NCBI GenBank assembly: GCA_022448085.1
Contig: JAKUTH010000004.1
Location: 14,883 to 78,882 of the forward strand
DNA length: 64,000 bases
Origin: Pseudomonadales bacterium
GTDB lineage: Bacteria > Pseudomonadota > Gammaproteobacteria > Pseudomonadales > Azotimanducaceae
Direction of reading: 5' to 3'
Part shown: positions 1 to 64,000 of the stretch, one piece after another
How the letters are laid out: every line of letters begins with the position of its first letter
Numbering within the stretch: the first letter of the stretch is position 1
The notes under the pieces: generated by a model
The model's database searches: none
Seen by the model: the letters and a program-made list of their open reading frames with translations, nothing else
What the model was told of the DNA's origin: nothing
Made by a program: the position numbers and the translations under genes

Positions 1-1254
1 ATCAAGCATCATCGAATCGAGTTTTCGCACGGGAGTTGAGATGAGCACCATGAGTGCTATCAAGACCACAAAGACCGCTCCACTCGCGATTAGCGATGTC
101 GATATATCGTAAGCATCTGCAATCATGGCTACGGGTAAAACGCCGAGCGGCATCAGCCCATGTGACATCATATCGATGCTCATGATTCGTCCCCGCATAC
201 GCTGGACGACTTGAACCTGTAACAGGCCACGATTAAGAGACATATTCCAGGACGACAACCAGCCAACCAATGCAAGGACAACGACCGCTGTCCATAAATT
301 AGATGCCATCCCGAATAGCACGGTCGAAACACCCCAGCCAAAGCAGGTAACCACAAGCCAAGTGCCTTTGTGTTTGAGGTCACCCGACGCGGCCAACATC
401 AACGAGCCAAGAATTGCGCCAACGCCCATTGCCGAAAGCAGTACGCCCAGATCGTCCGGACCGCCGAGCAAAATATCTTCGTTAAACGCTGGCAACAGCG
501 TGTTAAGCGGCATACCAAACATAAATGGCACGATCGAAAGAAGGATCAGCGCGTACACAGTCGGCTGAGCACGAACGTACTTTAGGCCATCCAGGATTTC
601 GATGAACGGGTGTTTTCGCGTATCGCGCGACCCTGCCCGACCCCGATTGGAGACAAGCAACATGGTGAAAGCCGAAAGGAAATACAACCCCCCGATGACA
701 AGATAAACAATGCCGACGCCAAAGGTGCTAGTGGTATCTCCTGCCGCGATCCATGCGATCAAGAAACCTGCAAATGCTGGCGCCAAGATTCGTGCAAAAT
801 TCATGCTGGTGGTGGTAAGCGCCATTGCGGTGAAGATCAAGCGCTCGTCCACAAGATCCGGAACAAAAGCATTTCGAGCTGGAAACGATAGCGCCAACAC
901 GATTCCGTTAAACAGCCCAAACGCAATGAAATCCCAGAAACCCACGTTCCCCGATAGGATGAATAAGGCCATGATGAGCGTTGCGATGGCATTTAAGGAT
1001 TGAGCCGCCACAAGTACCGATTTCTTTGAAACCCGATCAGCAAGGACCCCGCCCCACAACGAAAATAGTACTTGGGGAATCATGAAGGACATGGTGACCC
1101 ATCCAAGGTCGACCGCAGAGGAAGTCAATTCGTAAACGAACCAACCTCGTGCGACCTGTTGCATGTTCATCGCGAATGAGGAGCCCAAGCTGCCAAGCCA
1201 CAACCAACGGAAATCGGCCTGTGAAAGCGCCGTATAAATATCCCGAAAAGCCAG
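1..1254 (-). CDS. MFS transporter (12-TM type, PF05977-like), 3' end runs off the left edge of the window
   Basis: My own reverse-strand translation is open from about 1260 to position 1. It reads ...LAFRDIYTALSQADFRWLWLGSLGSSFAMNMQQVARGWLVYELT...GGVLADRVSKK..., which is hydrophobic with an MFS-like N-terminus and loop. It is absent from the ORF track because it is edge-truncated. There is no in-frame ATG near the N-terminus, so the start is uncertain; CTG at 1254 is the only candidate after the in-frame stop at 1267-1269. Confidence 0.6.
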   Translation of the reverse strand, partial: MAFRDIYTALSQADFRWLWLGSLGSSFAMNMQQVARGWFVYELTSSAVDLGWVTMSFMIPQVLFSLWGGVLADRVSKKSVLVAAQSLNAIATLIMALFILSGNVGFWDFIAFGLFNGIVLALSFPARNAFVPDLVDERLIFTAMALTTTSMNFARILAPAFAGFLIAWIAAGDTTSTFGVGIVYLVIGGLYFLSAFTMLLVSNRGRAGSRDTRKHPFIEILDGLKYVRAQPTVYALILLSIVPFMFGMPLNTLLPAFNEDILLGGPDDLGVLLSAMGVGAILGSLMLAASGDLKHKGTWLVVTCFGWGVSTVLFGMASNLWTAVVVLALVGWLSSWNMSLNRGLLQVQVVQRMRGRIMSIDMMSHGLMPLGVLPVAMIADAYDISTSLIASGAVFVVLIALMVLISTPVRKLDSMMLD

Positions 1255-1338
1255 AGTCGTCTTAGATCAGCGGGCGACCCCGGAGTCTAACACGCGATCC
1301 CGTCCAACTCGGTCTCGATCCCGTGACGATCGACCAGC

Positions 1339-2181
1339 TCAGTAATCAAGCCGGTACGAATCACCATCGCGCACCAACTTTCCTGCCGTTGGACCGGAAA
1401 AGTGAGTACCAATGACCAGTACCGGACGATCTGCATACAAATCTAAAAAACGGGCGCGTGTCGACGCGCTCTGGTCCGGGTCAACATCTGCCGTCGTCGA
1501 CCAATCTGGGTGGGCTATTTGACAGGGATGGTGGACCATATCCCCAGTAATGAAGGCCTCTTCACCTTGAGAAGTAATGTGCACACTGACGTGCCCGGGT
1601 GTGTGGCCAGGCGTCGATTCAAGTCGTACCTCAGTCGTGACCTGATGATCACTTGACACAAGATCAGCTAACCCAGCATCAAAAATGGGTCGCACCGAAT
1701 CGTCAATCACGGGTCCGTATTCGGCCTGGCTTTCGTTTTGCCAATGTGCCCATTCTTCTTCTGCGTAAAGGTAACGAGCGTTAGGAAAAGTCGCCTCCCA
1801 TGCCCCACCGACCAGACGCGTATTCCAACCAACGTGATCCACATGCATATGCGTGCACAAAACCGTATCAACGGTGTCGCGATCAAATCCTGCGGCAGCG
1901 AAATCGTCCAGAAACGATGACTGCATCTGGTGCCACTTCGGGTAGGTGCGGTCTTTGTCATTACCGATGCACGTGTCAACGACAAGGGTCTGACTCTCTG
2001 TCTCAATAATCAAACTATGGAACGAAAGGACGAGCTTGTGATCGTCGTTCACGAACGGTCCGATCCAATCGATTGCCTTGATACGATCTTCGGTGGCTTG
2101 CGGCAATATATGGTTACCAACGGTTGATGAGGTCAGTTCAACCACCCGCGTGATCGTGGCATCACCAATTCGCCACTTCAT
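1339..2181 (-). CDS. MBL-fold metallo-hydrolase
   Basis: 280 aa ORF with the HxHxDH zinc motif (THMHVDHVGW) and later His/Asp ligands (TPGHTPGH, TGDMVHH). Confidence 0.8.
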   Translation of the reverse strand: MKWRIGDATITRVVELTSSTVGNHILPQATEDRIKAIDWIGPFVNDDHKLVLSFHSLIIETESQTLVVDTCIGNDKDRTYPKWHQMQSSFLDDFAAAGFDRDTVDTVLCTHMHVDHVGWNTRLVGGAWEATFPNARYLYAEEEWAHWQNESQAEYGPVIDDSVRPIFDAGLADLVSSDHQVTTEVRLESTPGHTPGHVSVHITSQGEEAFITGDMVHHPCQIAHPDWSTTADVDPDQSASTRARFLDLYADRPVLVIGTHFSGPTAGKLVRDGDSYRLDY

Positions 2182-2254
2182 CTGTCGTCCTTTGCTTCTG
2201 TCTACAATCCGTCACACTATAACGTGCTGAGCGCGAATCAAATGGGGAACTGCC

Positions 2255-3049
2255 ATGACCGAGCCGAGCCGATACGGCGATGCTGAAATTACGCGAGACG
2301 GTCACGTGGCAATCGCAGAAATTCGCCGGCCCCCGAACAACTTCTTCGATGTCGATCTAATCAACGCACTGGTTGCGGCGTTCCGCGATCTCGACGAGGA
2401 CCCCGAGTGCCGCGCCATTGTTCTCTGTTCGGAAGGGAAACACTTCTGTGCGGGTAACGATTTTTCCAGGTCCACGGGCCAGTCTGAACGAACTGAGCGA
2501 GACGTCTCCCAGGGAAATCCGCTCTATTCTGCAGCCGTCGATTTATTCTCCTGCAAGAAGCCCGTTGTCGGTGCTATCCAAGGAGCAGCCGTGGGTGGTG
2601 GATTCGGTTTGGCACTAGTGCCCGATTTTCGAGTCGTCTGCCGCGAGGCTCGATTTACCGCGAATTTTGTCAAGCTCGGCTTTCATCCCGGCTTCGGCTT
2701 GACCCACACGCTGCCAAAACTCATCGGACAGCAAAAAGCGAACAACATGTTCTTAACGGGGAAACGAATCGATGGCGAAACAGCTCACGACTGGGGCTTG
2801 GGTGACGTCCTAACTGATCGGGAGAACGTACGGTCCGAAGCCATCTCATTGGCGTCTGAGATTGCGGAGAATGCTCCGCTAGCTGTGCTTTCTGTGCGAG
2901 CCACCATGCGAGCCGGATTGGCAGAATCCGTCAAAGACCAAACCGACCACGAATTCTTAGAGCAGCAACGGCTTCAGCAGACTGAAGATCATCGCGAAGG
3001 TGTCCGAGCGGTCGCCGAACGTCGCGCAGGGAACTTTAACGGTCGGTAA
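2255..3049 (+). CDS. enoyl-CoA hydratase/isomerase (crotonase) family protein
   Basis: 264 aa with a crotonase-like oxyanion region (FCAGNDF ... GAAVGGGFGLAL). Divergent from the MBL gene. Confidence 0.85.
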   Translation: MTEPSRYGDAEITRDGHVAIAEIRRPPNNFFDVDLINALVAAFRDLDEDPECRAIVLCSEGKHFCAGNDFSRSTGQSERTERDVSQGNPLYSAAVDLFSCKKPVVGAIQGAAVGGGFGLALVPDFRVVCREARFTANFVKLGFHPGFGLTHTLPKLIGQQKANNMFLTGKRIDGETAHDWGLGDVLTDRENVRSEAISLASEIAENAPLAVLSVRATMRAGLAESVKDQTDHEFLEQQRLQQTEDHREGVRAVAERRAGNFNGR

Positions 3050-3056
3050 TTGATCC

Positions 3057-4445
3057 TCACACCGACGCGCGGCGGGCATCCAATACACTTCGAATCTCTG
3101 CGTACGCATGTTCGTTTAGTTTGAACCGCCGAAAAAGCATCGCGCCAATTGCATAGCAAACCAGCGGAAACAGGCTATAGAGCGAAACGATTGCAATTTG
3201 CGTTTGCATCGACTGCACCTCATTTGGCACGAAACCAGCCGCTTGCAGCACGAATCCGGTCAACATCAGCATCGCACCCATCGCGCACTTGTATACGAAA
3301 TTCCATGCCGCAAAGTAGGTCCCTTCTTTGCGTTCTCCCGTGACGTACTCGTCGTAATCGATGACGTCACCCTGAATGGAGGCGCTTATCGTGCCACCGC
3401 AGCCTGCGGCGAGCCCCGCGAAGACGGCGAGCACTATCATCGTAATCAGCCGGACATCAACCGTGTCTAGAAACGGGAGGACGAACATGCCGCCAAACGA
3501 TACGCCGGTTAGCAACATCGAAAAAAACCATAGTTGTTTTTTGCCGTACCGGCGTGACAACGGTATCCAGAGTGGTACAGAAAAGGCCGAAGGGATCATG
3601 TACGACAAAATAATGAGGGGGGCCCACGCCGCAGCGCCAACCACATACTGTGCGACATAGAGCGTCAACACCCCTATTGCTGCCGAACCAACGTTTTCGA
3701 TGAACGTCACGATAATTAATAATCGTGCGTGCGGATTCCGAACCACGTCCGCAAATGCCCGAAACGGTTTCTCGTTGACCCGCCCTTGAAAATCGACCCG
3801 CTCGCGGAGCCTAATCACCGCGAATCCAATCAGCAACGCCATCACAACCGTTGCGACAATCGCCAGCTCGCGTGCGGTTTGTCGCACCACAGCCTCGCCC
3901 TGGTCTTCCGCCCAAATAAGGACTTGGAAACTCGCCAGACACAGTATTGAACCGAACGTATAAAACGCGTGTCGGATGCCGAAAAGCCTACTGCGTTCGT
4001 GATAGTCATCCGACAGTTCCGCGCCGAGAGATAGATGAGGGACGAAAAAGACCGTCATGACCGAGTAAAACCCAATCACCGCCACTGCCATCCAACCGAC
4101 CAGTGCAGCTTCAGATAACTCCGCGGGAGGCGAGAACACCATCACGAATGCTGCTCCGATAGGAATAACGCTGGCGGCCATCCACGTACGACGACGACCG
4201 AAGGAACCGACCGTTCGATCGCTTAGGTAACCAACGAGCGGGTCCGAAATCGCGTCCCAAACCCGCGAAATACTAAAGATAATCCCCATCACTGCCGGCG
4301 CGATCATCAGCACGTCCGTCGAGAACTTCATGACGTATAAACCGACGAGTAGGTACATGTAACCTGCACCGACGGTTGGGGCACCGTATGCAAATACCGT
4401 CCTCCAGGGAACTCGCCCCCGACGTCGCTCCAACGTCGTATTCAC
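3057..4445 (-). CDS. GPH-family (MelB-like) glycoside/cation symporter-type MFS transporter
   Basis: Polytopic protein with a GPH-like N-terminus (FAYGAPTVGAGYMYLLVGLYVMKFSTDVL...DPLVGYLSDRT). The track ORF (to 4655) overlaps the upstream SDR. A GTG at 4445-4443 overlaps the SDR stop (GTGA) and gives a family-typical length of about 462 aa. Confidence 0.75.
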   Translation of the reverse strand: MNTTLERRRGRVPWRTVFAYGAPTVGAGYMYLLVGLYVMKFSTDVLMIAPAVMGIIFSISRVWDAISDPLVGYLSDRTVGSFGRRRTWMAASVIPIGAAFVMVFSPPAELSEAALVGWMAVAVIGFYSVMTVFFVPHLSLGAELSDDYHERSRLFGIRHAFYTFGSILCLASFQVLIWAEDQGEAVVRQTARELAIVATVVMALLIGFAVIRLRERVDFQGRVNEKPFRAFADVVRNPHARLLIIVTFIENVGSAAIGVLTLYVAQYVVGAAAWAPLIILSYMIPSAFSVPLWIPLSRRYGKKQLWFFSMLLTGVSFGGMFVLPFLDTVDVRLITMIVLAVFAGLAAGCGGTISASIQGDVIDYDEYVTGERKEGTYFAAWNFVYKCAMGAMLMLTGFVLQAAGFVPNEVQSMQTQIAIVSLYSLFPLVCYAIGAMLFRRFKLNEHAYAEIRSVLDARRASV

Positions 4446-5218
4446 GCGTTTCTGATGGTCAACCCACCGTCGACGGGTAGTGCAACGCCAGTGACGTAAC
4501 CGGCTGCAGGAAGAACCAAACTTAGGGTCATGTGAGCGACTTCCTCGGGGTCCGCATACCGTTTGAGTGCTACTCGCCGACGCGCAAATTCTTGTTTTTG
4601 CTCTTCTGGTATCCCGTCCGTAAGGCCGGTTCTTATCGGGCCCGGACAGATGCAATTCACGGTGATGTCCTCGGTTCCAAACTCCACCGCCAGTGAACGT
4701 GTTAAACCTAGGACGCCCGTTTTAGCTGCACTGTATGCGCTCGCGTGCTTGGTCGCTCCCAATCCCTCCGTCGACGCGATATTGACGATCCGACCGCCAT
4801 TGGCTTTTCGTAGGAACGGCAACGCGGCACGGATTATACGGACGTGAGCCGTAATCAGTACGTCTTGCCCACGCTGCCAGACGGTCTCGTAATCGTCATC
4901 ATCCACGGGCGCACCTGCACCAATTCCGGCATTATTAATAACGATGTCGATGCCGCCAAAGTGCTCAGCGATTTCAGGTACGACTCGTTCGATGGCTTCC
5001 CGATCCGAAACATCAAGGGGCCATCCTCGCACCGGATAACCGGCTTCGCTGATTTCTTCAACGACCTGCTCCAACGGATCTTCGTTAATGTCGGTTACCG
5101 CCACCAACGCCCCTTGCTCAGCGAACAAGCAAGCAGTTGACCGGCCCATACCGCTGGCAGCGCCAGTGATGATGGCGACCTTCCCTTCGATCGACCGGCT
5201 AAGTTTGGTTAATTTCAT
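4442..5218 (-). CDS. SDR-family oxidoreductase (3-oxoacyl-ACP reductase-like)
   Basis: 258 aa with the TGAASGMG cofactor motif, NNAG, and the YSAAK catalytic Tyr/Lys. Confidence 0.9.
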   Translation of the reverse strand: MKLTKLSRSIEGKVAIITGAASGMGRSTACLFAEQGALVAVTDINEDPLEQVVEEISEAGYPVRGWPLDVSDREAIERVVPEIAEHFGGIDIVINNAGIGAGAPVDDDDYETVWQRGQDVLITAHVRIIRAALPFLRKANGGRIVNIASTEGLGATKHASAYSAAKTGVLGLTRSLAVEFGTEDITVNCICPGPIRTGLTDGIPEEQKQEFARRRVALKRYADPEEVAHMTLSLVLPAAGYVTGVALPVDGGLTIRNA

Positions 5219-5308
5219 TGCATCCTCCCGAGCAATCGATTATTGCCCATCCTGTCCCGATATACAGTTATCGAGGCGGCCTAATTACGGCTGTCGTGCA
5301 GCGTCCGC

Positions 5309-5337
5309 TTGTTCGGCCCGCACACGACGCATAGAAT
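5309..5337 (+). promoter_or_regulatory. putative sigma70 promoter for tRNA-Lys
   Basis: TTGTTC (5309-5314), a 17-nt spacer, then TAGAAT (5332-5337). A GC-rich discriminator (GCGCGG) follows, about 20 nt upstream of the tRNA 5' end. Pattern match only. Confidence 0.4.
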
Positions 5338-5356
5338 GCGCGGTTTCGTGGCCCAG

Positions 5357-5432
5357 GGGTCGTTAGCTCAGTTGGTAGAGCACCGGGCTTTTAACCCGAT
5401 GGTCCTGGGTTCGAGCCCCAGGCGGCCCACCA
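5357..5432 (+). tRNA. tRNA-Lys (anticodon UUU), CCA encoded
   Basis: A 76-nt cloverleaf: acceptor GGGTCGT/GCGGCCC, D arm AGCTCAGTTGGTAGAGC, anticodon loop CTTTTAA, T arm CTGGGTTCGAGCCCCAG, then a 3' ACCA. It is near-identical in the arms to the E. coli tRNA-Lys as I recall it. Confidence 0.95.
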
Positions 5433-5454
5433 CCACGCCACCACGGAACCACAT

Positions 5455-6066
5455 TTGGATTGGGCAGCACGAAACTTCATCTTGAGAGCTCGAAACGGGC
5501 CCACGGCGCCCCGCTTTTCCCTCGACAACCTGCCTTCAGCCAATCACCTAGAAGTCGTCGCTCAATCCATCGCGAACGCTCTCTTTTATGCCAATCAACA
5601 CCGTTTCGACACGTCGATCTGGGTCGTTCTCGAGGGACCTCCTTGCCCACCACGCGTGCTTGCCTACCGAGGCGATTCCATCGGCTCGCTCGGGGGGTTT
5701 GACGAGCGCTCCATCGCAGCTTCGATGCGCACTGCCCTCGCCCAAGGAACGCGTCTCGGTCGTGACGAAACGGTCATTTGTGAAAGCGGTATCGAAGTCA
5801 CGCATCGTAGTTTTGAGTCAATGATCAAAGCTGCAGCGATTCCCGGCTTTTATTACCTAGACAAAAAAGGATCCGATATACGTGAGGCCTCGTTCGCCTC
5901 ACCGGCGATCTTTGTATTGAGCGATCACAAATCGATGCCGCGTAAGAGCACGCACTACCTCGCACGGCTCGGAGGCCGCCCCATCGCTTTGGGGCCTAAG
6001 ACTATTTTTGCAAGCCAATGTGTTGTGTTAGTTCACAACGATCTCGACCGCCAAGCGATTCAGTAG
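5455..6066 (+). CDS. SPOUT-class methyltransferase, TrmY/DUF358 (tRNA pseudouridine54 N1-methyltransferase-like)
   Basis: 203 aa. The N-terminus ([40 protein letters not shown]...[18 protein letters not shown]) and C-terminus ([10 protein letters not shown]...[23 protein letters not shown]) align by eye with archaeal Mj1640-type TrmY. Confidence 0.65.
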
Positions 6067-6749
6067 TATCGCGTGGGGTCGACCACGCCCGCTGATTGAA
6101 ACCCCCCCCTGCGGATACGACAACTATCGCATCGTCCGCAAGCCTCACCATCTCGATTAGGTTGATAGCATGAGACCGTGTTCCCATAGTTCACTCCGAG
6201 CTGCAGTCCTTTTGCGATGATGTCAGCCTTCGGCAATTCGATGAGGGGTGCATGAACCGTAAACCTACTCCCTTCGACCCCAGCTCGAGTCGCCAGATTA
6301 GCTAGCTTTTCAAACCCTTGGATGAACTCAATACGGCAGTCCGGGTAGCCCGAATAATCCACTGCGTTGACGCCGATGAAGAGATCGTGCGCACCCAGCA
6401 CCTCGGCCCAAGCAAGCCCTAACGATAAGAACACGGTGTTTCGTGCCGGCACATAGGTCACGGGAATACCTGTCGTCGGTGCCTCCGGTACCTCTATCGC
6501 TGCATCAGTTAAAGCCGACCCACCAAATTCAGAAAGATCAATCGAAACAACACGGTGCTCTTTAACACGAGCGGATACCGCAATTTTTCGGGCCGCTTCT
6601 AACTCGATGGCATGCCGTTGACCATAAAAAAAAGACAGCGCGTAACACTCGAATCCCCGGTCATTCGCTATCGCCAGCGTCGTCGCGGAATCAAGGCCGC
6701 CTGACAGAAGTACGACGCCGATCGTCAACGACCTGTCTCGTCGCCCCAA
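6060..6749 (-). CDS. queC: 7-cyano-7-deazaguanine synthase
   Basis: 229 aa with the PP-loop LLSGGLDS and a C-terminal Zn cluster (CGRCDSC). Located next to queE. Confidence 0.93.
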
Positions 6750-7378
6750 AGAACTTTATGCAGTTGTATCTGAAAACGTACGTCCAACCGATCCGCGAGG
6801 ATCCACTCGGCAAGGTGCCTAGCATTCTGCTCAGATGCTGATGGAGAGAACAGTACCTCGCCAACGTGCGCGGTGAGGTCGTGCTCCGTACAGATGTCCT
6901 TTGCCCAGCAATAATCGCGTCGGTCACAGATCACAAATTTCACCTGATCACTTTCCCGCAATGCAGCGACGTTTGAAAAGAGATTCCGATCCAATTCTCC
7001 GGATCCTGGAGTTTTAAAATCTACAACTCGACTCACCCTTGGATCGACGGCGGTGATATCCATCGCTCCGCTAGTTTCGAGTGACACCAGGTAACCCCGA
7101 TTACACAATGCGGCAAGCAAGCCAAGTACCCTCGGTTGTGCCAGCGGTTCACCCCCAGTCACCGTTACGTGTCGCACGCCAAGTTCATCTACGCGATTAA
7201 GAATGGCATCTAACGCAAGCGTTGAGCCACCATGAAACGCATACGCGGTATCGCAATACTGGCAACGAAGTGGACACCCGGTCAGCCGAATAAAGACTGT
7301 AGGCCTGCCGACGCTCCTCGATTCACCCTGCACTGAGAGAAAAATCTCCGTGACGCGAAGCGTCTCGGTCTCTGACAC
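6725..7378 (-). CDS. queE: 7-carboxy-7-deazaguanine synthase (radical SAM)
   Basis: Contains EIFLSVQGE and [10 protein letters not shown] motifs. The track ORF (to 7507) overlaps cpoB. A GTG at 7378-7376 lies just after the cpoB stop (7383) and gives about 217 aa. Confidence 0.9.
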
Positions 7379-7382
7379 GGCG

Positions 7383-8168
7383 CTAGAGGTACTCGGCTGC
7401 GTACGATTTGGCGAGATCACCGACCGTTCCCGGATGGTTTTTGATGACTCGATCAAGATAATCGCGTGCCCGCACGGTATCGCCCAACTGATGGTAAACC
7501 TTGCCAAGTTTGTATAGCGCGTCAGGTACTTTCGCGTGATCCGGGTATAAGGTGACCACCTGTACGAATGACTGCCGCGCTTTTTCTAGATCGTCAGTGG
7601 CGTGATGTAGTTCCCCCAACCAATAAAATGCGTTGGGAGTCCACTGTCCGTTCGGGTATTCAACGATAAATTGATCGAAAGCGACAATGGCGTCATCAAA
7701 CCTACGCTCACTTGTAAGCGCGTACGCGCTTTCATATGAACCGCGTTCTGTACCGGTAGGATCGATAATGGGCGGCAACGGCGGAATATCCGTCTCGTCA
7801 TGCAGTTCCGTCGCAACATCTATCGCCCGAAGTTCGCGAAACCGTCGGTCAATGTCAGTGTATCGTCGATTCTGTTCCCGCGTAAGCCGATCGACTCGAT
7901 AAATCTGCTCCTCAAGCATGCCCCGAACGATTGCCAGTTCTTCTTGTAAAACCTGTAACTGATAAAAGAGTGCCGCTAACCCAGGATTGTTACTCTCAGT
8001 ATCGTCAGCGGATTCGACGCTCGAGTTCCGTTCCGGGGTTTGATCTACGAGCGGAGCCGCACCGTTTGCATCAACGATCGCGTAACCGAACAGAGTGCAC
8101 AAAAACAAGGGCAGAACCTTCGTTCCACACCTTCTTTTTTGTGTCTTGTCTGTTCGCACTGCGAACAA
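7383..8168 (-). CDS. cpoB: Tol-Pal system protein YbgF/CpoB (TPR)
   Basis: 261 aa with a signal peptide, a coiled-coil and C-terminal TPR repeats (FYWLGELH..., ALYKLGKVY). It sits in the position after pal. Confidence 0.88.
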   Translation of the reverse strand: MFAVRTDKTQKRRCGTKVLPLFLCTLFGYAIVDANGAAPLVDQTPERNSSVESADDTESNNPGLAALFYQLQVLQEELAIVRGMLEEQIYRVDRLTREQNRRYTDIDRRFRELRAIDVATELHDETDIPPLPPIIDPTGTERGSYESAYALTSERRFDDAIVAFDQFIVEYPNGQWTPNAFYWLGELHHATDDLEKARQSFVQVVTLYPDHAKVPDALYKLGKVYHQLGDTVRARDYLDRVIKNHPGTVGDLAKSYAAEYL

Positions 8169-8172
8169 GCAC

Positions 8173-8724
8173 TTACCGATAAATCACTACCGCGCGCCTA
8201 TTCTTACTCCACGCGGACTCATCGTGTCCGGGGTCGTCTGGGCGTTCTTCGCCGTAGCTGACCATTTCAATTTGGGATCGTCGAACTCCGGCTGATGTCA
8301 AAAAACTACTCACCGCATTGCCGCGACGTTCACCTAACGCAAGGTTGTATTCGCGTGTACCACGCTCATCACAGTGCCCTTCAATGACCAAACGACGATC
8401 ACGATTCCGAGTCAAAATGTTCGCGTGCATCTCAAGAAGGCGCAAATCGCGGGCGGAAAGTCTGGCCTGATCTAGTTCAAAGTAAAACTTAGTCGCCAAG
8501 ATTCGACCACTCGGCGTGAGGGGTCGGCTACGGCTATCAAAATCAGTCGATTCCGGTTCGGCTTGAACAGATTCCGATTGCACAGGTTGCGATTGCACAG
8601 GCACAACATCAACCGGTGCCGCAGGTTGAGCGGCCGGCTCGGGTTCCTGTTGACTGGCGCAACCCACAAGAATCAGCGCGCCCACAACCCACAACGCCAC
8701 GTTGTACCTTCTGACCTGCCTCAT
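8173..8724 (-). CDS. pal: peptidoglycan-associated lipoprotein Pal
   Basis: 183 aa with the lipobox LVGCAS, a P/Q/E-rich linker and an OmpA-like domain (GHCDERGTREYNLALGERR). Confidence 0.93.
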   Translation of the reverse strand: MRQVRRYNVALWVVGALILVGCASQQEPEPAAQPAAPVDVVPVQSQPVQSESVQAEPESTDFDSRSRPLTPSGRILATKFYFELDQARLSARDLRLLEMHANILTRNRDRRLVIEGHCDERGTREYNLALGERRGNAVSSFLTSAGVRRSQIEMVSYGEERPDDPGHDESAWSKNRRAVVIYR

Positions 8725-8745
8725 CGTTCCTCTCTCCTCATCAAT

Positions 8746-10056
8746 CTAAAATCCACGAGTTGCGGACAGTGTATCGAGGTACGGTGACCAGGATGGTTCC
8801 CGGACATCTCCTGCCGACGACGGTAATTTGTACTTGACCTGACCATCGATGGACACTACGGCCAGTATACCTCGGCCCTGGTCCTGAGTCGCATATATCA
8901 ACATGGTTCCGTTCGGCGCTAGCGACGGCGATTCATCCAACGACGTTTCCGTCAATATCCGGGGATCTTCGTCAGTTTCAAGATCTTGCCACGCGATGTG
9001 ATAAATACCTTCACGCCGGTGCACGTACACGAGATGCCGCCCGTCGGGGAGCAGCCGGGCACGGGCATTGTAATCACCTTGATACGTCAGCCTTTCGGTC
9101 AACGACGTCCGTAAATCGACCCGGTAAATCTGTGGTCGACCGCCACGATCCGATGTGAAAATAAGACTCTTCCCATCGGGCGTCCAGCCAGGTTCCGTAT
9201 CGATGGCCGATAGGTGGCGCGTTACCCGTCGAGGTCTACGCGCGGGCGTCGCGATCTCCATGGTATAGATTTCGGGATTTCCGTCCCTCGACAACACCAT
9301 CGCCAATTCTCTCCCATCCGGCGAAAAGGCCGGTGCACTATTAAGACCTGGATAGGAGGGAAGGCGCTGGCGAACGTTACTCTCAAGTTCCTGAATAACA
9401 ATCGCCGGTCTACCGGTCTCAAAGGAAACGTATGCAATTCGTCGACCATCGGGGGACCAACTAGGCGATAGCAGAGGTTCCGACGTCTCAAAAAGAGTCC
9501 GCGGACGTTCACCGTCCGAATCCGCCATCTCCAGTTTGTAGCGCGCGTACGAGGTTCCAATGTTTTCGACGAGGACATATAGAATTCGCGTCGAAAAAGC
9601 ACCTCGAATACCCGTTATTTCTTCATACACGTCATCCGCGATTCGGTGCGCTATGTCGCGCATACGATCTCGGGGCGCCGTGATTTCACCCGATTTCACC
9701 TCGCGTTCGGCACTCACATCAAACAAGCGGTACGTCACCGTGATCCCACCGTCCACCCGGCTAAGATGACGTCCGATAAGCAAGTACTCCATACCCAATA
9801 TCCGCCAATCACGAAAGTAAACATCTTCTGGTTGGGATGGGTAGGAGAGCATGTTTTCTTTCTCAATAGGCGAAAATTGCCCGCTTCGTATCAGGTCAAA
9901 CGAAATAACTCCGGAGATATCGCCCGCCGAATTAGACGACGCAAATGGGACAACGGCGATCGGGATGGGGTTGTCGTTTCCGCGGTCGATAACGATTTCT
10001 AGGGCATCTAAGCCCTGCAGGGAAGTGAATACCGCCCACCAGATCACTTTTTTCAA
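8746..10056 (-). CDS. tolB: Tol-Pal system beta-propeller protein TolB
   Basis: 436 aa with repeated SPSWSPDG / PAFSPDG / PGWTPDG propeller blades. Synteny supports the call. Confidence 0.93.
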   Translation of the reverse strand: MKKVIWWAVFTSLQGLDALEIVIDRGNDNPIPIAVVPFASSNSAGDISGVISFDLIRSGQFSPIEKENMLSYPSQPEDVYFRDWRILGMEYLLIGRHLSRVDGGITVTYRLFDVSAEREVKSGEITAPRDRMRDIAHRIADDVYEEITGIRGAFSTRILYVLVENIGTSYARYKLEMADSDGERPRTLFETSEPLLSPSWSPDGRRIAYVSFETGRPAIVIQELESNVRQRLPSYPGLNSAPAFSPDGRELAMVLSRDGNPEIYTMEIATPARRPRRVTRHLSAIDTEPGWTPDGKSLIFTSDRGGRPQIYRVDLRTSLTERLTYQGDYNARARLLPDGRHLVYVHRREGIYHIAWQDLETDEDPRILTETSLDESPSLAPNGTMLIYATQDQGRGILAVVSIDGQVKYKLPSSAGDVREPSWSPYLDTLSATRGF

Positions 10057-10778
10057 CGCAACAGATCCTCCGGTTTGAACAACAGTCGAAACTTACGGAA
10101 TTGTGCTTCGAACACTTCGCTATCCTGAGGTACCTCAAAGCGCCGCGCTTTGCGAACAGCAGCTAACGCGGACCGGTCGAACGACGCACTTCCACTCGAA
10201 TCGAGCAGGCTGACTGTATTCAAATCGCCGGTCGGGAACAGCTCAACAAGAATACCGGCGGCCATTTCGTTACGGGCACTTGGCGGCCTCGACCAATGAG
10301 CTACGATACTGGCGTATATGCCGTCCACATAGGATTGTGCTACATCTTGATCGGCGCGAACGGAAATATCGATCGCGTCTTGAGCCAACGAGCGCTCAAA
10401 GTCGCGACGCCGCATTTCTTGAAGTTGTTGGCGCCGCGCTTTCATTCGTTCGCGTCGCTCACGCTCCATGCGCTGTTCGCCAGTTTCTTTTACTTTCGAC
10501 GACGCGCTATCTCGGTCACCAAACGCGCGATTTCGAAGCGACGGAGTCTTCGGTGGCGTCGAAGTGAGTTTCCCGTTCGTTTTTGCAGGCAGAGGTTTCT
10601 TTTTCGTCGCTGAGCGGCGCGGTTCACGAACGATGAGCATTGTCTTGATCGCTTTCGGCTCTACTACTACGGGTTCCCGAGAACTCGGTGCCCACTCCCA
10701 TTCGAGCATAGCTACCACAACCGCATGGAGTACAAGTGCACCGACAATCGGCAGACCGTAATCAGTTAGTTTTCCCAC
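10053..10778 (-). CDS. tolA: Tol-Pal system protein TolA (short form)
   Basis: 241 aa with an N-terminal TM helix, a K/E/R-rich helical middle and a C-terminal TolA-III-like domain. It lies between tolR and tolB. Confidence 0.8.
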   Translation of the reverse strand: MGKLTDYGLPIVGALVLHAVVVAMLEWEWAPSSREPVVVEPKAIKTMLIVREPRRSATKKKPLPAKTNGKLTSTPPKTPSLRNRAFGDRDSASSKVKETGEQRMERERRERMKARRQQLQEMRRRDFERSLAQDAIDISVRADQDVAQSYVDGIYASIVAHWSRPPSARNEMAAGILVELFPTGDLNTVSLLDSSGSASFDRSALAAVRKARRFEVPQDSEVFEAQFRKFRLLFKPEDLLR

Positions 10779-10780
10779 CG

Positions 10781-11209
10781 TTAGACGTCGGGAGGGTCGG
10801 TGATGAGCCCAACGCTTGCTGCCCCCGACTTCTGTAGGACAGTCATTATCTCGATCACCTCGGAATACGTTAGGTCCGCATCTGCCCGAAGAAAAACGGG
10901 GATGTCTGGCCGCGCAGCAATAATCCGCGAGGCCTGGTCTTCCAATGAAAAGATTGTGACCCGATTGGCCTCCTTTTCCATGTTACGCATACCCACGTTA
11001 ATGAATATCGCCCCATCACTACGAACGCTGACAATGAACGGGTCATCTTGGTCGTTGGACAGTGGATCGGAAGGTTTCTGCGGCAGATTTACCTCCACTC
11101 CTTGCGTCAATATCGGTGCAGTCACCATGAAAATCACCAACAAAACCAACATCACGTCGATATACGGCACCACGTTGATTTCAGACATCGGCTTACGACG
11201 GGTCGCCAT
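10781..11209 (-). CDS. tolR: TolR (ExbD/TolR family)
   Basis: 142 aa with EINVVPYIDVMLVLLVIFMV, typical of ExbD/TolR. Confidence 0.9.
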   Translation of the reverse strand: MATRRKPMSEINVVPYIDVMLVLLVIFMVTAPILTQGVEVNLPQKPSDPLSNDQDDPFIVSVRSDGAIFINVGMRNMEKEANRVTIFSLEDQASRIIAARPDIPVFLRADADLTYSEVIEIMTVLQKSGAASVGLITDPPDV

Positions 11210-11212
11210 GCT

Positions 11213-11893
11213 TTAGGTTTTTTCCGAATGTGCATGACGGAATAAGATAGAGGTGAGCTCATCGGCAAACGCTTCGTATCGCTTCATCAGCACCTCGACT
11301 CTTGTCGAGAAGCGGTTATAACCGATCACAGCAGGTATCGCTGCAAACAAACCCATCGCTGTCGCAATAAGTGCTTCTGAAATTCCAGGTGCGACCGAAG
11401 CGAGCGTCGCTTGACTCATGTTGGCAAGGCTCCGAAACGAATTCATGATGCCCCAGACCGTTCCGAAAAGACCGACGTACGGACTCGTGGAACCCACGGT
11501 AGCAAGGAACCCGAGGTGCTTTTCGAGTTGTTCCTCCTCCCGCGAAACTTCTACCCGCATAACCCGCTGCACACCCTGCATGATCGAATCCGGGTCGGTA
11601 TTGGGTTGCTCTGAGAGCCTTTGAAATTCGGTGAAGCCAGAAACGAACACCGTTTCGATTCCGGTGAGTGACGAATCGTTCCCCAGATCTTTATGCAACT
11701 CACGCAAATCAATTCCGCTCCAGAAGTAGTCCTCGAATTCGTTTAGCTCCAACTGCACCCGGTCGAGCGCTCTCCACCGCTGAAAAATCATTACCCAAGA
11801 AGCTATCGATACAGCCGCAAGCAGGGCCAAGATTATTTGCACTAGCAAGCTCGCGTTTGCCAAGAGCGCGTATATCGAGAGGGGTTCCGACAT
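11213..11893 (-). CDS. tolQ: TolQ (MotA/TolQ/ExbB proton channel)
   Basis: 226 aa with 3 TM segments and the motif GLFGTVWGIM...LIATAMGLFAAIPAV. Confidence 0.92.
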   Translation of the reverse strand: MSEPLSIYALLANASLLVQIILALLAAVSIASWVMIFQRWRALDRVQLELNEFEDYFWSGIDLRELHKDLGNDSSLTGIETVFVSGFTEFQRLSEQPNTDPDSIMQGVQRVMRVEVSREEEQLEKHLGFLATVGSTSPYVGLFGTVWGIMNSFRSLANMSQATLASVAPGISEALIATAMGLFAAIPAVIGYNRFSTRVEVLMKRYEAFADELTSILFRHAHSEKT

Positions 11894-11903
11894 CAGTTAA
11901 ATT

Positions 11904-12950
11904 TTATAGCTCAAGCTCGTTTTGATCGGATTGATTACCAACTGGCGTAGGCGGCGCTATCGAAAAATGGTGATACGCACGCTCAGTCGCAACCCGACCC
12001 CGCGGGGTACGCATCATATAACCCTGTTGAATGAGGTAGGGTTCGACGACATCCTCGATCGTATCCCGCTCTTCTCCAATCGCGGCCGCCAACGAATCCA
12101 GCCCGACCGGTCCACCCGAGAACTTTTCAAGAATGGTGAGAAGTAGTTTTCGATCCATGGCATCGATACCTTCCTCGTCGACATTAAGTAACTCCAGTGC
12201 CGCGTCTGCCGTCTCGGCCGACACGTTTCCATCCGCGCGCACCTCCGCGTAATCCCTGACACGACGCAACAGTCGATTGGCCACACGGGGCGTCCCGCGG
12301 GCCCGCCGCGCAATCTCCAAAGCCCCCTCGGGATCGACTTTGACATCAAGTCTTTGACCAGTACGCGTCACAATTTCCGTCAATTCCTCGACCGCATAGA
12401 ACTCAAGCCGGTGGACAATCCCGAATCGATCTCTTAGCGGCGAAGTCAGAAGGCCTGCGCGGGTCGTCGCTCCAATCAGAGTAAACGGCTTGAGCGTATA
12501 GGGTATCGAACGCGCCGCTGGTCCCTCACCGATAACGATGTCGATGCGATAATCCTCCATCGCCGGGTAGAGTATCTCTTCGACCGCCGCCGATAACCGA
12601 TGTATTTCGTCAATGAAAAGGACATCGTTCTCTTCAAGATTACTTAGGAGAGCGACCAATTCGCCTGCCTTTTCAATCACAGGACCAGACGTCGTCTTCA
12701 ATCCCACCTCCATTTCATTGGCGACGATATGGGCGAGCGTCGTCTTGCCAAGTCCAGGCGGGCCGAAAATCAAGGTGTGGTCCAGCGGTTCGCTACGTTT
12801 ACGCGCCGCTTCGACAAATATCTGCATTTGTTCTTTAACGGAATTCTGTCCCACAAAGTCCCCTATCAATTTCGGCCGTAGGGCTCGATCAAAAACCCTA
12901 TCTTCGGTGCCGCTTTGTCCGGAAGTGATGCGGTCCGGTTTAATGCTCAT
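11904..12950 (-). CDS. ruvB: Holliday junction branch migration helicase RuvB
   Basis: 348 aa with Walker [16 protein letters not shown] and a RuvB C-terminal winged helix. Confidence 0.95.
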
Positions 12951-13561
12951 ACGTTTGTCGTCATCCGTTGCAACGCCATGCGGATAAGCTCTTCAACGGG
13001 TTCACCCGCCGCGTAAACGTTGTCAATGGCACGGGCTGCGTCTAGTGGCCGATAACCGAGTGAAACCAGAGCAAGCTCAGCTTCTCTTGCGGTTGATTCC
13101 TTGTTGGTAGCTCCACGGGTAATTCCAACGGGCAGTGTATCGAGCCGATCCTTGAGTTCCATCAGCAGCCGTTCGGCTGTCTTTTTGCCGACACCCGGAA
13201 CGCGCGTCATCGCGGCAACGTCCTGGTCCGCTACAGACGCGGCGAATTCCTCGGGTGTAAGTGAAGAAAGCAGCGTCAATCCCAGTTTTGGTCCGATGCC
13301 GTTGACCCTGATCAAGGCTCGAAATAGTTCCCGCTCGGCTAACGAGGCAAATCCGAACAGGGCATGAGTATCGTCTCGGACGACGAGGTGAGTATAGACA
13401 TCGACTTCACCCTCGTGGCCCGCCACCGTCGCCAATGTCGTCCCGGTTACTTCCGCCTCGTACGCGACACCCTGCACATCGATGATTAGAACGTTATCGC
13501 TGATATTGACGACACGTCCTCGCAAGCGACTAATCATGGCGTTCCTTGCTTTAGTTGCCAC
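12947..13561 (-). CDS. ruvA: Holliday junction DNA helicase RuvA
   Basis: 204 aa with ISRLRGRV..., HhH motifs ([22 protein letters not shown]) and a 4-nt overlap with ruvB. Confidence 0.93.
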
Positions 13562-14022
13562 CGAGTATTGACATGACAGATAGCCACTGCAAGCGCATCG
13601 GATGCATCCGTCGGCGGAATGCCCTGTAATTTGAGTAGCGCTTGGACCATATGTTGGACCTGGCCTTTGGTTGCTCGCCCACTACCGACGACGGATTGTT
13701 TAATACGGCGTGCGGCATACTCATTCACGCCGAGATCATGCGTCACTGCCGCAGTAATGGCGGCTCCTCGGGCTTGACCCAATTTCAATGCCGACATGGG
13801 ATTACGGGCCACGAAAACTTCTTCAATCGCAAACTCATCGGGCCGGTATTGTTTTATGAGTTCATCAACGCCTTGGAAAATATCTTTGAGCCGGGACGGA
13901 AAATCGGGCCCCGTCGTCTGTATACAACCGCTAGCCACGTAGATCGGTGTCCCGCCCTCTATCCCCACGATGCCATATCCGGTCACGCGGGATCCTGGGT
14001 CAATCCCCAGAACACGAATCAC
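13534..14022 (-). CDS. ruvC: crossover junction endodeoxyribonuclease RuvC
   Basis: 162 aa with [17 protein letters not shown] and downstream acidic catalytic residues. Synteny supports the call. Confidence 0.9.
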
Positions 14023-14759
14023 AAGGCCAACACAGAGTCTGGAAAGTCACCGTTCGAATACACGTTCTGAACGTCCTCAAGATCCTCCAAGGCATCGATC
14101 AGAAGCAGATTTTTTTCGGCTGTATCTGCATCACAAATACTCGTACTTGAGGGAACCATGGCGACTTCCGCATGACCCGGTTCGACTTCCCGAGCGCGAA
14201 ACGCATCCACTACACGACCAAAACTTTCGAACGTCGTGATCACCGTCAGCGCGCCCTCGTCATCGCTGTCCACGTCTTCTGCACCGGCATCGAGAGCGAC
14301 GTCCATGACCTCATCTTCGTCCGCACCCGGAGCAAAGCTGATAAGTCCTCGACGATCAAATAGATAGGCAACGGATCCATCGGTTCCCAAGTTCCCGCCA
14401 TACTTAGTAAACGCATGTCGAACCTCAGCCACCGTGCGGTTCTTATTATCGGTCATGGCTTCGACCAGAATTGCCACACCGCCTGGCCCATAACCTTCGT
14501 AAACCAGCTCTTCAACGTCGTTTCCTTCCTGGTCGCGCGCACCCCTCGCGATTGCCCTGTCAATCGTATCTCTAGGCATATTGACCGATAACGCATTATC
14601 GACTGCCGCACGTAATCGGGGATTGTCATCGATGGAAGACCCGCCGAGTCTGGCAGCGACGGTGACTTCACGAATAACTTTCGTCCACACTTTCGCGCGC
14701 TTGGCGTCTTGGCGCGCCTTTCGGTGTTTGATGTTGGCCCACTTTGAATGTCCAGCCAC
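14019..14759 (-). CDS. yebC: YebC/PmpR-family DNA-binding transcriptional regulator
   Basis: 246 aa with a [15 protein letters not shown]-terminus. Confidence 0.93.
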
Positions 14760-14771
14760 GCCTTCCGGTCC

Positions 14772-16532
14772 CTATTCGCCGCGTATTCGGATCCCGAGCT
14801 CGCTCAGTTGTTGCTCGTCCACTGAGCTCGGCGCCGACATCAAGAGGCATGAAGCCGTTTGGGTTTTCGGAAATGCAATCACATCGCGAATCGACTCAGT
14901 GCCGCTCATGAGCATAATTAATCGATCAAGACCAAGGGCTATTCCACCATGTGGCGGACAACCCAATCGAAGAGCTTCCAACAGAAACCCAAATTTGATA
15001 ACGCCTTCTTGACCAAGACCTAGCGCTTCGAAAACTGCAATTTGTACCGCTTCGTCGTGGATTCGCATGGACCCACCACCCAATTCGTACCCATTCATAA
15101 CGACGTCGTATGCCCTCGCCCGCGCCGCGCCAGGATTCGATTGCAACTCGCTTAATTCACATGTCGGCTGAGTGAATGGATGATGCTCCGGCGCCAAGGT
15201 GCCGTCAGACGATTCATGGAACATTGGCCAATCGACAATCCAGCACGGTCGAAACCCATCGGACAAGAGTTCCATGTCGGTGGCCAGACGATTTCGGAGG
15301 GCCCCCATTGACTCATTCACGACTTGTGCGCGATCAGCTCCGAAAAATACGATATCTCCCGTCTCGGCTCCGACTCTCTCCAGCAGGCTCGCTATCACGT
15401 CTTCGGGTAAAAATTTGAGTATCGGCGACTGGACGCCGTTGATGCCGCTTTGGGCGTCGTTCACCTTAATGTATGCGAGGCCTTTCGCTCGATACTGGCT
15501 CACGAAGTCAGTGTAGTCGTCGATTTGCTTACGAGAAAGGACCTCGTTGGCACGCGGCACGCGAAGCGCGACAACTCGGCCTTGGGGATCGTTGGCGGGG
15601 CCATTAAAAACTTTGAATTCAACCTCATTCATCAGGTCATCGATGTCGATCAGCTCCAATGGGTTTCGTAGGTCGGGACGATCCGATCCAAATCGCCGCA
15701 TCGCCTCGGCGTGGGTGATGACGGGGAACGAGCCCAAATCTACCCCTAGAGCCTCGGAAAAAAGGCCCCTCAACATTCCTTCGGTCAACCGCATCATCTC
15801 GCCCTCGTCAACGAACGACGCTTCAATATCAATCTGTGTGAATTCAGGCTGGCGGTCGTGCCGAAGGTCTTCGTCGCGGTAGCAGCGAGCAATCTGGTAG
15901 TACTTGTCCATACCGGACACCATGAGCAGTTGCTTAAACAGTTGCGGCGATTGCGGCAGAGCAAAAAACTCGCCCGGGTGGGTACGACTTGGAACAAGGT
16001 AATCCCTCGCTCCCTCTGGCGTTGCTCTAGTCAATGTTGGGGTTTCGATCTCCCAATATCCTTCCGACTCGAGAAAACGGCGCACATGACTCGTGACCTC
16101 TGAACGAAGACGCAATCGCCCTTGCATCTCCGGTCGACGCAAATCCACGTATCGGTACCGAAGCCGGACGTCTTCGCCGGCCGACGAATATTCGTCCAAC
16201 TGGAAAGGCGGTGTCGCGGAAGCGTTGAGAATTTCTAACGTGGAACCGAGAACCTCCACCTCTCCAGTCTTCATATCGGGATTAATCGTGCCGTCGGGTC
16301 TTGCACGCACGCGGCCGCGCGCGCGCAGAACGAACTCGTTACGGACCATATCTGCGACGGCAAAGCTCTCCTCTACGTCGGGGTCGTAGACGACCTGAGC
16401 AATCCCGCTACGGTCGCGGATATCGAGAAAAATAACTCCGCCATGATCGCGACGTTTATGAACCCACCCTGTGAGCTCAACCTCCTCGCCAACGAAGCTC
16501 GAATTCAGTTCGCCGCAATAATGGGTGCGCAT
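14772..16532 (-). CDS. aspS: aspartate--tRNA ligase
   Basis: 586 aa with MRTHYCGEL..., class II motifs ([18 protein letters not shown], [21 protein letters not shown]) and a bacterial insertion domain. Confidence 0.95.
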
Positions 16533-16592
16533 CCCGGAACCCTGGCCTGTGATATGGAATTTGGGCGCGGGCAGCCTAACACAGCCCCATGG

Positions 16593-17009
16593 CTAATCGG
16601 AGCCAGAAGAGCTCGAGCTCGTGTTCTTAGACGACCCGCCCTTGGGTTCCCTCGATGCCTTGGGTTCGGCTTTCTTGGTTGAATCCGCTGGCGACTCGGA
16701 CTTTCCAGTGTCTTTCGAGATGTCGGTCTTTGAGGCATCTGACGTGGCTTCAGATTTTGAGGATCCCGCTTCGTCTGACTTGTCGGACGTGTTCTTCTTT
16801 TCGTCCCCCGCGATGTTTTTCTTATCGCCTGATTTGAAATCGGTTTCGTACCATCCGCCTCCCTTGAGTCGAAAGGCGGCGACCGAAACAAGTTTTTTTA
16901 GCTCAGCTTTACCGCACTCGGGACAATCCTTGAGTGGGTCTTCGCCGACCCGCTGAATCGTTTCGAACTGATGCTCACACGAAACACACGCGTACTCGTA
17001 TATGGGCAC
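16593..17009 (-). CDS. FmdB-family zinc-ribbon protein with long S/K/D/E-rich tail
   Basis: 138 aa. The N-terminus is MPIYEYACVSCEHQFE...CPECG (CxxC...CxxC). The C-terminal roughly 80 aa are low complexity. Confidence 0.8.
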   Translation of the reverse strand: MPIYEYACVSCEHQFETIQRVGEDPLKDCPECGKAELKKLVSVAAFRLKGGGWYETDFKSGDKKNIAGDEKKNTSDKSDEAGSSKSEATSDASKTDISKDTGKSESPADSTKKAEPKASREPKGGSSKNTSSSSSGSD

Positions 17010-17293
17010 CCCGGAACCTCCTAACCAATCTCAGGCGGCCGGGAAGGATATAGAAATTCCCGGGTAAAAACATCGCGTGTAAGGTTTCACTTGACCGTCG
17101 GTCGCGTCAATCGCCGAAAAATCTATCTAAGAGGCGCTCGGGCTCGTGCCGATATCGCAACATGGCTATAGCGAAAAAAGATTCCATCCCGACATCCTTT
17201 GTCAATCCAAAAATCGAACCCCCGGAGCGGAAAGACGGATCTCGTTAGATTGGGGGAGACATGGTCTCGTTCCATCACGGATAATCCTGCCCC

Positions 17294-18982
17294 ATGCTAA
17301 GAAGCCAAACGATAGTCCCAACACTTAGAGAAACACCGAGCGATGCCGATGTCGCCAGTCACGTGTTACTCCTACGTGCTGGATGTATCCGGCAGCTGGC
17401 TTCCGGTCTCTACAGTTGGCTGCCCTTGGGTCTCCGCGTACTCCGAAAAATCGAAGCCATTGTTCGAGAAGAATTAAACAACGCAGGCGCCGAAGAAATA
17501 CTCATGCCCATGGTCCAACCCGCTGAACTTTGGCAGGAGAGTGGACGTTGGGACCTTATGGGGCCTGAAATGATGCGGATGCGTGATCGCAACGATCGAG
17601 ACTACGCGCTCGCACCTACCCATGAAGAAGTCGTTAGCGATCTGATCCGAAAGGTGATCGTTAGTTACAAACAATTGCCTTGTAACCTATACCAAATCAA
17701 CACGAAGTTCCGTGACGAAATACGGCCGCGCTTTGGCCTTTTGCGCGCCCGTGAATTCGTGATGAAGGACGGCTACTCATTCCATCTGGACGACGCGTCA
17801 TTCGAACTAACTTACCAGGCCATGTTCGACGCTTACTCTCGGATTCTGAACCGTATCGGCTTGGACTTCCGAGCCGTCGATGCCGACCCAGGCACGATGG
17901 GCGATGGAGAAAGTCACGAATTTCACGTCCTTGCAGAATCTGGCGAAGACGCGATCGCCTTCAGCCCTAGCAGCAGTTACGCGGCGAACGTCGAGAAGGC
18001 TGAAGCCATCGCAACTGGAGATCTCGACAAGCCCGCATTAACGCTGGAGAAAAACCCCACGCCCGACGTACACACGATTGACGATGTCGCGCGTCGATTT
18101 CGGGTCTCAACAGAGAAGACGATAAAAACGCTCATCGTTCGGGGAACCAGTTCGCTGGTAGCACTCGTTCTACGCGGCGATCACCAACTTAACGAAAAGA
18201 AAGCAGCACGCTTGCCGGAAATCGCCCAGCCTTTCCAATTTGCTAGCGAAGAAGAAATCCGCGTCGCATTGGCCTGTGGACCCGGGTCGATCGGCCCCGT
18301 ACACCTACGTATCCCGATTTGTGTCGACCGTAGTGCGGCGATCGCCAGTGATTTTATTTGTGGTGCCAACGAAGACGGCTTTCACTTCTCTGGTGTCAAC
18401 TGGAAACGAGATGCAACTGCAACTCGAGTCGTCGACATCCGTAACGTGGTCGAAGGTGATCCCGCCGTCGATGCCAGTGGTCCCCTCAAATTCATACGCG
18501 GTATTGAGGTCGGCCATATCTTTAAACTTGGAACCAAATACACGACTCCTATGAACATTGCCGTCCAGGATGCCGAGGGCGTTTCGCGAGAATTGATCAT
18601 GGGGTGTTACGGCATGGGCATATCCCGACTGGTTGCCGCCGCCGTGGAGCAGTGTCACGACGATGAAGGCATTATCTGGCCCGAAGCTATTGCGCCCGCC
18701 ATGGTGCACATCGTCGCCATCAACTACGGCCGTTCGGATGCCGTTCGTGCAGCAGCTCACGACCTCTACGACCGCTGTCTCGAAGCAGATATCGACGCAT
18801 TGCTCGATGACCGCGATGAACGACCAGGGGTCAAATTTGCGGACGCCGATCTGCTCGGGTTACCTCACCGCGTCATCGTAGGCGAAAGAAATCTTGCCGA
18901 GGGTCTTCTCGAATACAGTTATCGTCGTACTCAATTGGAGCTCGTTACCCCCACGCAGGTGTTCGAACGGTTACCGCGCTAA
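17294..18982 (+). CDS. proS: proline--tRNA ligase (bacterial type with INS editing domain)
   Basis: 562 aa with MLRSQTIVPTLRE..., class II motifs (FRDEIRPRFGLLRAREF, GCYGMGISRL). Confidence 0.95.
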   Translation: MLRSQTIVPTLRETPSDADVASHVLLLRAGCIRQLASGLYSWLPLGLRVLRKIEAIVREELNNAGAEEILMPMVQPAELWQESGRWDLMGPEMMRMRDRNDRDYALAPTHEEVVSDLIRKVIVSYKQLPCNLYQINTKFRDEIRPRFGLLRAREFVMKDGYSFHLDDASFELTYQAMFDAYSRILNRIGLDFRAVDADPGTMGDGESHEFHVLAESGEDAIAFSPSSSYAANVEKAEAIATGDLDKPALTLEKNPTPDVHTIDDVARRFRVSTEKTIKTLIVRGTSSLVALVLRGDHQLNEKKAARLPEIAQPFQFASEEEIRVALACGPGSIGPVHLRIPICVDRSAAIASDFICGANEDGFHFSGVNWKRDATATRVVDIRNVVEGDPAVDASGPLKFIRGIEVGHIFKLGTKYTTPMNIAVQDAEGVSRELIMGCYGMGISRLVAAAVEQCHDDEGIIWPEAIAPAMVHIVAINYGRSDAVRAAAHDLYDRCLEADIDALLDDRDERPGVKFADADLLGLPHRVIVGERNLAEGLLEYSYRRTQLELVTPTQVFERLPR

Positions 18983-19439
18983 TTTGGGCCGAGCCAACGG
19001 CTTCCAATAATGACTCAACCGTTTGCGGTCCAATAAGGATGGTAACCAGCTCTCCGTTTGGATTAATCAAAAGCGTGGTGGGCAAAATCGAAGGTACGGC
19101 CAGCTCCCAGCGCGCCCGGGGATCCTCCAAAAGAACCGGGAAATTGATGCCCATCGTTTTGACTAATGAAGTCAGTGCATCGCCTGTAACGCCGTCGTAA
19201 TTGACGCCGACGACGTGAACACCCAGTTTAGATCCCATCTTCTGAATCTCGTTTAGTTCGGGTATTTCATCGCGGCAAGGACCACACCACTCCGCCCAAT
19301 AATTGACCAGCGTCCATCGGCCCCGCCAGTCTTTTTCTTCGAAGTTCCCGCCATCATCGACCTCGATTGTCGCATCCTGACAACCTGAAGTTACCAGGGT
19401 GACAATAACTAACAGGCTAACTTGCCAGTACTTCTTCAA
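18945..19439 (-). CDS. TlpA-family thiol:disulfide oxidoreductase (thioredoxin fold), probably exported or lipid-anchored
   Basis: 164 aa with a signal-like N-terminus ending TSGC and a WCGPC redox motif. Confidence 0.85.
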   Translation of the reverse strand: MKKYWQVSLLVIVTLVTSGCQDATIEVDDGGNFEEKDWRGRWTLVNYWAEWCGPCRDEIPELNEIQKMGSKLGVHVVGVNYDGVTGDALTSLVKTMGINFPVLLEDPRARWELAVPSILPTTLLINPNGELVTILIGPQTVESLLEAVGSAQISAVTVRTPAWG

Positions 19440-20613
19440 TACTTACGTCCAATTGTTCACGCCCAAAAGCAGCACACGCGAGAAACCGCTCCGTAATCGA
19501 CTCAAGCCCACCGACGTCTTCGAAGTTCTCGAGCATCATCGCCCCGGGCAGATGCGAATGTAGAGACCAAAGCGATACGTCTCTCAAACTCCGTGCAAGT
19601 ACCCAACGATCCTCTCCAGTGGTTTGTAATAGCCGTTGTTGATGCAAAACGGCAACAATCTGCTCGTGTTCTTCTCGTGTCATCGGCACGGCTCGATTAA
19701 TCGATGCTTCGGTCACTTGTGCACCATCCACGTGGGCGTCACGAAGTATTTTCAGCACACGCAAAGCCTTTATCACCACGGGCTCCGGGGAAGCGTCGGC
19801 AACCTCTTGGGATAGAGAAAGTGTCCGAACAAACACGCCCCCCGCCAATATCAATAGCCACACCATGTACAACCACATAAGGAAAAAAGGTACCGCCGCA
19901 AAGGTGCCGTATACCGAGGCAATGTCGACTTGGGTCACCATGAAACGGAACCCGAGTTTACCGATTTCGAACAATATTGCCGTCATCACGCCACCGGCCA
20001 GCGCATGTTTGAACGGTACGACCGTATTCGGAACTGCATAAAACAGCACCGTGAACGTTGCGATCGCCGCGATGATAGGTAGCCAAGCCAACATCACTTG
20101 GCTGATTAAGGGGGCATTCTCGGTCACCAACGGAAAAGTGAGTAGGTACGTACTGCCGACAATACTTGCGACCAATAACGGCGGCCCGATGGTGAGCACA
20201 GCCCAATAATTGACGAGTCGCAACCAACCCTTCCTACGTTCGTGAATCTGCCAGATATCGTTGAACGACTTTTCGATGGTCACCAACAATAAAAATGAGG
20301 TGACGAACAAGATGATCGAACTAGGCCCCGCCAACTGCAGAGCGCGAGACGAAAAGTCCGCTAACTGACTCTGCACAATGGCGCTCGATTCTGGTACGAA
20401 ATTACGGAAAATAAAGTTCGATACGATGTCACCAACTTGATCGTATTCTGGGAGAAACGCCAATGTCCGGTACCCCACGGCCATGATGGGCACGATCGAA
20501 AACAAGGTAGTGTATGTCAACGCAGAAGCGGACTTGAAGCAGTCGTAGCCAGTGAACTGCTCGTACACTTGATTCCCAAACCAGCGGCAATATCCAACGA
20601 GATCTGCGCCCAT
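19417..20613 (-). CDS. YihY/BrkB-family inner membrane protein with C-terminal soluble extension
   Basis: 398 aa with a polytopic YihY-like core (ALTYTTLFSIVP...) plus a soluble tail of about 100 aa. Confidence 0.8.
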   Translation of the reverse strand: MGADLVGYCRWFGNQVYEQFTGYDCFKSASALTYTTLFSIVPIMAVGYRTLAFLPEYDQVGDIVSNFIFRNFVPESSAIVQSQLADFSSRALQLAGPSSIILFVTSFLLLVTIEKSFNDIWQIHERRKGWLRLVNYWAVLTIGPPLLVASIVGSTYLLTFPLVTENAPLISQVMLAWLPIIAAIATFTVLFYAVPNTVVPFKHALAGGVMTAILFEIGKLGFRFMVTQVDIASVYGTFAAVPFFLMWLYMVWLLILAGGVFVRTLSLSQEVADASPEPVVIKALRVLKILRDAHVDGAQVTEASINRAVPMTREEHEQIVAVLHQQRLLQTTGEDRWVLARSLRDVSLWSLHSHLPGAMMLENFEDVGGLESITERFLACAAFGREQLDVSIEEVLAS

Positions 20614-20709
20614 GAATCGATCCCTCTGCTGAGGAAGTCCTATTATAAGAGTCAGCGTGAGAGGTTGCGCTCTACATCTAGTAGTAAGCGACAGCGTCGG
20701 TGCGGGGAG

Positions 20710-21066
20710 TCAATGAACGATACGAGGTGCTTCCGACTTGGAAACGTAATTTTCCTCGGGTTCGTTCGCGGTTGCCTCCATGGTCTGCACCGCGAAACGT
20801 CGCGTATTAATTTCTCCGGACACGACTTCCGGAAGTGCATCCATAAAGACCTTCATATGTTCGGTCTGGTAATGCTGCATTAAGGCCTCCATGGTTTCCC
20901 ACTCTTGAAACAGAACCAACGCGTTCGGGTCCTGAAGCCCCACGTAAAAGTCGTAGGAAATGCAGCCTCGTTCCAGCTGAGTCGCATCCGACATTTCACG
21001 CGCTAGTTGCAATGCCCGCTTCCGGCGTTCGGGCACGATTGGAATAACGCCGTGGACTATGATCAT
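20710..21066 (-). CDS. antibiotic biosynthesis monooxygenase (ABM) domain protein
   Basis: 118 aa with a ferredoxin-like ABM pattern (IIVHGVIPI...CISYDFY...LVLFQEWETMEAL..H). Its start overlaps the stop of the upstream ligase gene (ATGA). Confidence 0.75.
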   Translation of the reverse strand: MIIVHGVIPIVPERRKRALQLAREMSDATQLERGCISYDFYVGLQDPNALVLFQEWETMEALMQHYQTEHMKVFMDALPEVVSGEINTRRFAVQTMEATANEPEENYVSKSEAPRIVH

Positions 21067-22967
21067 TCGTTAACCTCCATCACGCCCAAATCCAAAAGCA
21101 CACTAGCTACTTCTTCAAGAATAGCAGGGTCGTCAATAGTTGAAGGTACTTTGTACGGGTCGCCATCAATCATTTGGCGTAGCACCTGCCTTAGAATCTT
21201 TCCTGAACGCGTTTTCGGAAGCCGCGGTACCACACATACCTTCCGGAAATTGGCGAAGGCACCTACATCGCCCCGTACCATCTGAATTAATTCCTCTTCC
21301 AACGTCGATTGTTCGATATTGACTCCGTCCTTTAGCAGCACAAGACCGAGCGGTACTTGTCCCTTGTCCGGGTCGCGAATGCCAACGACCGCACACTCTG
21401 CCACGGCAGGATGATCGGCGACGACTTCTTCCATCTGACCCGTCGATAACCGATGGCCTGCTACGTTCATGACGTCGTCTACTCGTCCCATGATATAGAC
21501 ATATCCATCCTCGTCGCGGTAACCACCATCACCGGTCAAGTAGTAGCCTGGATATCGAGTCCAATACGACTCCACAAATCGGTCGTGATCTCCCCATACC
21601 GTCGGTAAAGATCCAGGCGGCAGTGGTTCCTTGACCACAACGTTTCCATCTTGCCCAGCGGCGACCACTTTTCCATCTTCGTCGAGTATCTTGAGGTCAT
21701 AGCCTGGGACTGGAAACGTTGGCGAGCCGGGTCGTGTTTCAACTAACCCGTAGCCCACCATATTCGAACAAATCGGCCATCCGGTCTCGGTCTGCCACCA
21801 GTGATCAATGACAGGCACCTCTAGCACCTCGTTCAGCCATTGATATGTCGGCGGATCCAAACGTTCTCCAGCGACGAAAAGATATTCCAACGCGGAAAGA
21901 TCGTGGTTACGCATCAGCTCGCAATGGGGATCCTCTTTTCGAATGGCTCGAAATGCGGTCGGGGCAACGAAAAACGTCTTTACCCGATGTTCTGCGAGTA
22001 CTCGCCAAAACGTCCCTGCATCCGGCGTGCGCACTGGCTTACCCTCAAAAAGTAACGTCGTGCACCCTTTGATCAGCGGCCCGTAAACGATATAGGAATG
22101 CCCGACCACCCAGCCGACATCGGAAGCCGCCCAATACACATCCCCTACATCCGTCCCATAGATAGCTGCCATGCTGTAATTTAAGGCTACGGCATGTCCG
22201 CCTTGATCACGTAATACGCCTTTGGGCCTGCCGGTCGTACCCGACGTGTAAAGAATATACAAAGGATCAAGTGCGTCTAAAGCAACCCACGGCGCATATT
22301 TGGCAGCGGCTTCCCATTCTGCCCAGTCGTGTTCACGGCTTCCGATCAGCGGCGCCTCCAGCATCTCGCGCTGTAGGACGACGCAAGCTTCTGGTTTGTG
22401 TTTCGCAATACGTATCGCTTCGTCCAACAAGGGTTTGTACGCGATGACCGACTGGAACTCGATCCCACACGACGCCGATAGAATAACTCGTGGACTCGCG
22501 TCATCGATCCGCATCGCTAGCTCTCGAGCAGCAAAGCCGCCAAACACGACCGAGTGGACGGCCCCAATCCGCGCGCATGCAAGCATTGCGATGACGGCCT
22601 CGGGCACCATGGGCATGTAAATAATGACTCGATCCCCTTGGACCACATCCAGAGCCAACAGTCCCCCAGCAACTTTTGCAACACGTTCCGTAAGTTCACG
22701 GTAGGTGATACGTGCAACCGTATTTGTCACCGGCGAGTCATAAATCAACGCGACCTGGTCACCCCGACCAGCTTCCACGTGACGATCCAAAGCCAACCAC
22801 GCCGTATTCAACTTGCCGCCCCCGAACCATCGAACGACCCCGTTTGCATCCTTTTCCATGATTTTTTCGGGCCAGGCAAACCACTCAATTGCCTTCGCTT
22901 GTTCGGACCAAAATAGTTCCGGTTGCTCCAAAGAACGTCGGTAATCCTGCTCGTAACTCGTTAACAT
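21063..22967 (-). CDS. prpE: propionate--CoA ligase-like acyl-CoA synthetase (ACS/PrpE family)
   Basis: AMP-binding motifs YTSGTTGRPKG, YWAASDVGW and TRSGKILR. The N-terminus MLTSYEQDYRRSLEQPELFWSEQA is ACS/PrpE-like. I chose the ATG at 22967 rather than the track start at 23048, which overlaps the upstream gene. The acetate versus propionate assignment is uncertain. Confidence 0.8.
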   Translation of the reverse strand: MLTSYEQDYRRSLEQPELFWSEQAKAIEWFAWPEKIMEKDANGVVRWFGGGKLNTAWLALDRHVEAGRGDQVALIYDSPVTNTVARITYRELTERVAKVAGGLLALDVVQGDRVIIYMPMVPEAVIAMLACARIGAVHSVVFGGFAARELAMRIDDASPRVILSASCGIEFQSVIAYKPLLDEAIRIAKHKPEACVVLQREMLEAPLIGSREHDWAEWEAAAKYAPWVALDALDPLYILYTSGTTGRPKGVLRDQGGHAVALNYSMAAIYGTDVGDVYWAASDVGWVVGHSYIVYGPLIKGCTTLLFEGKPVRTPDAGTFWRVLAEHRVKTFFVAPTAFRAIRKEDPHCELMRNHDLSALEYLFVAGERLDPPTYQWLNEVLEVPVIDHWWQTETGWPICSNMVGYGLVETRPGSPTFPVPGYDLKILDEDGKVVAAGQDGNVVVKEPLPPGSLPTVWGDHDRFVESYWTRYPGYYLTGDGGYRDEDGYVYIMGRVDDVMNVAGHRLSTGQMEEVVADHPAVAECAVVGIRDPDKGQVPLGLVLLKDGVNIEQSTLEEELIQMVRGDVGAFANFRKVCVVPRLPKTRSGKILRQVLRQMIDGDPYKVPSTIDDPAILEEVASVLLDLGVMEVNE

Positions 22968-23040
22968 CGACCGCGGTATGACTATTTTTGAACGAACGCG
23001 GACAGGGGTTCGTTTTCGACAAACTTCCATCCCGCGAGCA

Positions 23041-24165
23041 TTAACCAATCACTCCTTGCTCACGCAACGCGTCCAACTCATCCTGAGCAAACCCAATGCT
23101 CGAAAGTACCTCTGTGGAGTCTTCTCCTGGAGCTCTTGCTGCGTGCGAGATTTCGGCCGTGGTACGACTAAACCTAGGCGAGGGAGAGGGTTGAACAACT
23201 CCATCCACTTCAATGAACGTACCGCGGTGCACATTGTGAGGATGAGTAGGCGCTTCGAAGACCGATAATACCGGTGCAAAACACACGTCGGTTCCTTCCA
23301 TGATTTCGCACCACTCGCCTCTCGTTTTCGTCTTAAAAACGTCTTCAAGTTCATCCTTAAAGCCCGACCACTGATCCCTATCCATTTGCGGGCCAAAACG
23401 ATTTGCATCGACACCCGCCTTTTCAACCAGTAACTGATAGAACTGCGGCTCGATCGACCCGACACATACGTGTTGCCCGTCTTTGGTTTCGTAAGTGTTG
23501 TAAAAATGGGAACCACCATCCAACAAGTTGGTTCCGCGTTCATCGTCGAAGCCACGCCCCGCCATGGAAAAGAACATGGCCATTAGTGACGCAGCCCCAT
23601 CCACCATCGCTGTGTCCACCACCTGGCCCCTCCCCGACTTTTGTGCCTCCAGCAGAGCGCAGACCAATCCGTACGCAAGCAACATGCCACCGCCACCAAA
23701 ATCCCCGATAAGATTCAAGGGAGGTACAGGCTTCCCCCCCGGCTCGCCGATGGCATGCAGTGCCCCGGACAGCCCGATGTAATTAATGTCGTGACCGGCG
23801 GCCTGAGCAAGAGGTCCATCTTGACCCCATCCTGTCATACGTCCGTACACCAACTTTTCGTTACGCGCCATGCATTCGTCCGGGCCCAATCCAAGCCGTT
23901 CCGTTACACCCGGCCTGAAACCTTCAAAAAGAGCGTCGGCCGATTCAACCAACTTGAGCACAATCTCGATTCCTTCAGGTTTTTTTAAGTCGACGGCCAC
24001 CGACTGGCGATTGCGTTGAAGCACGTCTTTAGGTGCCCCAACACCTTTCGCGATCCGATCCACTCGGATGACTTCTGCCCCCATATCCGACAACATCATG
24101 CCGCAGAACGGCCCCGGGCCTATGCCGGCGAGTTCAATGATGCGAAAACCATTTAGTGGACCCAT
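23041..24165 (-). CDS. CaiB/BaiF family III CoA-transferase (alpha-methylacyl-CoA racemase-like)
   Basis: 374 aa with [32 protein letters not shown], typical of family III. Confidence 0.88.
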
Positions 24166-24250
24166 AACGCTCCTCCCATACCTGCAATCGTTGGAGTGTA
24201 TCCGGGATATCGACGCGAATCAGCTTTCCCTTGTTGGGAGTCCCGCTGGT

Positions 24251-26074
24251 TCAATATCTACGCGTTCGCACCATCGTTTTTTTTGGTCCGTACCGAAGTA
24301 GTGCTACCTCCTGGGCACTGGACAAGTCTTGCACCGACGCAAATTGACGATACAACTTGTTGTTGGCAAGTAGTTCGTCGTGAGATCCCTCGCCAACGAT
24401 CCTTCCACCGTCAAACACAATAATGCGGTCAGCCTGTACGACCGTCGACAGTCGGTGCGCGACAATGACTACGGTCCGTTCGCCATGTTGTCGTGCAATC
24501 GTGCGACGGATCGCCTCCTCACTTCGTCCGTCTAGGGCACTCGTTGCCTCGTCCAATATTAGGAGACGTGGGTCCGCGATAAGTGCACGTGCAATGGCGA
24601 TGCGTTGACGCTCCCCGCCTGAAAGGCCTTGGCCGCTTTCTCCGACGTGGGTGCCAAGTCCTTCTCGAAGGCCAAAAACAAAATCAGCACTTGCGGCTTC
24701 CAATGCCATGTGGACCGCGCGGTCACTTGCGGTGGGATCTCCGTACCGCAGATTTGCTCCGATCGAGCCGCCAAATAAGATGGCGTCCTGGGGTACATAG
24801 GCCATGTTTCTCCGCAGATCATCGAGGCGAAACTGATCAACCGACACCCCTCCAAACGAGATAGAACCTCGGGTAACGTCGTAAAAGCGCTGTGCTAGCT
24901 CTAAAACAGTTGATTTGCCGGCACCCGACGGTCCGACGAGGGCCACCATTTCACCATCTGAAACCTTGAAACTGACGTCAGACAACACGTCCACTTCCGA
25001 GCGCGTCGGGTAAGCAAAGTAAACACCATCAAATTGCAGGGTCCCTTCCGATACTGACCCAGCGCCGCATTCGGGTTCCGCAAGGTCTGAACGCGCGCTG
25101 AGTAATTCAACCAGTCGTTCCGTCGCACCCGCCGCACGCTGCAGTTCGCCGTAGATCTCGCTAATAGCTCCGACGGATGCCGCAACGATTACCGCATAAA
25201 AAATAAACGCCGTTAATTCGCCCGCGGACGTGCGTCCCGTTAACACTTCCTGACCGCCAATCCAAAGCATCACCGCGATAGCTGCCAGCACAAGCACCAT
25301 AACCGTTACGATTAACCAAGCGCGTTGCCGAATCCGAGCAACCGCAACGTTAAACGCCTCATTGACATGTTGGGAAAACCGAGCGATGTCGGCTCGCTGG
25401 TGATTGAACGCGTGCACCAATTTTATGTGTCGCAGTGACTCCCCTGCGTAAACACCCACCTCGGCGAGCGTATCTTGACTTGAGCGGGAAAGGCGGCGCA
25501 CACGCCGGCCAAAGAGAACGATCGGTATCACCACCAAGGGAGCACAGATTAGAACCAGCATCGACAAACGCGCGTTCGTGATGACCAACAGTACGATGCC
25601 ACCTAAAAACATCAGCGCGTTGCGCAAAGCAATGGAGATGGAAGAGCCAATAACCGCCTGCAACAGCGTTGTATCGGTTGTAATACGCGACTGTATTTCA
25701 GAAGGCGCGTTGGTTTCAAAAAAGCCTGGGTGCAGGTGAATAAGATGAGCGTATACCGCGTTTCGAATATCGGCGCTTACGCGTTCGCCGATCCAAGAAA
25801 CAAAGTAGTAACGCACGTAAGTGCCGGCGGCCAAAACCACGATGATGCACGACAGTACACCGATATTCACTTTCAAGAGATTGGGGGAACCCGCCTGAAA
25901 GCCTTGATCAATAATCAACCGCAGGCCTTGACCCACGGCTAAAGTGACGGACGCGGTGAGCATTAACGCGAAAGATGCAGCAACTACCCGCCACCGATAC
26001 GGCATCAAAAAATCGAGTGCCGGCCTTAAACTTTTTAGACTCTGTCCGGCATGCCGTTCCAATTCGTCAACCAT
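24251..26074 (-). CDS. ABCB-type exporter (fused 6-TM permease + ATPase, MsbA-like)
   Basis: Walker A GPSGAGKST, signature LSGGERQRIAIARA and Walker B LILDEATSALD. I chose the ATG at 26074 (MVDELERH...). The track extension to 26260 overlaps the divergent esterase gene's start. Confidence 0.88.
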   Translation of the reverse strand: MVDELERHAGQSLKSLRPALDFLMPYRWRVVAASFALMLTASVTLAVGQGLRLIIDQGFQAGSPNLLKVNIGVLSCIIVVLAAGTYVRYYFVSWIGERVSADIRNAVYAHLIHLHPGFFETNAPSEIQSRITTDTTLLQAVIGSSISIALRNALMFLGGIVLLVITNARLSMLVLICAPLVVIPIVLFGRRVRRLSRSSQDTLAEVGVYAGESLRHIKLVHAFNHQRADIARFSQHVNEAFNVAVARIRQRAWLIVTVMVLVLAAIAVMLWIGGQEVLTGRTSAGELTAFIFYAVIVAASVGAISEIYGELQRAAGATERLVELLSARSDLAEPECGAGSVSEGTLQFDGVYFAYPTRSEVDVLSDVSFKVSDGEMVALVGPSGAGKSTVLELAQRFYDVTRGSISFGGVSVDQFRLDDLRRNMAYVPQDAILFGGSIGANLRYGDPTASDRAVHMALEAASADFVFGLREGLGTHVGESGQGLSGGERQRIAIARALIADPRLLILDEATSALDGRSEEAIRRTIARQHGERTVVIVAHRLSTVVQADRIIVFDGGRIVGEGSHDELLANNKLYRQFASVQDLSSAQEVALLRYGPKKTMVRTRRY

Positions 26075-26173
26075 GAGGACATTATGACGAGAAGAGGAAG
26101 ATCCGTCATAGCCCGTCACATTCCACGAACAAACGGAATTGAAAAAACGACGCGTTCCTGCTGAACTCCCCAC

Positions 26174-26824
26174 ATGACGCTTGAAACTATCGAAATTGAT
26201 CCAGCGGAAACGCCTTCTGGCACCGTCATTTGGCTTCACGGCCTTGGTGCAGACGGTCACGACTTCGAACCCATCGTTCCCGAGTTAAACCTTGATGTTC
26301 CTATCCGTTTCGTCTTCCCCCACGCGCCGAAGCGCCCCGTGACCATCAACGGGGGTATGGAAATGCGGGCTTGGTACGACATTGACCCCGGTTCGCCGCT
26401 TTCGGGAACGGATGAGATTCGCATGTCGGCCGCTGCGGTTCAGGAGCTAGTAGACGCTGAAAATCACAAAGGTATCCCGACCGATCGAATCGTACTCGCG
26501 GGCTTTTCACAGGGCGGGGTCGTTGCCTTGCACTTGGGCTTGCGGGCCGAATATCGATTCGCGGGTTTGATGGCGCTATCCACGTACGTTCACGATCATG
26601 AGAACGTCGGCACCGAAGTCAGTTTCGTGAGCATCGACACCCCCATTTTCATGGCGCATGGAATCGCCGACCCGATGATTCCCATCACTCGCGCGGTCAC
26701 TTCGCGCGACGCGCTGACAGCCCTCAATTACCAGGTCGACTGGCGCGAATACGGGATGGGACATCATGTCTGTCCCGAAGAACTCGTCGACATCAAGGGG
26801 TTTCTGGAGCGCGTACTTTCTTGA
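26174..26824 (+). CDS. carboxylesterase/phospholipase family alpha/beta hydrolase
   Basis: 216 aa with LHGLGADGHDF, the nucleophile elbow GFSQGG, and late Asp/His (HGIADPMI, GMGHHV). Confidence 0.85.
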   Translation: MTLETIEIDPAETPSGTVIWLHGLGADGHDFEPIVPELNLDVPIRFVFPHAPKRPVTINGGMEMRAWYDIDPGSPLSGTDEIRMSAAAVQELVDAENHKGIPTDRIVLAGFSQGGVVALHLGLRAEYRFAGLMALSTYVHDHENVGTEVSFVSIDTPIFMAHGIADPMIPITRAVTSRDALTALNYQVDWREYGMGHHVCPEELVDIKGFLERVLS

Positions 26825-27387
26825 AGCTTGAACCCGCCGTCGCCACCAAGACCGAATGGCTCACGGCGGTCCTCTCCGATTTCGATGCTTTTTTACAAGA
26901 CCATGCATCAGCAGAAAAGAAAGCATCGGGGATGGCTCTCAATATCGCTTCGCATTATCCAGACCAACCCGCCATCTTGAGAGCGATGTGCGATCTGGCT
27001 GTAGAAGAACTAACTCACTACAGGGAAGTCGTGAAACTTCTCATTAGTCGAGGCATACAACCAGGACCGGATCGACGGGATACCTATATTCGTGCGCTCA
27101 ATCAAGAAATCCGTAGCGGATCAAACGCTTTCCTAATCGACCGACTTTTGGTTGGTGCGATCGTCGAATATCGAGGGAACGAACGCTTTACCTTAGTTGC
27201 CCACGCAATTGAGGATCCGAAATTGCGACGTTTTTACCGAAACATCGCGGAAAGTGAAGCGCGTCATTTCGAGTTGTTCTTGAACCTGGCCGACCTCGTC
27301 GGCGGTACGCAAAATCGCTTGGATGCTCTTCTCGAAGCCGAGGCTCGAATACTAACTAATGTGCCGCTGAGAGCCGCGCTCCACTAG
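26821..27387 (+). CDS. miaE: tRNA-(ms2io6A37)-hydroxylase MiaE (ferritin-like diiron)
   Basis: 188 aa with DHASAEKKA...ELTHY...EYRGNERF...SEARHFELF, which are EXXH-type diiron motifs aligning by eye with Pseudomonas MiaE. A TTG start overlaps the esterase stop (TTGA). Confidence 0.8.
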   Translation: MKLEPAVATKTEWLTAVLSDFDAFLQDHASAEKKASGMALNIASHYPDQPAILRAMCDLAVEELTHYREVVKLLISRGIQPGPDRRDTYIRALNQEIRSGSNAFLIDRLLVGAIVEYRGNERFTLVAHAIEDPKLRRFYRNIAESEARHFELFLNLADLVGGTQNRLDALLEAEARILTNVPLRAALH

Positions 27388-27391
27388 CCGA

Positions 27392-28555
27392 TTGAAGCAT
27401 CCTGTTGATCAGTACCTCGAACGCTATGCCGAGCCCGAAGCTAGGGATCGGCAACGGCTAAATAAACGATTTCGACACGTTGTGGTCATCCCCACGTACG
27501 ACGAGCCACTTGAGTTCGCGCGTGAAATGCTCAGCACGCTCGGGCCGGACGTTCTCATGATCGTCGTCGTCAACGTGCCAGATAACATTAACCCGCGAAG
27601 CCCAATGTACCAGCGCTCGCGAAGGCTACTTCAACACCTTAGCGCTCCGAATCTGCTTACCGTAGATCGCGTCAATAAGCCGATCCCGAAAAACCAAGGT
27701 GTCGGCCTCGCGAGGAAAATAGGTGCCGATGCGGCGCTCGGATATATCCGCGATGGCACGATCGACGAACCCTACATCTATTCAGTCGACGCCGATGTAC
27801 AGCTGCCAAATGGATATATCCCTTCGATACCGCGGACTGAAGGCGCGTATCTCTATTCCTACCGTCATGTGTCGACCGATCCGGAGGTACTACGTCGAGC
27901 CGAGCTCTACGAGCTTCACATGCGCCATTACGTCGCGGGCCTTCGCTTGGCAGGCTCGCCCTACGCATTCCACACGCTCGGCAGTACGATCAGCGTTTCT
28001 GCCACAGCCTACGCGCAAGTCCGCGGATTTCCGCGACGAGACGCGGCAGAAGATTTTTATTTCCTGAATAAATTAAGCAAGGTGTCCAAGATCCATCTGC
28101 TCGGATCACCCGAAATCGTAATTAATGCGCGCATGTCGCACCGAGTACCATTCGGGACGGGTCCATCCATAGCATCGATTACGGAGCCGGATGATCGGTA
28201 CCTGAGTTATCACCCGCAGTCGTTCGAGTGCCTCCGAGACGTGATTAATGCAATCTCCACTAAAAACGAGAACTCGCTCGAAGGGCCCTCGGCAACGACC
28301 ATGAAACAGCTAGGCTATTTCGATTTCGTCTCCCGAGACCCAAGCGTTCGGCAACGTCATGAGTGGTTTGATGGCTTCAAAACGCTTCGTTTCATTCATC
28401 TAATGCGCGATGTTTTACCGGACGTTCCGCTCTTACATAGCCTCAGCCATCATCGGCCAAACTTACCCCCCGACCGAACCGATTTGATTAGTACATTACG
28501 TCGCGAGGATCGAAAGCCGAGGATATTAGGCATCCCCGCCACCCAATATCGCTGA
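27392..28555 (+). CDS. GT-A fold (family 2-like) glycosyltransferase, unknown acceptor
   Basis: 387 aa. VVVIPTYDEP resembles the GT2 N-terminal strand, NQGVGLARKIGADAAL...IYSVDADVQLP supplies a DxD, and RGFPRRDAAEDFYFLNKL resembles the GT2 ED motif. The TTG start lies 4 nt after the miaE stop. Confidence 0.55.
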   Translation: MKHPVDQYLERYAEPEARDRQRLNKRFRHVVVIPTYDEPLEFAREMLSTLGPDVLMIVVVNVPDNINPRSPMYQRSRRLLQHLSAPNLLTVDRVNKPIPKNQGVGLARKIGADAALGYIRDGTIDEPYIYSVDADVQLPNGYIPSIPRTEGAYLYSYRHVSTDPEVLRRAELYELHMRHYVAGLRLAGSPYAFHTLGSTISVSATAYAQVRGFPRRDAAEDFYFLNKLSKVSKIHLLGSPEIVINARMSHRVPFGTGPSIASITEPDDRYLSYHPQSFECLRDVINAISTKNENSLEGPSATTMKQLGYFDFVSRDPSVRQRHEWFDGFKTLRFIHLMRDVLPDVPLLHSLSHHRPNLPPDRTDLISTLRREDRKPRILGIPATQYR

Positions 28556-28711
28556 CAACAGAACCTCCCTGAGTTGTTCGTTTTCGTATACCAACTTGTA
28601 TCCGAATGGAATTCCAAGTGTCCGGTGAATGTTGCACCACATTCACTCAAGGGCTCTGAAACGCGCTGTCCCTGGTAGAATGCCCGCTCGCAAAGTTTCC
28701 GAGCAGATATC

Positions 28712-29656
28712 GTGTCAGCGAGCGCTAGGATCTTCATTGATGGCCAAGCAGGCACCACGGGGCTTGAGATTACCGAGCGCCTCACGACCAGGGACGACAT
28801 CGAGCTCTTAAGCATCGATAACGAGCAACGCAAACGACCCGAAACGAGGCGCGAGTGTTTTGAATCGGCTGACGTGGTCGTGCTCTGTCTTCCTGACGAT
28901 GCGGCTCGCGAAGCGACAAAGCTCTCCGAGACAACGCGTTTTATCGACGCGAGCACCGCCCATCGCGTCCACGATAAGTGGGTATATGGGCTTCCTGAAC
29001 TTACTCCGGACCAACGGAATGCCATTCGAGAATCTCGCCTGGTTTCAAATCCAGGCTGTTACGCAACCGGGTTCGTCCTGAGTATCCGGCCACTTGTGGA
29101 CGAAAATATTGTTTCGAAAAACACCTTAATTCGAACCCACGCGCTGTCCGGCTATTCTGGTGGCGGAAGGCAGCTGATCGAGAAGTACTCGCGAGTCGTT
29201 GAAGACGAACAACCCACACGTCCATACGCATTTAATTTAAGCCACAAACACCTCCCCGAAATGCAACGCTACGCCGGGCTAGACTTTGCACCTTTCTTTA
29301 TGCCGAGTGTCGGAAATTTTTTTCAGGGTATGTTGGTACAAACGCCCTTATTTTTGCATGAGCTCAATCGTTCGGTTCAGCCAAAAGATCTGGTTGAGAT
29401 CTACCAAAACCGCTACGCCGATGAACCGTTTGTGAGGGTCATCGAATCGCCCTTTGATAACGAACTTGATGAAGGCTATCTATCACCCACCGCCTGTAAT
29501 GGCAGTAACCGTATTGACTTGATGGTGTTCGGGCGCGATCAACAAATCCTCGTTGTCGCTCGACTAGATAACCTCGGCAAAGGAGCCGCGGGCGCCGCCG
29601 TCCAGAACCTCAATCTCATGTTGGGTCGCGAAGAAAGTTCTGGCATTTCGGAATGA
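28712..29656 (+). CDS. argC: N-acetyl-gamma-glutamyl-phosphate reductase (short, type 2)
   Basis: 314 aa with IFIDGQAGTTGLEI and the active-site NPGCYATG. Confidence 0.9.
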   Translation: MSASARIFIDGQAGTTGLEITERLTTRDDIELLSIDNEQRKRPETRRECFESADVVVLCLPDDAAREATKLSETTRFIDASTAHRVHDKWVYGLPELTPDQRNAIRESRLVSNPGCYATGFVLSIRPLVDENIVSKNTLIRTHALSGYSGGGRQLIEKYSRVVEDEQPTRPYAFNLSHKHLPEMQRYAGLDFAPFFMPSVGNFFQGMLVQTPLFLHELNRSVQPKDLVEIYQNRYADEPFVRVIESPFDNELDEGYLSPTACNGSNRIDLMVFGRDQQILVVARLDNLGKGAAGAAVQNLNLMLGREESSGISE

Positions 29657-30897
29657 ACAAGAATTCAGTTAACGCGCAAACCCTTGGGGCTCTCGAATCA
29701 CGATGGGGCGAACTCCAGCGAAACCCGCTGACATTGGACCTCACCAGGGGAAAGCCGGCTCCTGAACAACTGGCTCTTTCCGATGCTCTCGACGGCATCC
29801 TCAGCGGTGATTACCAGCTCGAGGATGGCACTGATGCGAGAAATTACGGCGGGTTGCGTGGTATTCCAGAAGCTCGTCGACTCGGCGCTCAATTGCTTGG
29901 GACGGATCCCGAAAACATCATTGTATGCGGCAATTCGAGCTTACAAGCGATGCAGCTGGTAATTGATACCGCCATGCGCTACGGGCTTTGCGACGAGCGC
30001 TTCAGTGCGTTGGGTTCGGCCCACGCTGTCGTCCCAGTACCTGGATACGACCGTCATTTCGCGCTGACGGAATCGTTTGATATCGAAATGATCCCGGTAC
30101 CAATGACCACGACCGGTCCAGATATGGACACCTTAGAAGAGACCATCCGTTCGGACAGCCAATGTCGATTTCTTTGGTGCGTACCGAAATATTCCAATCC
30201 CACGGGGTGTATATACGACCCAGCTACGGTCGATCGAATTGCGGCACTCCCGAATAAAGCCCATGGGCCATTGCTAATCCTTTGGGACAACGCATACGCC
30301 GTCCATGACTTCAATTTTCCGAAAGCAGACCTGGCGCCAATACTCACGAGTGCCCGTAAACATGGAACAGACGACAGCATTATCATGTTCGCATCGACGT
30401 CCAAAATCACGTTTGCCGGCGGTGGCATCGCATTTATCGGCGGATCAGAGACAACGTTAAACGCGGTTGAAGCGAGGCTCGCAGTCATGACGATCGGGCC
30501 AGATAAAGTGAATCAGCTACGACATGCCAAATTCTTGAACGGGCGCGTTGACGATCACATGGCTGCTCACGCCCGAATCCTCAAGCCAAAGTTCGAAACG
30601 GTTGAACGCAGTCTACAAACACACCTGGGAAACCGTGACCTTGCTACTTGGACGCGACCCGAAGGTGGTTACTTTGTGACGCTTTCAACCGCCCCCGGTT
30701 TCGCCACCCAAGTCGTTGCCATGGCTGCCACTGCTGGCGTCGTGCTAACGCCGGCTGGGGCAACGTTTCCGTATGGACATGATCCCGAAGACTCTGTGAT
30801 CCGAATCGCACCCACGTTCGCCTCCAATGACGAAATCGAAAAAGCCATAGAAATTCTTGCAGTTTGTCTTGAACTGTCAATGCGTAGGAGTTCTTGA
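29653..30897 (+). CDS. class I aminotransferase, subgroup Ic (Corynebacterium AspB-type aspartate aminotransferase-like)
   Basis: 414 aa. LDLTRGKP, RNYGGLRGIPE, PVPGYDRHF, SNPTG, WDNAYAVH and STSKITFAGGG match my recollection of C. glutamicum AspB. There is an ATGA overlap with argC. Confidence 0.7.
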   Translation: MNKNSVNAQTLGALESRWGELQRNPLTLDLTRGKPAPEQLALSDALDGILSGDYQLEDGTDARNYGGLRGIPEARRLGAQLLGTDPENIIVCGNSSLQAMQLVIDTAMRYGLCDERFSALGSAHAVVPVPGYDRHFALTESFDIEMIPVPMTTTGPDMDTLEETIRSDSQCRFLWCVPKYSNPTGCIYDPATVDRIAALPNKAHGPLLILWDNAYAVHDFNFPKADLAPILTSARKHGTDDSIIMFASTSKITFAGGGIAFIGGSETTLNAVEARLAVMTIGPDKVNQLRHAKFLNGRVDDHMAAHARILKPKFETVERSLQTHLGNRDLATWTRPEGGYFVTLSTAPGFATQVVAMAATAGVVLTPAGATFPYGHDPEDSVIRIAPTFASNDEIEKAIEILAVCLELSMRRSS

Positions 30898-32063
30898 TCC
30901 AAATGCACGATAACGAAGAAGTACTGACGTTCGCTGAATTCGCGCTGCCGCCTACGATTACGGCGGCTATCGATGATCTTGGCTTTACACATTGCACCCC
31001 AATACAAGGCGCGGTACTTCCATATAGCCTCTCTGATTACGACGTTACCGGACAGGCACAGACAGGCACGGGTAAAACCGCCGCATTCCTAATCACAATT
31101 CTTACGCAACAGGTCGAGTTCCCAACGGAGAAATCGGGCCCCGTGGGCACGCCGAGGGCGCTGATACTCGCGCCAACGAGGGAACTTGCACTGCAGATCG
31201 AGGCAGATGCCCGCGATTTATCGCGTCACATGAGTGCCCACGTGGTCGCCGTGGTTGGTGGTTTGGATTTGGATCGGCAGCAACAACAACTCGAAAGACG
31301 TCCCGTTGATATTCTCGTCGCAACACCCGGACGGTTGATTGACTTTTGTAACCGGCGCGTCGTCAGCCTGCGCGAAGTCGAGGTTCTAGTCATCGACGAA
31401 GCAGACCGTATGCTCGATATGGGATTTATCCCAGACGTTCGCCGCATCGTCTATCAAACACCGAAGAAACGTGATCGCCAAACGCTCTTCTTTAGCGCCA
31501 CATTCAATGACGACGTGATGAATCTAGCTAATCAATGGACTGTCGACCCCATGCATGTCGTCATTCACCCTGAGCAAGTCGCCGTCGACTCCGTCGATCA
31601 ACGTTTCTGGCACACCTCGAAAGCCGACAAAGCGGGCACGCTCGTGCAATTTATTCAACATAAGAAACCTTCGCACACACTCGTATTCGTCAATCGCAGG
31701 GATCAGGCTCGGCATCTGGTATCGCACCTAAATCGCCAGGGCATCGAGTGCGAGGGACTTGCGGGCGATATCCCACAACGCAAACGGCTAGCAACGCTTA
31801 ACCGATTTAAAGAAGGTAAAACCAATCTCGTTATAGCGACCGATGTCGCGGGTCGAGGCATACACGTTGAAGGCATTAGCCACGTAATCAATTACGACCT
31901 ACCCGACGACGCTGAAGACTACGTCCACCGCATTGGTCGAACCGGTCGAGCGGGGGCTTCAGGCATATCGATTAGCTTCGTTTCCGAAGATGATGCTTTT
32001 AATGTTCCGGCGATCGAGGCGTTCATCGGAGAAGAGATCGTTTGCACGCACCCTGATCTTTGA
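30894..32063 (+). CDS. DEAD-box ATP-dependent RNA helicase (core only)
   Basis: Q-motif region, AQTGTGKT, DEAD, SAT and HRIGRTGRAG. The start is either TTG 30894 (overlapping the upstream stop) or ATG 30903. Confidence 0.9.
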   Translation: MIQMHDNEEVLTFAEFALPPTITAAIDDLGFTHCTPIQGAVLPYSLSDYDVTGQAQTGTGKTAAFLITILTQQVEFPTEKSGPVGTPRALILAPTRELALQIEADARDLSRHMSAHVVAVVGGLDLDRQQQQLERRPVDILVATPGRLIDFCNRRVVSLREVEVLVIDEADRMLDMGFIPDVRRIVYQTPKKRDRQTLFFSATFNDDVMNLANQWTVDPMHVVIHPEQVAVDSVDQRFWHTSKADKAGTLVQFIQHKKPSHTLVFVNRRDQARHLVSHLNRQGIECEGLAGDIPQRKRLATLNRFKEGKTNLVIATDVAGRGIHVEGISHVINYDLPDDAEDYVHRIGRTGRAGASGISISFVSEDDAFNVPAIEAFIGEEIVCTHPDL

Positions 32064-32114
32064 AATAGACCGGAGGAGGTTTCCGACCATGTTCGTTTTA
32101 GGCAAACTCGTGAC

Positions 32115-32936
32115 ATGAGCCAAACCACTCCCATCGCGATCGTGCAAATGTGCGCAACCGCAGACGTCACGGCGAATCTTGAAACGACGCGCAAACTCTC
32201 AGATGCAGCTGCGAATGCCGGTGCTCAGGTGGTGTTCCTTCCGGAAGCTTTCGCGTACATCGGCTCCGACCGTGACCGCCAACCGTGGTTGGAAAATCTG
32301 CCGGCTGGTGGACCGATATTGGAAACGTGTCGAGAAATCGCGCAAGCCCATCGAGTCGACGTTGTGGCCGGTGGTTTCCCTGAACGCGCAGGCGACAATC
32401 GCTCCTACAATACCTGCATACATGTCGACCCAAACGGCGTTCTGGCCGCACGATATCGAAAAATTCACCTCTTTGACGTCGACCTAGCCGACGGAACGCG
32501 TCTACTTGAATCAAAATCGACTGTCCCGGGTGTTGAAGCGGTCACCACACGAATGCCATTCGGCACGTTAGGGCTCAGCGTTTGTTATGACGTTCGATTC
32601 CCCGCCCTCTACCAGGATTTGGTAGACGCGGGCTCGATTGCCATAACAATCCCAAGCGCTTTTACCAAAACCACGGGCCAGGACCATTGGCACGTGTTGC
32701 TGCGAGCGCGCGCTATCGAATGCCAAGCGTACGTGATCGCACCGGCACAGCATGGCGCGCATGGACATCGCAATCGTCAATCGTTCGGGCACGCTCTCGT
32801 TGTTGACCCGTGGGGACGAATCGTCGCTGAATGCGATGACGGTGACGGCTTCGCCATTGCATCCATTGATCCCGCGGAAGTTGAGCGGGTCCGCCGCGAG
32901 CTACCCAGCCTAGCGAATCGCCGAACGTGGCATTGA
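32115..32936 (+). CDS. carbon-nitrogen hydrolase (nitrilase superfamily, Nit/omega-amidase-like)
   Basis: 273 aa with a Glu-Lys-Cys triad context (FLPEAF, YRKIHLFD, GLSVCYDVRFP). Confidence 0.88.
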   Translation: MSQTTPIAIVQMCATADVTANLETTRKLSDAAANAGAQVVFLPEAFAYIGSDRDRQPWLENLPAGGPILETCREIAQAHRVDVVAGGFPERAGDNRSYNTCIHVDPNGVLAARYRKIHLFDVDLADGTRLLESKSTVPGVEAVTTRMPFGTLGLSVCYDVRFPALYQDLVDAGSIAITIPSAFTKTTGQDHWHVLLRARAIECQAYVIAPAQHGAHGHRNRQSFGHALVVDPWGRIVAECDDGDGFAIASIDPAEVERVRRELPSLANRRTWH

Positions 32937-33997
32937 GCGATAAGGCCCATCGTCCCAGCAATGCCCTGCTGACGGTCGCAGCCATCGTGATCATCATCGC
33001 CGGCATCAAGGCGGCGGAAGACATCGTGGTGCCGTTTCTGTTGGCGGTATTCATTGCGACCCTCGCCGCTACACCGATTTTCTGGCTGAAACGATCGCGG
33101 GTGCCAATTGCGGTCGCAATCACTCTGGTTTGTGCGGCATTAATAGTCGTCTTGCTCGGGCTGGGCTTACTAGTCGCAGACTCCATACAGCAGTTTTCGA
33201 CACAACAAAGCTTCTACGAAGCCCGACTCCGAGACCTGATCGGTCTCTTAGGACCCACCCTAAATCGTCTTGGCATTCCCTCGTCTGCTGAATTATTTAG
33301 CTCTCAATTTGATCTGGGCAGTGCGCTTTCACTCGCCGCCAATACGGTACGTGGGTTTGGGAGCGCGCTCTCGAACGGTTTTCTCATTTTACTAACCGTC
33401 ATCTTTATCGTCGCCGAAGCCTCTAGTTTTCCATCAAAACTCCGATCTGTACTCTCCAATCCTGAACGCGATCTAGCGCACTTCGATCGTTTTATCGCCA
33501 ACGTCAATCGATACATCGCCATCAAAACAACCGTCAGCGTTGCCACCGGGGTCACAGTCACATGCCTCTTGGCGTTAATCGGAATCGACTTCCCATTGTT
33601 GTGGGGGGTCCTGGCGTTCATGCTGAATTACGTACCGACGATTGGCAGCATCATTGCGGCGATACCCGCAGTATTGCTCGCTCTAGTCCAACTCGGCCCA
33701 ATTACCGCGATCAGCACATTGGCGTTTTACGTTCTTGTCAACGTCATAATGGGCAACGTGGTGGAACCCAAATTCATGGGGCGGGGACTCGGTCTTTCAA
33801 CGTTGGTAGTCTTCGTTTCGTTAGTGTTTTGGGGTTGGGTACTCGGCCCCGTTGGCATGCTTCTCTCTGTCCCACTTACCATCACCGCCAAGATTGCGTT
33901 GGAGGCTAACCCTGCAACCCAGTGGATTGCTTATTTGTTGGGCCCGGCAGAATCAGGTCCGGTCGCGGAACGCGTAGACGAAACCGACGAAGAATGA
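32927..33997 (+). CDS. AI-2E family (PerM/YdiK-like) transporter
   Basis: 356 aa, polytopic, with the conserved NYVPTIGSIIAAIP and FWGWVLGPVGMLLSVPLT. Confidence 0.85.
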   Translation: MALSDKAHRPSNALLTVAAIVIIIAGIKAAEDIVVPFLLAVFIATLAATPIFWLKRSRVPIAVAITLVCAALIVVLLGLGLLVADSIQQFSTQQSFYEARLRDLIGLLGPTLNRLGIPSSAELFSSQFDLGSALSLAANTVRGFGSALSNGFLILLTVIFIVAEASSFPSKLRSVLSNPERDLAHFDRFIANVNRYIAIKTTVSVATGVTVTCLLALIGIDFPLLWGVLAFMLNYVPTIGSIIAAIPAVLLALVQLGPITAISTLAFYVLVNVIMGNVVEPKFMGRGLGLSTLVVFVSLVFWGWVLGPVGMLLSVPLTITAKIALEANPATQWIAYLLGPAESGPVAERVDETDEE

Positions 33998-35073
33998 GCT
34001 ACGAGCGCAACAATATTAGGGCGATGGAAGGTTACACCTACGGTGAACAACCCTCAGACAAAGGCGTTGTAAAGCTCAATACCAACGAAAACCCCTACCC
34101 ACCAAGTCCGCTTATTAAATCGGCTCTGAAGAACTTTGATAGTGATGTTCTGCGACGCTATCCCGATCCTTCAGCAAGTAGCCTTCGCAAGTTCGTCGCA
34201 TCTCGATTTGATGTATCCGCCGACAACGTCCTCGTCACCAACGGCGGTGACGAGGGCCTTCGCCTTGCCGTCACCACTCTGGTGAACCCCAAAGGGGCAA
34301 TAGGAATGGTTGATCCAAGCTATTCGCTGTATCCAGTCCTGGCCAATATCCAAGACTGTCGCATCGAGTCGCTGCGACTAGAAAAAGACTGGGCATTACC
34401 CAAAGGATTTTATGAGCGGATAAACGCGTCGGGCGCGCAGCTCACGTGCCTCGTGAACCCCCACGCACCCAGCGGTGTTCTCTGCTCCGTCGACGTACTC
34501 CGTGAAATAGCTAATGGGCTAGAGGGCGTTCTCCTAATCGACGAGGCCTACGTCGATTTCGTCGACCCCATGCTAGGCCATAGTTCCATTCCTTTGGTCC
34601 ACGAGTTCGACAACGTTTTGGTACTTCGCACCCTAAGCAAAGGGTATTCGCTGGCAGGTCTGCGACTCGGTTTCCTTATCGGAAACGCTGCCTTGATTGA
34701 ACCAATGGCCACCAAGACCCGCGATAGCTACAACATCGATACGATCACGCAGTCTCTGGCGTTGGTTGCCCTTAACGATTCCAACCACGCACTCATAAAT
34801 TGCGAAAAAGTCAGAGCAGAGCGTGGTCGAATACGCAACGAATTGTGCAGGATCGGTTTTACCGTCCCAGAATCGCAAACGAATTTTCTACTAGCGGAAG
34901 TTCCCGGGCCCATGAACGCGTCGACGCTATATGAGTCGCTTCACGACGCACAAATACTGGTGCGCTATTTTGATTCGACGCCGCTCGACCGTTGCTTACG
35001 TATAACCATCGGTACACCGGAAGAGAACGATCGGTTCTTAAAGACCGTTCGTCGGATTCTCCAAGCAAGCTAA
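33994..35073 (+). CDS. hisC: histidinol-phosphate aminotransferase
   Basis: ATG at 33994 (ATGA overlap with the upstream stop). Contains LNTNENPYPPSP, DEAYVDF and RTLSKGYSLAGLRLG (PLP Lys). The track start at 33922 is an over-extension. Confidence 0.88.
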   Translation: MSYERNNIRAMEGYTYGEQPSDKGVVKLNTNENPYPPSPLIKSALKNFDSDVLRRYPDPSASSLRKFVASRFDVSADNVLVTNGGDEGLRLAVTTLVNPKGAIGMVDPSYSLYPVLANIQDCRIESLRLEKDWALPKGFYERINASGAQLTCLVNPHAPSGVLCSVDVLREIANGLEGVLLIDEAYVDFVDPMLGHSSIPLVHEFDNVLVLRTLSKGYSLAGLRLGFLIGNAALIEPMATKTRDSYNIDTITQSLALVALNDSNHALINCEKVRAERGRIRNELCRIGFTVPESQTNFLLAEVPGPMNASTLYESLHDAQILVRYFDSTPLDRCLRITIGTPEENDRFLKTVRRILQAS

Positions 35074-35085
35074 CAGAGAATTTCA

Positions 35086-35814
35086 TTGCTTTTCCCGCTC
35101 ACAGACGACAATCCGACCCGTCGACGCCCAGTCGCCACCTACGTAATCATCGGCCTTAACGTGGTTGCCTGGGCGCTATTCCAACGCTTTGGTTTCGACC
35201 CCGGATTTTCGGAGTCTCTGTGCCGTTACGGTCTCGTTCCCGGCGATCTTCTGGGGACCATCGCACCAGGGAGCAAACTACGTATTGCCCAAAATCTAAT
35301 CTGTCAGTTCGATGGCGAGACCAACGTCGTCACACTGGTCTCTTCAATGTTCATGCACGGGGGTTGGTTACACCTAATCGGAAATATGTGGTTCTTGTGG
35401 GTCTTCGGCGACAACGTCGAAGACTCAATGGGTGCATTTCGTTTTACGCTTTTCTATTTACTCGCCGGCTTGGTCGCCGCAGCGGCTCAGATCGCGACCG
35501 ACACAACCAGTGTGATCCCCATGGTGGGCGCTTCTGGCGCCATCGGCGGCGTCATGGGTGCTTATGCTGTTTTATATCCTCGAGCCCGAGTTCGAACGCT
35601 GATCTTTCTCGGTTTCTTCATCACGACAGTGTCCATTCCCGCTCTTTTCATTCTTGGTTGGTGGTTTGTCGTCCAGCTTATCTCGGGCCTGCCATCACTC
35701 GGTCGGCCAGGGGGAGGCGTCGCGTTCTGGGCACACATCGGTGGCTTTATCGCCGGCGTCTTGCTCGTCACGCTTTTTCGTCAGCGCTCGTCGAATACCA
35801 TCGGCGGGACCTAA
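35086..35814 (+). CDS. rhomboid-family intramembrane serine protease
   Basis: 242 aa with HGGWLHLIGNMWFLW, the catalytic GASGAIGGVMG and a later H in AHIGGF. Confidence 0.88.
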   Translation: MLFPLTDDNPTRRRPVATYVIIGLNVVAWALFQRFGFDPGFSESLCRYGLVPGDLLGTIAPGSKLRIAQNLICQFDGETNVVTLVSSMFMHGGWLHLIGNMWFLWVFGDNVEDSMGAFRFTLFYLLAGLVAAAAQIATDTTSVIPMVGASGAIGGVMGAYAVLYPRARVRTLIFLGFFITTVSIPALFILGWWFVVQLISGLPSLGRPGGGVAFWAHIGGFIAGVLLVTLFRQRSSNTIGGT

Positions 35815-35895
35815 AGAAAAGTAGCTCGGCACTTCCCAAGCTACAAGACCGCTGTTAGTTTTGCTCGCTAGATCGCGCATAGTCGATAAGGATCA

Positions 35896-36807
35896 TTGAT
35901 GGACCACCCGCTGCCGGCACTAAGTCTCGCCGCCGTTCCAGGACGCCGTCAACGAACGTTGGATCTCGCCCGTGAGATCGAGCAGCGGGGCTTCCCCGGA
36001 ATATATTGTCCGAGTCTGTCAGACGGCCTCGCATTATGTGAAGCACTCGCATTCACCACGTCAGAGGTGCGCTTCGGGACAAGCATACAGCCGATCTACA
36101 CCCGCAACGTCCAAGAATTTGCACAGATGGCAAGCTTCATTCACGAAGTATCAGGCGGACGATTCGACTTTGGCGTTGGCGTCAGCCATGAACCGGCGAT
36201 GAACCGGTTGGGCATCAAGCAAGGGAAACCACTGGCCGATATGCGCAGCTTCGTTGAAGAACTGCGTGCGGTTCCGCGCGCTGGCGAACTTCCACCCATT
36301 ATCTTTGCGACGCTGCGTAAAAAGATGATTCAGCTATCGGAGACCATCGCCAACGGTATGGTATTCGCGAACGGCGCGCGCTCACATATGAAAAGTTCGC
36401 TGGCGATCTTGAGCGACCAAAGTCGTTCCGAAAACCATTTCTTCATCGGCAACATGATTCCCACGTGTGTTCACGACGATGTTGAAGCCGCCAAAGCGGT
36501 AAACCGCCGCACCCTGACCAGCTATGCGATGCTCCCAAATTACCGCAACTACTGGAAAGAGGCCGGATACGAGGAAGAAATGGATGCCGTGGAGGCAGCG
36601 GTTAACGAACGTGACTTCGACCGAGTTGCTTCTTGTCTCTCGGATCGTTGGCTCGCTGACACGACCCTATTCGGAACGGCGACCGATGTCAGGGATGGAT
36701 TAGCGGCCTGGTTTGATGCCGGCATAAAGACGCCCATTATCGTACCGTCGGCGGTTGAGGGCGGACAATTTAAAGCGTTCGAAGAATTCTTTGAACTTTG
36801 GGATTAG
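35896..36807 (+). CDS. LLM-class (luciferase-like) flavin-dependent oxidoreductase
   Basis: 303 aa with a TIM-barrel LLM pattern (FGTSIQPIYTR..., GRFDFGVGVSH). Confidence 0.75.
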   Translation: MMDHPLPALSLAAVPGRRQRTLDLAREIEQRGFPGIYCPSLSDGLALCEALAFTTSEVRFGTSIQPIYTRNVQEFAQMASFIHEVSGGRFDFGVGVSHEPAMNRLGIKQGKPLADMRSFVEELRAVPRAGELPPIIFATLRKKMIQLSETIANGMVFANGARSHMKSSLAILSDQSRSENHFFIGNMIPTCVHDDVEAAKAVNRRTLTSYAMLPNYRNYWKEAGYEEEMDAVEAAVNERDFDRVASCLSDRWLADTTLFGTATDVRDGLAAWFDAGIKTPIIVPSAVEGGQFKAFEEFFELWD

Positions 36808-36840
36808 GTTCGAGTTCGAAACCGGAAGACCCCGCCACGC

Positions 36841-37245
36841 TCATCCCGGCTGATAGCGAAGCAACGTTACGGCTTCTGTTACCTGATCGAAATAGGGTTG
36901 TAAACGCATGCCTATGACAATGCCCGAGGGTTCGACGTTGACAAGTGTCGACGTCATTCGGACACCCTCGTCCAATTCAACCACGGCCAATTGTTGTGGC
37001 GTTTCATCGGCGAAGTGTGGGGCCGTCGGCTGGCGTGCCAGAGTATAGGTATAGAGGACGCCCTGACCCGATACTTCTCGCCATATAAGCAGGTCGCTCA
37101 AACAAGAGGGACACCGCGTACGCGGGTAAAATACCCACGAGTCACACCCATCACACCGCTGAATTTGAACCTTGCGCTCGTTGAGCCCATCCCAAAACGG
37201 TCGAGTCGTCCCGGATGGCCGCGGAATAGGTTTCACCAAATCCAT
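36841..37245 (-). CDS. DUF35 Zn-ribbon/OB-fold protein (thiolase partner)
   Basis: 134 aa with FWDGLNERKVQIQRCDGCDSWVFYPRTRCPSC. It lies directly downstream of the thiolase-like gene. Confidence 0.85.
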   Translation of the reverse strand: MDLVKPIPRPSGTTRPFWDGLNERKVQIQRCDGCDSWVFYPRTRCPSCLSDLLIWREVSGQGVLYTYTLARQPTAPHFADETPQQLAVVELDEGVRMTSTLVNVEPSGIVIGMRLQPYFDQVTEAVTLLRYQPG

Positions 37246-37248
37246 GCG

Positions 37249-38448
37249 CTAACCTCCTTGCAGGATAAGTGCCGCCTGCTCGCTCATGATGCCGCCCGTC
37301 CCCGATACGTATACATTATCGCAAGCGCTTACTTGGCGATCCTCAGCGCGCCCCATAATCTGCCTTGCGGCCTCAACCACCTGTGTCATCCCACCAGCAG
37401 CACCAGCTTGACCCATGCCCAACTGGCCGCCGTGCGTGTTAAGAGGGAAATTTCCGTCGTGCGTCATGCCCGAATCCATTATGAAGCGCTGGCCTTCTCC
37501 TTTGGCGCAAAAACCTGCATCTTCCAATGTCATTAACACGGTAATGGTGTAGCAGTCGTATATCTCTGCCGCGTTGATATCGCCAGGCTCCAACCCCGCC
37601 ATCGTGAACGCTTGTCTTGACGCCGGGCCCACAGGGGTATCGCACATGTCTTTTGCATACGTGGGTGTTTTGATGGCCAGGTGTTCGCCGAACCCCGTGA
37701 TCCGAACTGGACGGTGACGGCATCGCTCCGCCACTTCGCAGCTGGCGACTACCACAGCACCACCGCCGGCGACGGGCATAACGATTTCAAGCATCCGTAG
37801 AGGATCAGCAATCATTTTGCTCGCCAACACTTCTTCCGCCGTCGTCGGTTTGCCGTAAAACGCCGCAAGTGGATTCAACGCCCCATTCTGACGTTGATCG
37901 ACCACGAGTTTTGCCATGGCTTCTTCGTTATAACCGTACTGAGCGCCGTAGCGCTGCGCGATCATTGCGTAACCACAGTTCTGTGCGAGATTACCGTATG
38001 GGATTTCGAATTCGGCCTGTGGAGAACCCCATTCGTTGCTGCTGGATTGGAAAAAACGTCTTGGATCAATCGCCCTTGGCTCCGGGTTTGAAGGAATTGG
38101 GAGCGCGGGTGTGGCGCAAACAACCACGTCGGCTATGCCTAATTCGATAGCGGCCGCAGCGCGCCAAACCATCCCCACCGAGGAAGCGCCGCCAAGATCA
38201 ATGCGTTCCGCAAAATTGACCGGTTGGCCCAAATACTCAACGATCGTTGCCGGCGCAAACATCGCCGACTCACGAATGTCCGTACAAGCAATACCGTTGA
38301 CATCGGCAAGCTGAAGTCCCGCATCGTCTAGGGCCATGGCCGTCAGTTCGGACCATTGTTCTATGGTGAATAACCGTGGTCCGTTGTATTTGCGTTCGTG
38401 CTTGAATTCGGCAAAACCGACGATTGCCGCCTGTCCTCGAAGTCCCAT
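37249..38448 (-). CDS. SCP-x/thiolase-like protein (lipid-transfer type)
   Basis: 399 aa with a thiolase fold (LGGASS, C-terminal NTHGGQLGMGQAGAAG). Paired with DUF35. Confidence 0.85.
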   Translation of the reverse strand: MGLRGQAAIVGFAEFKHERKYNGPRLFTIEQWSELTAMALDDAGLQLADVNGIACTDIRESAMFAPATIVEYLGQPVNFAERIDLGGASSVGMVWRAAAAIELGIADVVVCATPALPIPSNPEPRAIDPRRFFQSSSNEWGSPQAEFEIPYGNLAQNCGYAMIAQRYGAQYGYNEEAMAKLVVDQRQNGALNPLAAFYGKPTTAEEVLASKMIADPLRMLEIVMPVAGGGAVVVASCEVAERCRHRPVRITGFGEHLAIKTPTYAKDMCDTPVGPASRQAFTMAGLEPGDINAAEIYDCYTITVLMTLEDAGFCAKGEGQRFIMDSGMTHDGNFPLNTHGGQLGMGQAGAAGGMTQVVEAARQIMGRAEDRQVSACDNVYVSGTGGIMSEQAALILQGG

Positions 38449-38528
38449 GATTTCAGTTTATCTGCGGTCCCCAGAGCGTATAGGCTACCAGCTTCGCCAC
38501 ACAACGTGCGCATCGAACGCATCATCAT

Positions 38529-39017
38529 ATGAAGCACCAGTGGCTTTGGATCATTCGACATGGCCACGCGGCTAACTCTCTCGATGTACCCGACTTCGAA
38601 CGACCGTTAACGCAACAAGGCCAAGAACAGGCCCGCGTTGTCGGACGACGCATTCGCTCGACAACCGGGGCCCCCGAATTCGTTCTCACCAGTTCGGCGC
38701 CACGCGCAACTGCAACGGCGAAACTGCTCGCAGGGGAAAGCCACGCCGTAGTCGAAGAGCAAGAGCATCTTTACATGGCGTCGGTCGACACGTTACTGGC
38801 GGCGATGTGGTCGATCCCAAGTGACATTCGTTCCGCCATCGTTGTTGGCCACAACCCCGGTGTTAGTCATCTCGCGAACTTGCTTGCAGGTCAAACGGAA
38901 TACCGACTCCCGCCGTTGGGTGCCGTATGTTTCGAAGTGACAACCCCATGGGAAGACCTTGGCTCGAGTCCCCTTCACGTCAGTCGATTCGATAAACCTA
39001 GCGCGAACGTACCGTGA
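38529..39017 (+). CDS. sixA: SixA-type histidine phosphatase family protein
   Basis: 162 aa with a WIIRHGHA (RHG) motif and a later VGHNPG. Confidence 0.8.
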   Translation: MKHQWLWIIRHGHAANSLDVPDFERPLTQQGQEQARVVGRRIRSTTGAPEFVLTSSAPRATATAKLLAGESHAVVEEQEHLYMASVDTLLAAMWSIPSDIRSAIVVGHNPGVSHLANLLAGQTEYRLPPLGAVCFEVTTPWEDLGSSPLHVSRFDKPSANVP

Positions 39018-39145
39018 CCATCGCTCTTTTGTCCGATAGATTCCGGGCTACCAGGCCCGTCAAAATGGGGCGATGGAATAGACATAAAGGACACTAACAG
39101 CGCTGGACGGATGACCTGTAAGACGGTATACGTGGCATCGTTTGT

Positions 39146-39340
39146 GTGGCTGAAAAGGAACCCTTCCCTATGGTGTCTTTCATCACTTGCATCGCCGTTC
39201 TCGGAATCGCCTACGGTGTCTATCGGCTCGTCGACCAATTGCCAGACGTGCTTTTTCGCGTTTCCGAAATACAGCGTGATATCGCGGACATTCGCCGAAA
39301 ATTGGTGGCAGATGAGCGCGAACCCGGCGAAGCCGAATAG
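39146..39340 (+). CDS. small hypothetical membrane protein
   Basis: 64 aa ORF with one predicted TM helix (VSFITCIAVLGIAYGVYRLV) and a charged tail. I recognise no homolog. A competing antisense ORF exists. Confidence 0.3.
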   Translation: MAEKEPFPMVSFITCIAVLGIAYGVYRLVDQLPDVLFRVSEIQRDIADIRRKLVADEREPGEAE

Positions 39341-39403
39341 ACTCGCCCGTCAATCCCACCTCGGATCGCCAAGGAGCGCATTGCTAATGACACGGCAATC
39401 CAA

Positions 39404-39973
39404 GTGACGGACCCAGTCCGTCTCCTCAAAGCAGACCGAGGCCACGCTAGAAACGCGGGAGACCCTTGGGCCGATCTTTGTGTCGTCGCTAGTATTAGCC
39501 CGAGCGGGGAATCCCGATCGCGCGTTCTAGTATTGCGCGACCTTGACGACCAACTCGCGCTCTTCTTCAACGCTTCGAGTCCAAAAAGCGAAGAATTTAA
39601 GCAATCGGAATCGCTGTCTATTCTGCTGTATTTACACGCACTGAAAGTTCAATATCGCCTAACCGCCGCATTCACCGAAGTCGACTCCAACGTTGTCGCC
39701 CAAAGTTGGAAACTACGCCCTCTGGTTCCTAGAAAATTGGATTGGCTCTACACGACCCACCCCCAAAGCTCACTTGTCCCGTCAAGAGAAGCGTTACTCG
39801 ACGCAATTGACCGTATCCCAGAGACCACGACCGCCCCACCAACCGCACGGGGGTACGTCCTGGTTCCAACGGAAATTGAGCGCCTCGATCTTGATCAGCC
39901 AAACGGCATACATGATCGGCGCCGCTATACGCGGTCGGGTGATAACTGGCACGAAGCCGTATTGATCCCTTAA
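39404..39973 (+). CDS. pyridoxamine 5'-phosphate oxidase family protein (PdxH-like)
   Basis: 189 aa. The pattern DPWADLCVVASISPSGESRSRVLVLRDLD...FFNASSPKS...LLYLHALKVQYRL and a C-terminal HDRRRYTR..WHEAVLIP parallel E. coli PdxH. Confidence 0.65.
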   Translation: MTDPVRLLKADRGHARNAGDPWADLCVVASISPSGESRSRVLVLRDLDDQLALFFNASSPKSEEFKQSESLSILLYLHALKVQYRLTAAFTEVDSNVVAQSWKLRPLVPRKLDWLYTTHPQSSLVPSREALLDAIDRIPETTTAPPTARGYVLVPTEIERLDLDQPNGIHDRRRYTRSGDNWHEAVLIP

Positions 39974-39984
39974 GGTTACAAACG

Positions 39985-40941
39985 TCACCGCAACAGCGTC
40001 TCGGAACCGGCAACATCCTCGTCGGCAGGAACGATCCCCACCAACGTCGCAAAACACGTTTTCTTGGCGGTCTCCACAAAACTCGCGATGAACGCTACAG
40101 CAGCCTCATCCGGCCGCACGGCGGCGTATAGATTCGGCCATATACCCTCTTCTCCTAACGATTTAGCAACGATGTAATTCTTTTCGACGTGTTCATGGAG
40201 AGCCCAATTCGGCAGGCAAACCACTCCGCGGCCGCTAGCGACAAGCTGGATCATCATGGTCGTGAGCTCAGCGGTTCTAATTGCACTCGGCTCGACGCCT
40301 GCAGGTTCTAGAAACGAACTAAAGATGTCGAGGCGGCTCCGATCCACCGGGTACGTAATCAGGGTTTCCTCGGCTAAATCGGGAGGATTTACGCAAGGCT
40401 CTTTTGCCAAAGGATGATCGGTCGCCACGGCTAAAACCGCTTCATACCCAAAAAGCGGCATGTACGTGAGTTTCAAATCTCGAATGGGATCCGCTGTAAT
40501 CACCAAGTCGAGATCCCCTCGCACCAATGCCGGAAGGGGTTCAAAGTGGAACCCACTGGAAACGTCGAGCTCAACATCGGGCCAGCTCTCTCGATACTCG
40601 TTAATGGCTGGCAACAACCACTCAAAACAACTGTGGCACTCAATGGCCATATACAAACGCCCAGAATCACCACCTATAAGCCGTGTTACATCGTTCATAG
40701 CACCGTCGAACTGCGGCAAGATCTCGTCAGCCAGTTTCAACAACCGCGCGCCCACGGACGTGAACCGAACCGGCCGCGTTTTGCGCACAAAAAGGGAGCA
40801 ACCTAGGCGGTTTTCGAGATCTTTGAGCTGGTGGGACAGCGCGGACTGAGTCAAAAATAAGCGTTCAGCCGCTTCGACTAAACTGCCGGCATTACGCAGA
40901 GCGAGTAGTGTTCGCAGATGGCGTAGCTCTACTTTAGACAT
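39985..40941 (-). CDS. metR: LysR-family methionine regulator MetR
   Basis: 318 aa with an HTH (LTQSALSHQLKDLENRLGCSLFVRKTRP) plus IECHSC, LITYPV.RSRLD and LYAAVR blocks, as in E. coli MetR. Confidence 0.85.
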   Translation of the reverse strand: MSKVELRHLRTLLALRNAGSLVEAAERLFLTQSALSHQLKDLENRLGCSLFVRKTRPVRFTSVGARLLKLADEILPQFDGAMNDVTRLIGGDSGRLYMAIECHSCFEWLLPAINEYRESWPDVELDVSSGFHFEPLPALVRGDLDLVITADPIRDLKLTYMPLFGYEAVLAVATDHPLAKEPCVNPPDLAEETLITYPVDRSRLDIFSSFLEPAGVEPSAIRTAELTTMMIQLVASGRGVVCLPNWALHEHVEKNYIVAKSLGEEGIWPNLYAAVRPDEAAVAFIASFVETAKKTCFATLVGIVPADEDVAGSETLLR

Positions 40942-41063
40942 GAGATAGTCTCATTTAATTACATAAAATCATGCACATATTTCACGTTTAGTCAACGCAT
41001 CGTGCTGAAGAAGAGAGGGATGAGGCGACTACCCAAGACGCACTCTACCTAAAAACAAAGAGG

Positions 41064-42620
41064 TCAGGGGCGTATCGGGAATTGAACGGGCCCCTTAAGT
41101 TCCTCCAACACCGGCTGGATCCATTCCACCCATTCACATAAGGTCGGACGCGTTTCCCGCGGATCAATTAGTTCATGCACCGCAAAAGATTCTGCACGCG
41201 GAAAGGGAGACCTCGCGCTACGCAGCCGTTCTTCAATTTCGTGACGTTTGGCCTCCGGATCATCCGCACCGTCAATTTCACGGTGATAAGCAACCGCAAC
41301 GCCTCCTTCGAGAGGAAGCGCACCAGATTCCACTGAGGGCCATGCGAGAATGTACGCGTCTGGAGCGTAATGGGCCGCCGTTGCAACTCCGAATCCTTTA
41401 TGGACTTGAATTACGGCCCAGGGAATCGTCGCTTGCGCCGCGGCGGCAACCGCTGCCATACCGTAACGTATCGTACCCTTACGTTCGGCCTCTGGACCGA
41501 TCATAAATCCAGGCTGATCGACAAAGTTCACTACGGGTACATGAAACGTATCGCAAAGTTCCACGAAGCGCCGATACTTCTGCGCCGCTTCTGCCGTCAT
41601 CGCGCCAGCGTATACACGACAGTCATTTGCCAGAACGCCGACCGCCTGACCACTCAAACGCGCAAATCCCACAACTTGGCTATCGCCAAAATCTCGCCCG
41701 AGTTCAAAGAATGAATTCTGGTCCATGACCATGTTGACAACTTCCCGCATGTCGAAGGCCGCGTTCGAGTCGCGTGGCACCGCGTGTAAAAGTTCCTCTT
41801 CCATGCGCTGCGGATCATCAACGCATTCCAACCGCGGTGTTCGCTCGTACACGCTACTCGGCAGATAACTCAGGAAACGACGACACTGGGCTAACGCGTC
41901 GTGCTCGTCCTCAGCGATATTGTCCACAAGACCGCTCCGCGCATGCACTTTTGCCCCGCCAAGCTCGTCTTTCGTCATCGAAACTCCAAGCGCACGCTCC
42001 ACGAGTTTAGGACCGCCAATGAGTATCTGAGCCGTGTATCGAGTCATAACAGAAAAGTGAGAGGCTGCCATCCGTCCAGCAGGAAAACCTGCAACTGCGC
42101 CCCCTGCCATAGACGCGACTGGTACCTGGCCCATCGCGTCCGCAATGATGCGAAATCGCGGCGGCGAGAACACGGGCTCTCCCACCGTCCCGCCTCGACG
42201 TCCGCCACCACCTTTGACGCTGCCGCCCCCACCCTCAAGCATTCGGACGAGCGGCACCTTGTATTGCACTGCGAGGTGCTCAGCATAAACGCTCTTTCGT
42301 AAACCAGCTGAGTTGGGCGATCCTCCTTTAAGAGTAAAGTCTTCTCCACCCACCACGACACGCCGACCATCGACCTTGCCGAAACCGACGATGTAATTGG
42401 CAGGTACGAACCCCGTGAGCTGATCATCCTCATCGTATTCAGGAATCGCCGTCGCTTTCCCGTGCTCCTGAAACGATCCAGGATCCAAGAGCGCGTCGAT
42501 CCGTTCGCGGATCGTCAGCCGACCACGCGCGTGCTGCTTGGCAATGCCTTCTTTGCCGCCTTGGGTACGAGCGATACGACGTCGTCGTTTGAGCTCGTCA
42601 ACCTCATCTAGCCAACTCAC
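41064..42620 (-). CDS. acyl-CoA carboxylase carboxyltransferase (beta) subunit
   Basis: 518 aa with KQHARGRLTIRERIDALLDPGSF and tandem crotonase-like CT domains (PCC/MCC beta family). Confidence 0.88.
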   Translation of the reverse strand: MSWLDEVDELKRRRRIARTQGGKEGIAKQHARGRLTIRERIDALLDPGSFQEHGKATAIPEYDEDDQLTGFVPANYIVGFGKVDGRRVVVGGEDFTLKGGSPNSAGLRKSVYAEHLAVQYKVPLVRMLEGGGGSVKGGGGRRGGTVGEPVFSPPRFRIIADAMGQVPVASMAGGAVAGFPAGRMAASHFSVMTRYTAQILIGGPKLVERALGVSMTKDELGGAKVHARSGLVDNIAEDEHDALAQCRRFLSYLPSSVYERTPRLECVDDPQRMEEELLHAVPRDSNAAFDMREVVNMVMDQNSFFELGRDFGDSQVVGFARLSGQAVGVLANDCRVYAGAMTAEAAQKYRRFVELCDTFHVPVVNFVDQPGFMIGPEAERKGTIRYGMAAVAAAAQATIPWAVIQVHKGFGVATAAHYAPDAYILAWPSVESGALPLEGGVAVAYHREIDGADDPEAKRHEIEERLRSARSPFPRAESFAVHELIDPRETRPTLCEWVEWIQPVLEELKGPVQFPIRP

Positions 42621-43444
42621 TGAGGATCCCTAAATACCGGAGCCCGCTTTTCGAAGTTAGCGTATACCGCTTCGATTTGATTTTCGGAGCCTAAAAGATC
42701 CTTCTGCAGAGTCGCCTCGAGGGAAAGTCCGGTCTCGGCATCGCCGTGCCACGATTTCTCATAGAGGTGTTTGCTCGCTCGTACCGCGTGCGGATTCCTA
42801 CCCGCGATCTCTGCTGCTAGAGCTTTCGCAGTTGCCAACGGATCTTCGGCAAGGTGCGAAACAAGTCCAATCCTCTCAGCTTCGACGGCGCTTACGATTC
42901 GACCGGTAAACGTCAACTCCTTGGCTACATCGAGCCGGACAACATCACGTAAGGTTTGGGTAATGGACATGTCTGGAATAATTCCCCATTTGATCTCCAT
43001 GACCGAAAACTTTGCGTCTGGGGACGCAATACGAATATCCGCGCCGAGAGCAATTTGACAACCGCCGCCGTAGGCGACGCCGTGTACGGCTGCGATGACC
43101 GGCATGGGTAATGTTTTCCAAACATACGCTGGCCTCTGCGCATGGTTTTCAGGACGTTCGTCGCGCTGCAAGAGGCCACTTCCGACGTCGCCGCCCGATT
43201 CAGCTGCATCCGCCATGCCTTGAAAACTGTCGAAATCTAAGCCAGCGCAAAACCCGGGGCCGTTTCCCGAAAGCACCACGGCCCGCACATCCATTGCCGA
43301 TGCTAAGCTCTCGCCTGCCTCAATGATCGCCGTAAACATATCGCCCGAGAGCGCATTGTATTTCTCCGGCCGATTCAGCCTTACATCCGCAATTCCGCAA
43401 TCAATATCGATTGTGACTATGTCGGACATTGTCTCGCTCCCCAA
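42617..43444 (-). CDS. enoyl-CoA hydratase/isomerase family protein
   Basis: 275 aa with FCAGLDF and HGVAYGGGCQIALGAD. There is a 4-nt overlap with the CT gene. Confidence 0.88.
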   Translation of the reverse strand: MGSETMSDIVTIDIDCGIADVRLNRPEKYNALSGDMFTAIIEAGESLASAMDVRAVVLSGNGPGFCAGLDFDSFQGMADAAESGGDVGSGLLQRDERPENHAQRPAYVWKTLPMPVIAAVHGVAYGGGCQIALGADIRIASPDAKFSVMEIKWGIIPDMSITQTLRDVVRLDVAKELTFTGRIVSAVEAERIGLVSHLAEDPLATAKALAAEIAGRNPHAVRASKHLYEKSWHGDAETGLSLEATLQKDLLGSENQIEAVYANFEKRAPVFRDPQ

Positions 43445-43543
43445 AACTCACTAAATAAGTGTGACACAAGCGATCCAAACATCCATACCGAACGAGCCAG
43501 TGGTTCCCCCGTTAGGCATACAAACAACTAAGGATTAGCAATA

Positions 43544-43765
43544 TTAGTCTTCGATGAAGGCAACGACTTGATCTTCTTCCACAGAATCTTCCGGCTGTAC
43601 CAACAGCTCGGTCACGGTACCTTCTTGTGGACTTTCCACGGGAATTTCCATTTTCATCGACTCGATAATGACAAGGACATCCCCCTCGGTGACGCTATCG
43701 CCAACCGTGACCTCTACTTTCCAGACAGTCCCTGTGACTTCGCTTTCGACCGGATACCGAGCCAT
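43544..43765 (-). CDS. stand-alone biotin carboxyl carrier (biotinyl domain)
   Basis: 73 aa with the biotinylation motif ESMKME inside a GDxVxxGDVLxIIE...V hammerhead pattern. Confidence 0.88.
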   Translation of the reverse strand: MARYPVESEVTGTVWKVEVTVGDSVTEGDVLVIIESMKMEIPVESPQEGTVTELLVQPEDSVEEDQVVAFIED

Positions 43766-43788
43766 GTTGATCTCCGCTAAACAGGCGT

Positions 43789-45111
43789 TTATAGCAGATC
43801 GCCAAGGAAGGCGGTATCAAGCTTCGCCTCGATAAAACGAGCACTCTCCAAAATGCGACATAGGAGAGTAGCGTTGGTTTTGACACCTTTCACTTCGATC
43901 GCGCGGAGAGCGATTAACGTACGGGCAATGGCTGCTTCCCGAGTCCCCCCCTTGCCGATCACCTTGGCTAACAATGGATCGTAGTATGGGGTCACGGTAT
44001 TCCCCTCCCGATAACTCGCTTCGATGCGAACACCCGCCATGTCTGGAACTCTGAAAACGCTTAAGTGCCCGGGGTAAGGCAACATGCTTTCAGGATCTTC
44101 CGCGTAAAGCCTCGCTTCGACCGCGTGTCCGTCAATCCCGGGTCGCTCAGGTAGAAGAGTCGAAAGTCGGTCCCCCGAAGCAATTCGTAATTGCAGATCG
44201 ACAAGGTCCAACCCCGTGACTTCCTCAGTTACGCCGTGTTCGACCTGCAATCTGGTGTTCATCTCTAGAAAACCAAAGCGGCCTTGGTCGTATAGCGTTT
44301 CCACCGTGCCCAAACTGTCATAGCCGACCAACGCCTCCACAGCCCGTGAAGACAACTCGTCAATGTCGGAACGCTCTATCGCTGGCGCGGGGGATTCTTC
44401 GATGAGCTTCTGATGTCGCCGCTGGACCGAACAATCCCGCTCGTACAGGGCCAGCAACGTTTCGCCATCGCCAATCAGTTGCACTTCGACATGTCGCGAA
44501 CCCTGAAGAAACTTTTCGAGAAATACCGTCGATTGACCGAACATCCGCTCGGCTAAACTGGTTGCCGCTGCGTACGCTGATGTTAAAGATTCGGGGTCCT
44601 CGGCAACGATCATACCGATACCGCCTCCACCGGCAGTGGGTTTGAGCATCACCGGGTATCCTATCGTTGCCGCGGCATTCGTCAGCATCGTTTGGTCACG
44701 AATTACTTCGCTCCCGGCATGCACCGGAAAGCCGTTTTCTTGCATCCATTGCCGGGCTTGCGTTTTCTCCCCCATGCGTTCTAACCAACTCGCAGCGGGC
44801 CCTATGAACTTCATACCTGCCGCCTCAACGGACCGGGCAAAATCAGGGTTTTCTGCTAGAAAGCCGTATCCTGGATGCACGGCATCGGCTTTGACCCGTC
44901 GCGCAGCCGCAACGATATTTTCTCCATTCAAGTACGTATCAACGGGCCGGTACCCGGGCAGACGCTCGGCGTGCGACGCCTCCTCGACATGCGGTAATTC
45001 TGCATCAATATCCGAGTAGACGGCGATGCTTTCGCAATCAAGAGCGTTACATGCGCGGATAATACGCCGCGCGACCGCACCCCGATTAGCCACCAAGACG
45101 CGTTCAAACAT
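43789..45111 (-). CDS. biotin carboxylase subunit (AccC-like, no fused BCCP)
   Basis: ATG at 45111 (MFERVLVANRGAVARRIIRA...) aligns with the AccC N-terminus. An ATP-grasp motif is present. The track start at 45246 is an over-extension. Confidence 0.9.
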   Translation of the reverse strand: MFERVLVANRGAVARRIIRACNALDCESIAVYSDIDAELPHVEEASHAERLPGYRPVDTYLNGENIVAAARRVKADAVHPGYGFLAENPDFARSVEAAGMKFIGPAASWLERMGEKTQARQWMQENGFPVHAGSEVIRDQTMLTNAAATIGYPVMLKPTAGGGGIGMIVAEDPESLTSAYAAATSLAERMFGQSTVFLEKFLQGSRHVEVQLIGDGETLLALYERDCSVQRRHQKLIEESPAPAIERSDIDELSSRAVEALVGYDSLGTVETLYDQGRFGFLEMNTRLQVEHGVTEEVTGLDLVDLQLRIASGDRLSTLLPERPGIDGHAVEARLYAEDPESMLPYPGHLSVFRVPDMAGVRIEASYREGNTVTPYYDPLLAKVIGKGGTREAAIARTLIALRAIEVKGVKTNATLLCRILESARFIEAKLDTAFLGDLL

Positions 45112-45409
45112 TTCCCAGTCGCTCCACGTATGCCACGTAGTTGCACCATATTTCGCCAAATCGTCCGACCCGACGGACAGTCGTAGCGAACGTACCACGA
45201 CCTGCGACGACGGCTCGATCGATGGAATCGCTAAGCCCCAGCGCAACGTCGCTTAAATCGTTGATCACGAACATATCTGCATGGGCATCGCCCAAGTGGC
45301 TCCTCGCGGGAGGCAGTGGTTTCTCGGCTCGTTCAGCCGTCTGCTCAATCATCCATCGAGATAGGACGTCGGGTTGCTCGCATCGCTGTTTATAGGCTTG
45401 CCGCCACAT
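45104..45409 (-). CDS. hypothetical protein (questionable)
   Basis: 101 aa ORF filling the purC-to-BC gap. Its ATG is 4 nt after the purC stop, and its stop overlaps the BC start (ATGTTTGA). I recognise no family, and overlapping alternative-frame ORFs exist. Confidence 0.3.
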   Translation of the reverse strand: MWRQAYKQRCEQPDVLSRWMIEQTAERAEKPLPPARSHLGDAHADMFVINDLSDVALGLSDSIDRAVVAGRGTFATTVRRVGRFGEIWCNYVAYVERLGNV

Positions 45410-45412
45410 GGG

Positions 45413-46339
45413 TCAGAGAACGAGATCTTCTCCCGTTAACCGAGCGTACGCTTCCAGGTATTTCGTCATTGTGTCATCGATTACGTGTGCTGGTAATGCT
45501 GGTCCCGGAGGCGTTTTGTCCCACACTTCAGCCGTAACAAGTTCTTCTAAGTAATTACGCACAAATTGTTTGTCAAAGCTCGGTTGTTCGGACCCCGGCT
45601 CCCACAAATCTGCCGGCCAAAACCGCGAGCTGTCGGGGGTGAATATTTCGTCGATCAGTATTGGCGTGGTGGCACCCGCCGGGACTCCAAATTCAAACTT
45701 TGTATCGGCCAAAATAATCCCACGCTCAAAGGCATAATCCCGCGCATCTCGATACAACGAAAGTGTCGTTTCTTTAAGCCACTCCATGGTTTTGACGCCG
45801 ACAATCTCAATCCCTTGTTCAAAACTAATGTTTTCGTCGTGCAGACCGGCTTCGGCTTTTGTGGACGGCGTGAACAAAGGTTCGTCCAAGCGGTCGCTGT
45901 TCACCAAACCTTCCGGTAATTCAATCCCGCAAACGCGACCCGTGGTTTGGTAATCCTTCCATCCACTGCCAGTGATATAACCCCTTGCAATGCATTCAAT
46001 CGGTACGACTTCCGTCGCCCGACAAAGCATTATTCGGCCGCTAAGAAGCTCTTTTTTTTTGTCACTTATACCAGCTACGTCTTCTACGGCTGTCGAGACA
46101 AGGTGATGATCCATCCTGTCGCCGAAGTAATCGAACCAAAATCGGGAAATTTGCGTCAAAACGACACCCTTGCCTGGCAGGCCATTGGCCATCACCACGT
46201 CAAAGGCGCTGGTCCGATCCGTGGCGACAATCAATAGTCCGGGATCGCCATCGGGAAGCACCACGTCGTATAAATCCCGGACTTTTCCGCTTCTTTTGTT
46301 AGGCAAATCGAGATCGGTCTGCATGACTAACTGCGCCAT
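45413..46339 (-). CDS. purC: phosphoribosylaminoimidazole-succinocarboxamide synthase (long form)
   Basis: 308 aa with SGKVRDLY, TDRTSAFD and LADTKFEFG motifs. Confidence 0.93.
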   Translation of the reverse strand: MAQLVMQTDLDLPNKRSGKVRDLYDVVLPDGDPGLLIVATDRTSAFDVVMANGLPGKGVVLTQISRFWFDYFGDRMDHHLVSTAVEDVAGISDKKKELLSGRIMLCRATEVVPIECIARGYITGSGWKDYQTTGRVCGIELPEGLVNSDRLDEPLFTPSTKAEAGLHDENISFEQGIEIVGVKTMEWLKETTLSLYRDARDYAFERGIILADTKFEFGVPAGATTPILIDEIFTPDSSRFWPADLWEPGSEQPSFDKQFVRNYLEELVTAEVWDKTPPGPALPAHVIDDTMTKYLEAYARLTGEDLVL

Positions 46340-46348
46340 GTACGTTCC

Positions 46349-47110
46349 TTACGCGCTGTTGCCGCCGTCAGCGGCATACACGGAACCCGTAATCCAACCG
46401 GCGTCGTCACTGGCTAGGAATAGCATGACCCGGGCGATGTCAATTGGCTCGGCATACCGTCCCATGGGGATCCGTTCGACAATACGGTCATGAACCGCAG
46501 TGCCCGCTCCTGGGGCAATGCCTTCCTCGAGGCTACGCATCATTCGGGTCTCAACGGGTGATGGATTGACCGTGTTGACCCGGATGTTCATCGCTGCGTA
46601 CTCCTTCGCCACAGATCGCATCAGACCAATCACCGCGTGTTTGCTGGTGGAATACGGCGCAACATTCTGCCCGCCGGATAAGCCAGCAACGCTCGAAGTG
46701 ATGACGATGCTACCACCGCCGCTCCGCATCATGGCCGGGATTACAGACTTTAACCCCAACCAGACCCCCTTCACATTAACCGCCATCACGCGGTCAAAGG
46801 TCGCTTCGTCGTATTCAAGCGTGGGTTTCACCGCACCCTCGATGCCGGCGTTGGCTAATAAAATGTCTACCGCTCCGTATCGTTGCTCCGCAACCGCGAT
46901 CATTCGATCGTTGTCGGCTGCGTTCGTTACATCGGTAACGCAATAACTGACTTGATTGCTCCCTATATCGTCGACGGTCGCCGCGAGTGCCTCCTCACTC
47001 AAGTCTGCGATAAGCACATTGGCCCCTTCCTCGGCGAAAAGCCGTGCAGCGGCTTCCCCGATACCTCCCGCACCGCCGGTGATCACCGCGGTCTTGTCCG
47101 CAAGTCTCAT
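46349..47110 (-). CDS. SDR-family oxidoreductase
   Basis: 253 aa with TGGAGGIG, NAGI and YSTSKHA. Confidence 0.9.
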   Translation of the reverse strand: MRLADKTAVITGGAGGIGEAAARLFAEEGANVLIADLSEEALAATVDDIGSNQVSYCVTDVTNAADNDRMIAVAEQRYGAVDILLANAGIEGAVKPTLEYDEATFDRVMAVNVKGVWLGLKSVIPAMMRSGGGSIVITSSVAGLSGGQNVAPYSTSKHAVIGLMRSVAKEYAAMNIRVNTVNPSPVETRMMRSLEEGIAPGAGTAVHDRIVERIPMGRYAEPIDIARVMLFLASDDAGWITGSVYAADGGNSA

Positions 47111-47143
47111 CGTGCCAGCCTCGCGCCGTCTGTTGTGCGAACC

Positions 47144-48370
47144 CTAGCTTTCAAGGGCCGCACTGAAATCTTCAACCAAATCGTCGACCTCTTCGATCCC
47201 CACAGAAATTCGGATAAGCGACTCTGCAATGCCCATTTCTGCTCGCCGAGCCGGCCCCATCTCGTGATAAATTGTCTGAGACACCGGTATCGCAAGTGTC
47301 CGATTGTCACCCAGATTACTCGACTTAATCACCACATTGAGCCGATTCAAGAAATCAAACGGTTCCATTTCCTGGCTCAATTCGAACGAAAACAACGCCC
47401 CTGGTTTTCTGAAAAGTTGGGCACTCCGCTGAAATTGGGGATGCTGGCTTAACCCAGGGTAGTACACCTGCGAAACCCTACCGTGGGAATCCAAGAATTC
47501 GGCCAACGTTTGGGCGCTGGCGCACTGTCTTTCCAATCTCAGCGCCAACGTCTCCGCACCGATACTGATGTGATGCGCGGCTTCAGCGCCCAGAGCCGCC
47601 CCAAAATCCCGGAGGCCTTTTTTTCGGATTTGGGTCATACCCCAATTCGCTGAATCACCTTTCTTATACGCTTCTTCGATGTGTGCATAGGACGCCCAAT
47701 CGAATTGTCCGGTGTCAGTTATCGCCCCGCCCAACGCGTTGCCATGCCCGCAGATACATTTGGTTAGGCTGTTGACAACAAGGCTCGCATCAACGTCGGT
47801 GGGCTGAAAAAGATACGGAGAGGTCATGGTGTTATCGACGATGTAAACGATCCCGTGGGCGCGACAAAGTGCACCAATCGCTTCAAGGTCACTGACTTGA
47901 GTACGTGGATTAGCAATAGTTTCAACAAACACCATCCTGGTGCGTTCGGTCAACGCTGCCTCAACCGCTTTCACGTCCGTGGCATCAACAAAAGCGACGT
48001 CGATTCCGTGAACGCCGAAGCTGCCAAAAAGGCTGTTGGTGTTGCCAAACAAAAATGAACTCGACACGAAATGATCGCCGGAGCGCATCAACGCGAACAA
48101 CATCGTTCCTATGGCCGCCATTCCCGTCGAAAAACAAATGGTCTGGCGACCTTTTTCCATCGCCGAAATCTTCGTCTCAAGTGCACGAACGGTCGGGTTG
48201 ACCTGGCGGCCATAGGAGTAACCCGAGCTCTTACCTTGAAATACGTCGGCGAGGTCCTGCACGTCGTCGTACCCATACGCGACGGTCGCGTGGATGGGTT
48301 TGTGAATTGATCCGTGTTCTACCGTACCCGAGCGGTCCGAGTGCACAATTCGTGTCGTAAAACCGACCAT
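47144..48370 (-). CDS. Cys/Met-metabolism PLP-dependent enzyme (divergent MetZ/MetY-like sulfhydrylase paralog)
   Basis: 408 aa with YGRQVNPTV, VDNTMTSP and the PLP-Lys block NSLTKCICGHGNALGG, which deviates from the usual S-x-T-K-[FYW] signature. Confidence 0.75.
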   Translation of the reverse strand: MVGFTTRIVHSDRSGTVEHGSIHKPIHATVAYGYDDVQDLADVFQGKSSGYSYGRQVNPTVRALETKISAMEKGRQTICFSTGMAAIGTMLFALMRSGDHFVSSSFLFGNTNSLFGSFGVHGIDVAFVDATDVKAVEAALTERTRMVFVETIANPRTQVSDLEAIGALCRAHGIVYIVDNTMTSPYLFQPTDVDASLVVNSLTKCICGHGNALGGAITDTGQFDWASYAHIEEAYKKGDSANWGMTQIRKKGLRDFGAALGAEAAHHISIGAETLALRLERQCASAQTLAEFLDSHGRVSQVYYPGLSQHPQFQRSAQLFRKPGALFSFELSQEMEPFDFLNRLNVVIKSSNLGDNRTLAIPVSQTIYHEMGPARRAEMGIAESLIRISVGIEEVDDLVEDFSAALES

Positions 48371-48455
48371 GCGCTGTAATCCGAATTGGGCCGGCGACTA
48401 TATCAGATCGTCAATGTCGCGGACGGCCCTGTTTGACTGTCGGTAGAAGGCAAGG

Positions 48456-49061
48456 TCAATCGAACGGTTGTTCAATTTCCACGAACGGCAACGTCCATAA
48501 ATCAAATACACGGGATAGCGCCGAGATGGCCAAAACATGACGCAACGATCCGTCGACAATCGCCGATCGGACCTGATCGATCGTATATAGATGCACCGCG
48601 ATCGCTTCGCCCTGACCAAGATCCTGCGAATCGTTCTTGGTCACTCCCTCGGCAAGAAAGTGGTGACACAAATGCGAATGAATCGCCGGATTAGGTTGTA
48701 CAGCACCTAACGACTTCCATCGGCCACCGCTGTAGCCGGTTTCCTCTTTGAGCTCTCGTTGTGCCGCTTGAAGTGGGGTTTCTCCGGAATCAACCATCCC
48801 GCCAGGCGTCTCAAGCGTGCACGAACCAACGCCAAAACGATACTGCTCGACCATGACGGACCGACCATCCTCGGTGAGGGCAACGACGTTGATCCAGTCA
48901 ACCGATTCGAGCACAAGCCGTTTTAGAATTCGGTCTTCGGTCGGATGTTTTAGCCAATCGAAACGGACATTCAGGATGCCGAGATCGGGCCCTGGTTCCG
49001 AGCGTACTTTCTGCCACTCAAGTTGATCGTCCATCAAATTTCTCCGCCCGACTTGCGACAT
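48456..49061 (-). CDS. NUDIX hydrolase (ADP-ribose pyrophosphatase-like)
   Basis: Canonical Nudix box GGMVDSGETPLQAAQRELKEETGY. The start is uncertain: ATG at 49130, 49061 or 49034. Confidence 0.8.
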   Translation of the reverse strand: MSQVGRRNLMDDQLEWQKVRSEPGPDLGILNVRFDWLKHPTEDRILKRLVLESVDWINVVALTEDGRSVMVEQYRFGVGSCTLETPGGMVDSGETPLQAAQRELKEETGYSGGRWKSLGAVQPNPAIHSHLCHHFLAEGVTKNDSQDLGQGEAIAVHLYTIDQVRSAIVDGSLRHVLAISALSRVFDLWTLPFVEIEQPFD

Positions 49062-49208
49062 ACTCCAATGAAATGGTTCAGCGTGCCAAGACCCCATCAC
49101 GACGAATGGCAGCAACAGTCTTGGCGTCATTCACCCGTTCGTATGTCTACGGATTCTCCGCCATTTCAGAACTCATCGCTGTTGATTACTTCCCTTTCGC
49201 CGACGAAC

Positions 49209-49958
49209 TTATTCGTTTTGAAGATGCTGCATTCCTTGCCGATGTAATTCCGGGGTCACCGTGTCGAATTGGAATCCTTCCTGCACCGAATCGACCAACG
49301 CCTCCACTGAACCGAAATCGGCCACTGAATTCAGGGTGGTCAGTGTCGGGTAAATCATTTGCCAGTCTCCCCTCTCATGCCGCTGCAACGCTTCTGTTGG
49401 CGAAATCCACTCCCCGGATACCGTCTCTCGATCGTCACCCACCGCTTGTTGCCCCCGTGGCATCGCCGCCAAAAAAAAACGTGTGTCAAAGCGGGCGGGC
49501 GCGGTTTCTGGGGTAATCCAGTGACTGAAGTAATGCACTCGATCCGTCGCTAACTCTAGTCCCTCACTGCCAATGATGGTGGCAAAGTCCAGCTCGCCCG
49601 CAAGAAGGCGTTCGCGTAGCCCTTGGTAATGGCTTCGTTCCGCGTCGTCACGAAAATAAAAGTCCTTACCCTGCCGTCGAACGAGAAGCACCCCGCTTTC
49701 CTCAAAACATTCTCGAATGACCGTGACCCAGTAACGAATTGCGTTGTCTTTCAGTCCCAACTTTCTTGCCGCCAGCTGTTCATTCAGCCCAAAGCACGAC
49801 GCTTCGAGATCGGCATCTTCTTGGTCAACTTTTCCGCCAGGAAACACATGCAAATCCGGAAAAACACCCCGTCCCGGTCTTTGCAACATGAACAGCTCAG
49901 GTCCTTTTTCACTAGGCCGAACCAGAAGAACCGTTGCCGCTTTACGGATATCGACCAC
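49209..49958 (-). CDS. NUDIX-fold protein with interrupted Nudix box
   Basis: 249 aa with GGKVDQE, a spacer of about 34 residues, then RECFEESGV. Confidence 0.65.
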   Translation of the reverse strand: MVDIRKAATVLLVRPSEKGPELFMLQRPGRGVFPDLHVFPGGKVDQEDADLEASCFGLNEQLAARKLGLKDNAIRYWVTVIRECFEESGVLLVRRQGKDFYFRDDAERSHYQGLRERLLAGELDFATIIGSEGLELATDRVHYFSHWITPETAPARFDTRFFLAAMPRGQQAVGDDRETVSGEWISPTEALQRHERGDWQMIYPTLTTLNSVADFGSVEALVDSVQEGFQFDTVTPELHRQGMQHLQNE

Positions 49959-50045
49959 TTCTCCTCCGCGCTCGTTCGTCCATCCAACCTCTACTACCCT
50001 GCATTATTTTAGGGAACCTTCTCATTCACCGATTTCGCGATCAAA

Positions 50046-50978
50046 TCAGTCGTCGATGGCTGCGCCCACTTCTTCCTCGTCCGACGGCGTAACAACAAGA
50101 TCATCCAACGTCGTCTCGATTCTTTCCGCAATGTATGAGGCGAGTTCAAAATGGCCTTCCCGGCGGTTCGATGAAACCACGTAGCGGGAACTTGTTACGT
50201 CGCCGTCTGCTTTCTCCAGGCGCACAATCGTAAGATGCTGTGGTCCTTCATCATCGGTGACGATGTAGGTCAGTAATGGCCCGTCACTAACCGGCTCTTC
50301 ATAAATACCTGTGACCGTAAGGTTCCGGAAACGATCGATCAGGGTTTGCACGGCGTCCTGATCGAGGTCGCCGCCTTGATCGGATACCCATCCATCGTCC
50401 CCTTCGCTGGAAAGGGAAAAAACACCGTCGAGCGTAAGCTCCCGCACTTCACCCACGGCTTGTAGTATGGATCGGTCCAGCCATGACGCGGAGTCCATTC
50501 CGACCTCGTAAACCGAAAACTTGACACTGTATACAGGCCCGCCCGAGTCCGCCCTCGCGTGCACTTTGCGGTACCCCGGTGAAGTTCCAAGATACACGCC
50601 ACCCAGGACTTTATCGGCATCGTAAAGAACGATGTGGCGTTGATGGTTTTCGTTTGTCACTTCGAAACGCTCAGCCGTCGAATCTTGCTCTGCGACGGGC
50701 CAGCCACTATCGGTATCGGCTAGCTTGGTAAGGAACTGCTCAACCTTATCGGCGTCGGCTGGAATATCCGGTACCAATTGCCAGTTATCGGTGTCTCGCA
50801 CGAGGGTCACACCACGTTTTTCACCAATCGCTGAAATTTCGATTCTTTGAATCGAATCTGGTTCGAAACTTAGAAGAGGCTCTGGTCGCTGTTCGTCGTC
50901 TCCTAGTCGAAACCACCAGACCAGTGCCACCAATGCGATTTGAATAACCAGAATTGTGGCCAGTGTCGACTGCTTCAC
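50046..50978 (-). CDS. DUF4340-like periplasmic protein with N-terminal anchor
   Basis: 310 aa with a single N-terminal TM helix, then repeated beta-rich modules. Its position after a GldG-like gene is typical for DUF4340. The assignment is by context and pattern. Confidence 0.55.
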   Translation of the reverse strand: MKQSTLATILVIQIALVALVWWFRLGDDEQRPEPLLSFEPDSIQRIEISAIGEKRGVTLVRDTDNWQLVPDIPADADKVEQFLTKLADTDSGWPVAEQDSTAERFEVTNENHQRHIVLYDADKVLGGVYLGTSPGYRKVHARADSGGPVYSVKFSVYEVGMDSASWLDRSILQAVGEVRELTLDGVFSLSSEGDDGWVSDQGGDLDQDAVQTLIDRFRNLTVTGIYEEPVSDGPLLTYIVTDDEGPQHLTIVRLEKADGDVTSSRYVVSSNRREGHFELASYIAERIETTLDDLVVTPSDEEEVGAAIDD

Positions 50979-53911
50979 GACGTCTCTCCCAACACGGCCA
51001 GATACCGATCACGCCTTTTTGCGCCGAGGTAACGATGTATTAGAAAAACGACGAAAACCATCAACAAGGCAAGCACATAATTGCCGTATTCGTATACTCG
51101 CTGACCTAGATCGCCGAGTGGCGGCAACGTGCTCGCGTACTGGTTTCTGCCTCGGATCGTTTGCAAGACCTCGTCTTCCACCGCCCAATCAACCACGTTT
51201 TGGATCAGATCAAGCGGTCTGGTGTACAGCTGCCCGTTCGCAACGCCGACCAATTGGATGATTTGATCCGAAACAAAGGAGTTCGAACCAAATACCAGCA
51301 ACCGAGCAGATTCAGGAGAACGTTTAATAACGCCCGAGACGGTTCCCGGTCCAGCGTCCTCGTCATTTTCATTTTCGCCATCGCCTATCCGCCCGTCTTC
51401 GGATTCTTCGCTTACTAGCGCGGCTTCCTCTTGCAACAGCGGCGACTCGTCGAAAAAGGATTCAAAGCGCCCCGAAACCAGGACCCCTAGCAGTTGGCGT
51501 CCTTCTTCGCCATCTGACTGATACGGTTCAACCACATCGCCGCTAAGTTTCGGCATGACATCGGGCGAGGAGTCACGCCAGCTTTGACTCGAACTCCAAA
51601 TCAAACGCTGAACGTCGCGCGCCTCTGATCCGGTTTCGTCCACGTCAATGGGCGATGCCCATGACATCGTCAATTGCGGGAGGCCGACCGTGATGGGGTG
51701 GTCCGCTAGCATCGCCTCGTCGCGAATGTCGATAAAGAACGGGTAGTCCAACATTCGGTAATCCTGAAAGCTGAACCCGCCCACTCTTCGGGTAACTGGT
51801 GCTGGGAATTGTGCGTTTTGTGGATCAAGCACCATGGATTTGTCGATTGAGATACCGTGGTGCTGTAGCCAAGCTTCAAGTCCAGTCGTTTGCGGCACGG
51901 CTGAAAGCATCGACTGGGTCAGGGTGCTACGGAAGGCCGAGGTTGCGACAACGACGGTACCGCCCCGCATTAAATATTGATCGATCGCAAACACCGCGCG
52001 GTCGTCTAGAACGGTCGGATCAACGATGAGCAAAACGTCCACGCTGGCAGGGATCACGTCGGTTAGATCCGCGGGCTGGAGTTCATGGCTGCTACCAAGT
52101 ACGTCGCGTAGGCCGGCAAATTGGTTTCCCGGCATCTGCTGTCCACCAGGATACTGGGGCGGCGTTGGGGGCGGCGTGTAAAGCGCCGCTGTCTTCATCA
52201 AACCCGACGCGAAACGCTTTAGCCCTTCTTCCAACCCTCGCTCCAGCCCGTCGCCGTCGAGCGATTCAGGGATGGGGATCTGAACGACTGTCGTGTCATC
52301 CGTTAGGGTCAGGTGAAAATAGAACGTATTGGCATCGAAGAGACTCGCTGCCATGGGGCCAAACCCGAATTTGTCGGCGATTTCCTCGGCAACCGCGCCG
52401 TCGTTCGCGTCCGGGTCAACAATTTCCCACGAAAACCCGTCCCCGGCCTCCAACGCGGTACGTTCGAGCAGTTCCGTTAGAGACCGTCCTAACAACGCAA
52501 GCTCCTGAGGCATGCGTTCGTCGGGCGAAATGTAACCCGTAAAACGGATCGGTTGGACGATGTTTGACCAAACGCTGTCGCCACCCTGAAAGTCGTATAA
52601 CACCTTTTTGATGCTTCGGGTGACTGCGTACTCTGGATTCGGGAGCCAGACATCGAGATCGGTCTCGCCACGCTGCTTAACATCGATCAATTCACGGAAA
52701 CTCAACACCTCGTATTCATCGCCGTATTGAACGAGAACATCGAAATACGAATTGACCAAACTCGCTTCGTGCCGGTCAGCCGTCTGAAAGGGTACCGGGC
52801 GAATGCCGTACTTGGTGTTCGCCTCGTCCTCCAATTCCGCATTATCCGCGGGATTGACGATCTCCACCCTTACTCGATCACCGCCGGCCACACCGTATTC
52901 GACCAACAGATCTTGCATTTGAGGCACCAGCGGTGCCAACAACGGATGCGTTTTTTTACTGAAATAGCCCCTGATTAGCAACGGTTCACGCAATCGTCTC
53001 AGGTATTGTAACGTCGCCTCTGACATCGAATACTGGTCGCCGCGGGTGACGTCCCAGCGCATGGAATTACCCACACCGTCTAACCAGACGTTGACCACAA
53101 GAACATTCGCCACAACTAGCCCTAACAGGATTTTCGATCGGCGATGACGGGCCGGCTGAGCATCTTCTGACCATCCCTGGCGATCCAACCCGTAGACATT
53201 TAATGCAAGAAACCCGACCGCGATCGACGCATAGAAATAGAGATCTCGAAAGTCGAGCATACCGCGCGTGATCGATTCGAAGCGCGAGCCCGAACCGAAC
53301 ATTCGCAAAATATTGGCACTGTTGTTATCAACTAGGTCAAGTAGGAAAGGGCTACCAATCAAATAGAAGGACCCACAAGCCAAAGACGCCAAAATCAGCG
53401 CGACGATTTGATTGTCGCTCCTGGCACTGACAAACAAACCAATGGCTATATAACTCGCTCCCAGGAGAATCGCGGCAACATAACCGGCAAGAACCGGTCC
53501 CCAGTCCAAACCCGCTAGGCTGTTGTCGGCAACCGCCAACGTGAGTGGGAGGGGTAATGTGAGCACCAAAGCAATACCGAGCAGCACCCAGCACGCAAGA
53601 AACTTTCCAATAACGAGCTCCAAGGTCGTCGCCGGAAGCGTGAGAAGAAATTCTAGCGTTCCACTGCGACGCTCCTCACTCCACATTCGCATCGTGAGCG
53701 CAGAAGACAAAAAAATCAGCAAGACAGGCATCCATTCGAACATCGGCCGAACGTCCAAGATATTCCGTGCAAAAAATGCCTCACCCCAAAAGAAAACAAA
53801 GAGCGTGGAACCGAGAAACGCGAGCAAAAATAAGTAACCTATCGGCGACCCGAAGAACTGGATAAGCTCTTTGGCAGCGACCTCCATACTCTTGCTCTTG
53901 CTAGCGAACAT
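50975..53911 (-). CDS. fused ABC-2 permease (GldF-like) / GldG-like auxiliary component
   Basis: 978 aa. The N-terminal roughly 250 aa form a polytopic ABC-2 permease (EERRSGTLEFLLTLP). A large periplasmic GldG-type region follows (DVTRGDQYSMSEATLQYLRRL..., LLIRGYFS), then a C-terminal TM anchor. Confidence 0.7.
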   Translation of the reverse strand: MFASKSKSMEVAAKELIQFFGSPIGYLFLLAFLGSTLFVFFWGEAFFARNILDVRPMFEWMPVLLIFLSSALTMRMWSEERRSGTLEFLLTLPATTLELVIGKFLACWVLLGIALVLTLPLPLTLAVADNSLAGLDWGPVLAGYVAAILLGASYIAIGLFVSARSDNQIVALILASLACGSFYLIGSPFLLDLVDNNSANILRMFGSGSRFESITRGMLDFRDLYFYASIAVGFLALNVYGLDRQGWSEDAQPARHRRSKILLGLVVANVLVVNVWLDGVGNSMRWDVTRGDQYSMSEATLQYLRRLREPLLIRGYFSKKTHPLLAPLVPQMQDLLVEYGVAGGDRVRVEIVNPADNAELEDEANTKYGIRPVPFQTADRHEASLVNSYFDVLVQYGDEYEVLSFRELIDVKQRGETDLDVWLPNPEYAVTRSIKKVLYDFQGGDSVWSNIVQPIRFTGYISPDERMPQELALLGRSLTELLERTALEAGDGFSWEIVDPDANDGAVAEEIADKFGFGPMAASLFDANTFYFHLTLTDDTTVVQIPIPESLDGDGLERGLEEGLKRFASGLMKTAALYTPPPTPPQYPGGQQMPGNQFAGLRDVLGSSHELQPADLTDVIPASVDVLLIVDPTVLDDRAVFAIDQYLMRGGTVVVATSAFRSTLTQSMLSAVPQTTGLEAWLQHHGISIDKSMVLDPQNAQFPAPVTRRVGGFSFQDYRMLDYPFFIDIRDEAMLADHPITVGLPQLTMSWASPIDVDETGSEARDVQRLIWSSSQSWRDSSPDVMPKLSGDVVEPYQSDGEEGRQLLGVLVSGRFESFFDESPLLQEEAALVSEESEDGRIGDGENENDEDAGPGTVSGVIKRSPESARLLVFGSNSFVSDQIIQLVGVANGQLYTRPLDLIQNVVDWAVEDEVLQTIRGRNQYASTLPPLGDLGQRVYEYGNYVLALLMVFVVFLIHRYLGAKRRDRYLAVLGETS

Positions 53912-54812
53912 CGTGGACCTCGCTTACTTCCCGGAAGAGCCTTTCCAAATCACGTTGAACTGGTGCCAAACTATGGATCGGAATTTCCTTAGCCACTAAG
54001 GCTCGAGCCACCTGAGCAGCGAGTTCCTCAGGTTCGACACCGGTTCGGGTGAGGAATATCCGGTCGTCTTCCAACACGACATTTGCCGTTGCATGGAGCG
54101 CGTTCTCGACGTCCGCGGGACGTGCCGAAGTCGTTAACTCGATCGTGTCAGCGCGTTTCAAATCTTCGAGCTTTTCATCGATCGCCAGTTCGCCATCGCG
54201 CATGATCAACACTCGATCACAAATTGCGTCTACTTCTTGCATGATGTGGGTCGAAAGGATCACCGTCGCGGTTTTGGCCAGATCCTTCAGAAGACGCCGC
54301 ATCTCTTCGGTCTGTCGAGGATCAAGTCCGTTAGTCGGTTCGTCGAGAATTAGCACGGGCGGCTTATGCAAAATTGCTTGCGCAACCCCAACACGCTGCT
54401 GAAACCCTCGCGATAGGGTACCTAGCTTATCAAGGGCTCGAGATCCGAGATCCATCGCCTCGATCACATCCCGTAGCCCGGATTCCGCTTCCTTCCCGGC
54501 CATACCACGCATGCTTGCGGCAAAGGTTAGGTAGTCGAAGACCGACATATCTGGGTAAAGCGGGCGATTTTCGGGTAGATAACCGACCTTACTCTGCACC
54601 GCTACGGGTTCGTCGCGAACGTCAATTCCATCGACCAGACCTCGCCCAGAAGTCGGTTCGAGGTATCCCGTAAGCATTTTCATGACGGTGGTTTTGCCGG
54701 CTCCGTTATGCCCAAGAAGGCCTACGATTTCAGCTGAGCCAACCTCGAAACTGACCTCAGAAACAGCCACTACGGCGCCGTAATGTCGCGTTAATCCATC
54801 GGCTTCAATCAC
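53901..54812 (-). CDS. ABC transporter ATP-binding protein (GldA/ABC-2 type)
   Basis: 303 aa with GHNGAGKTT, LSRGFQQRVGVAQA and LILDEPTNGLD. Confidence 0.9.
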   Translation of the reverse strand: MIEADGLTRHYGAVVAVSEVSFEVGSAEIVGLLGHNGAGKTTVMKMLTGYLEPTSGRGLVDGIDVRDEPVAVQSKVGYLPENRPLYPDMSVFDYLTFAASMRGMAGKEAESGLRDVIEAMDLGSRALDKLGTLSRGFQQRVGVAQAILHKPPVLILDEPTNGLDPRQTEEMRRLLKDLAKTATVILSTHIMQEVDAICDRVLIMRDGELAIDEKLEDLKRADTIELTTSARPADVENALHATANVVLEDDRIFLTRTGVEPEELAAQVARALVAKEIPIHSLAPVQRDLERLFREVSEVHDVR

Positions 54813-54933
54813 TATTATTCTTTCCCTAGTCGTACTTCAATACTCGCAGGCGGCATAGACTAATGTCCATGAAACACAAATTCCATCCCGGCAAGCCCTA
54901 GGCACTTAAGCAACGTTACCCCAGGCTGCCCGC

Positions 54934-55548
54934 ATGACTAGCCGTTACATAATCCCTGGCCCAGCCGGTAATTTGGAAGCCATGGTCAATGACTCGAACG
55001 GAGGTTCTTGGGTCATACTGTGTCACCCTCATCCTCTCTATGGCGGTTCGATGTTCGACGCGGTTCTCGACACTGTCGAACAAGCGTTGACGCCTATGAA
55101 CCTACGGACCCTACGATTCAATTTTCGCGGCGTCGGGTCTAGTGAAGGCGAACACGATAACGGGGAAGGCGAAGTGAACGATCTACTCTCGGTCGTGGAG
55201 TGGCTCTGCGAAGCGAAAAACCCGTCAACTCTCTCAGTCGCCGGTTACTCATTCGGTTCCGTGGTGGCGAGCCGAGGTGTTGCCAACAACAACACCGTGT
55301 CTCGTGTCATGTTAATTGCTCCGCCCACGTCTTCGATGGCATTAACAAACGACCTTACGTTGCCCATACGAATCATCGTCGGCGATGCCGACCCGTTCGT
55401 TGACCTTCCGCAGCTCCAACAATGGCAGCACGACCAACACGATGCCGAAATTACGACGATCCCTGGGGCCGATCACTTCTTCGGCGGCCAACACGAGGCA
55501 TTGCAATCGGCAACGTCGGCTATTTTCAGTGAAGCCCTGCCCCCGTGA
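54934..55548 (+). CDS. small alpha/beta hydrolase
   Basis: 204 aa with a GYSFGS nucleophile elbow and a late D...H (GDADPF, GADHFF). Confidence 0.75.
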   Translation: MTSRYIIPGPAGNLEAMVNDSNGGSWVILCHPHPLYGGSMFDAVLDTVEQALTPMNLRTLRFNFRGVGSSEGEHDNGEGEVNDLLSVVEWLCEAKNPSTLSVAGYSFGSVVASRGVANNNTVSRVMLIAPPTSSMALTNDLTLPIRIIVGDADPFVDLPQLQQWQHDQHDAEITTIPGADHFFGGQHEALQSATSAIFSEALPP

Positions 55549-56203
55549 TCCAACCATGACTAACGAATACAGCCGCATAAACGGCTAGCCCCAACACAAT
55601 CGGCAACCATAAGTCTTTCCAGTGGAGTGTGGCCCGACCCGCCGCAATAGCACCGAACGGGACGTTCGATGTGCGTGCAGTAAAAACACGCCATGCGTCC
55701 TCTTGCTCACGGGCCATTCGCGTATCGATCAAGTACGTGCCAAAGGCCGAGATAAGCCCGAACGTACCGAAGAAAATTAAGGAGGCGACGTCACCATTCG
55801 CTGTCATATGTCCCGCAACCCATAACACCACGGCCCACTGAAACGGATGGCGGGTAATGCATATGACGCCACGTGGTTCCGTTCCCAACTCGCCTTCTTT
55901 CCCAACACTCGTTGGGTTCTTGGTCGAAAACGCTCCGACGGCGAGTACGAAAGAAAACCCCACCAACACGTACGTTGACCACCAGTGGGCTTGGCTTGGC
56001 ACCCACAAATACGGACTCACCGGTCGGTCCGCGTAGCTCAAGATCATGAACCCAAGCGCGAACACCGCGACGATAGAGTACGCGGCGAGGTACCCGTTGC
56101 GACCGAACCGCTCGATTAGCACTGAGCGAAATGACGTGCTGCTAATTCCGAGGTGTGAAATCAGGAACAACGCGCTCGAGAAAACCAGCCTTGACAAAAC
56201 CAT
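55526..56203 (-). CDS. NnrU-family membrane protein
   Basis: 225 aa, polytopic, with HLGISS... and ITRHPFQWAVVLW, typical of NnrU. Confidence 0.75.
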   Translation of the reverse strand: MVLSRLVFSSALFLISHLGISSTSFRSVLIERFGRNGYLAAYSIVAVFALGFMILSYADRPVSPYLWVPSQAHWWSTYVLVGFSFVLAVGAFSTKNPTSVGKEGELGTEPRGVICITRHPFQWAVVLWVAGHMTANGDVASLIFFGTFGLISAFGTYLIDTRMAREQEDAWRVFTARTSNVPFGAIAAGRATLHWKDLWLPIVLGLAVYAAVFVSHGWITGAGLH

Positions 56204-56303
56204 GCCTCATCCATGGATAAGAATTTAATCCTGCATCCATGGAGCACAAAAGCCAACCTAGCGAGCTGTGCTACGCTCTTTGCCATCAGCTTGGGGGAAG
56301 GCG

Positions 56304-57173
56304 ATGCGCGACGTTACTGGAAAAGTTGCATTCATCACTGGCGGCGCGAGTGGCATGGGCTTAGCGATGGCCCGTTCGTTCGCAGCTGCCGGTATGAAAG
56401 TTGCGATCGCGGATATCGAACAAGATGCGCTCGATCGCGTCAAAGCGGAGTTCGACGCGAGCAACGCCGAAGTCATTACCCTTCAAGTCGACGTGACCGA
56501 TCGAGCCGCGATGGAAGCCGCCGCGGACGCTACCGAAGCGGCTTTCGATAAAGTTCACGTCCTCGTAAACAATGCTGGCGTCGCCGTCGGCGGATCGCTG
56601 GATCAGATGTCTTACGAGGATTGGGATTGGGTCATGGGCGTTAATCTCGACGGCGTGGTCAATGGCCTACAAGCGTTCGTGCAGCGAATTAAAGCTCACG
56701 GTGAGGGCGGCCATGTCGTCAATACCGCATCCCTCGCGGGCCACTTCGCGATTCCGGGACTAGGCGTTTATACCGCGACCAAATACGCGGTCGTTGGTAT
56801 ATCCGAAACGCTCCGCGCTGATCTCAAACAACACGATATTGGGGTTTCCGTGCTTTGTCCCGGGGTGGTCAACACCAATATTTTCGATTCAGGACGCAAT
56901 CGGCCCAGCCATCTTCAGGGTGAAACGGACACGGCGAAAATGGTCCTATCGGAGGACGTAGCGGGGCCGGAACAGGAGCAACGCATAGCAGAAATGATGA
57001 CCAAAGCGCTGGATCCGGCCGTGGTCGGCGATATGGTTTTGCATTCGATCCAAGAAGACGAGTTCTACATTTTCTCGCATCCGGAAGTCGAACCGATGGT
57101 GTCTGGAAGGGCGGCCGAAGTCACCGACGCGTTTGCGCGATGGCGCAAATACCGCGAGGACCACGGCGTCTGA
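56304..57173 (+). CDS. SDR-family oxidoreductase
   Basis: ATG at 56304 (MRDVTGKVAFITGGASGMG), with NNAG and YTATKYA. The track start at 56268 is probably an over-extension. Confidence 0.88.
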   Translation: MRDVTGKVAFITGGASGMGLAMARSFAAAGMKVAIADIEQDALDRVKAEFDASNAEVITLQVDVTDRAAMEAAADATEAAFDKVHVLVNNAGVAVGGSLDQMSYEDWDWVMGVNLDGVVNGLQAFVQRIKAHGEGGHVVNTASLAGHFAIPGLGVYTATKYAVVGISETLRADLKQHDIGVSVLCPGVVNTNIFDSGRNRPSHLQGETDTAKMVLSEDVAGPEQEQRIAEMMTKALDPAVVGDMVLHSIQEDEFYIFSHPEVEPMVSGRAAEVTDAFARWRKYREDHGV

Positions 57174-58306
57174 ACACGGAATTGAACCGAGCGTTGGTCG
57201 GCGTTACCGGAGGCGCTACAAGACTGCAGACACCTGCTCTGGTCATCGATTTGGTCCGCTTTAAAAACAACCTTGAGACCATGAGCACGCACTGCCAAAC
57301 GGTTGGTGTCGCCTTGCGCCCCCACACAAAAACCCACAAATGCGCTGCCATAGCAAAACTGCAAATTGAGGCCGGGGCCCGGGGTATCTGTTGTGCAAAA
57401 TTAGGGGAGGCCGAGGCTATGCAAACCGCTGGCATTCAAGACATTCTACTCACGTCCCCCGTCGTCACCCCGAGTGGCATCGACCGCCTCCTGAATTTGA
57501 ATGAGAGCGATACCGACATCTTTGCCGTCGTCGATAATCCGGTGAATGGCACGGCACTCAATGACGCCGCCCGAAAATTTAGTACCCCACTAAAGGTTCT
57601 ACTCGACCTCGATCCGGGTCTTCACCGAACAGGCATAGAACCTGGCCCAGGCGCTTTGGAATTGGCCCGGCAACTTTCGGAATCCGCTTACCTCGACTTT
57701 ACCGGACTCCAAATGTATGCCGGACACCTCATGCATATCACGCCGTACGACGAGCGCCACGACCAGTCAGTGGCTGTTATGGAAACGCTGGTTCATTTCC
57801 GAAACGAACTTCAACAAGTGGGTATCGCTTGCCCGGTCACCAGCGGCGGCGGAACGGGCACGTTCGATATCGACCCGGAAACGGGGGCACTCGATGAACT
57901 GCAAGCGGGGTCGTACCCATTCATGGATCGACAGTACAACGAAATTGAGGCTAGGCAGGGTGACCACCCTGCATTTTTTACCTCACTGTTCGTGCAGACG
58001 ACGGTCGTATCCGCGAATCACGACAATCTCATCACAACCGATGCCGGCCTTAAGGCCTTCGCAACCGACGATAAAAATCCCGAACTCCACGAAGGTGGAC
58101 CGCAAGACGGTCGTTACTTCTTTTTTGGTGACGAACATGGCGGTGTTCGGTGGCGTACAACTGAGGAATTTGCTGTTGGCGACTGGATGCGCGTCATCAC
58201 ACCGCACTGCGACCCAACGTTTAACCTATATGACGTCGTTCACGTCATCGAAGGAGACACACTCGTCGACATCTGGCCCATAGATGCCCGCGGACGTTCA
58301 GCGTAA
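57140..58306 (+). CDS. DSD1-family D-serine dehydratase / D-threonine aldolase-like PLP enzyme
   Basis: 388 aa with LQTPALVIDL and RPHTKTHKC (PLP Lys) in an alanine-racemase-like N-domain. The start is uncertain: ATG 57140 overlaps the SDR by 34 nt, and TTG 57182 is an alternative. Confidence 0.75.
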   Translation: MAQIPRGPRRLNTELNRALVGVTGGATRLQTPALVIDLVRFKNNLETMSTHCQTVGVALRPHTKTHKCAAIAKLQIEAGARGICCAKLGEAEAMQTAGIQDILLTSPVVTPSGIDRLLNLNESDTDIFAVVDNPVNGTALNDAARKFSTPLKVLLDLDPGLHRTGIEPGPGALELARQLSESAYLDFTGLQMYAGHLMHITPYDERHDQSVAVMETLVHFRNELQQVGIACPVTSGGGTGTFDIDPETGALDELQAGSYPFMDRQYNEIEARQGDHPAFFTSLFVQTTVVSANHDNLITTDAGLKAFATDDKNPELHEGGPQDGRYFFFGDEHGGVRWRTTEEFAVGDWMRVITPHCDPTFNLYDVVHVIEGDTLVDIWPIDARGRSA

Positions 58307-58316
58307 CAACGCCTTG

Positions 58317-59105
58317 TTAAAGTCCCCTTGCAAACACCGCAAGCGCGTCGAGCACGTCATTGGGTCGTTCGCTCAACATAAAGTGGCCGCAGCCGTCGAG
58401 CTTAACGATTTCGGCATTCGGTAACGCTTTCGCGACTTCGAGTCCCGCCCGAGCTGGTGTCATTAAATCCGCGCCGGCTGCGATTACGAGTGCAGGGCAT
58501 ATGACCTCATGGGAAACTTCAGCAAAACTATGGCAGGCTCCTAGATCAGCGTGAAGGACGCCCCGGGTCGCCCGTTCGAGGAGTCTTTCGCCCATGCCCA
58601 GCATCCAAACGCCTGGGTTGCTATTTGCACCCACCTTTCCCTGAAATGAATGACTCCATGTATTGATCATCTCAATCGCGGCATGATCGTTGTCGGCTGC
58701 CGCGTTCAACAACACGTCGGTAACGGGCATCGGGACCGATGTGCCCAAAAGAGCGATGGCGCGACAACGATCCGGGTGATCCACGGCAAATCGATAGGCG
58801 ACCAAAGAACCCATGCTATGACCCACGATAATCGACGGGGCGAAACCAAGGACATCGACGACGACGGACAACCAATCAGCCATCGCATCGATCGTATCCA
58901 GCGGAGCGCCTTGGCTCCGCCCATGCCCGGGGAGATCGACGGCGGCGCTATTGAATCCGTGGCGGGCAAAGTATCGAGCCGGCATTACCCAAATGCTGTG
59001 ATCCATACCCGCACCATGGATAAACACAATCCCCGGAGCATCGGGTTGGTGTCCAGAGGTGCCCGTCGACACAAATACACGTTCTGCGTTCACGTCAAGG
59101 TACAT
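58317..59105 (-). CDS. alpha/beta hydrolase
   Basis: 262 aa with IHGAGMDHSIW, GHSMGS and a C-terminal GCGHF. It lies 2 nt downstream of metY. Confidence 0.8.
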   Translation of the reverse strand: MYLDVNAERVFVSTGTSGHQPDAPGIVFIHGAGMDHSIWVMPARYFARHGFNSAAVDLPGHGRSQGAPLDTIDAMADWLSVVVDVLGFAPSIIVGHSMGSLVAYRFAVDHPDRCRAIALLGTSVPMPVTDVLLNAAADNDHAAIEMINTWSHSFQGKVGANSNPGVWMLGMGERLLERATRGVLHADLGACHSFAEVSHEVICPALVIAAGADLMTPARAGLEVAKALPNAEIVKLDGCGHFMLSERPNDVLDALAVFARGL

Positions 59106-59107
59106 CG

Positions 59108-60412
59108 TCAGCCTCTTTGCGAACGACGTAGTCCGCGTCCCAGATCCTCGATCAAGTCGTCCGGGTCCTCCAATCCGATAGAAAGTCGAACAAGACCTTC
59201 ACCAATACCCGCGCTCGCAAGCGCATCGGTACTCATGCGGTGATGGGTAGTACTCGCTGGATGAATCACCAGGGATTTCGCATCGCCAATATTGGCTAGG
59301 TGTGAAAAAAGTGAAAGCGCTTCGATAAACGCTCGCCCTGCGCCTCGGCCGCCTTTGATATTGAAACTGAATACTGCACCCGCGCCTTTTGGCAGCAATC
59401 GAGAAGCGAGTTCCCGATCCGGATGCGAATCGAGCTCCGGATAGAGCACGGACTCAACGGCTTCGTGTTCGTCCAAAAAGGCCACAACTCGGCGGGTATT
59501 CTCCACGTGACGCTGCATCCGTAACGGCAGTGTTTCTATACCTTGCAACACGTGAAATGCGGTCGTCGGTGCCATGCAAGCACCAAAATCCCGAATGCCC
59601 TCTTTCCGTGCTCGTGTAATGAAAGCCAGCGGTCCAAATTCTTCCGCAAAAACCAGATCGTGAAACCCCTCGTACGGTTGCGTCAACGTTGGAAATCGTT
59701 CCGATGTTTCCCAGTCGAACGTCCCACCATCGACCAGCAAGCCGCCGATAACAATGCCGTGCCCACTTAAGAATTTAGTCGCTGAATGCACGACGATATC
59801 GGCACCGTGCTCGATGGGCTTACACAAGTACGGTGTCGCAAAAGTCGAATCCACAACCAGTGGCATTCCAGCATCATGCGCGACCTCAGCAAGCGCTGAC
59901 AGATCGAGCACTTCGAGGCCCGGGTTACCCAAGATCTCTCCGAATAACAGTTTGGTTGATGGTGTAATTGCGCTTCTGAACGCTTCGACAGAACGGGGAT
60001 CCACGAACGTGGTCTCGATACCAAAACGGGGCAACGTGTACTCAAGCAAATTGTGGGTACCACCGTACAGCGATCTGGACGCGACGATATGATCCCCGGC
60101 CGAACAAAGTGTCGCGACCGCGAGGTGCATGGCCGCTTGGCCGCTGGCGGTTGCGATCGCCCCAACACCCCCTTCCAAGGCTGACAACCGTTCTTCCAAT
60201 ACCGCGTTAGTCGGATTGGAGAGCCTCGAATAGACGTGTCCCGCTCGCTCGATATTGAACAACCCGGCCGCGAAATCGGAGTCCGGAAATACGAACGAAG
60301 CCGACTGATATATCGGCGTTGCGCGGGCGCCTGTCACCGGGTCCGGCTGCTGTCCCGCGTGCAGCGTTAACGTATCAAATCCGGTCGACCGGGGCCCTTC
60401 ATGTTCAGACAT
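59108..60412 (-). CDS. metY: O-acetylhomoserine aminocarboxypropyltransferase (sulfhydrylase)
   Basis: ATG at 60412 (MSEHEGPRSTGFDTLTLHAGQ...), with YSRLSNPTN and SATKFLSGHG (PLP Lys). Confidence 0.88.
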   Translation of the reverse strand: MSEHEGPRSTGFDTLTLHAGQQPDPVTGARATPIYQSASFVFPDSDFAAGLFNIERAGHVYSRLSNPTNAVLEERLSALEGGVGAIATASGQAAMHLAVATLCSAGDHIVASRSLYGGTHNLLEYTLPRFGIETTFVDPRSVEAFRSAITPSTKLLFGEILGNPGLEVLDLSALAEVAHDAGMPLVVDSTFATPYLCKPIEHGADIVVHSATKFLSGHGIVIGGLLVDGGTFDWETSERFPTLTQPYEGFHDLVFAEEFGPLAFITRARKEGIRDFGACMAPTTAFHVLQGIETLPLRMQRHVENTRRVVAFLDEHEAVESVLYPELDSHPDRELASRLLPKGAGAVFSFNIKGGRGAGRAFIEALSLFSHLANIGDAKSLVIHPASTTHHRMSTDALASAGIGEGLVRLSIGLEDPDDLIEDLGRGLRRSQRG

Positions 60413-60598
60413 CGCAATCGAACTCCATCCCAGAAGGTCCGGGCACACCGAACGGAAACTTCATGATTACTGCTTGCACCGTCCCACCACAAGCCCGTTG
60501 TCAAAAAACATTGGCGCAAGAAACCCATCATCGAAGTTCTATGTCCGATCGGTTATCCGAACTAGACGCATTAACTTCAGCGCGGCAAGATAGACGCT

Positions 60599-61690
60599 AT
60601 GTACGCACATACCCACTATCCCCTTCGCGAGGGTCTTATCGAAGCCCACGAGAAGGTCTGGGAAAGCATCGCAGAACCGGGCCCGTTTTGGACCGGGACG
60701 GAACGAATCGCGATGGTGTTGGAATCGCGTGCCGCGACGAGTTGTCGTTTGTGTGCGAAACGCCGTCAAGCACTCTCGCCCTACGCCGTAGACGGGGTGC
60801 ACGATAACGAGACGGACTTAGACGCCGTGATCGTCGATATGATTCACCGGATTCGATCGGATCCTGGTCGTATCACGCGAACCATGTTCGATCAGGTCAT
60901 GACCGCTGGTTTCACACCCGAGCACTACATCGAAATCGTAGGTGTGGTGAACTCCTCGGTCATCATCGACACGTTACACGCTGCGTTGGGCCTCCCTCTG
61001 GCCGAGCTCCCCACACCGCAACCCGACGCACCCACGGGACAGCCCCCTGCCAATGTGACGGATGGAGGCGCTTGGGTTCCTATCGCGGTCGGTAACGAAC
61101 GACCCGGTATGATTAACGGACTCAGCGACAACCGCGAGCCCAACATTGCGCGTTCCATGGGACTCGTGCCGAGCGCCGTGCAACTCTTCTTCACGGCGTT
61201 TCGACCCCATTACGCATTGCAGAACATCCCCCTCGATCTGAAGCAATCTCAGGCAGAATTCATCGCGTCCCGCGTTTCCGCACTGAACCAGTGTTTTTAC
61301 TGAACCACCTCACATGCGATGCTGCTCCGGGCGAGCGGCCAGCCAGACCAAAAAGACTATGATTTGAATTCAGTCACCGACGACCATGTCGACTCGGGCG
61401 TTGATTTTGGTCATTGGCTCAGGTCCCTGACCGAAGCAGCCATTCAAAACCGATGGGATGACCTCGCAACCATTCGCGATCAAGCAGGCGCGGCTATGGG
61501 CACGCAATCCATGGTGGATGCACTTGTGGTTGCGTCGGGCTTCAACGGAATCACTCGGGTTGCAGACGCGACCGGCATTCCACTCGATGAGAACACCCAG
61601 CAAATGACCGTCGACATGCGTGAATCGACGGGGATCGAACGATTCAACTACACCGAAAAATCGGACCGGTACGACCTCGTCACGACTTGA
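60599..61690 (+). CDS. two-domain AhpD/carboxymuconolactone-decarboxylase (CMD) family protein, probable selenoprotein (TGA 61301-61303 read as Sec)
   Basis: Track ORFs 60599..61303 and 61319..61690 share one frame and are separated only by TGA plus 5 sense codons. The joined sequence ...SALNQCFY[TGA]TTSHAMLLR... reproduces the CxxCxxxH AhpD-core motif. The downstream part continues the CMD fold (FNGITRVADATGIPLDE). Confidence 0.65.
61321..61343 (+). promoter_or_regulatory. candidate bacterial SECIS hairpin
   Basis: The hairpin is GCUG-CU-CCG[GGCGAG]CGG-C-CAGC. It starts 20 nt after the U of the UGA, and the apical loop starts with GG about 29 nt downstream. Hand-folded only. Confidence 0.4.
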
Positions 61691-62450
61691 CCACGTATCG
61701 CCGTTGAAGCTCTTCGAGGTCTCGCGCATTGAGGCCTAGTCCACGTTCCAGATATCCATCGATCGAGCCGTGCAGTTTTTCCATCACACGAAAAGCAGCC
61801 CTCAAATACTCGATGCGAACGCCGGCGACGGATTTGATCGTCTCGATTTCAGGACTCAACGAGCCGTAGTATTGTCGAATGCGAGGAAGGATAAAACCCT
61901 CGAAATCTATAACGGTGTTGGTCAACAAGTAGTCTTCCTCAACGTTCTCGCGATTGACGCCAAGTGATGCAAGAATCATCGCAACTGCGAGACCCGTTCG
62001 ATCCTTCCCTGCTGTGCAGTGGACCAAAAATCCCCCGTCACGAGTGTCCAACAGTGTTGCAAATACCTTGTGATAGTTCTTGGTGTGGTCGCGGACAAGA
62101 TCCTCATTAATCGCCATCATAAAATTCATTCGCTGATCTTCAGTCGGCGGACGGCTCCGTAGCACCTGCCGCATCGATGGAGCGCTACCAGGGTCTATCG
62201 AAACGACTGTTCGTCTCGGATTTTCAGGCGGCAAGGGGGTCGGATCGTCCGCCCGCTCGTCAGCTCGGCGCAAGTCACATATGTGCCGAATATCCAATTC
62301 GTTAAACGTCGCAAGTCCGGTCGGCGTTACATTGGAAAGTGTTCCACATCGAAACAGTTTGCCCTCGACCACGCAGCCCCCCGCGACCGTCGGGTAGCCA
62401 CCGAAGTCCCGAAAATTCACGCCGCCTTCGATATCGATAATTTCTGGCAT
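61680..62450 (-). CDS. protein-tyrosine phosphatase-like protein (Y_phosphatase3 type)
   Basis: 256 aa with a CX5R P-loop (HCTAGKDRTG) and an NFRDFGG N-terminus. Confidence 0.85.
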   Translation of the reverse strand: MPEIIDIEGGVNFRDFGGYPTVAGGCVVEGKLFRCGTLSNVTPTGLATFNELDIRHICDLRRADERADDPTPLPPENPRRTVVSIDPGSAPSMRQVLRSRPPTEDQRMNFMMAINEDLVRDHTKNYHKVFATLLDTRDGGFLVHCTAGKDRTGLAVAMILASLGVNRENVEEDYLLTNTVIDFEGFILPRIRQYYGSLSPEIETIKSVAGVRIEYLRAAFRVMEKLHGSIDGYLERGLGLNARDLEELQRRYVVKS

Positions 62451-62544
62451 TCGTTAGGTCACTAGCAGGTCATTGAAGTTACTGGGAGAGGCGAGCTCCA
62501 CTTATCGTATACAAGGCCGCTGTCGATATTGGCAACCAGGTAAA

Positions 62545-63651
62545 CTACGGGCGAATTTCGTAGTAGCTATTGACCGACGTCCCAAATTCCAACCGTTCAA
62601 AGCCCGAGAACCCCGCGGTTTCGGTCATGTCTCTGGCTACCTGCTCATTAAATCCTAAAGTGCCCAACCCAGCCCCGTCAGGCGTGGACATACTCGAAGA
62701 CATGCAAATCATTAGTGAGAAACCATAGAACAGCCCCGCGCTGGGATTTTCCGTCAAATTCTCTGCGAACGTCGGAAGGCTTCGAATATCCGAACAAAGC
62801 CACGTTCCATCAGCTTTAAGACAACCGTAGACATCGGCGATAAGCCTTTCGGGATAAGGCGCGTCATGAACGACATCGAACGTAGTAACGAAGTCGATAC
62901 TACCGTCGCGAGGGAGAGGCTCCACCGTTGGGTTGACGAAGCGAACATTTTTCAGTTCGGTTTCCATCAGGTGGGCGTGTGCATTGGCTAACGCATGTTC
63001 GGACGTGTCATAGCCAACGAACTCAGATGCAGGGAATGCCTCCGCCATGACGAGAATCGCTTGGCCCGCTCCACAACCAACGTCCGCAACGCGTGCGCCC
63101 GACGTCAGCTTTTCAGTAACTCCGTCCAGGGAAGGCAGAATGTTTTGAACCAATTCGTTCCTCGGGACGTAGTTGTTGAGGCGCTCAATTCCGCACGCAC
63201 ATGCTTCGCCTTGGTCGTCATAACTCAGTCCTAAACCGGTGCGGAACGCATCGCCCAATTTCGGCACTGCATCGTGCGTCGCAACAACGGCTTCAAATCC
63301 GCCCGCGAAATAAAAGGGATTTTCGTCATCGCAAAGGACGATGGCAGCCTCAGGCGAAAGGCTGAAAGAATCATCGTCAGCGGAATATTCAATTTGTCCG
63401 ACGCATGCCTGATGCCGTAGCCATTCGCGCAACCAGCGTTCGTGAAGGCCGGTACACTCCGCAAATTCGGTGCTCGTCACCGGCCCTTCGTCTCTTAGTT
63501 GACGATATAGACCCATCTTGTCCCCAACGTACGACAAGCTGCAGTTAAAGCCAGCCATGACTTGCTGACTTACCTGCTTGACGTAGGTTTCTAGTTTTTC
63601 TCGATCTACCTGTGTCGCTTCCGCCATAAGAGTGTCTCCTGGTCGATACAC
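62545..63651 (-). CDS. class I SAM-dependent methyltransferase
   Basis: 368 aa with the motif I VADVGCGAGQ, preceded by an N-terminal helical (winged-helix-like) region. Confidence 0.8.
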   Translation of the reverse strand: MYRPGDTLMAEATQVDREKLETYVKQVSQQVMAGFNCSLSYVGDKMGLYRQLRDEGPVTSTEFAECTGLHERWLREWLRHQACVGQIEYSADDDSFSLSPEAAIVLCDDENPFYFAGGFEAVVATHDAVPKLGDAFRTGLGLSYDDQGEACACGIERLNNYVPRNELVQNILPSLDGVTEKLTSGARVADVGCGAGQAILVMAEAFPASEFVGYDTSEHALANAHAHLMETELKNVRFVNPTVEPLPRDGSIDFVTTFDVVHDAPYPERLIADVYGCLKADGTWLCSDIRSLPTFAENLTENPSAGLFYGFSLMICMSSSMSTPDGAGLGTLGFNEQVARDMTETAGFSGFERLEFGTSVNSYYEIRP

Positions 63652-63737
63652 AAAGATGCTAACCCATGGAACCGCTTCTCGACTCTATCTCTCAACGTAT
63701 TAGTTATCACGACGCCGGAGGGTCTCCCCTATAGAAG

Positions 63738-64000
63738 TCAACCGTCGAGCATATAACTGCCTGTCGCTTCAACGACGATGGTGTCGTTGTCTTGCCGGAA
63801 AACCTTGCCTTCAATCAGGACCACTCGGCCTTTACGTCGCAACAGTCGACCCTCGAGCCGCACCGGCGTGCCGACCGGAAGAGGTTGGCGATACCGGACT
63901 TCTGCTCGCGCGGTGAAACAACGCTCGCCCTGTAGATAGAGCCAGTTGGCCATGACGTCATCAAGCAGACAAAACAAAATGCCTCCGTGAACGACCCCGT
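63738..64000 (-). CDS. PaaI/hotdog-fold thioesterase (5' end beyond the right edge)
   Basis: The ORF stays open to the window end. It reads ...GVVHGGILFCLLDDVMA... plus a hotdog strand pattern. Confidence 0.7.
   Translation of the reverse strand, partial: GVVHGGILFCLLDDVMANWLYLQGERCFTARAEVRYRQPLPVGTPVRLEGRLLRRKGRVVLIEGKVFRQDNDTIVVEATGSYMLDG

What the first reader, a model, noticed from the sequence alone, without database searches (positions are those of the whole stretch)
60599..61690. In-frame TGA exactly at the second Cys of a CxxCxxxH AhpD/CMD active site: probable selenoprotein split into two ORFs
Seen in sequence:
- ORF 60599..61303 ends ...RVSALNQCFY-TGA.
- ORF 61319..61690 is in the same frame, only five sense codons later (ACC ACC TCA CAT GCG).
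- Reading TGA as Sec gives N-Q-C-F-Y-U-T-T-S-H.

Established knowledge: the AhpD-core/CMD family active site is C-x-x-C-x-x-x-H (Cys130/Cys133/His137 in M. tuberculosis AhpD). Peroxidase-related CMD proteins typically read ...saaNgChYCv.hH.... The stop therefore sits on a redox-active Cys column, the classic Cys/Sec exchange position.

The downstream ORF carries the rest of the CMD domain (ALVVASGFNGITRVADATGIPLDE) and would be meaningless alone. A hairpin at 61321..61343, with a GG-initiated apical loop about 29 nt after the UGA, fits bacterial SECIS geometry.

The N-terminal half (residues about 1-140) is a second, degenerate CMD-like domain with CRLC but no His. As far as I recall, AhpD-like Sec proteins were listed in computational selenoproteome surveys of marine metagenomes. 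The family-level idea is therefore probably not new, but this two-domain locus would be mis-annotated.
Basis: partly seen in the sequence, partly recalled or inferred. Interest (0 to 1): 0.7.

Follow-up and report, generated by a model that had tools for sequence, protein, structure and literature searches.

The report
Known AhpD-related selenoprotein gene (CFYUT)
The two adjacent reading frames are one gene for a selenocysteine-containing, AhpD-like redox protein whose in-frame TGA is read as selenocysteine.

Summary
ORF 60599..61303 ends NQCFY-TGA, and the same frame runs on (TTSHAM...) to 61690, giving a 363-residue protein.

Joined (U written as C), it matches NCBIfam NF041238 [quoted passage not shown] end to end. 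The E-value is 3.7e-125 and the score is 418 bits against a cut-off of 175.

- **TGA is conserved.** All 80 orthologous loci from species-representative genomes carry TGA at this column, never TAA, TAG, TGC or TGT.
- **The downstream part is translated.** It is as conserved as the upstream part.
- **Cys forms exist.** More distant full-length homologues (363-418 aa) have Cys there (CFYCxxxH).
- **A SECIS-like hairpin follows.** A 7-bp hairpin (61321..61339, loop CGGGC) sits 20 nt after the UGA. It is almost invariant, including at synonymous sites (0.29 bit against 1.71 elsewhere in the gene).
- **TGA is otherwise a normal stop.** It ends 18 of 36 long ORFs in the window.
- **The fold fits.** Models place both halves in the AhpD/CMD fold.

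A 2026 review equates NF041238 with "hypothetical protein 1" of the 2005 Sargasso Sea selenoproteome. The finding is correct but already known. No selA, selB, selD or tRNA-Sec lies in the window, so the decoding machinery could not be tested. The biochemical function is still unknown.

The parts
60599..61690 (+). Complete selenoprotein coding sequence (363 codons plus TGA stop at 61688-61690); AhpD-related CFYUT family
   Evidence: Searches give the reading frame. NF041238, E 3.7e-125, 417.9 bits (cut-off 175), protein residues 10-350 on profile positions 2-356 of 357; tblastn covers residues 1 to about 360 in one frame in 80 loci.
61301..61303 (+). In-frame UGA = selenocysteine codon (U235), at the second-Cys position of C232-F-Y-U235-T-T-S-H239
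   Evidence: TGA in 80/80 loci. Cys at this column in full-length homologues (for example P0135 NECFYCTNAH). TGA is the ordinary stop of 18 of 36 long ORFs in the window, so decoding here must be site-specific.
61321..61339 (+). Bacterial SECIS-like hairpin: helix 61321-61327 / 61333-61339 (GCUGCUC / GAGCGGC), apical loop 61328-61332 CGGGC. It encodes M-L-L-R-A-S-G
   Evidence: 98.3% of cells paired over 76 distinct sequences, against 29-65% when the partner is slid; third-position entropy 0.29 bit here against 1.71 elsewhere (minimum 1.13). CTC 80/80, GCG 61/61, Ser always AGY, Arg only CGG or CGT.
61298..61300 (+). Tyr codon immediately 5' of the UGA, invariantly TAC in Sec forms (possible context effect)
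   Evidence: TAC in 80/80. TAT occurs in one Cys-form gene (L089).
61256..61315 (+). Active-site segment E220 ... C232-x-x-U235-x-x-x-H239 (same spacing as E118/C130/C133/H137 of M. tuberculosis AhpD, recalled from the literature)
   Evidence: E220, C232, C/U235 and H239 conserved in at least 95% of 94 Sec and Cys forms; alignment to the CxYCxxSH motif of 6k40, 2oyo and 2pfx.
61124..61663 (+). C-terminal AhpD-core / 'peroxidase-related' domain (residues about 176-355), interrupted by the UGA
   Evidence: PDB 6k40, 2oyo and 2pfx align to residues 205-327; model of a Cys form (pLDDT 93) matches 2prr, 3c1l and 6k40 with TMt 0.72-0.74, probability 1.0. TIGR01926 and TIGR00778 hits below their cut-offs.
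60599..61018 (+). N-terminal all-helical domain (residues 1 to about 140), AhpD/CMD-like in fold, with invariant C49-x-x-C52, H68 and H83
   Evidence: model pLDDT 96; all credible PDB matches are AhpD/CMD-fold proteins (TMq 0.45-0.59). Searches give the invariant residues. No sequence-level match, and hhalign of N against C gives P 0.066.
60743..60754 (+). N-terminal C49-R-L-C52 motif (no His at +4; R55 invariant)
   Evidence: C49 and C52 are invariant in both Sec and Cys forms.

Best explanation
This is one intact gene for a 363-residue selenoprotein of the AhpD-related 'CFYUT' family (NCBIfam NF041238).

**Decoding.** During translation the UGA at 61301-61303 is not read as a stop. The hairpin 20 nt downstream (61321-61339) acts as a bacterial SECIS element. 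By analogy with other bacterial selenoprotein genes, it recruits SelB-GTP-Sec-tRNASec to the ribosome, which inserts selenocysteine at residue 235.

**Protein.** The product has two helical AhpD/CMD-fold domains. The C-terminal one carries an AhpD-type redox centre, E220 ... C232-F-Y-U235-T-T-S-H239. Sec sits where AhpD has its nucleophilic second cysteine. The protein therefore most likely works as a thiol/selenol oxidoreductase that cycles through a C232-U235 selenenylsulfide. The N-terminal domain keeps an invariant CxxC plus two His residues of unknown role.

**Shown here:** a single conserved reading frame, strict TGA conservation, a Sec/Cys pair, RNA-level selection on the hairpin, and family and fold assignment.

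**Inferred:** actual Sec insertion, the SelB mechanism, the redox chemistry and the substrate.
For: - **Family.** NF041238, E 3.7e-125, 417.9 bits against a cut-off of 175, full-length coverage.
- **TGA conservation.** TGA is present in 80/80 loci down to 46% protein identity, never another stop or a sense codon.
- **Downstream translation.** 79 of the 80 genes reconstructed from 79 loci and the window read through to 354-374 aa; one is cut by a contig end. Identity downstream of U (0.60) is at least that upstream (0.57).
- **Public proteins.** All top 120 end at C[FY]Y, which shows that gene callers truncate the whole family at this column.
- **Cys forms.** Full-length forms carry CFYCxxxH, encoded by TGC or TGT.
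- **Hairpin.** 98.3% of cells are paired. Synonymous-site entropy is 0.29 against 1.71 bit. In three Cys-form genes the same register pairs at only 5 of 7 positions and the sequence differs.
- **Genetic code.** TGA is the normal stop of 18 of 36 long ORFs in the window.
- **Reproducibility.** The same TGA occurs in independent assemblies.
- **Fold.** AhpD-core structures match at TMt 0.72-0.74, and PDB AhpD-like proteins align their CxxC..H motif on C232/U235/H239.
Against: - No tRNA-Sec, selA, selB or selD lies in the 64-kb window or in the 80 flanking loci. The genome's ability to decode Sec is therefore untested.
- The hairpin alone is not thermodynamically unusual (z-score about 0).
- The hairpin shows almost no compensatory change (2 cells), so its support is nucleotide invariance rather than covariation.
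- Rfam gave no match for this region.
- The Pfam CMD (20.1 against 23 bits) and TIGR00778 (26.9 against 27.8) scores fall just below their curated cut-offs.
- I found no report of biochemical work on any member in the papers I read.
Confidence: 0.92

Rival explanations
1. The TGA is a genuine stop. The locus encodes a 234-aa protein plus an independent 123-aa protein starting at ATG 61319, or it is a pseudogene.
For: This is how public gene callers annotate it: 234 aa plus 123 aa, and all top 120 database proteins end at this column. TGA is the commonest stop in the window.
Against: The stop is always TGA and never TAA or TAG in 80/80 loci. The five codons between the two 'ORFs' (TTSH[AT]) are conserved and include the catalytic His239. 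The frame is always preserved. A stop here would cut an AhpD domain in the middle of its CxxCxxxH motif. Full-length Cys forms exist. The curated NF041238 model spans both parts.
Confidence: 0.02
2. The TGA is a sequencing or assembly error for TGC or TGT (Cys).
For: A single-base difference from a Cys codon would restore an ordinary CxxC protein, and such Cys forms exist in more distant relatives.
Against: Identical TGA is found in 80 species-representative genomes assembled by different groups and technologies, including closed long-read chromosomes (titles). It is also present in independent metagenome samples that carry a near-identical gene.
Confidence: 0.01
3. The UGA is recoded, but not as selenocysteine. 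It could be stimulated read-through with Trp or Cys insertion by a near-cognate tRNA, with the hairpin acting as a read-through stimulator, in a genome that has no Sec machinery.
For: The Sec machinery was not found in the sequence available. The hairpin has no significant covariation and no Rfam match.
Against: The UGA sits exactly on a redox-active Cys column with Cys-form homologues, which is the classical signature of Sec. The hairpin has the distance (24 nt from the UGA to the loop), loop size and loop G residues of the bacterial SECIS model (criteria recalled from Zhang and Gladyshev 2005). The family is listed as a selenoprotein in the literature, and SelD is abundant in marine metagenomes (PMC1088965, PMC2398784, PMC13188914).
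Confidence: 0.04

Closest known systems
NCBIfam NF041238 'AhpD_rel_CFYUT', alkylhydroperoxidase-related (seleno)protein; equated in the 2026 review with 'hypothetical protein 1' of the Sargasso Sea selenoproteome (Zhang, Fomenko and Gladyshev 2005; PMC1088965; PMC13188914)
   Same: Full-length match far above the curated cut-off. It has the C-F-Y-U-T motif, a CxxU redox motif, a marine uncultured source and a SECIS hairpin after the UGA.
   Different: Nothing of substance; this is simply a member. This analysis adds 80 genomic loci, nearly all labelled Pseudomonadales, Ca. Azotimanducaceae, Halieaceae, unclassified Gammaproteobacteria or Pseudomonadota. It also adds quantification of the synonymous-site constraint and fold models showing that both halves are AhpD-like.
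AhpD-like selenoproteins of marine metagenomes ('AhpD-like 1', COG2128, and 'AhpD-like 2', pfam02627; CxxU; PMC2398784)
   Same: Same superfamily, same CxxU motif with Sec at the second-Cys position, same habitat.
   Different: Those families were assigned to single-domain models (COG2128, pfam02627). This protein has about 360 aa with an extra N-terminal AhpD-fold domain bearing CxxC + 2 His. It scores below the cut-offs of the TIGR01926, TIGR00778 and PF02627 models.
M. tuberculosis AhpD (Cys130/Cys133/His137/Glu118) and the structurally solved 'peroxidase-related' AhpD-core proteins 2prr, 3c1l, 6k40, 2oyo, 2pfx
   Same: Helical AhpD fold (TMt 0.66-0.74). The E-x11-C-x-x-C/U-x-x-x-H motif aligns.
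   Different: Sec replaces the second Cys. Sequence identity is only about 20%. The protein has two domains in one chain. No ahpC, lpd or dlaT was identified among the ten flanking ORFs annotated. The substrate is unknown.
Sestrin-2 (eukaryotic protein with two AhpD-like halves)
   Same: Two AhpD-like helical halves in one chain, with weak sequence and fold matches (E 0.007; TM about 0.45).
   Different: The matches are weak (rmsd 12-16 Å). Sestrin has no Sec and there is no evidence of orthology.

Membership tests
NCBIfam NF041238 AhpD_rel_CFYUT (seleno)protein | Whole-protein HMM score above the curated cut-off (175 bits) with end-to-end coverage | tested here: met
   417.9 bits, E 3.7e-125, protein residues 10-350 on profile positions 2-356 of 357.
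NCBIfam NF041238 AhpD_rel_CFYUT (seleno)protein | C-F-Y-U-T motif with U encoded by TGA (or Cys in non-Sec members) | tested here: met
   Q-C-F-Y-TGA-T-T; the same motif in 80/80 loci; the CFYC motif in full-length Cys forms.
Bacterial selenoprotein gene (general criteria) | In-frame UGA conserved among orthologues, with conserved coding sequence on both sides | tested here: met
Bacterial selenoprotein gene (general criteria) | Homologues with Cys aligned to the UGA position | tested here: met
   (about 15 full-length Cys forms). TGC or TGT codons.
Bacterial selenoprotein gene (general criteria) | SECIS stem-loop just downstream of the UGA (UGA-to-loop distance about 16-37 nt, small apical loop with G; criteria recalled from Zhang and Gladyshev 2005) | tested here: met
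   a 7-bp helix starting 20 nt after the U of UGA, with 24 nt from the UGA to the loop and loop CG[G/U]GC. It is conserved at synonymous sites. There is little covariation and the fold energy is not significant.
Bacterial selenoprotein gene (general criteria) | selA, selB, selD and tRNA-Sec present in the same genome | not testable with these tools
   None is in the window or in the 80 loci.
Bacterial selenoprotein gene (general criteria) | Selenium actually incorporated (75Se labelling or mass spectrometry) | not testable with these tools
   This needs an experiment.
AhpD / carboxymuconolactone decarboxylase (CMD) superfamily (PF02627, TIGR00778) | Sequence-model score at or above the curated threshold | tested here: not met
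   PF02627 20.1 bits against 23. TIGR00778 26.9 against 27.8, and TIGR01926 37 against 81.8. All match the right region (residues 213-263) but fall below their cut-offs.
AhpD / carboxymuconolactone decarboxylase (CMD) superfamily (PF02627, TIGR00778) | AhpD-core all-helical fold | tested here: met
   model of a Cys form (pLDDT 93.3) matches 2prr, 3c1l and 6k40 with TMt 0.72-0.74, probability 1.0. The N-terminal domain gives weaker matches (TMq up to 0.59, E 0.05 or higher).
AhpD / carboxymuconolactone decarboxylase (CMD) superfamily (PF02627, TIGR00778) | Catalytic Glu ... C-x-x-C-x-x-x-H motif | tested here: met
   E220, C232, U235 and H239 are conserved in at least 95% of sequences and aligned to the motif of solved AhpD-like proteins.
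AhpD proper (AhpC-reducing alkylhydroperoxidase D) | Functional or genomic partnership with AhpC (and Lpd/DlaT), and peroxidase or AhpC-reductase activity | tested here: inconclusive
   No ahpC-like gene was identified among the ten flanking ORFs annotated here (53901-63977); several of them had no family match. Activity cannot be tested. I do not file this protein as AhpD proper.

The most novel reading that the evidence does not exclude
The family might be more than a generic antioxidant protein. It could be a two-centre enzyme in which the invariant N-terminal C49-x-x-C52 / H68 / H83 cluster (a possible Zn or second redox site) cooperates with the C-terminal C-x-x-U centre. It could also be functionally tied to the divergently transcribed metY (O-acetylhomoserine sulfhydrylase) found next to it in about half of the loci. 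One such role would be handling sulfide/selenide or persulfide species for homocysteine or selenohomocysteine synthesis. This would give 'hypothetical protein 1' a first specific function.
Probability: 0.08. Interest if true: 0.5.

Novelty: already known. Interest (0 to 1): 0.15.

Why it matters
The practical value is in annotation. Generic gene callers split or truncate this gene: all of the 120 closest database proteins stop at the UGA. Pipelines without the NF041238 model will therefore report two hypothetical proteins and miss a selenoprotein.

Biologically, the data show that this family is almost exclusively in the Sec form across a broad set of uncultured Pseudomonadales-type Gammaproteobacteria. 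They also give a clean example of a SECIS element that constrains both codon choice and the peptide (MLLRASG) it encodes.

The function of the family is still unknown, so the conserved N-terminal Cys2His2 residues and the metY neighbourhood are usable leads. None of this changes current understanding of selenoproteins.

Tried and rejected
- **Fold energy.** The thermodynamic significance of the hairpin in the single sequence is nil (z-score 0.05 and 0.27). Energy alone is therefore no evidence, and I relied on comparative data instead.
- **Covariation.** Only 2 compensatory cells were found. RNAalifold predicts just the inner 5 bp. The helix is too invariant for a covariation test.
- **Rfam.** Scans at gathering and at permissive thresholds gave nothing relevant.
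- **Sec machinery.** A tRNA-Sec search in the window and 60 loci found none. A tblastn search with E. coli SelA, SelB and SelD against the window and 80 loci gave no hits. This is uninformative about the whole genome.
- The N-terminal 234 aa were used instead.
- **Internal duplication.** hhalign of the N-terminal profile against the C-terminal profile gave P 0.066. This is suggestive, since CxxC aligns on CxxU, but not significant. The duplication claim therefore rests on the fold match only.
- **Other selenoprotein genes.** A window-wide scan for other in-frame TGA codons with CxxU or UxxC motifs and long flanks found no other credible candidate.
- **Cys-form controls.** Only three Cys-form genes were recovered as DNA, so that control is small.
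- **Odd homologue.** P0131 (397 aa, 'NESYYLTTSH', with Leu at the U column and a large insertion) looked odd and was left out of the later alignments. It was not explained.

Full report
**1. The observation**

- An ORF starts at ATG 60599 and ends ...RVSALNQCFY followed by TGA at 61301-61303.
- The frame continues through ACC ACC TCA CAT GCG to the ATG at 61319.
- It then runs on to a TGA at 61688-61690.
- Read through, the product has 363 residues and contains N-Q-C-F-Y-U-T-T-S-H.

**2. What it is**

*Family assignment.* With U written as C, the joined protein matches one NCBIfam equivalog model end to end. This is NF041238 'AhpD_rel_CFYUT, alkylhydroperoxidase-related (seleno)protein'. The E-value is 3.7e-125 and the score is 417.9 bits against a curated cut-off of 175. 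Residues 10-350 lie on profile positions 2-356 of 357.

Generic AhpD/CMD models hit the right place, residues 213-263 around the motif, but fall just below their cut-offs:
- PF02627: 20.1 against 23 bits.
- TIGR00778: 26.9 against 27.8 bits.
- TIGR01926: 37 against 81.8 bits.

*Public proteins are truncated.* A search of 5.8 billion public proteins returned 238 hits. The best 120 are all 210-274 aa long, and every one ends ...N[EQ]C[FY]Y. Gene callers therefore truncate the whole family at this column.

*Related loci.* A scan of one genome per species (GTDB representatives) gave 80 loci. Nearly all are MAGs labelled Pseudomonadales, Candidatus Azotimanducaceae, Halieaceae, unclassified Gammaproteobacteria or Pseudomonadota, and one is labelled Limisphaerales. 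In them, tblastn aligns query residues 1 to about 360 in a single frame.
- In all 80 loci the codon at the U column is TGA, never TAA, TAG, TGC or TGT. The downstream peptide TTSHTMLLRASG... is conserved.
- Of the 80 genes reconstructed from 79 loci and the window, 79 read through to 354-374 aa; one is cut by a contig end.
- Amino-acid identity to the window protein is 0.57 upstream and 0.60 downstream of U. The downstream part is therefore under the same purifying selection as the upstream part.

*Cys forms.* An exhaustive HMMER search of 1.84 billion cluster representatives with the N-terminal 234 aa found 843 relatives. Most again end at C[FY]Y.
- About 15 are full length (363-418 aa) and have Cys at the U column. 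Examples are P0135 ...NECFYCTNAHAMML and P0231 ...NQCFYCSSVH.
- Three of these genes were recovered as DNA and use TGC or TGT.

This is the classical Sec/Cys pair.

*TGA elsewhere in the window.* TGA is the ordinary terminator of 18 of 36 long ORFs in the window. There is no code reassignment, so decoding at 61301 must be site-specific.

*Independent assemblies.* The same TGA and hairpin occur in near-identical genes from independent metagenome assemblies. There the locus is called as a 234-aa gene plus a 123-aa gene.

**3. The recoding signal**

The hairpin lies in 61321-61339: helix GCUGCUC / GAGCGGC with loop CGGGC. It starts 20 nt after the U of UGA, and 24 nt separate the UGA from the loop.

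In the single sequence the hairpin is not energetically special (z-score about 0).

Across 81 sequences (76 distinct), 98.3% of helix cells are paired, against 29-65% when the 3' partner is slid by 1-3 columns. Only two cells are compensatory.

The decisive evidence is at synonymous sites:
- The six 4- or 6-fold degenerate codons that encode the hairpin (L242, L243, R244, A245, S246, G247) have a mean third-position entropy of 0.29 bit.
- The 96 comparable conserved columns elsewhere in the gene average 1.71 bit, with a minimum of 1.13.
- Leu243 is CTC in 80/80 and Ala245 is GCG in 61/61.
- Ser246 is always AGY and never TCN, whereas the Ser two codons before His239 uses TCN.
- Arg244 is only CGG or CGT, which puts G or U at the centre of the loop.
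- The Tyr codon before the UGA is TAC in 80/80.

In the three Cys-form genes the same register pairs at only 5 of 7 positions and the sequence is different. This is a small control.

Distance, loop size and loop G residues fit the bacterial SECIS model as I recall it from Zhang and Gladyshev (2005). Rfam gave no match for this region.

**4. The protein**

*C-terminal domain.* PDB sequence search aligns residues 205-327 with the AhpD-like 'peroxidase-related' proteins 6k40, 2oyo and 2pfx. U235 falls on the second Cys of their C-x-Y-C-x-x-S-H motif. E220, C232, C/U235 and H239 are conserved in at least 95% of 94 Sec and Cys forms. Their spacing equals that of Glu118/Cys130/Cys133/His137 of M. 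tuberculosis AhpD, a figure I take from established knowledge and did not test here.

*Whole-protein model.* An AlphaFold2 model of a Cys form (P0135; pLDDT 93.3, pTM 0.93) matches the AhpD-core structures 2prr, 3c1l and 6k40 at TMt 0.72-0.74. It weakly resembles the two-lobed Sestrin-2.

*N-terminal domain.* The window's own N-terminal 150 residues model at pLDDT 96. All their credible PDB matches are AhpD/CMD-fold proteins (6e8l, 2prr, 3c1l, 2pfx, Bmp8), with TMq 0.45-0.59, probability up to 0.99 and E 0.05-0.4. Profile-profile comparison of the two halves is only suggestive (P 0.066).

That domain has invariant C49-x-x-C52, H68 and H83 in both Sec and Cys forms.

**5. Mechanism**

*Shown:* one gene, a conserved UGA on a redox Cys column, and an RNA element under selection just downstream.

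*Inferred:*
- SelB-dependent insertion of Sec.
- A catalytic cycle in which the selenolate of U235 attacks an oxidised substrate and C232 resolves it to a selenenylsulfide. U235 occupies the position of the nucleophilic Cys of AhpD.
- Re-reduction by a cellular thiol system.

The substrate is unknown. No ahpC-like gene was identified among the ten flanking ORFs annotated here.

**6. What could not be tested**

No tRNA-Sec, selA, selB or selD is present in the window or in the 80 loci. This is the main residual uncertainty.

**7. Comparison with what is known, and novelty**

The 2005 Sargasso Sea selenoproteome paper described AhpD-like (CxxU) selenoproteins. It also described a family called 'hypothetical protein 1' (four sequences, CxxU, SECIS shown, no function) (PMC1088965).

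The 2008 GOS analysis lists AhpD-like 1 and AhpD-like 2 among the most abundant marine selenoprotein families (PMC2398784).

The locus is therefore an ordinary member of an already described and curated selenoprotein family.

**8. Verdict**

The novelty is nil beyond annotation hygiene, and interest is low (0.15).

Noticed in passing
window 59108..60448 (-) and 58317..59105 (-); loci L001-L080: A metY-type O-acetylhomoserine aminocarboxypropyltransferase gene (NF006004, 780 bits) followed by an alpha/beta-hydrolase gene lies divergently just upstream of the selenoprotein gene. The same divergent arrangement, within 500 nt, occurs in 38 of 72 loci with enough upstream DNA. These include members only about 47-57% identical. 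This could be mere synteny or a link to sulfur/selenium metabolism.
   Followed up: partly
window 60743..60754 (C49, C52), 60800..60802 (H68), 60845..60847 (H83): Four residues of the N-terminal domain (C49, C52, H68, H83) are invariant in both Sec and Cys forms of the family. A Cys2His2 set suggests a metal site or a second redox centre.
   Followed up: no
window 61298..61300: The Tyr codon immediately before the UGA is TAC in 80 of 80 Sec-form genes, whereas TAT occurs in a Cys-form gene (L089). This may be a codon-context requirement for Sec insertion.
   Followed up: no
window 62545..63651 (-): The nearby 368-aa SAM-dependent methyltransferase (with a winged-helix Rv2258c-like N-terminus in public calls) has as its best, far sub-threshold, NCBIfam hit the methyltransferase part of 'ArsM/AhpD domain selenoprotein' NF041537 (48.6 bits against a cut-off of 510). 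It co-occurs downstream in 27 of 80 loci. This is probably just generic methyltransferase similarity.
   Followed up: no
L068 (JBNMMV010000002.1, labelled Limisphaerales): One of the 80 TGA-form loci comes from a MAG labelled Verrucomicrobiota (Limisphaerales), while the other records are labelled as Gammaproteobacteria-type lineages or only as Proteobacteria/Pseudomonadota. It also carries the metY, hydrolase and methyltransferase neighbours. That points to a binning error or a recent transfer.
   Followed up: no
protein P0131 (397 aa; alignment): A full-length homologue reads ...NESYYLTTSH, with Ser for the first Cys and Leu at the Sec column, and has a 40-residue low-complexity insertion. 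It may be a degenerate paralogue, or a mis-translated or mis-assembled sequence.
   Followed up: no
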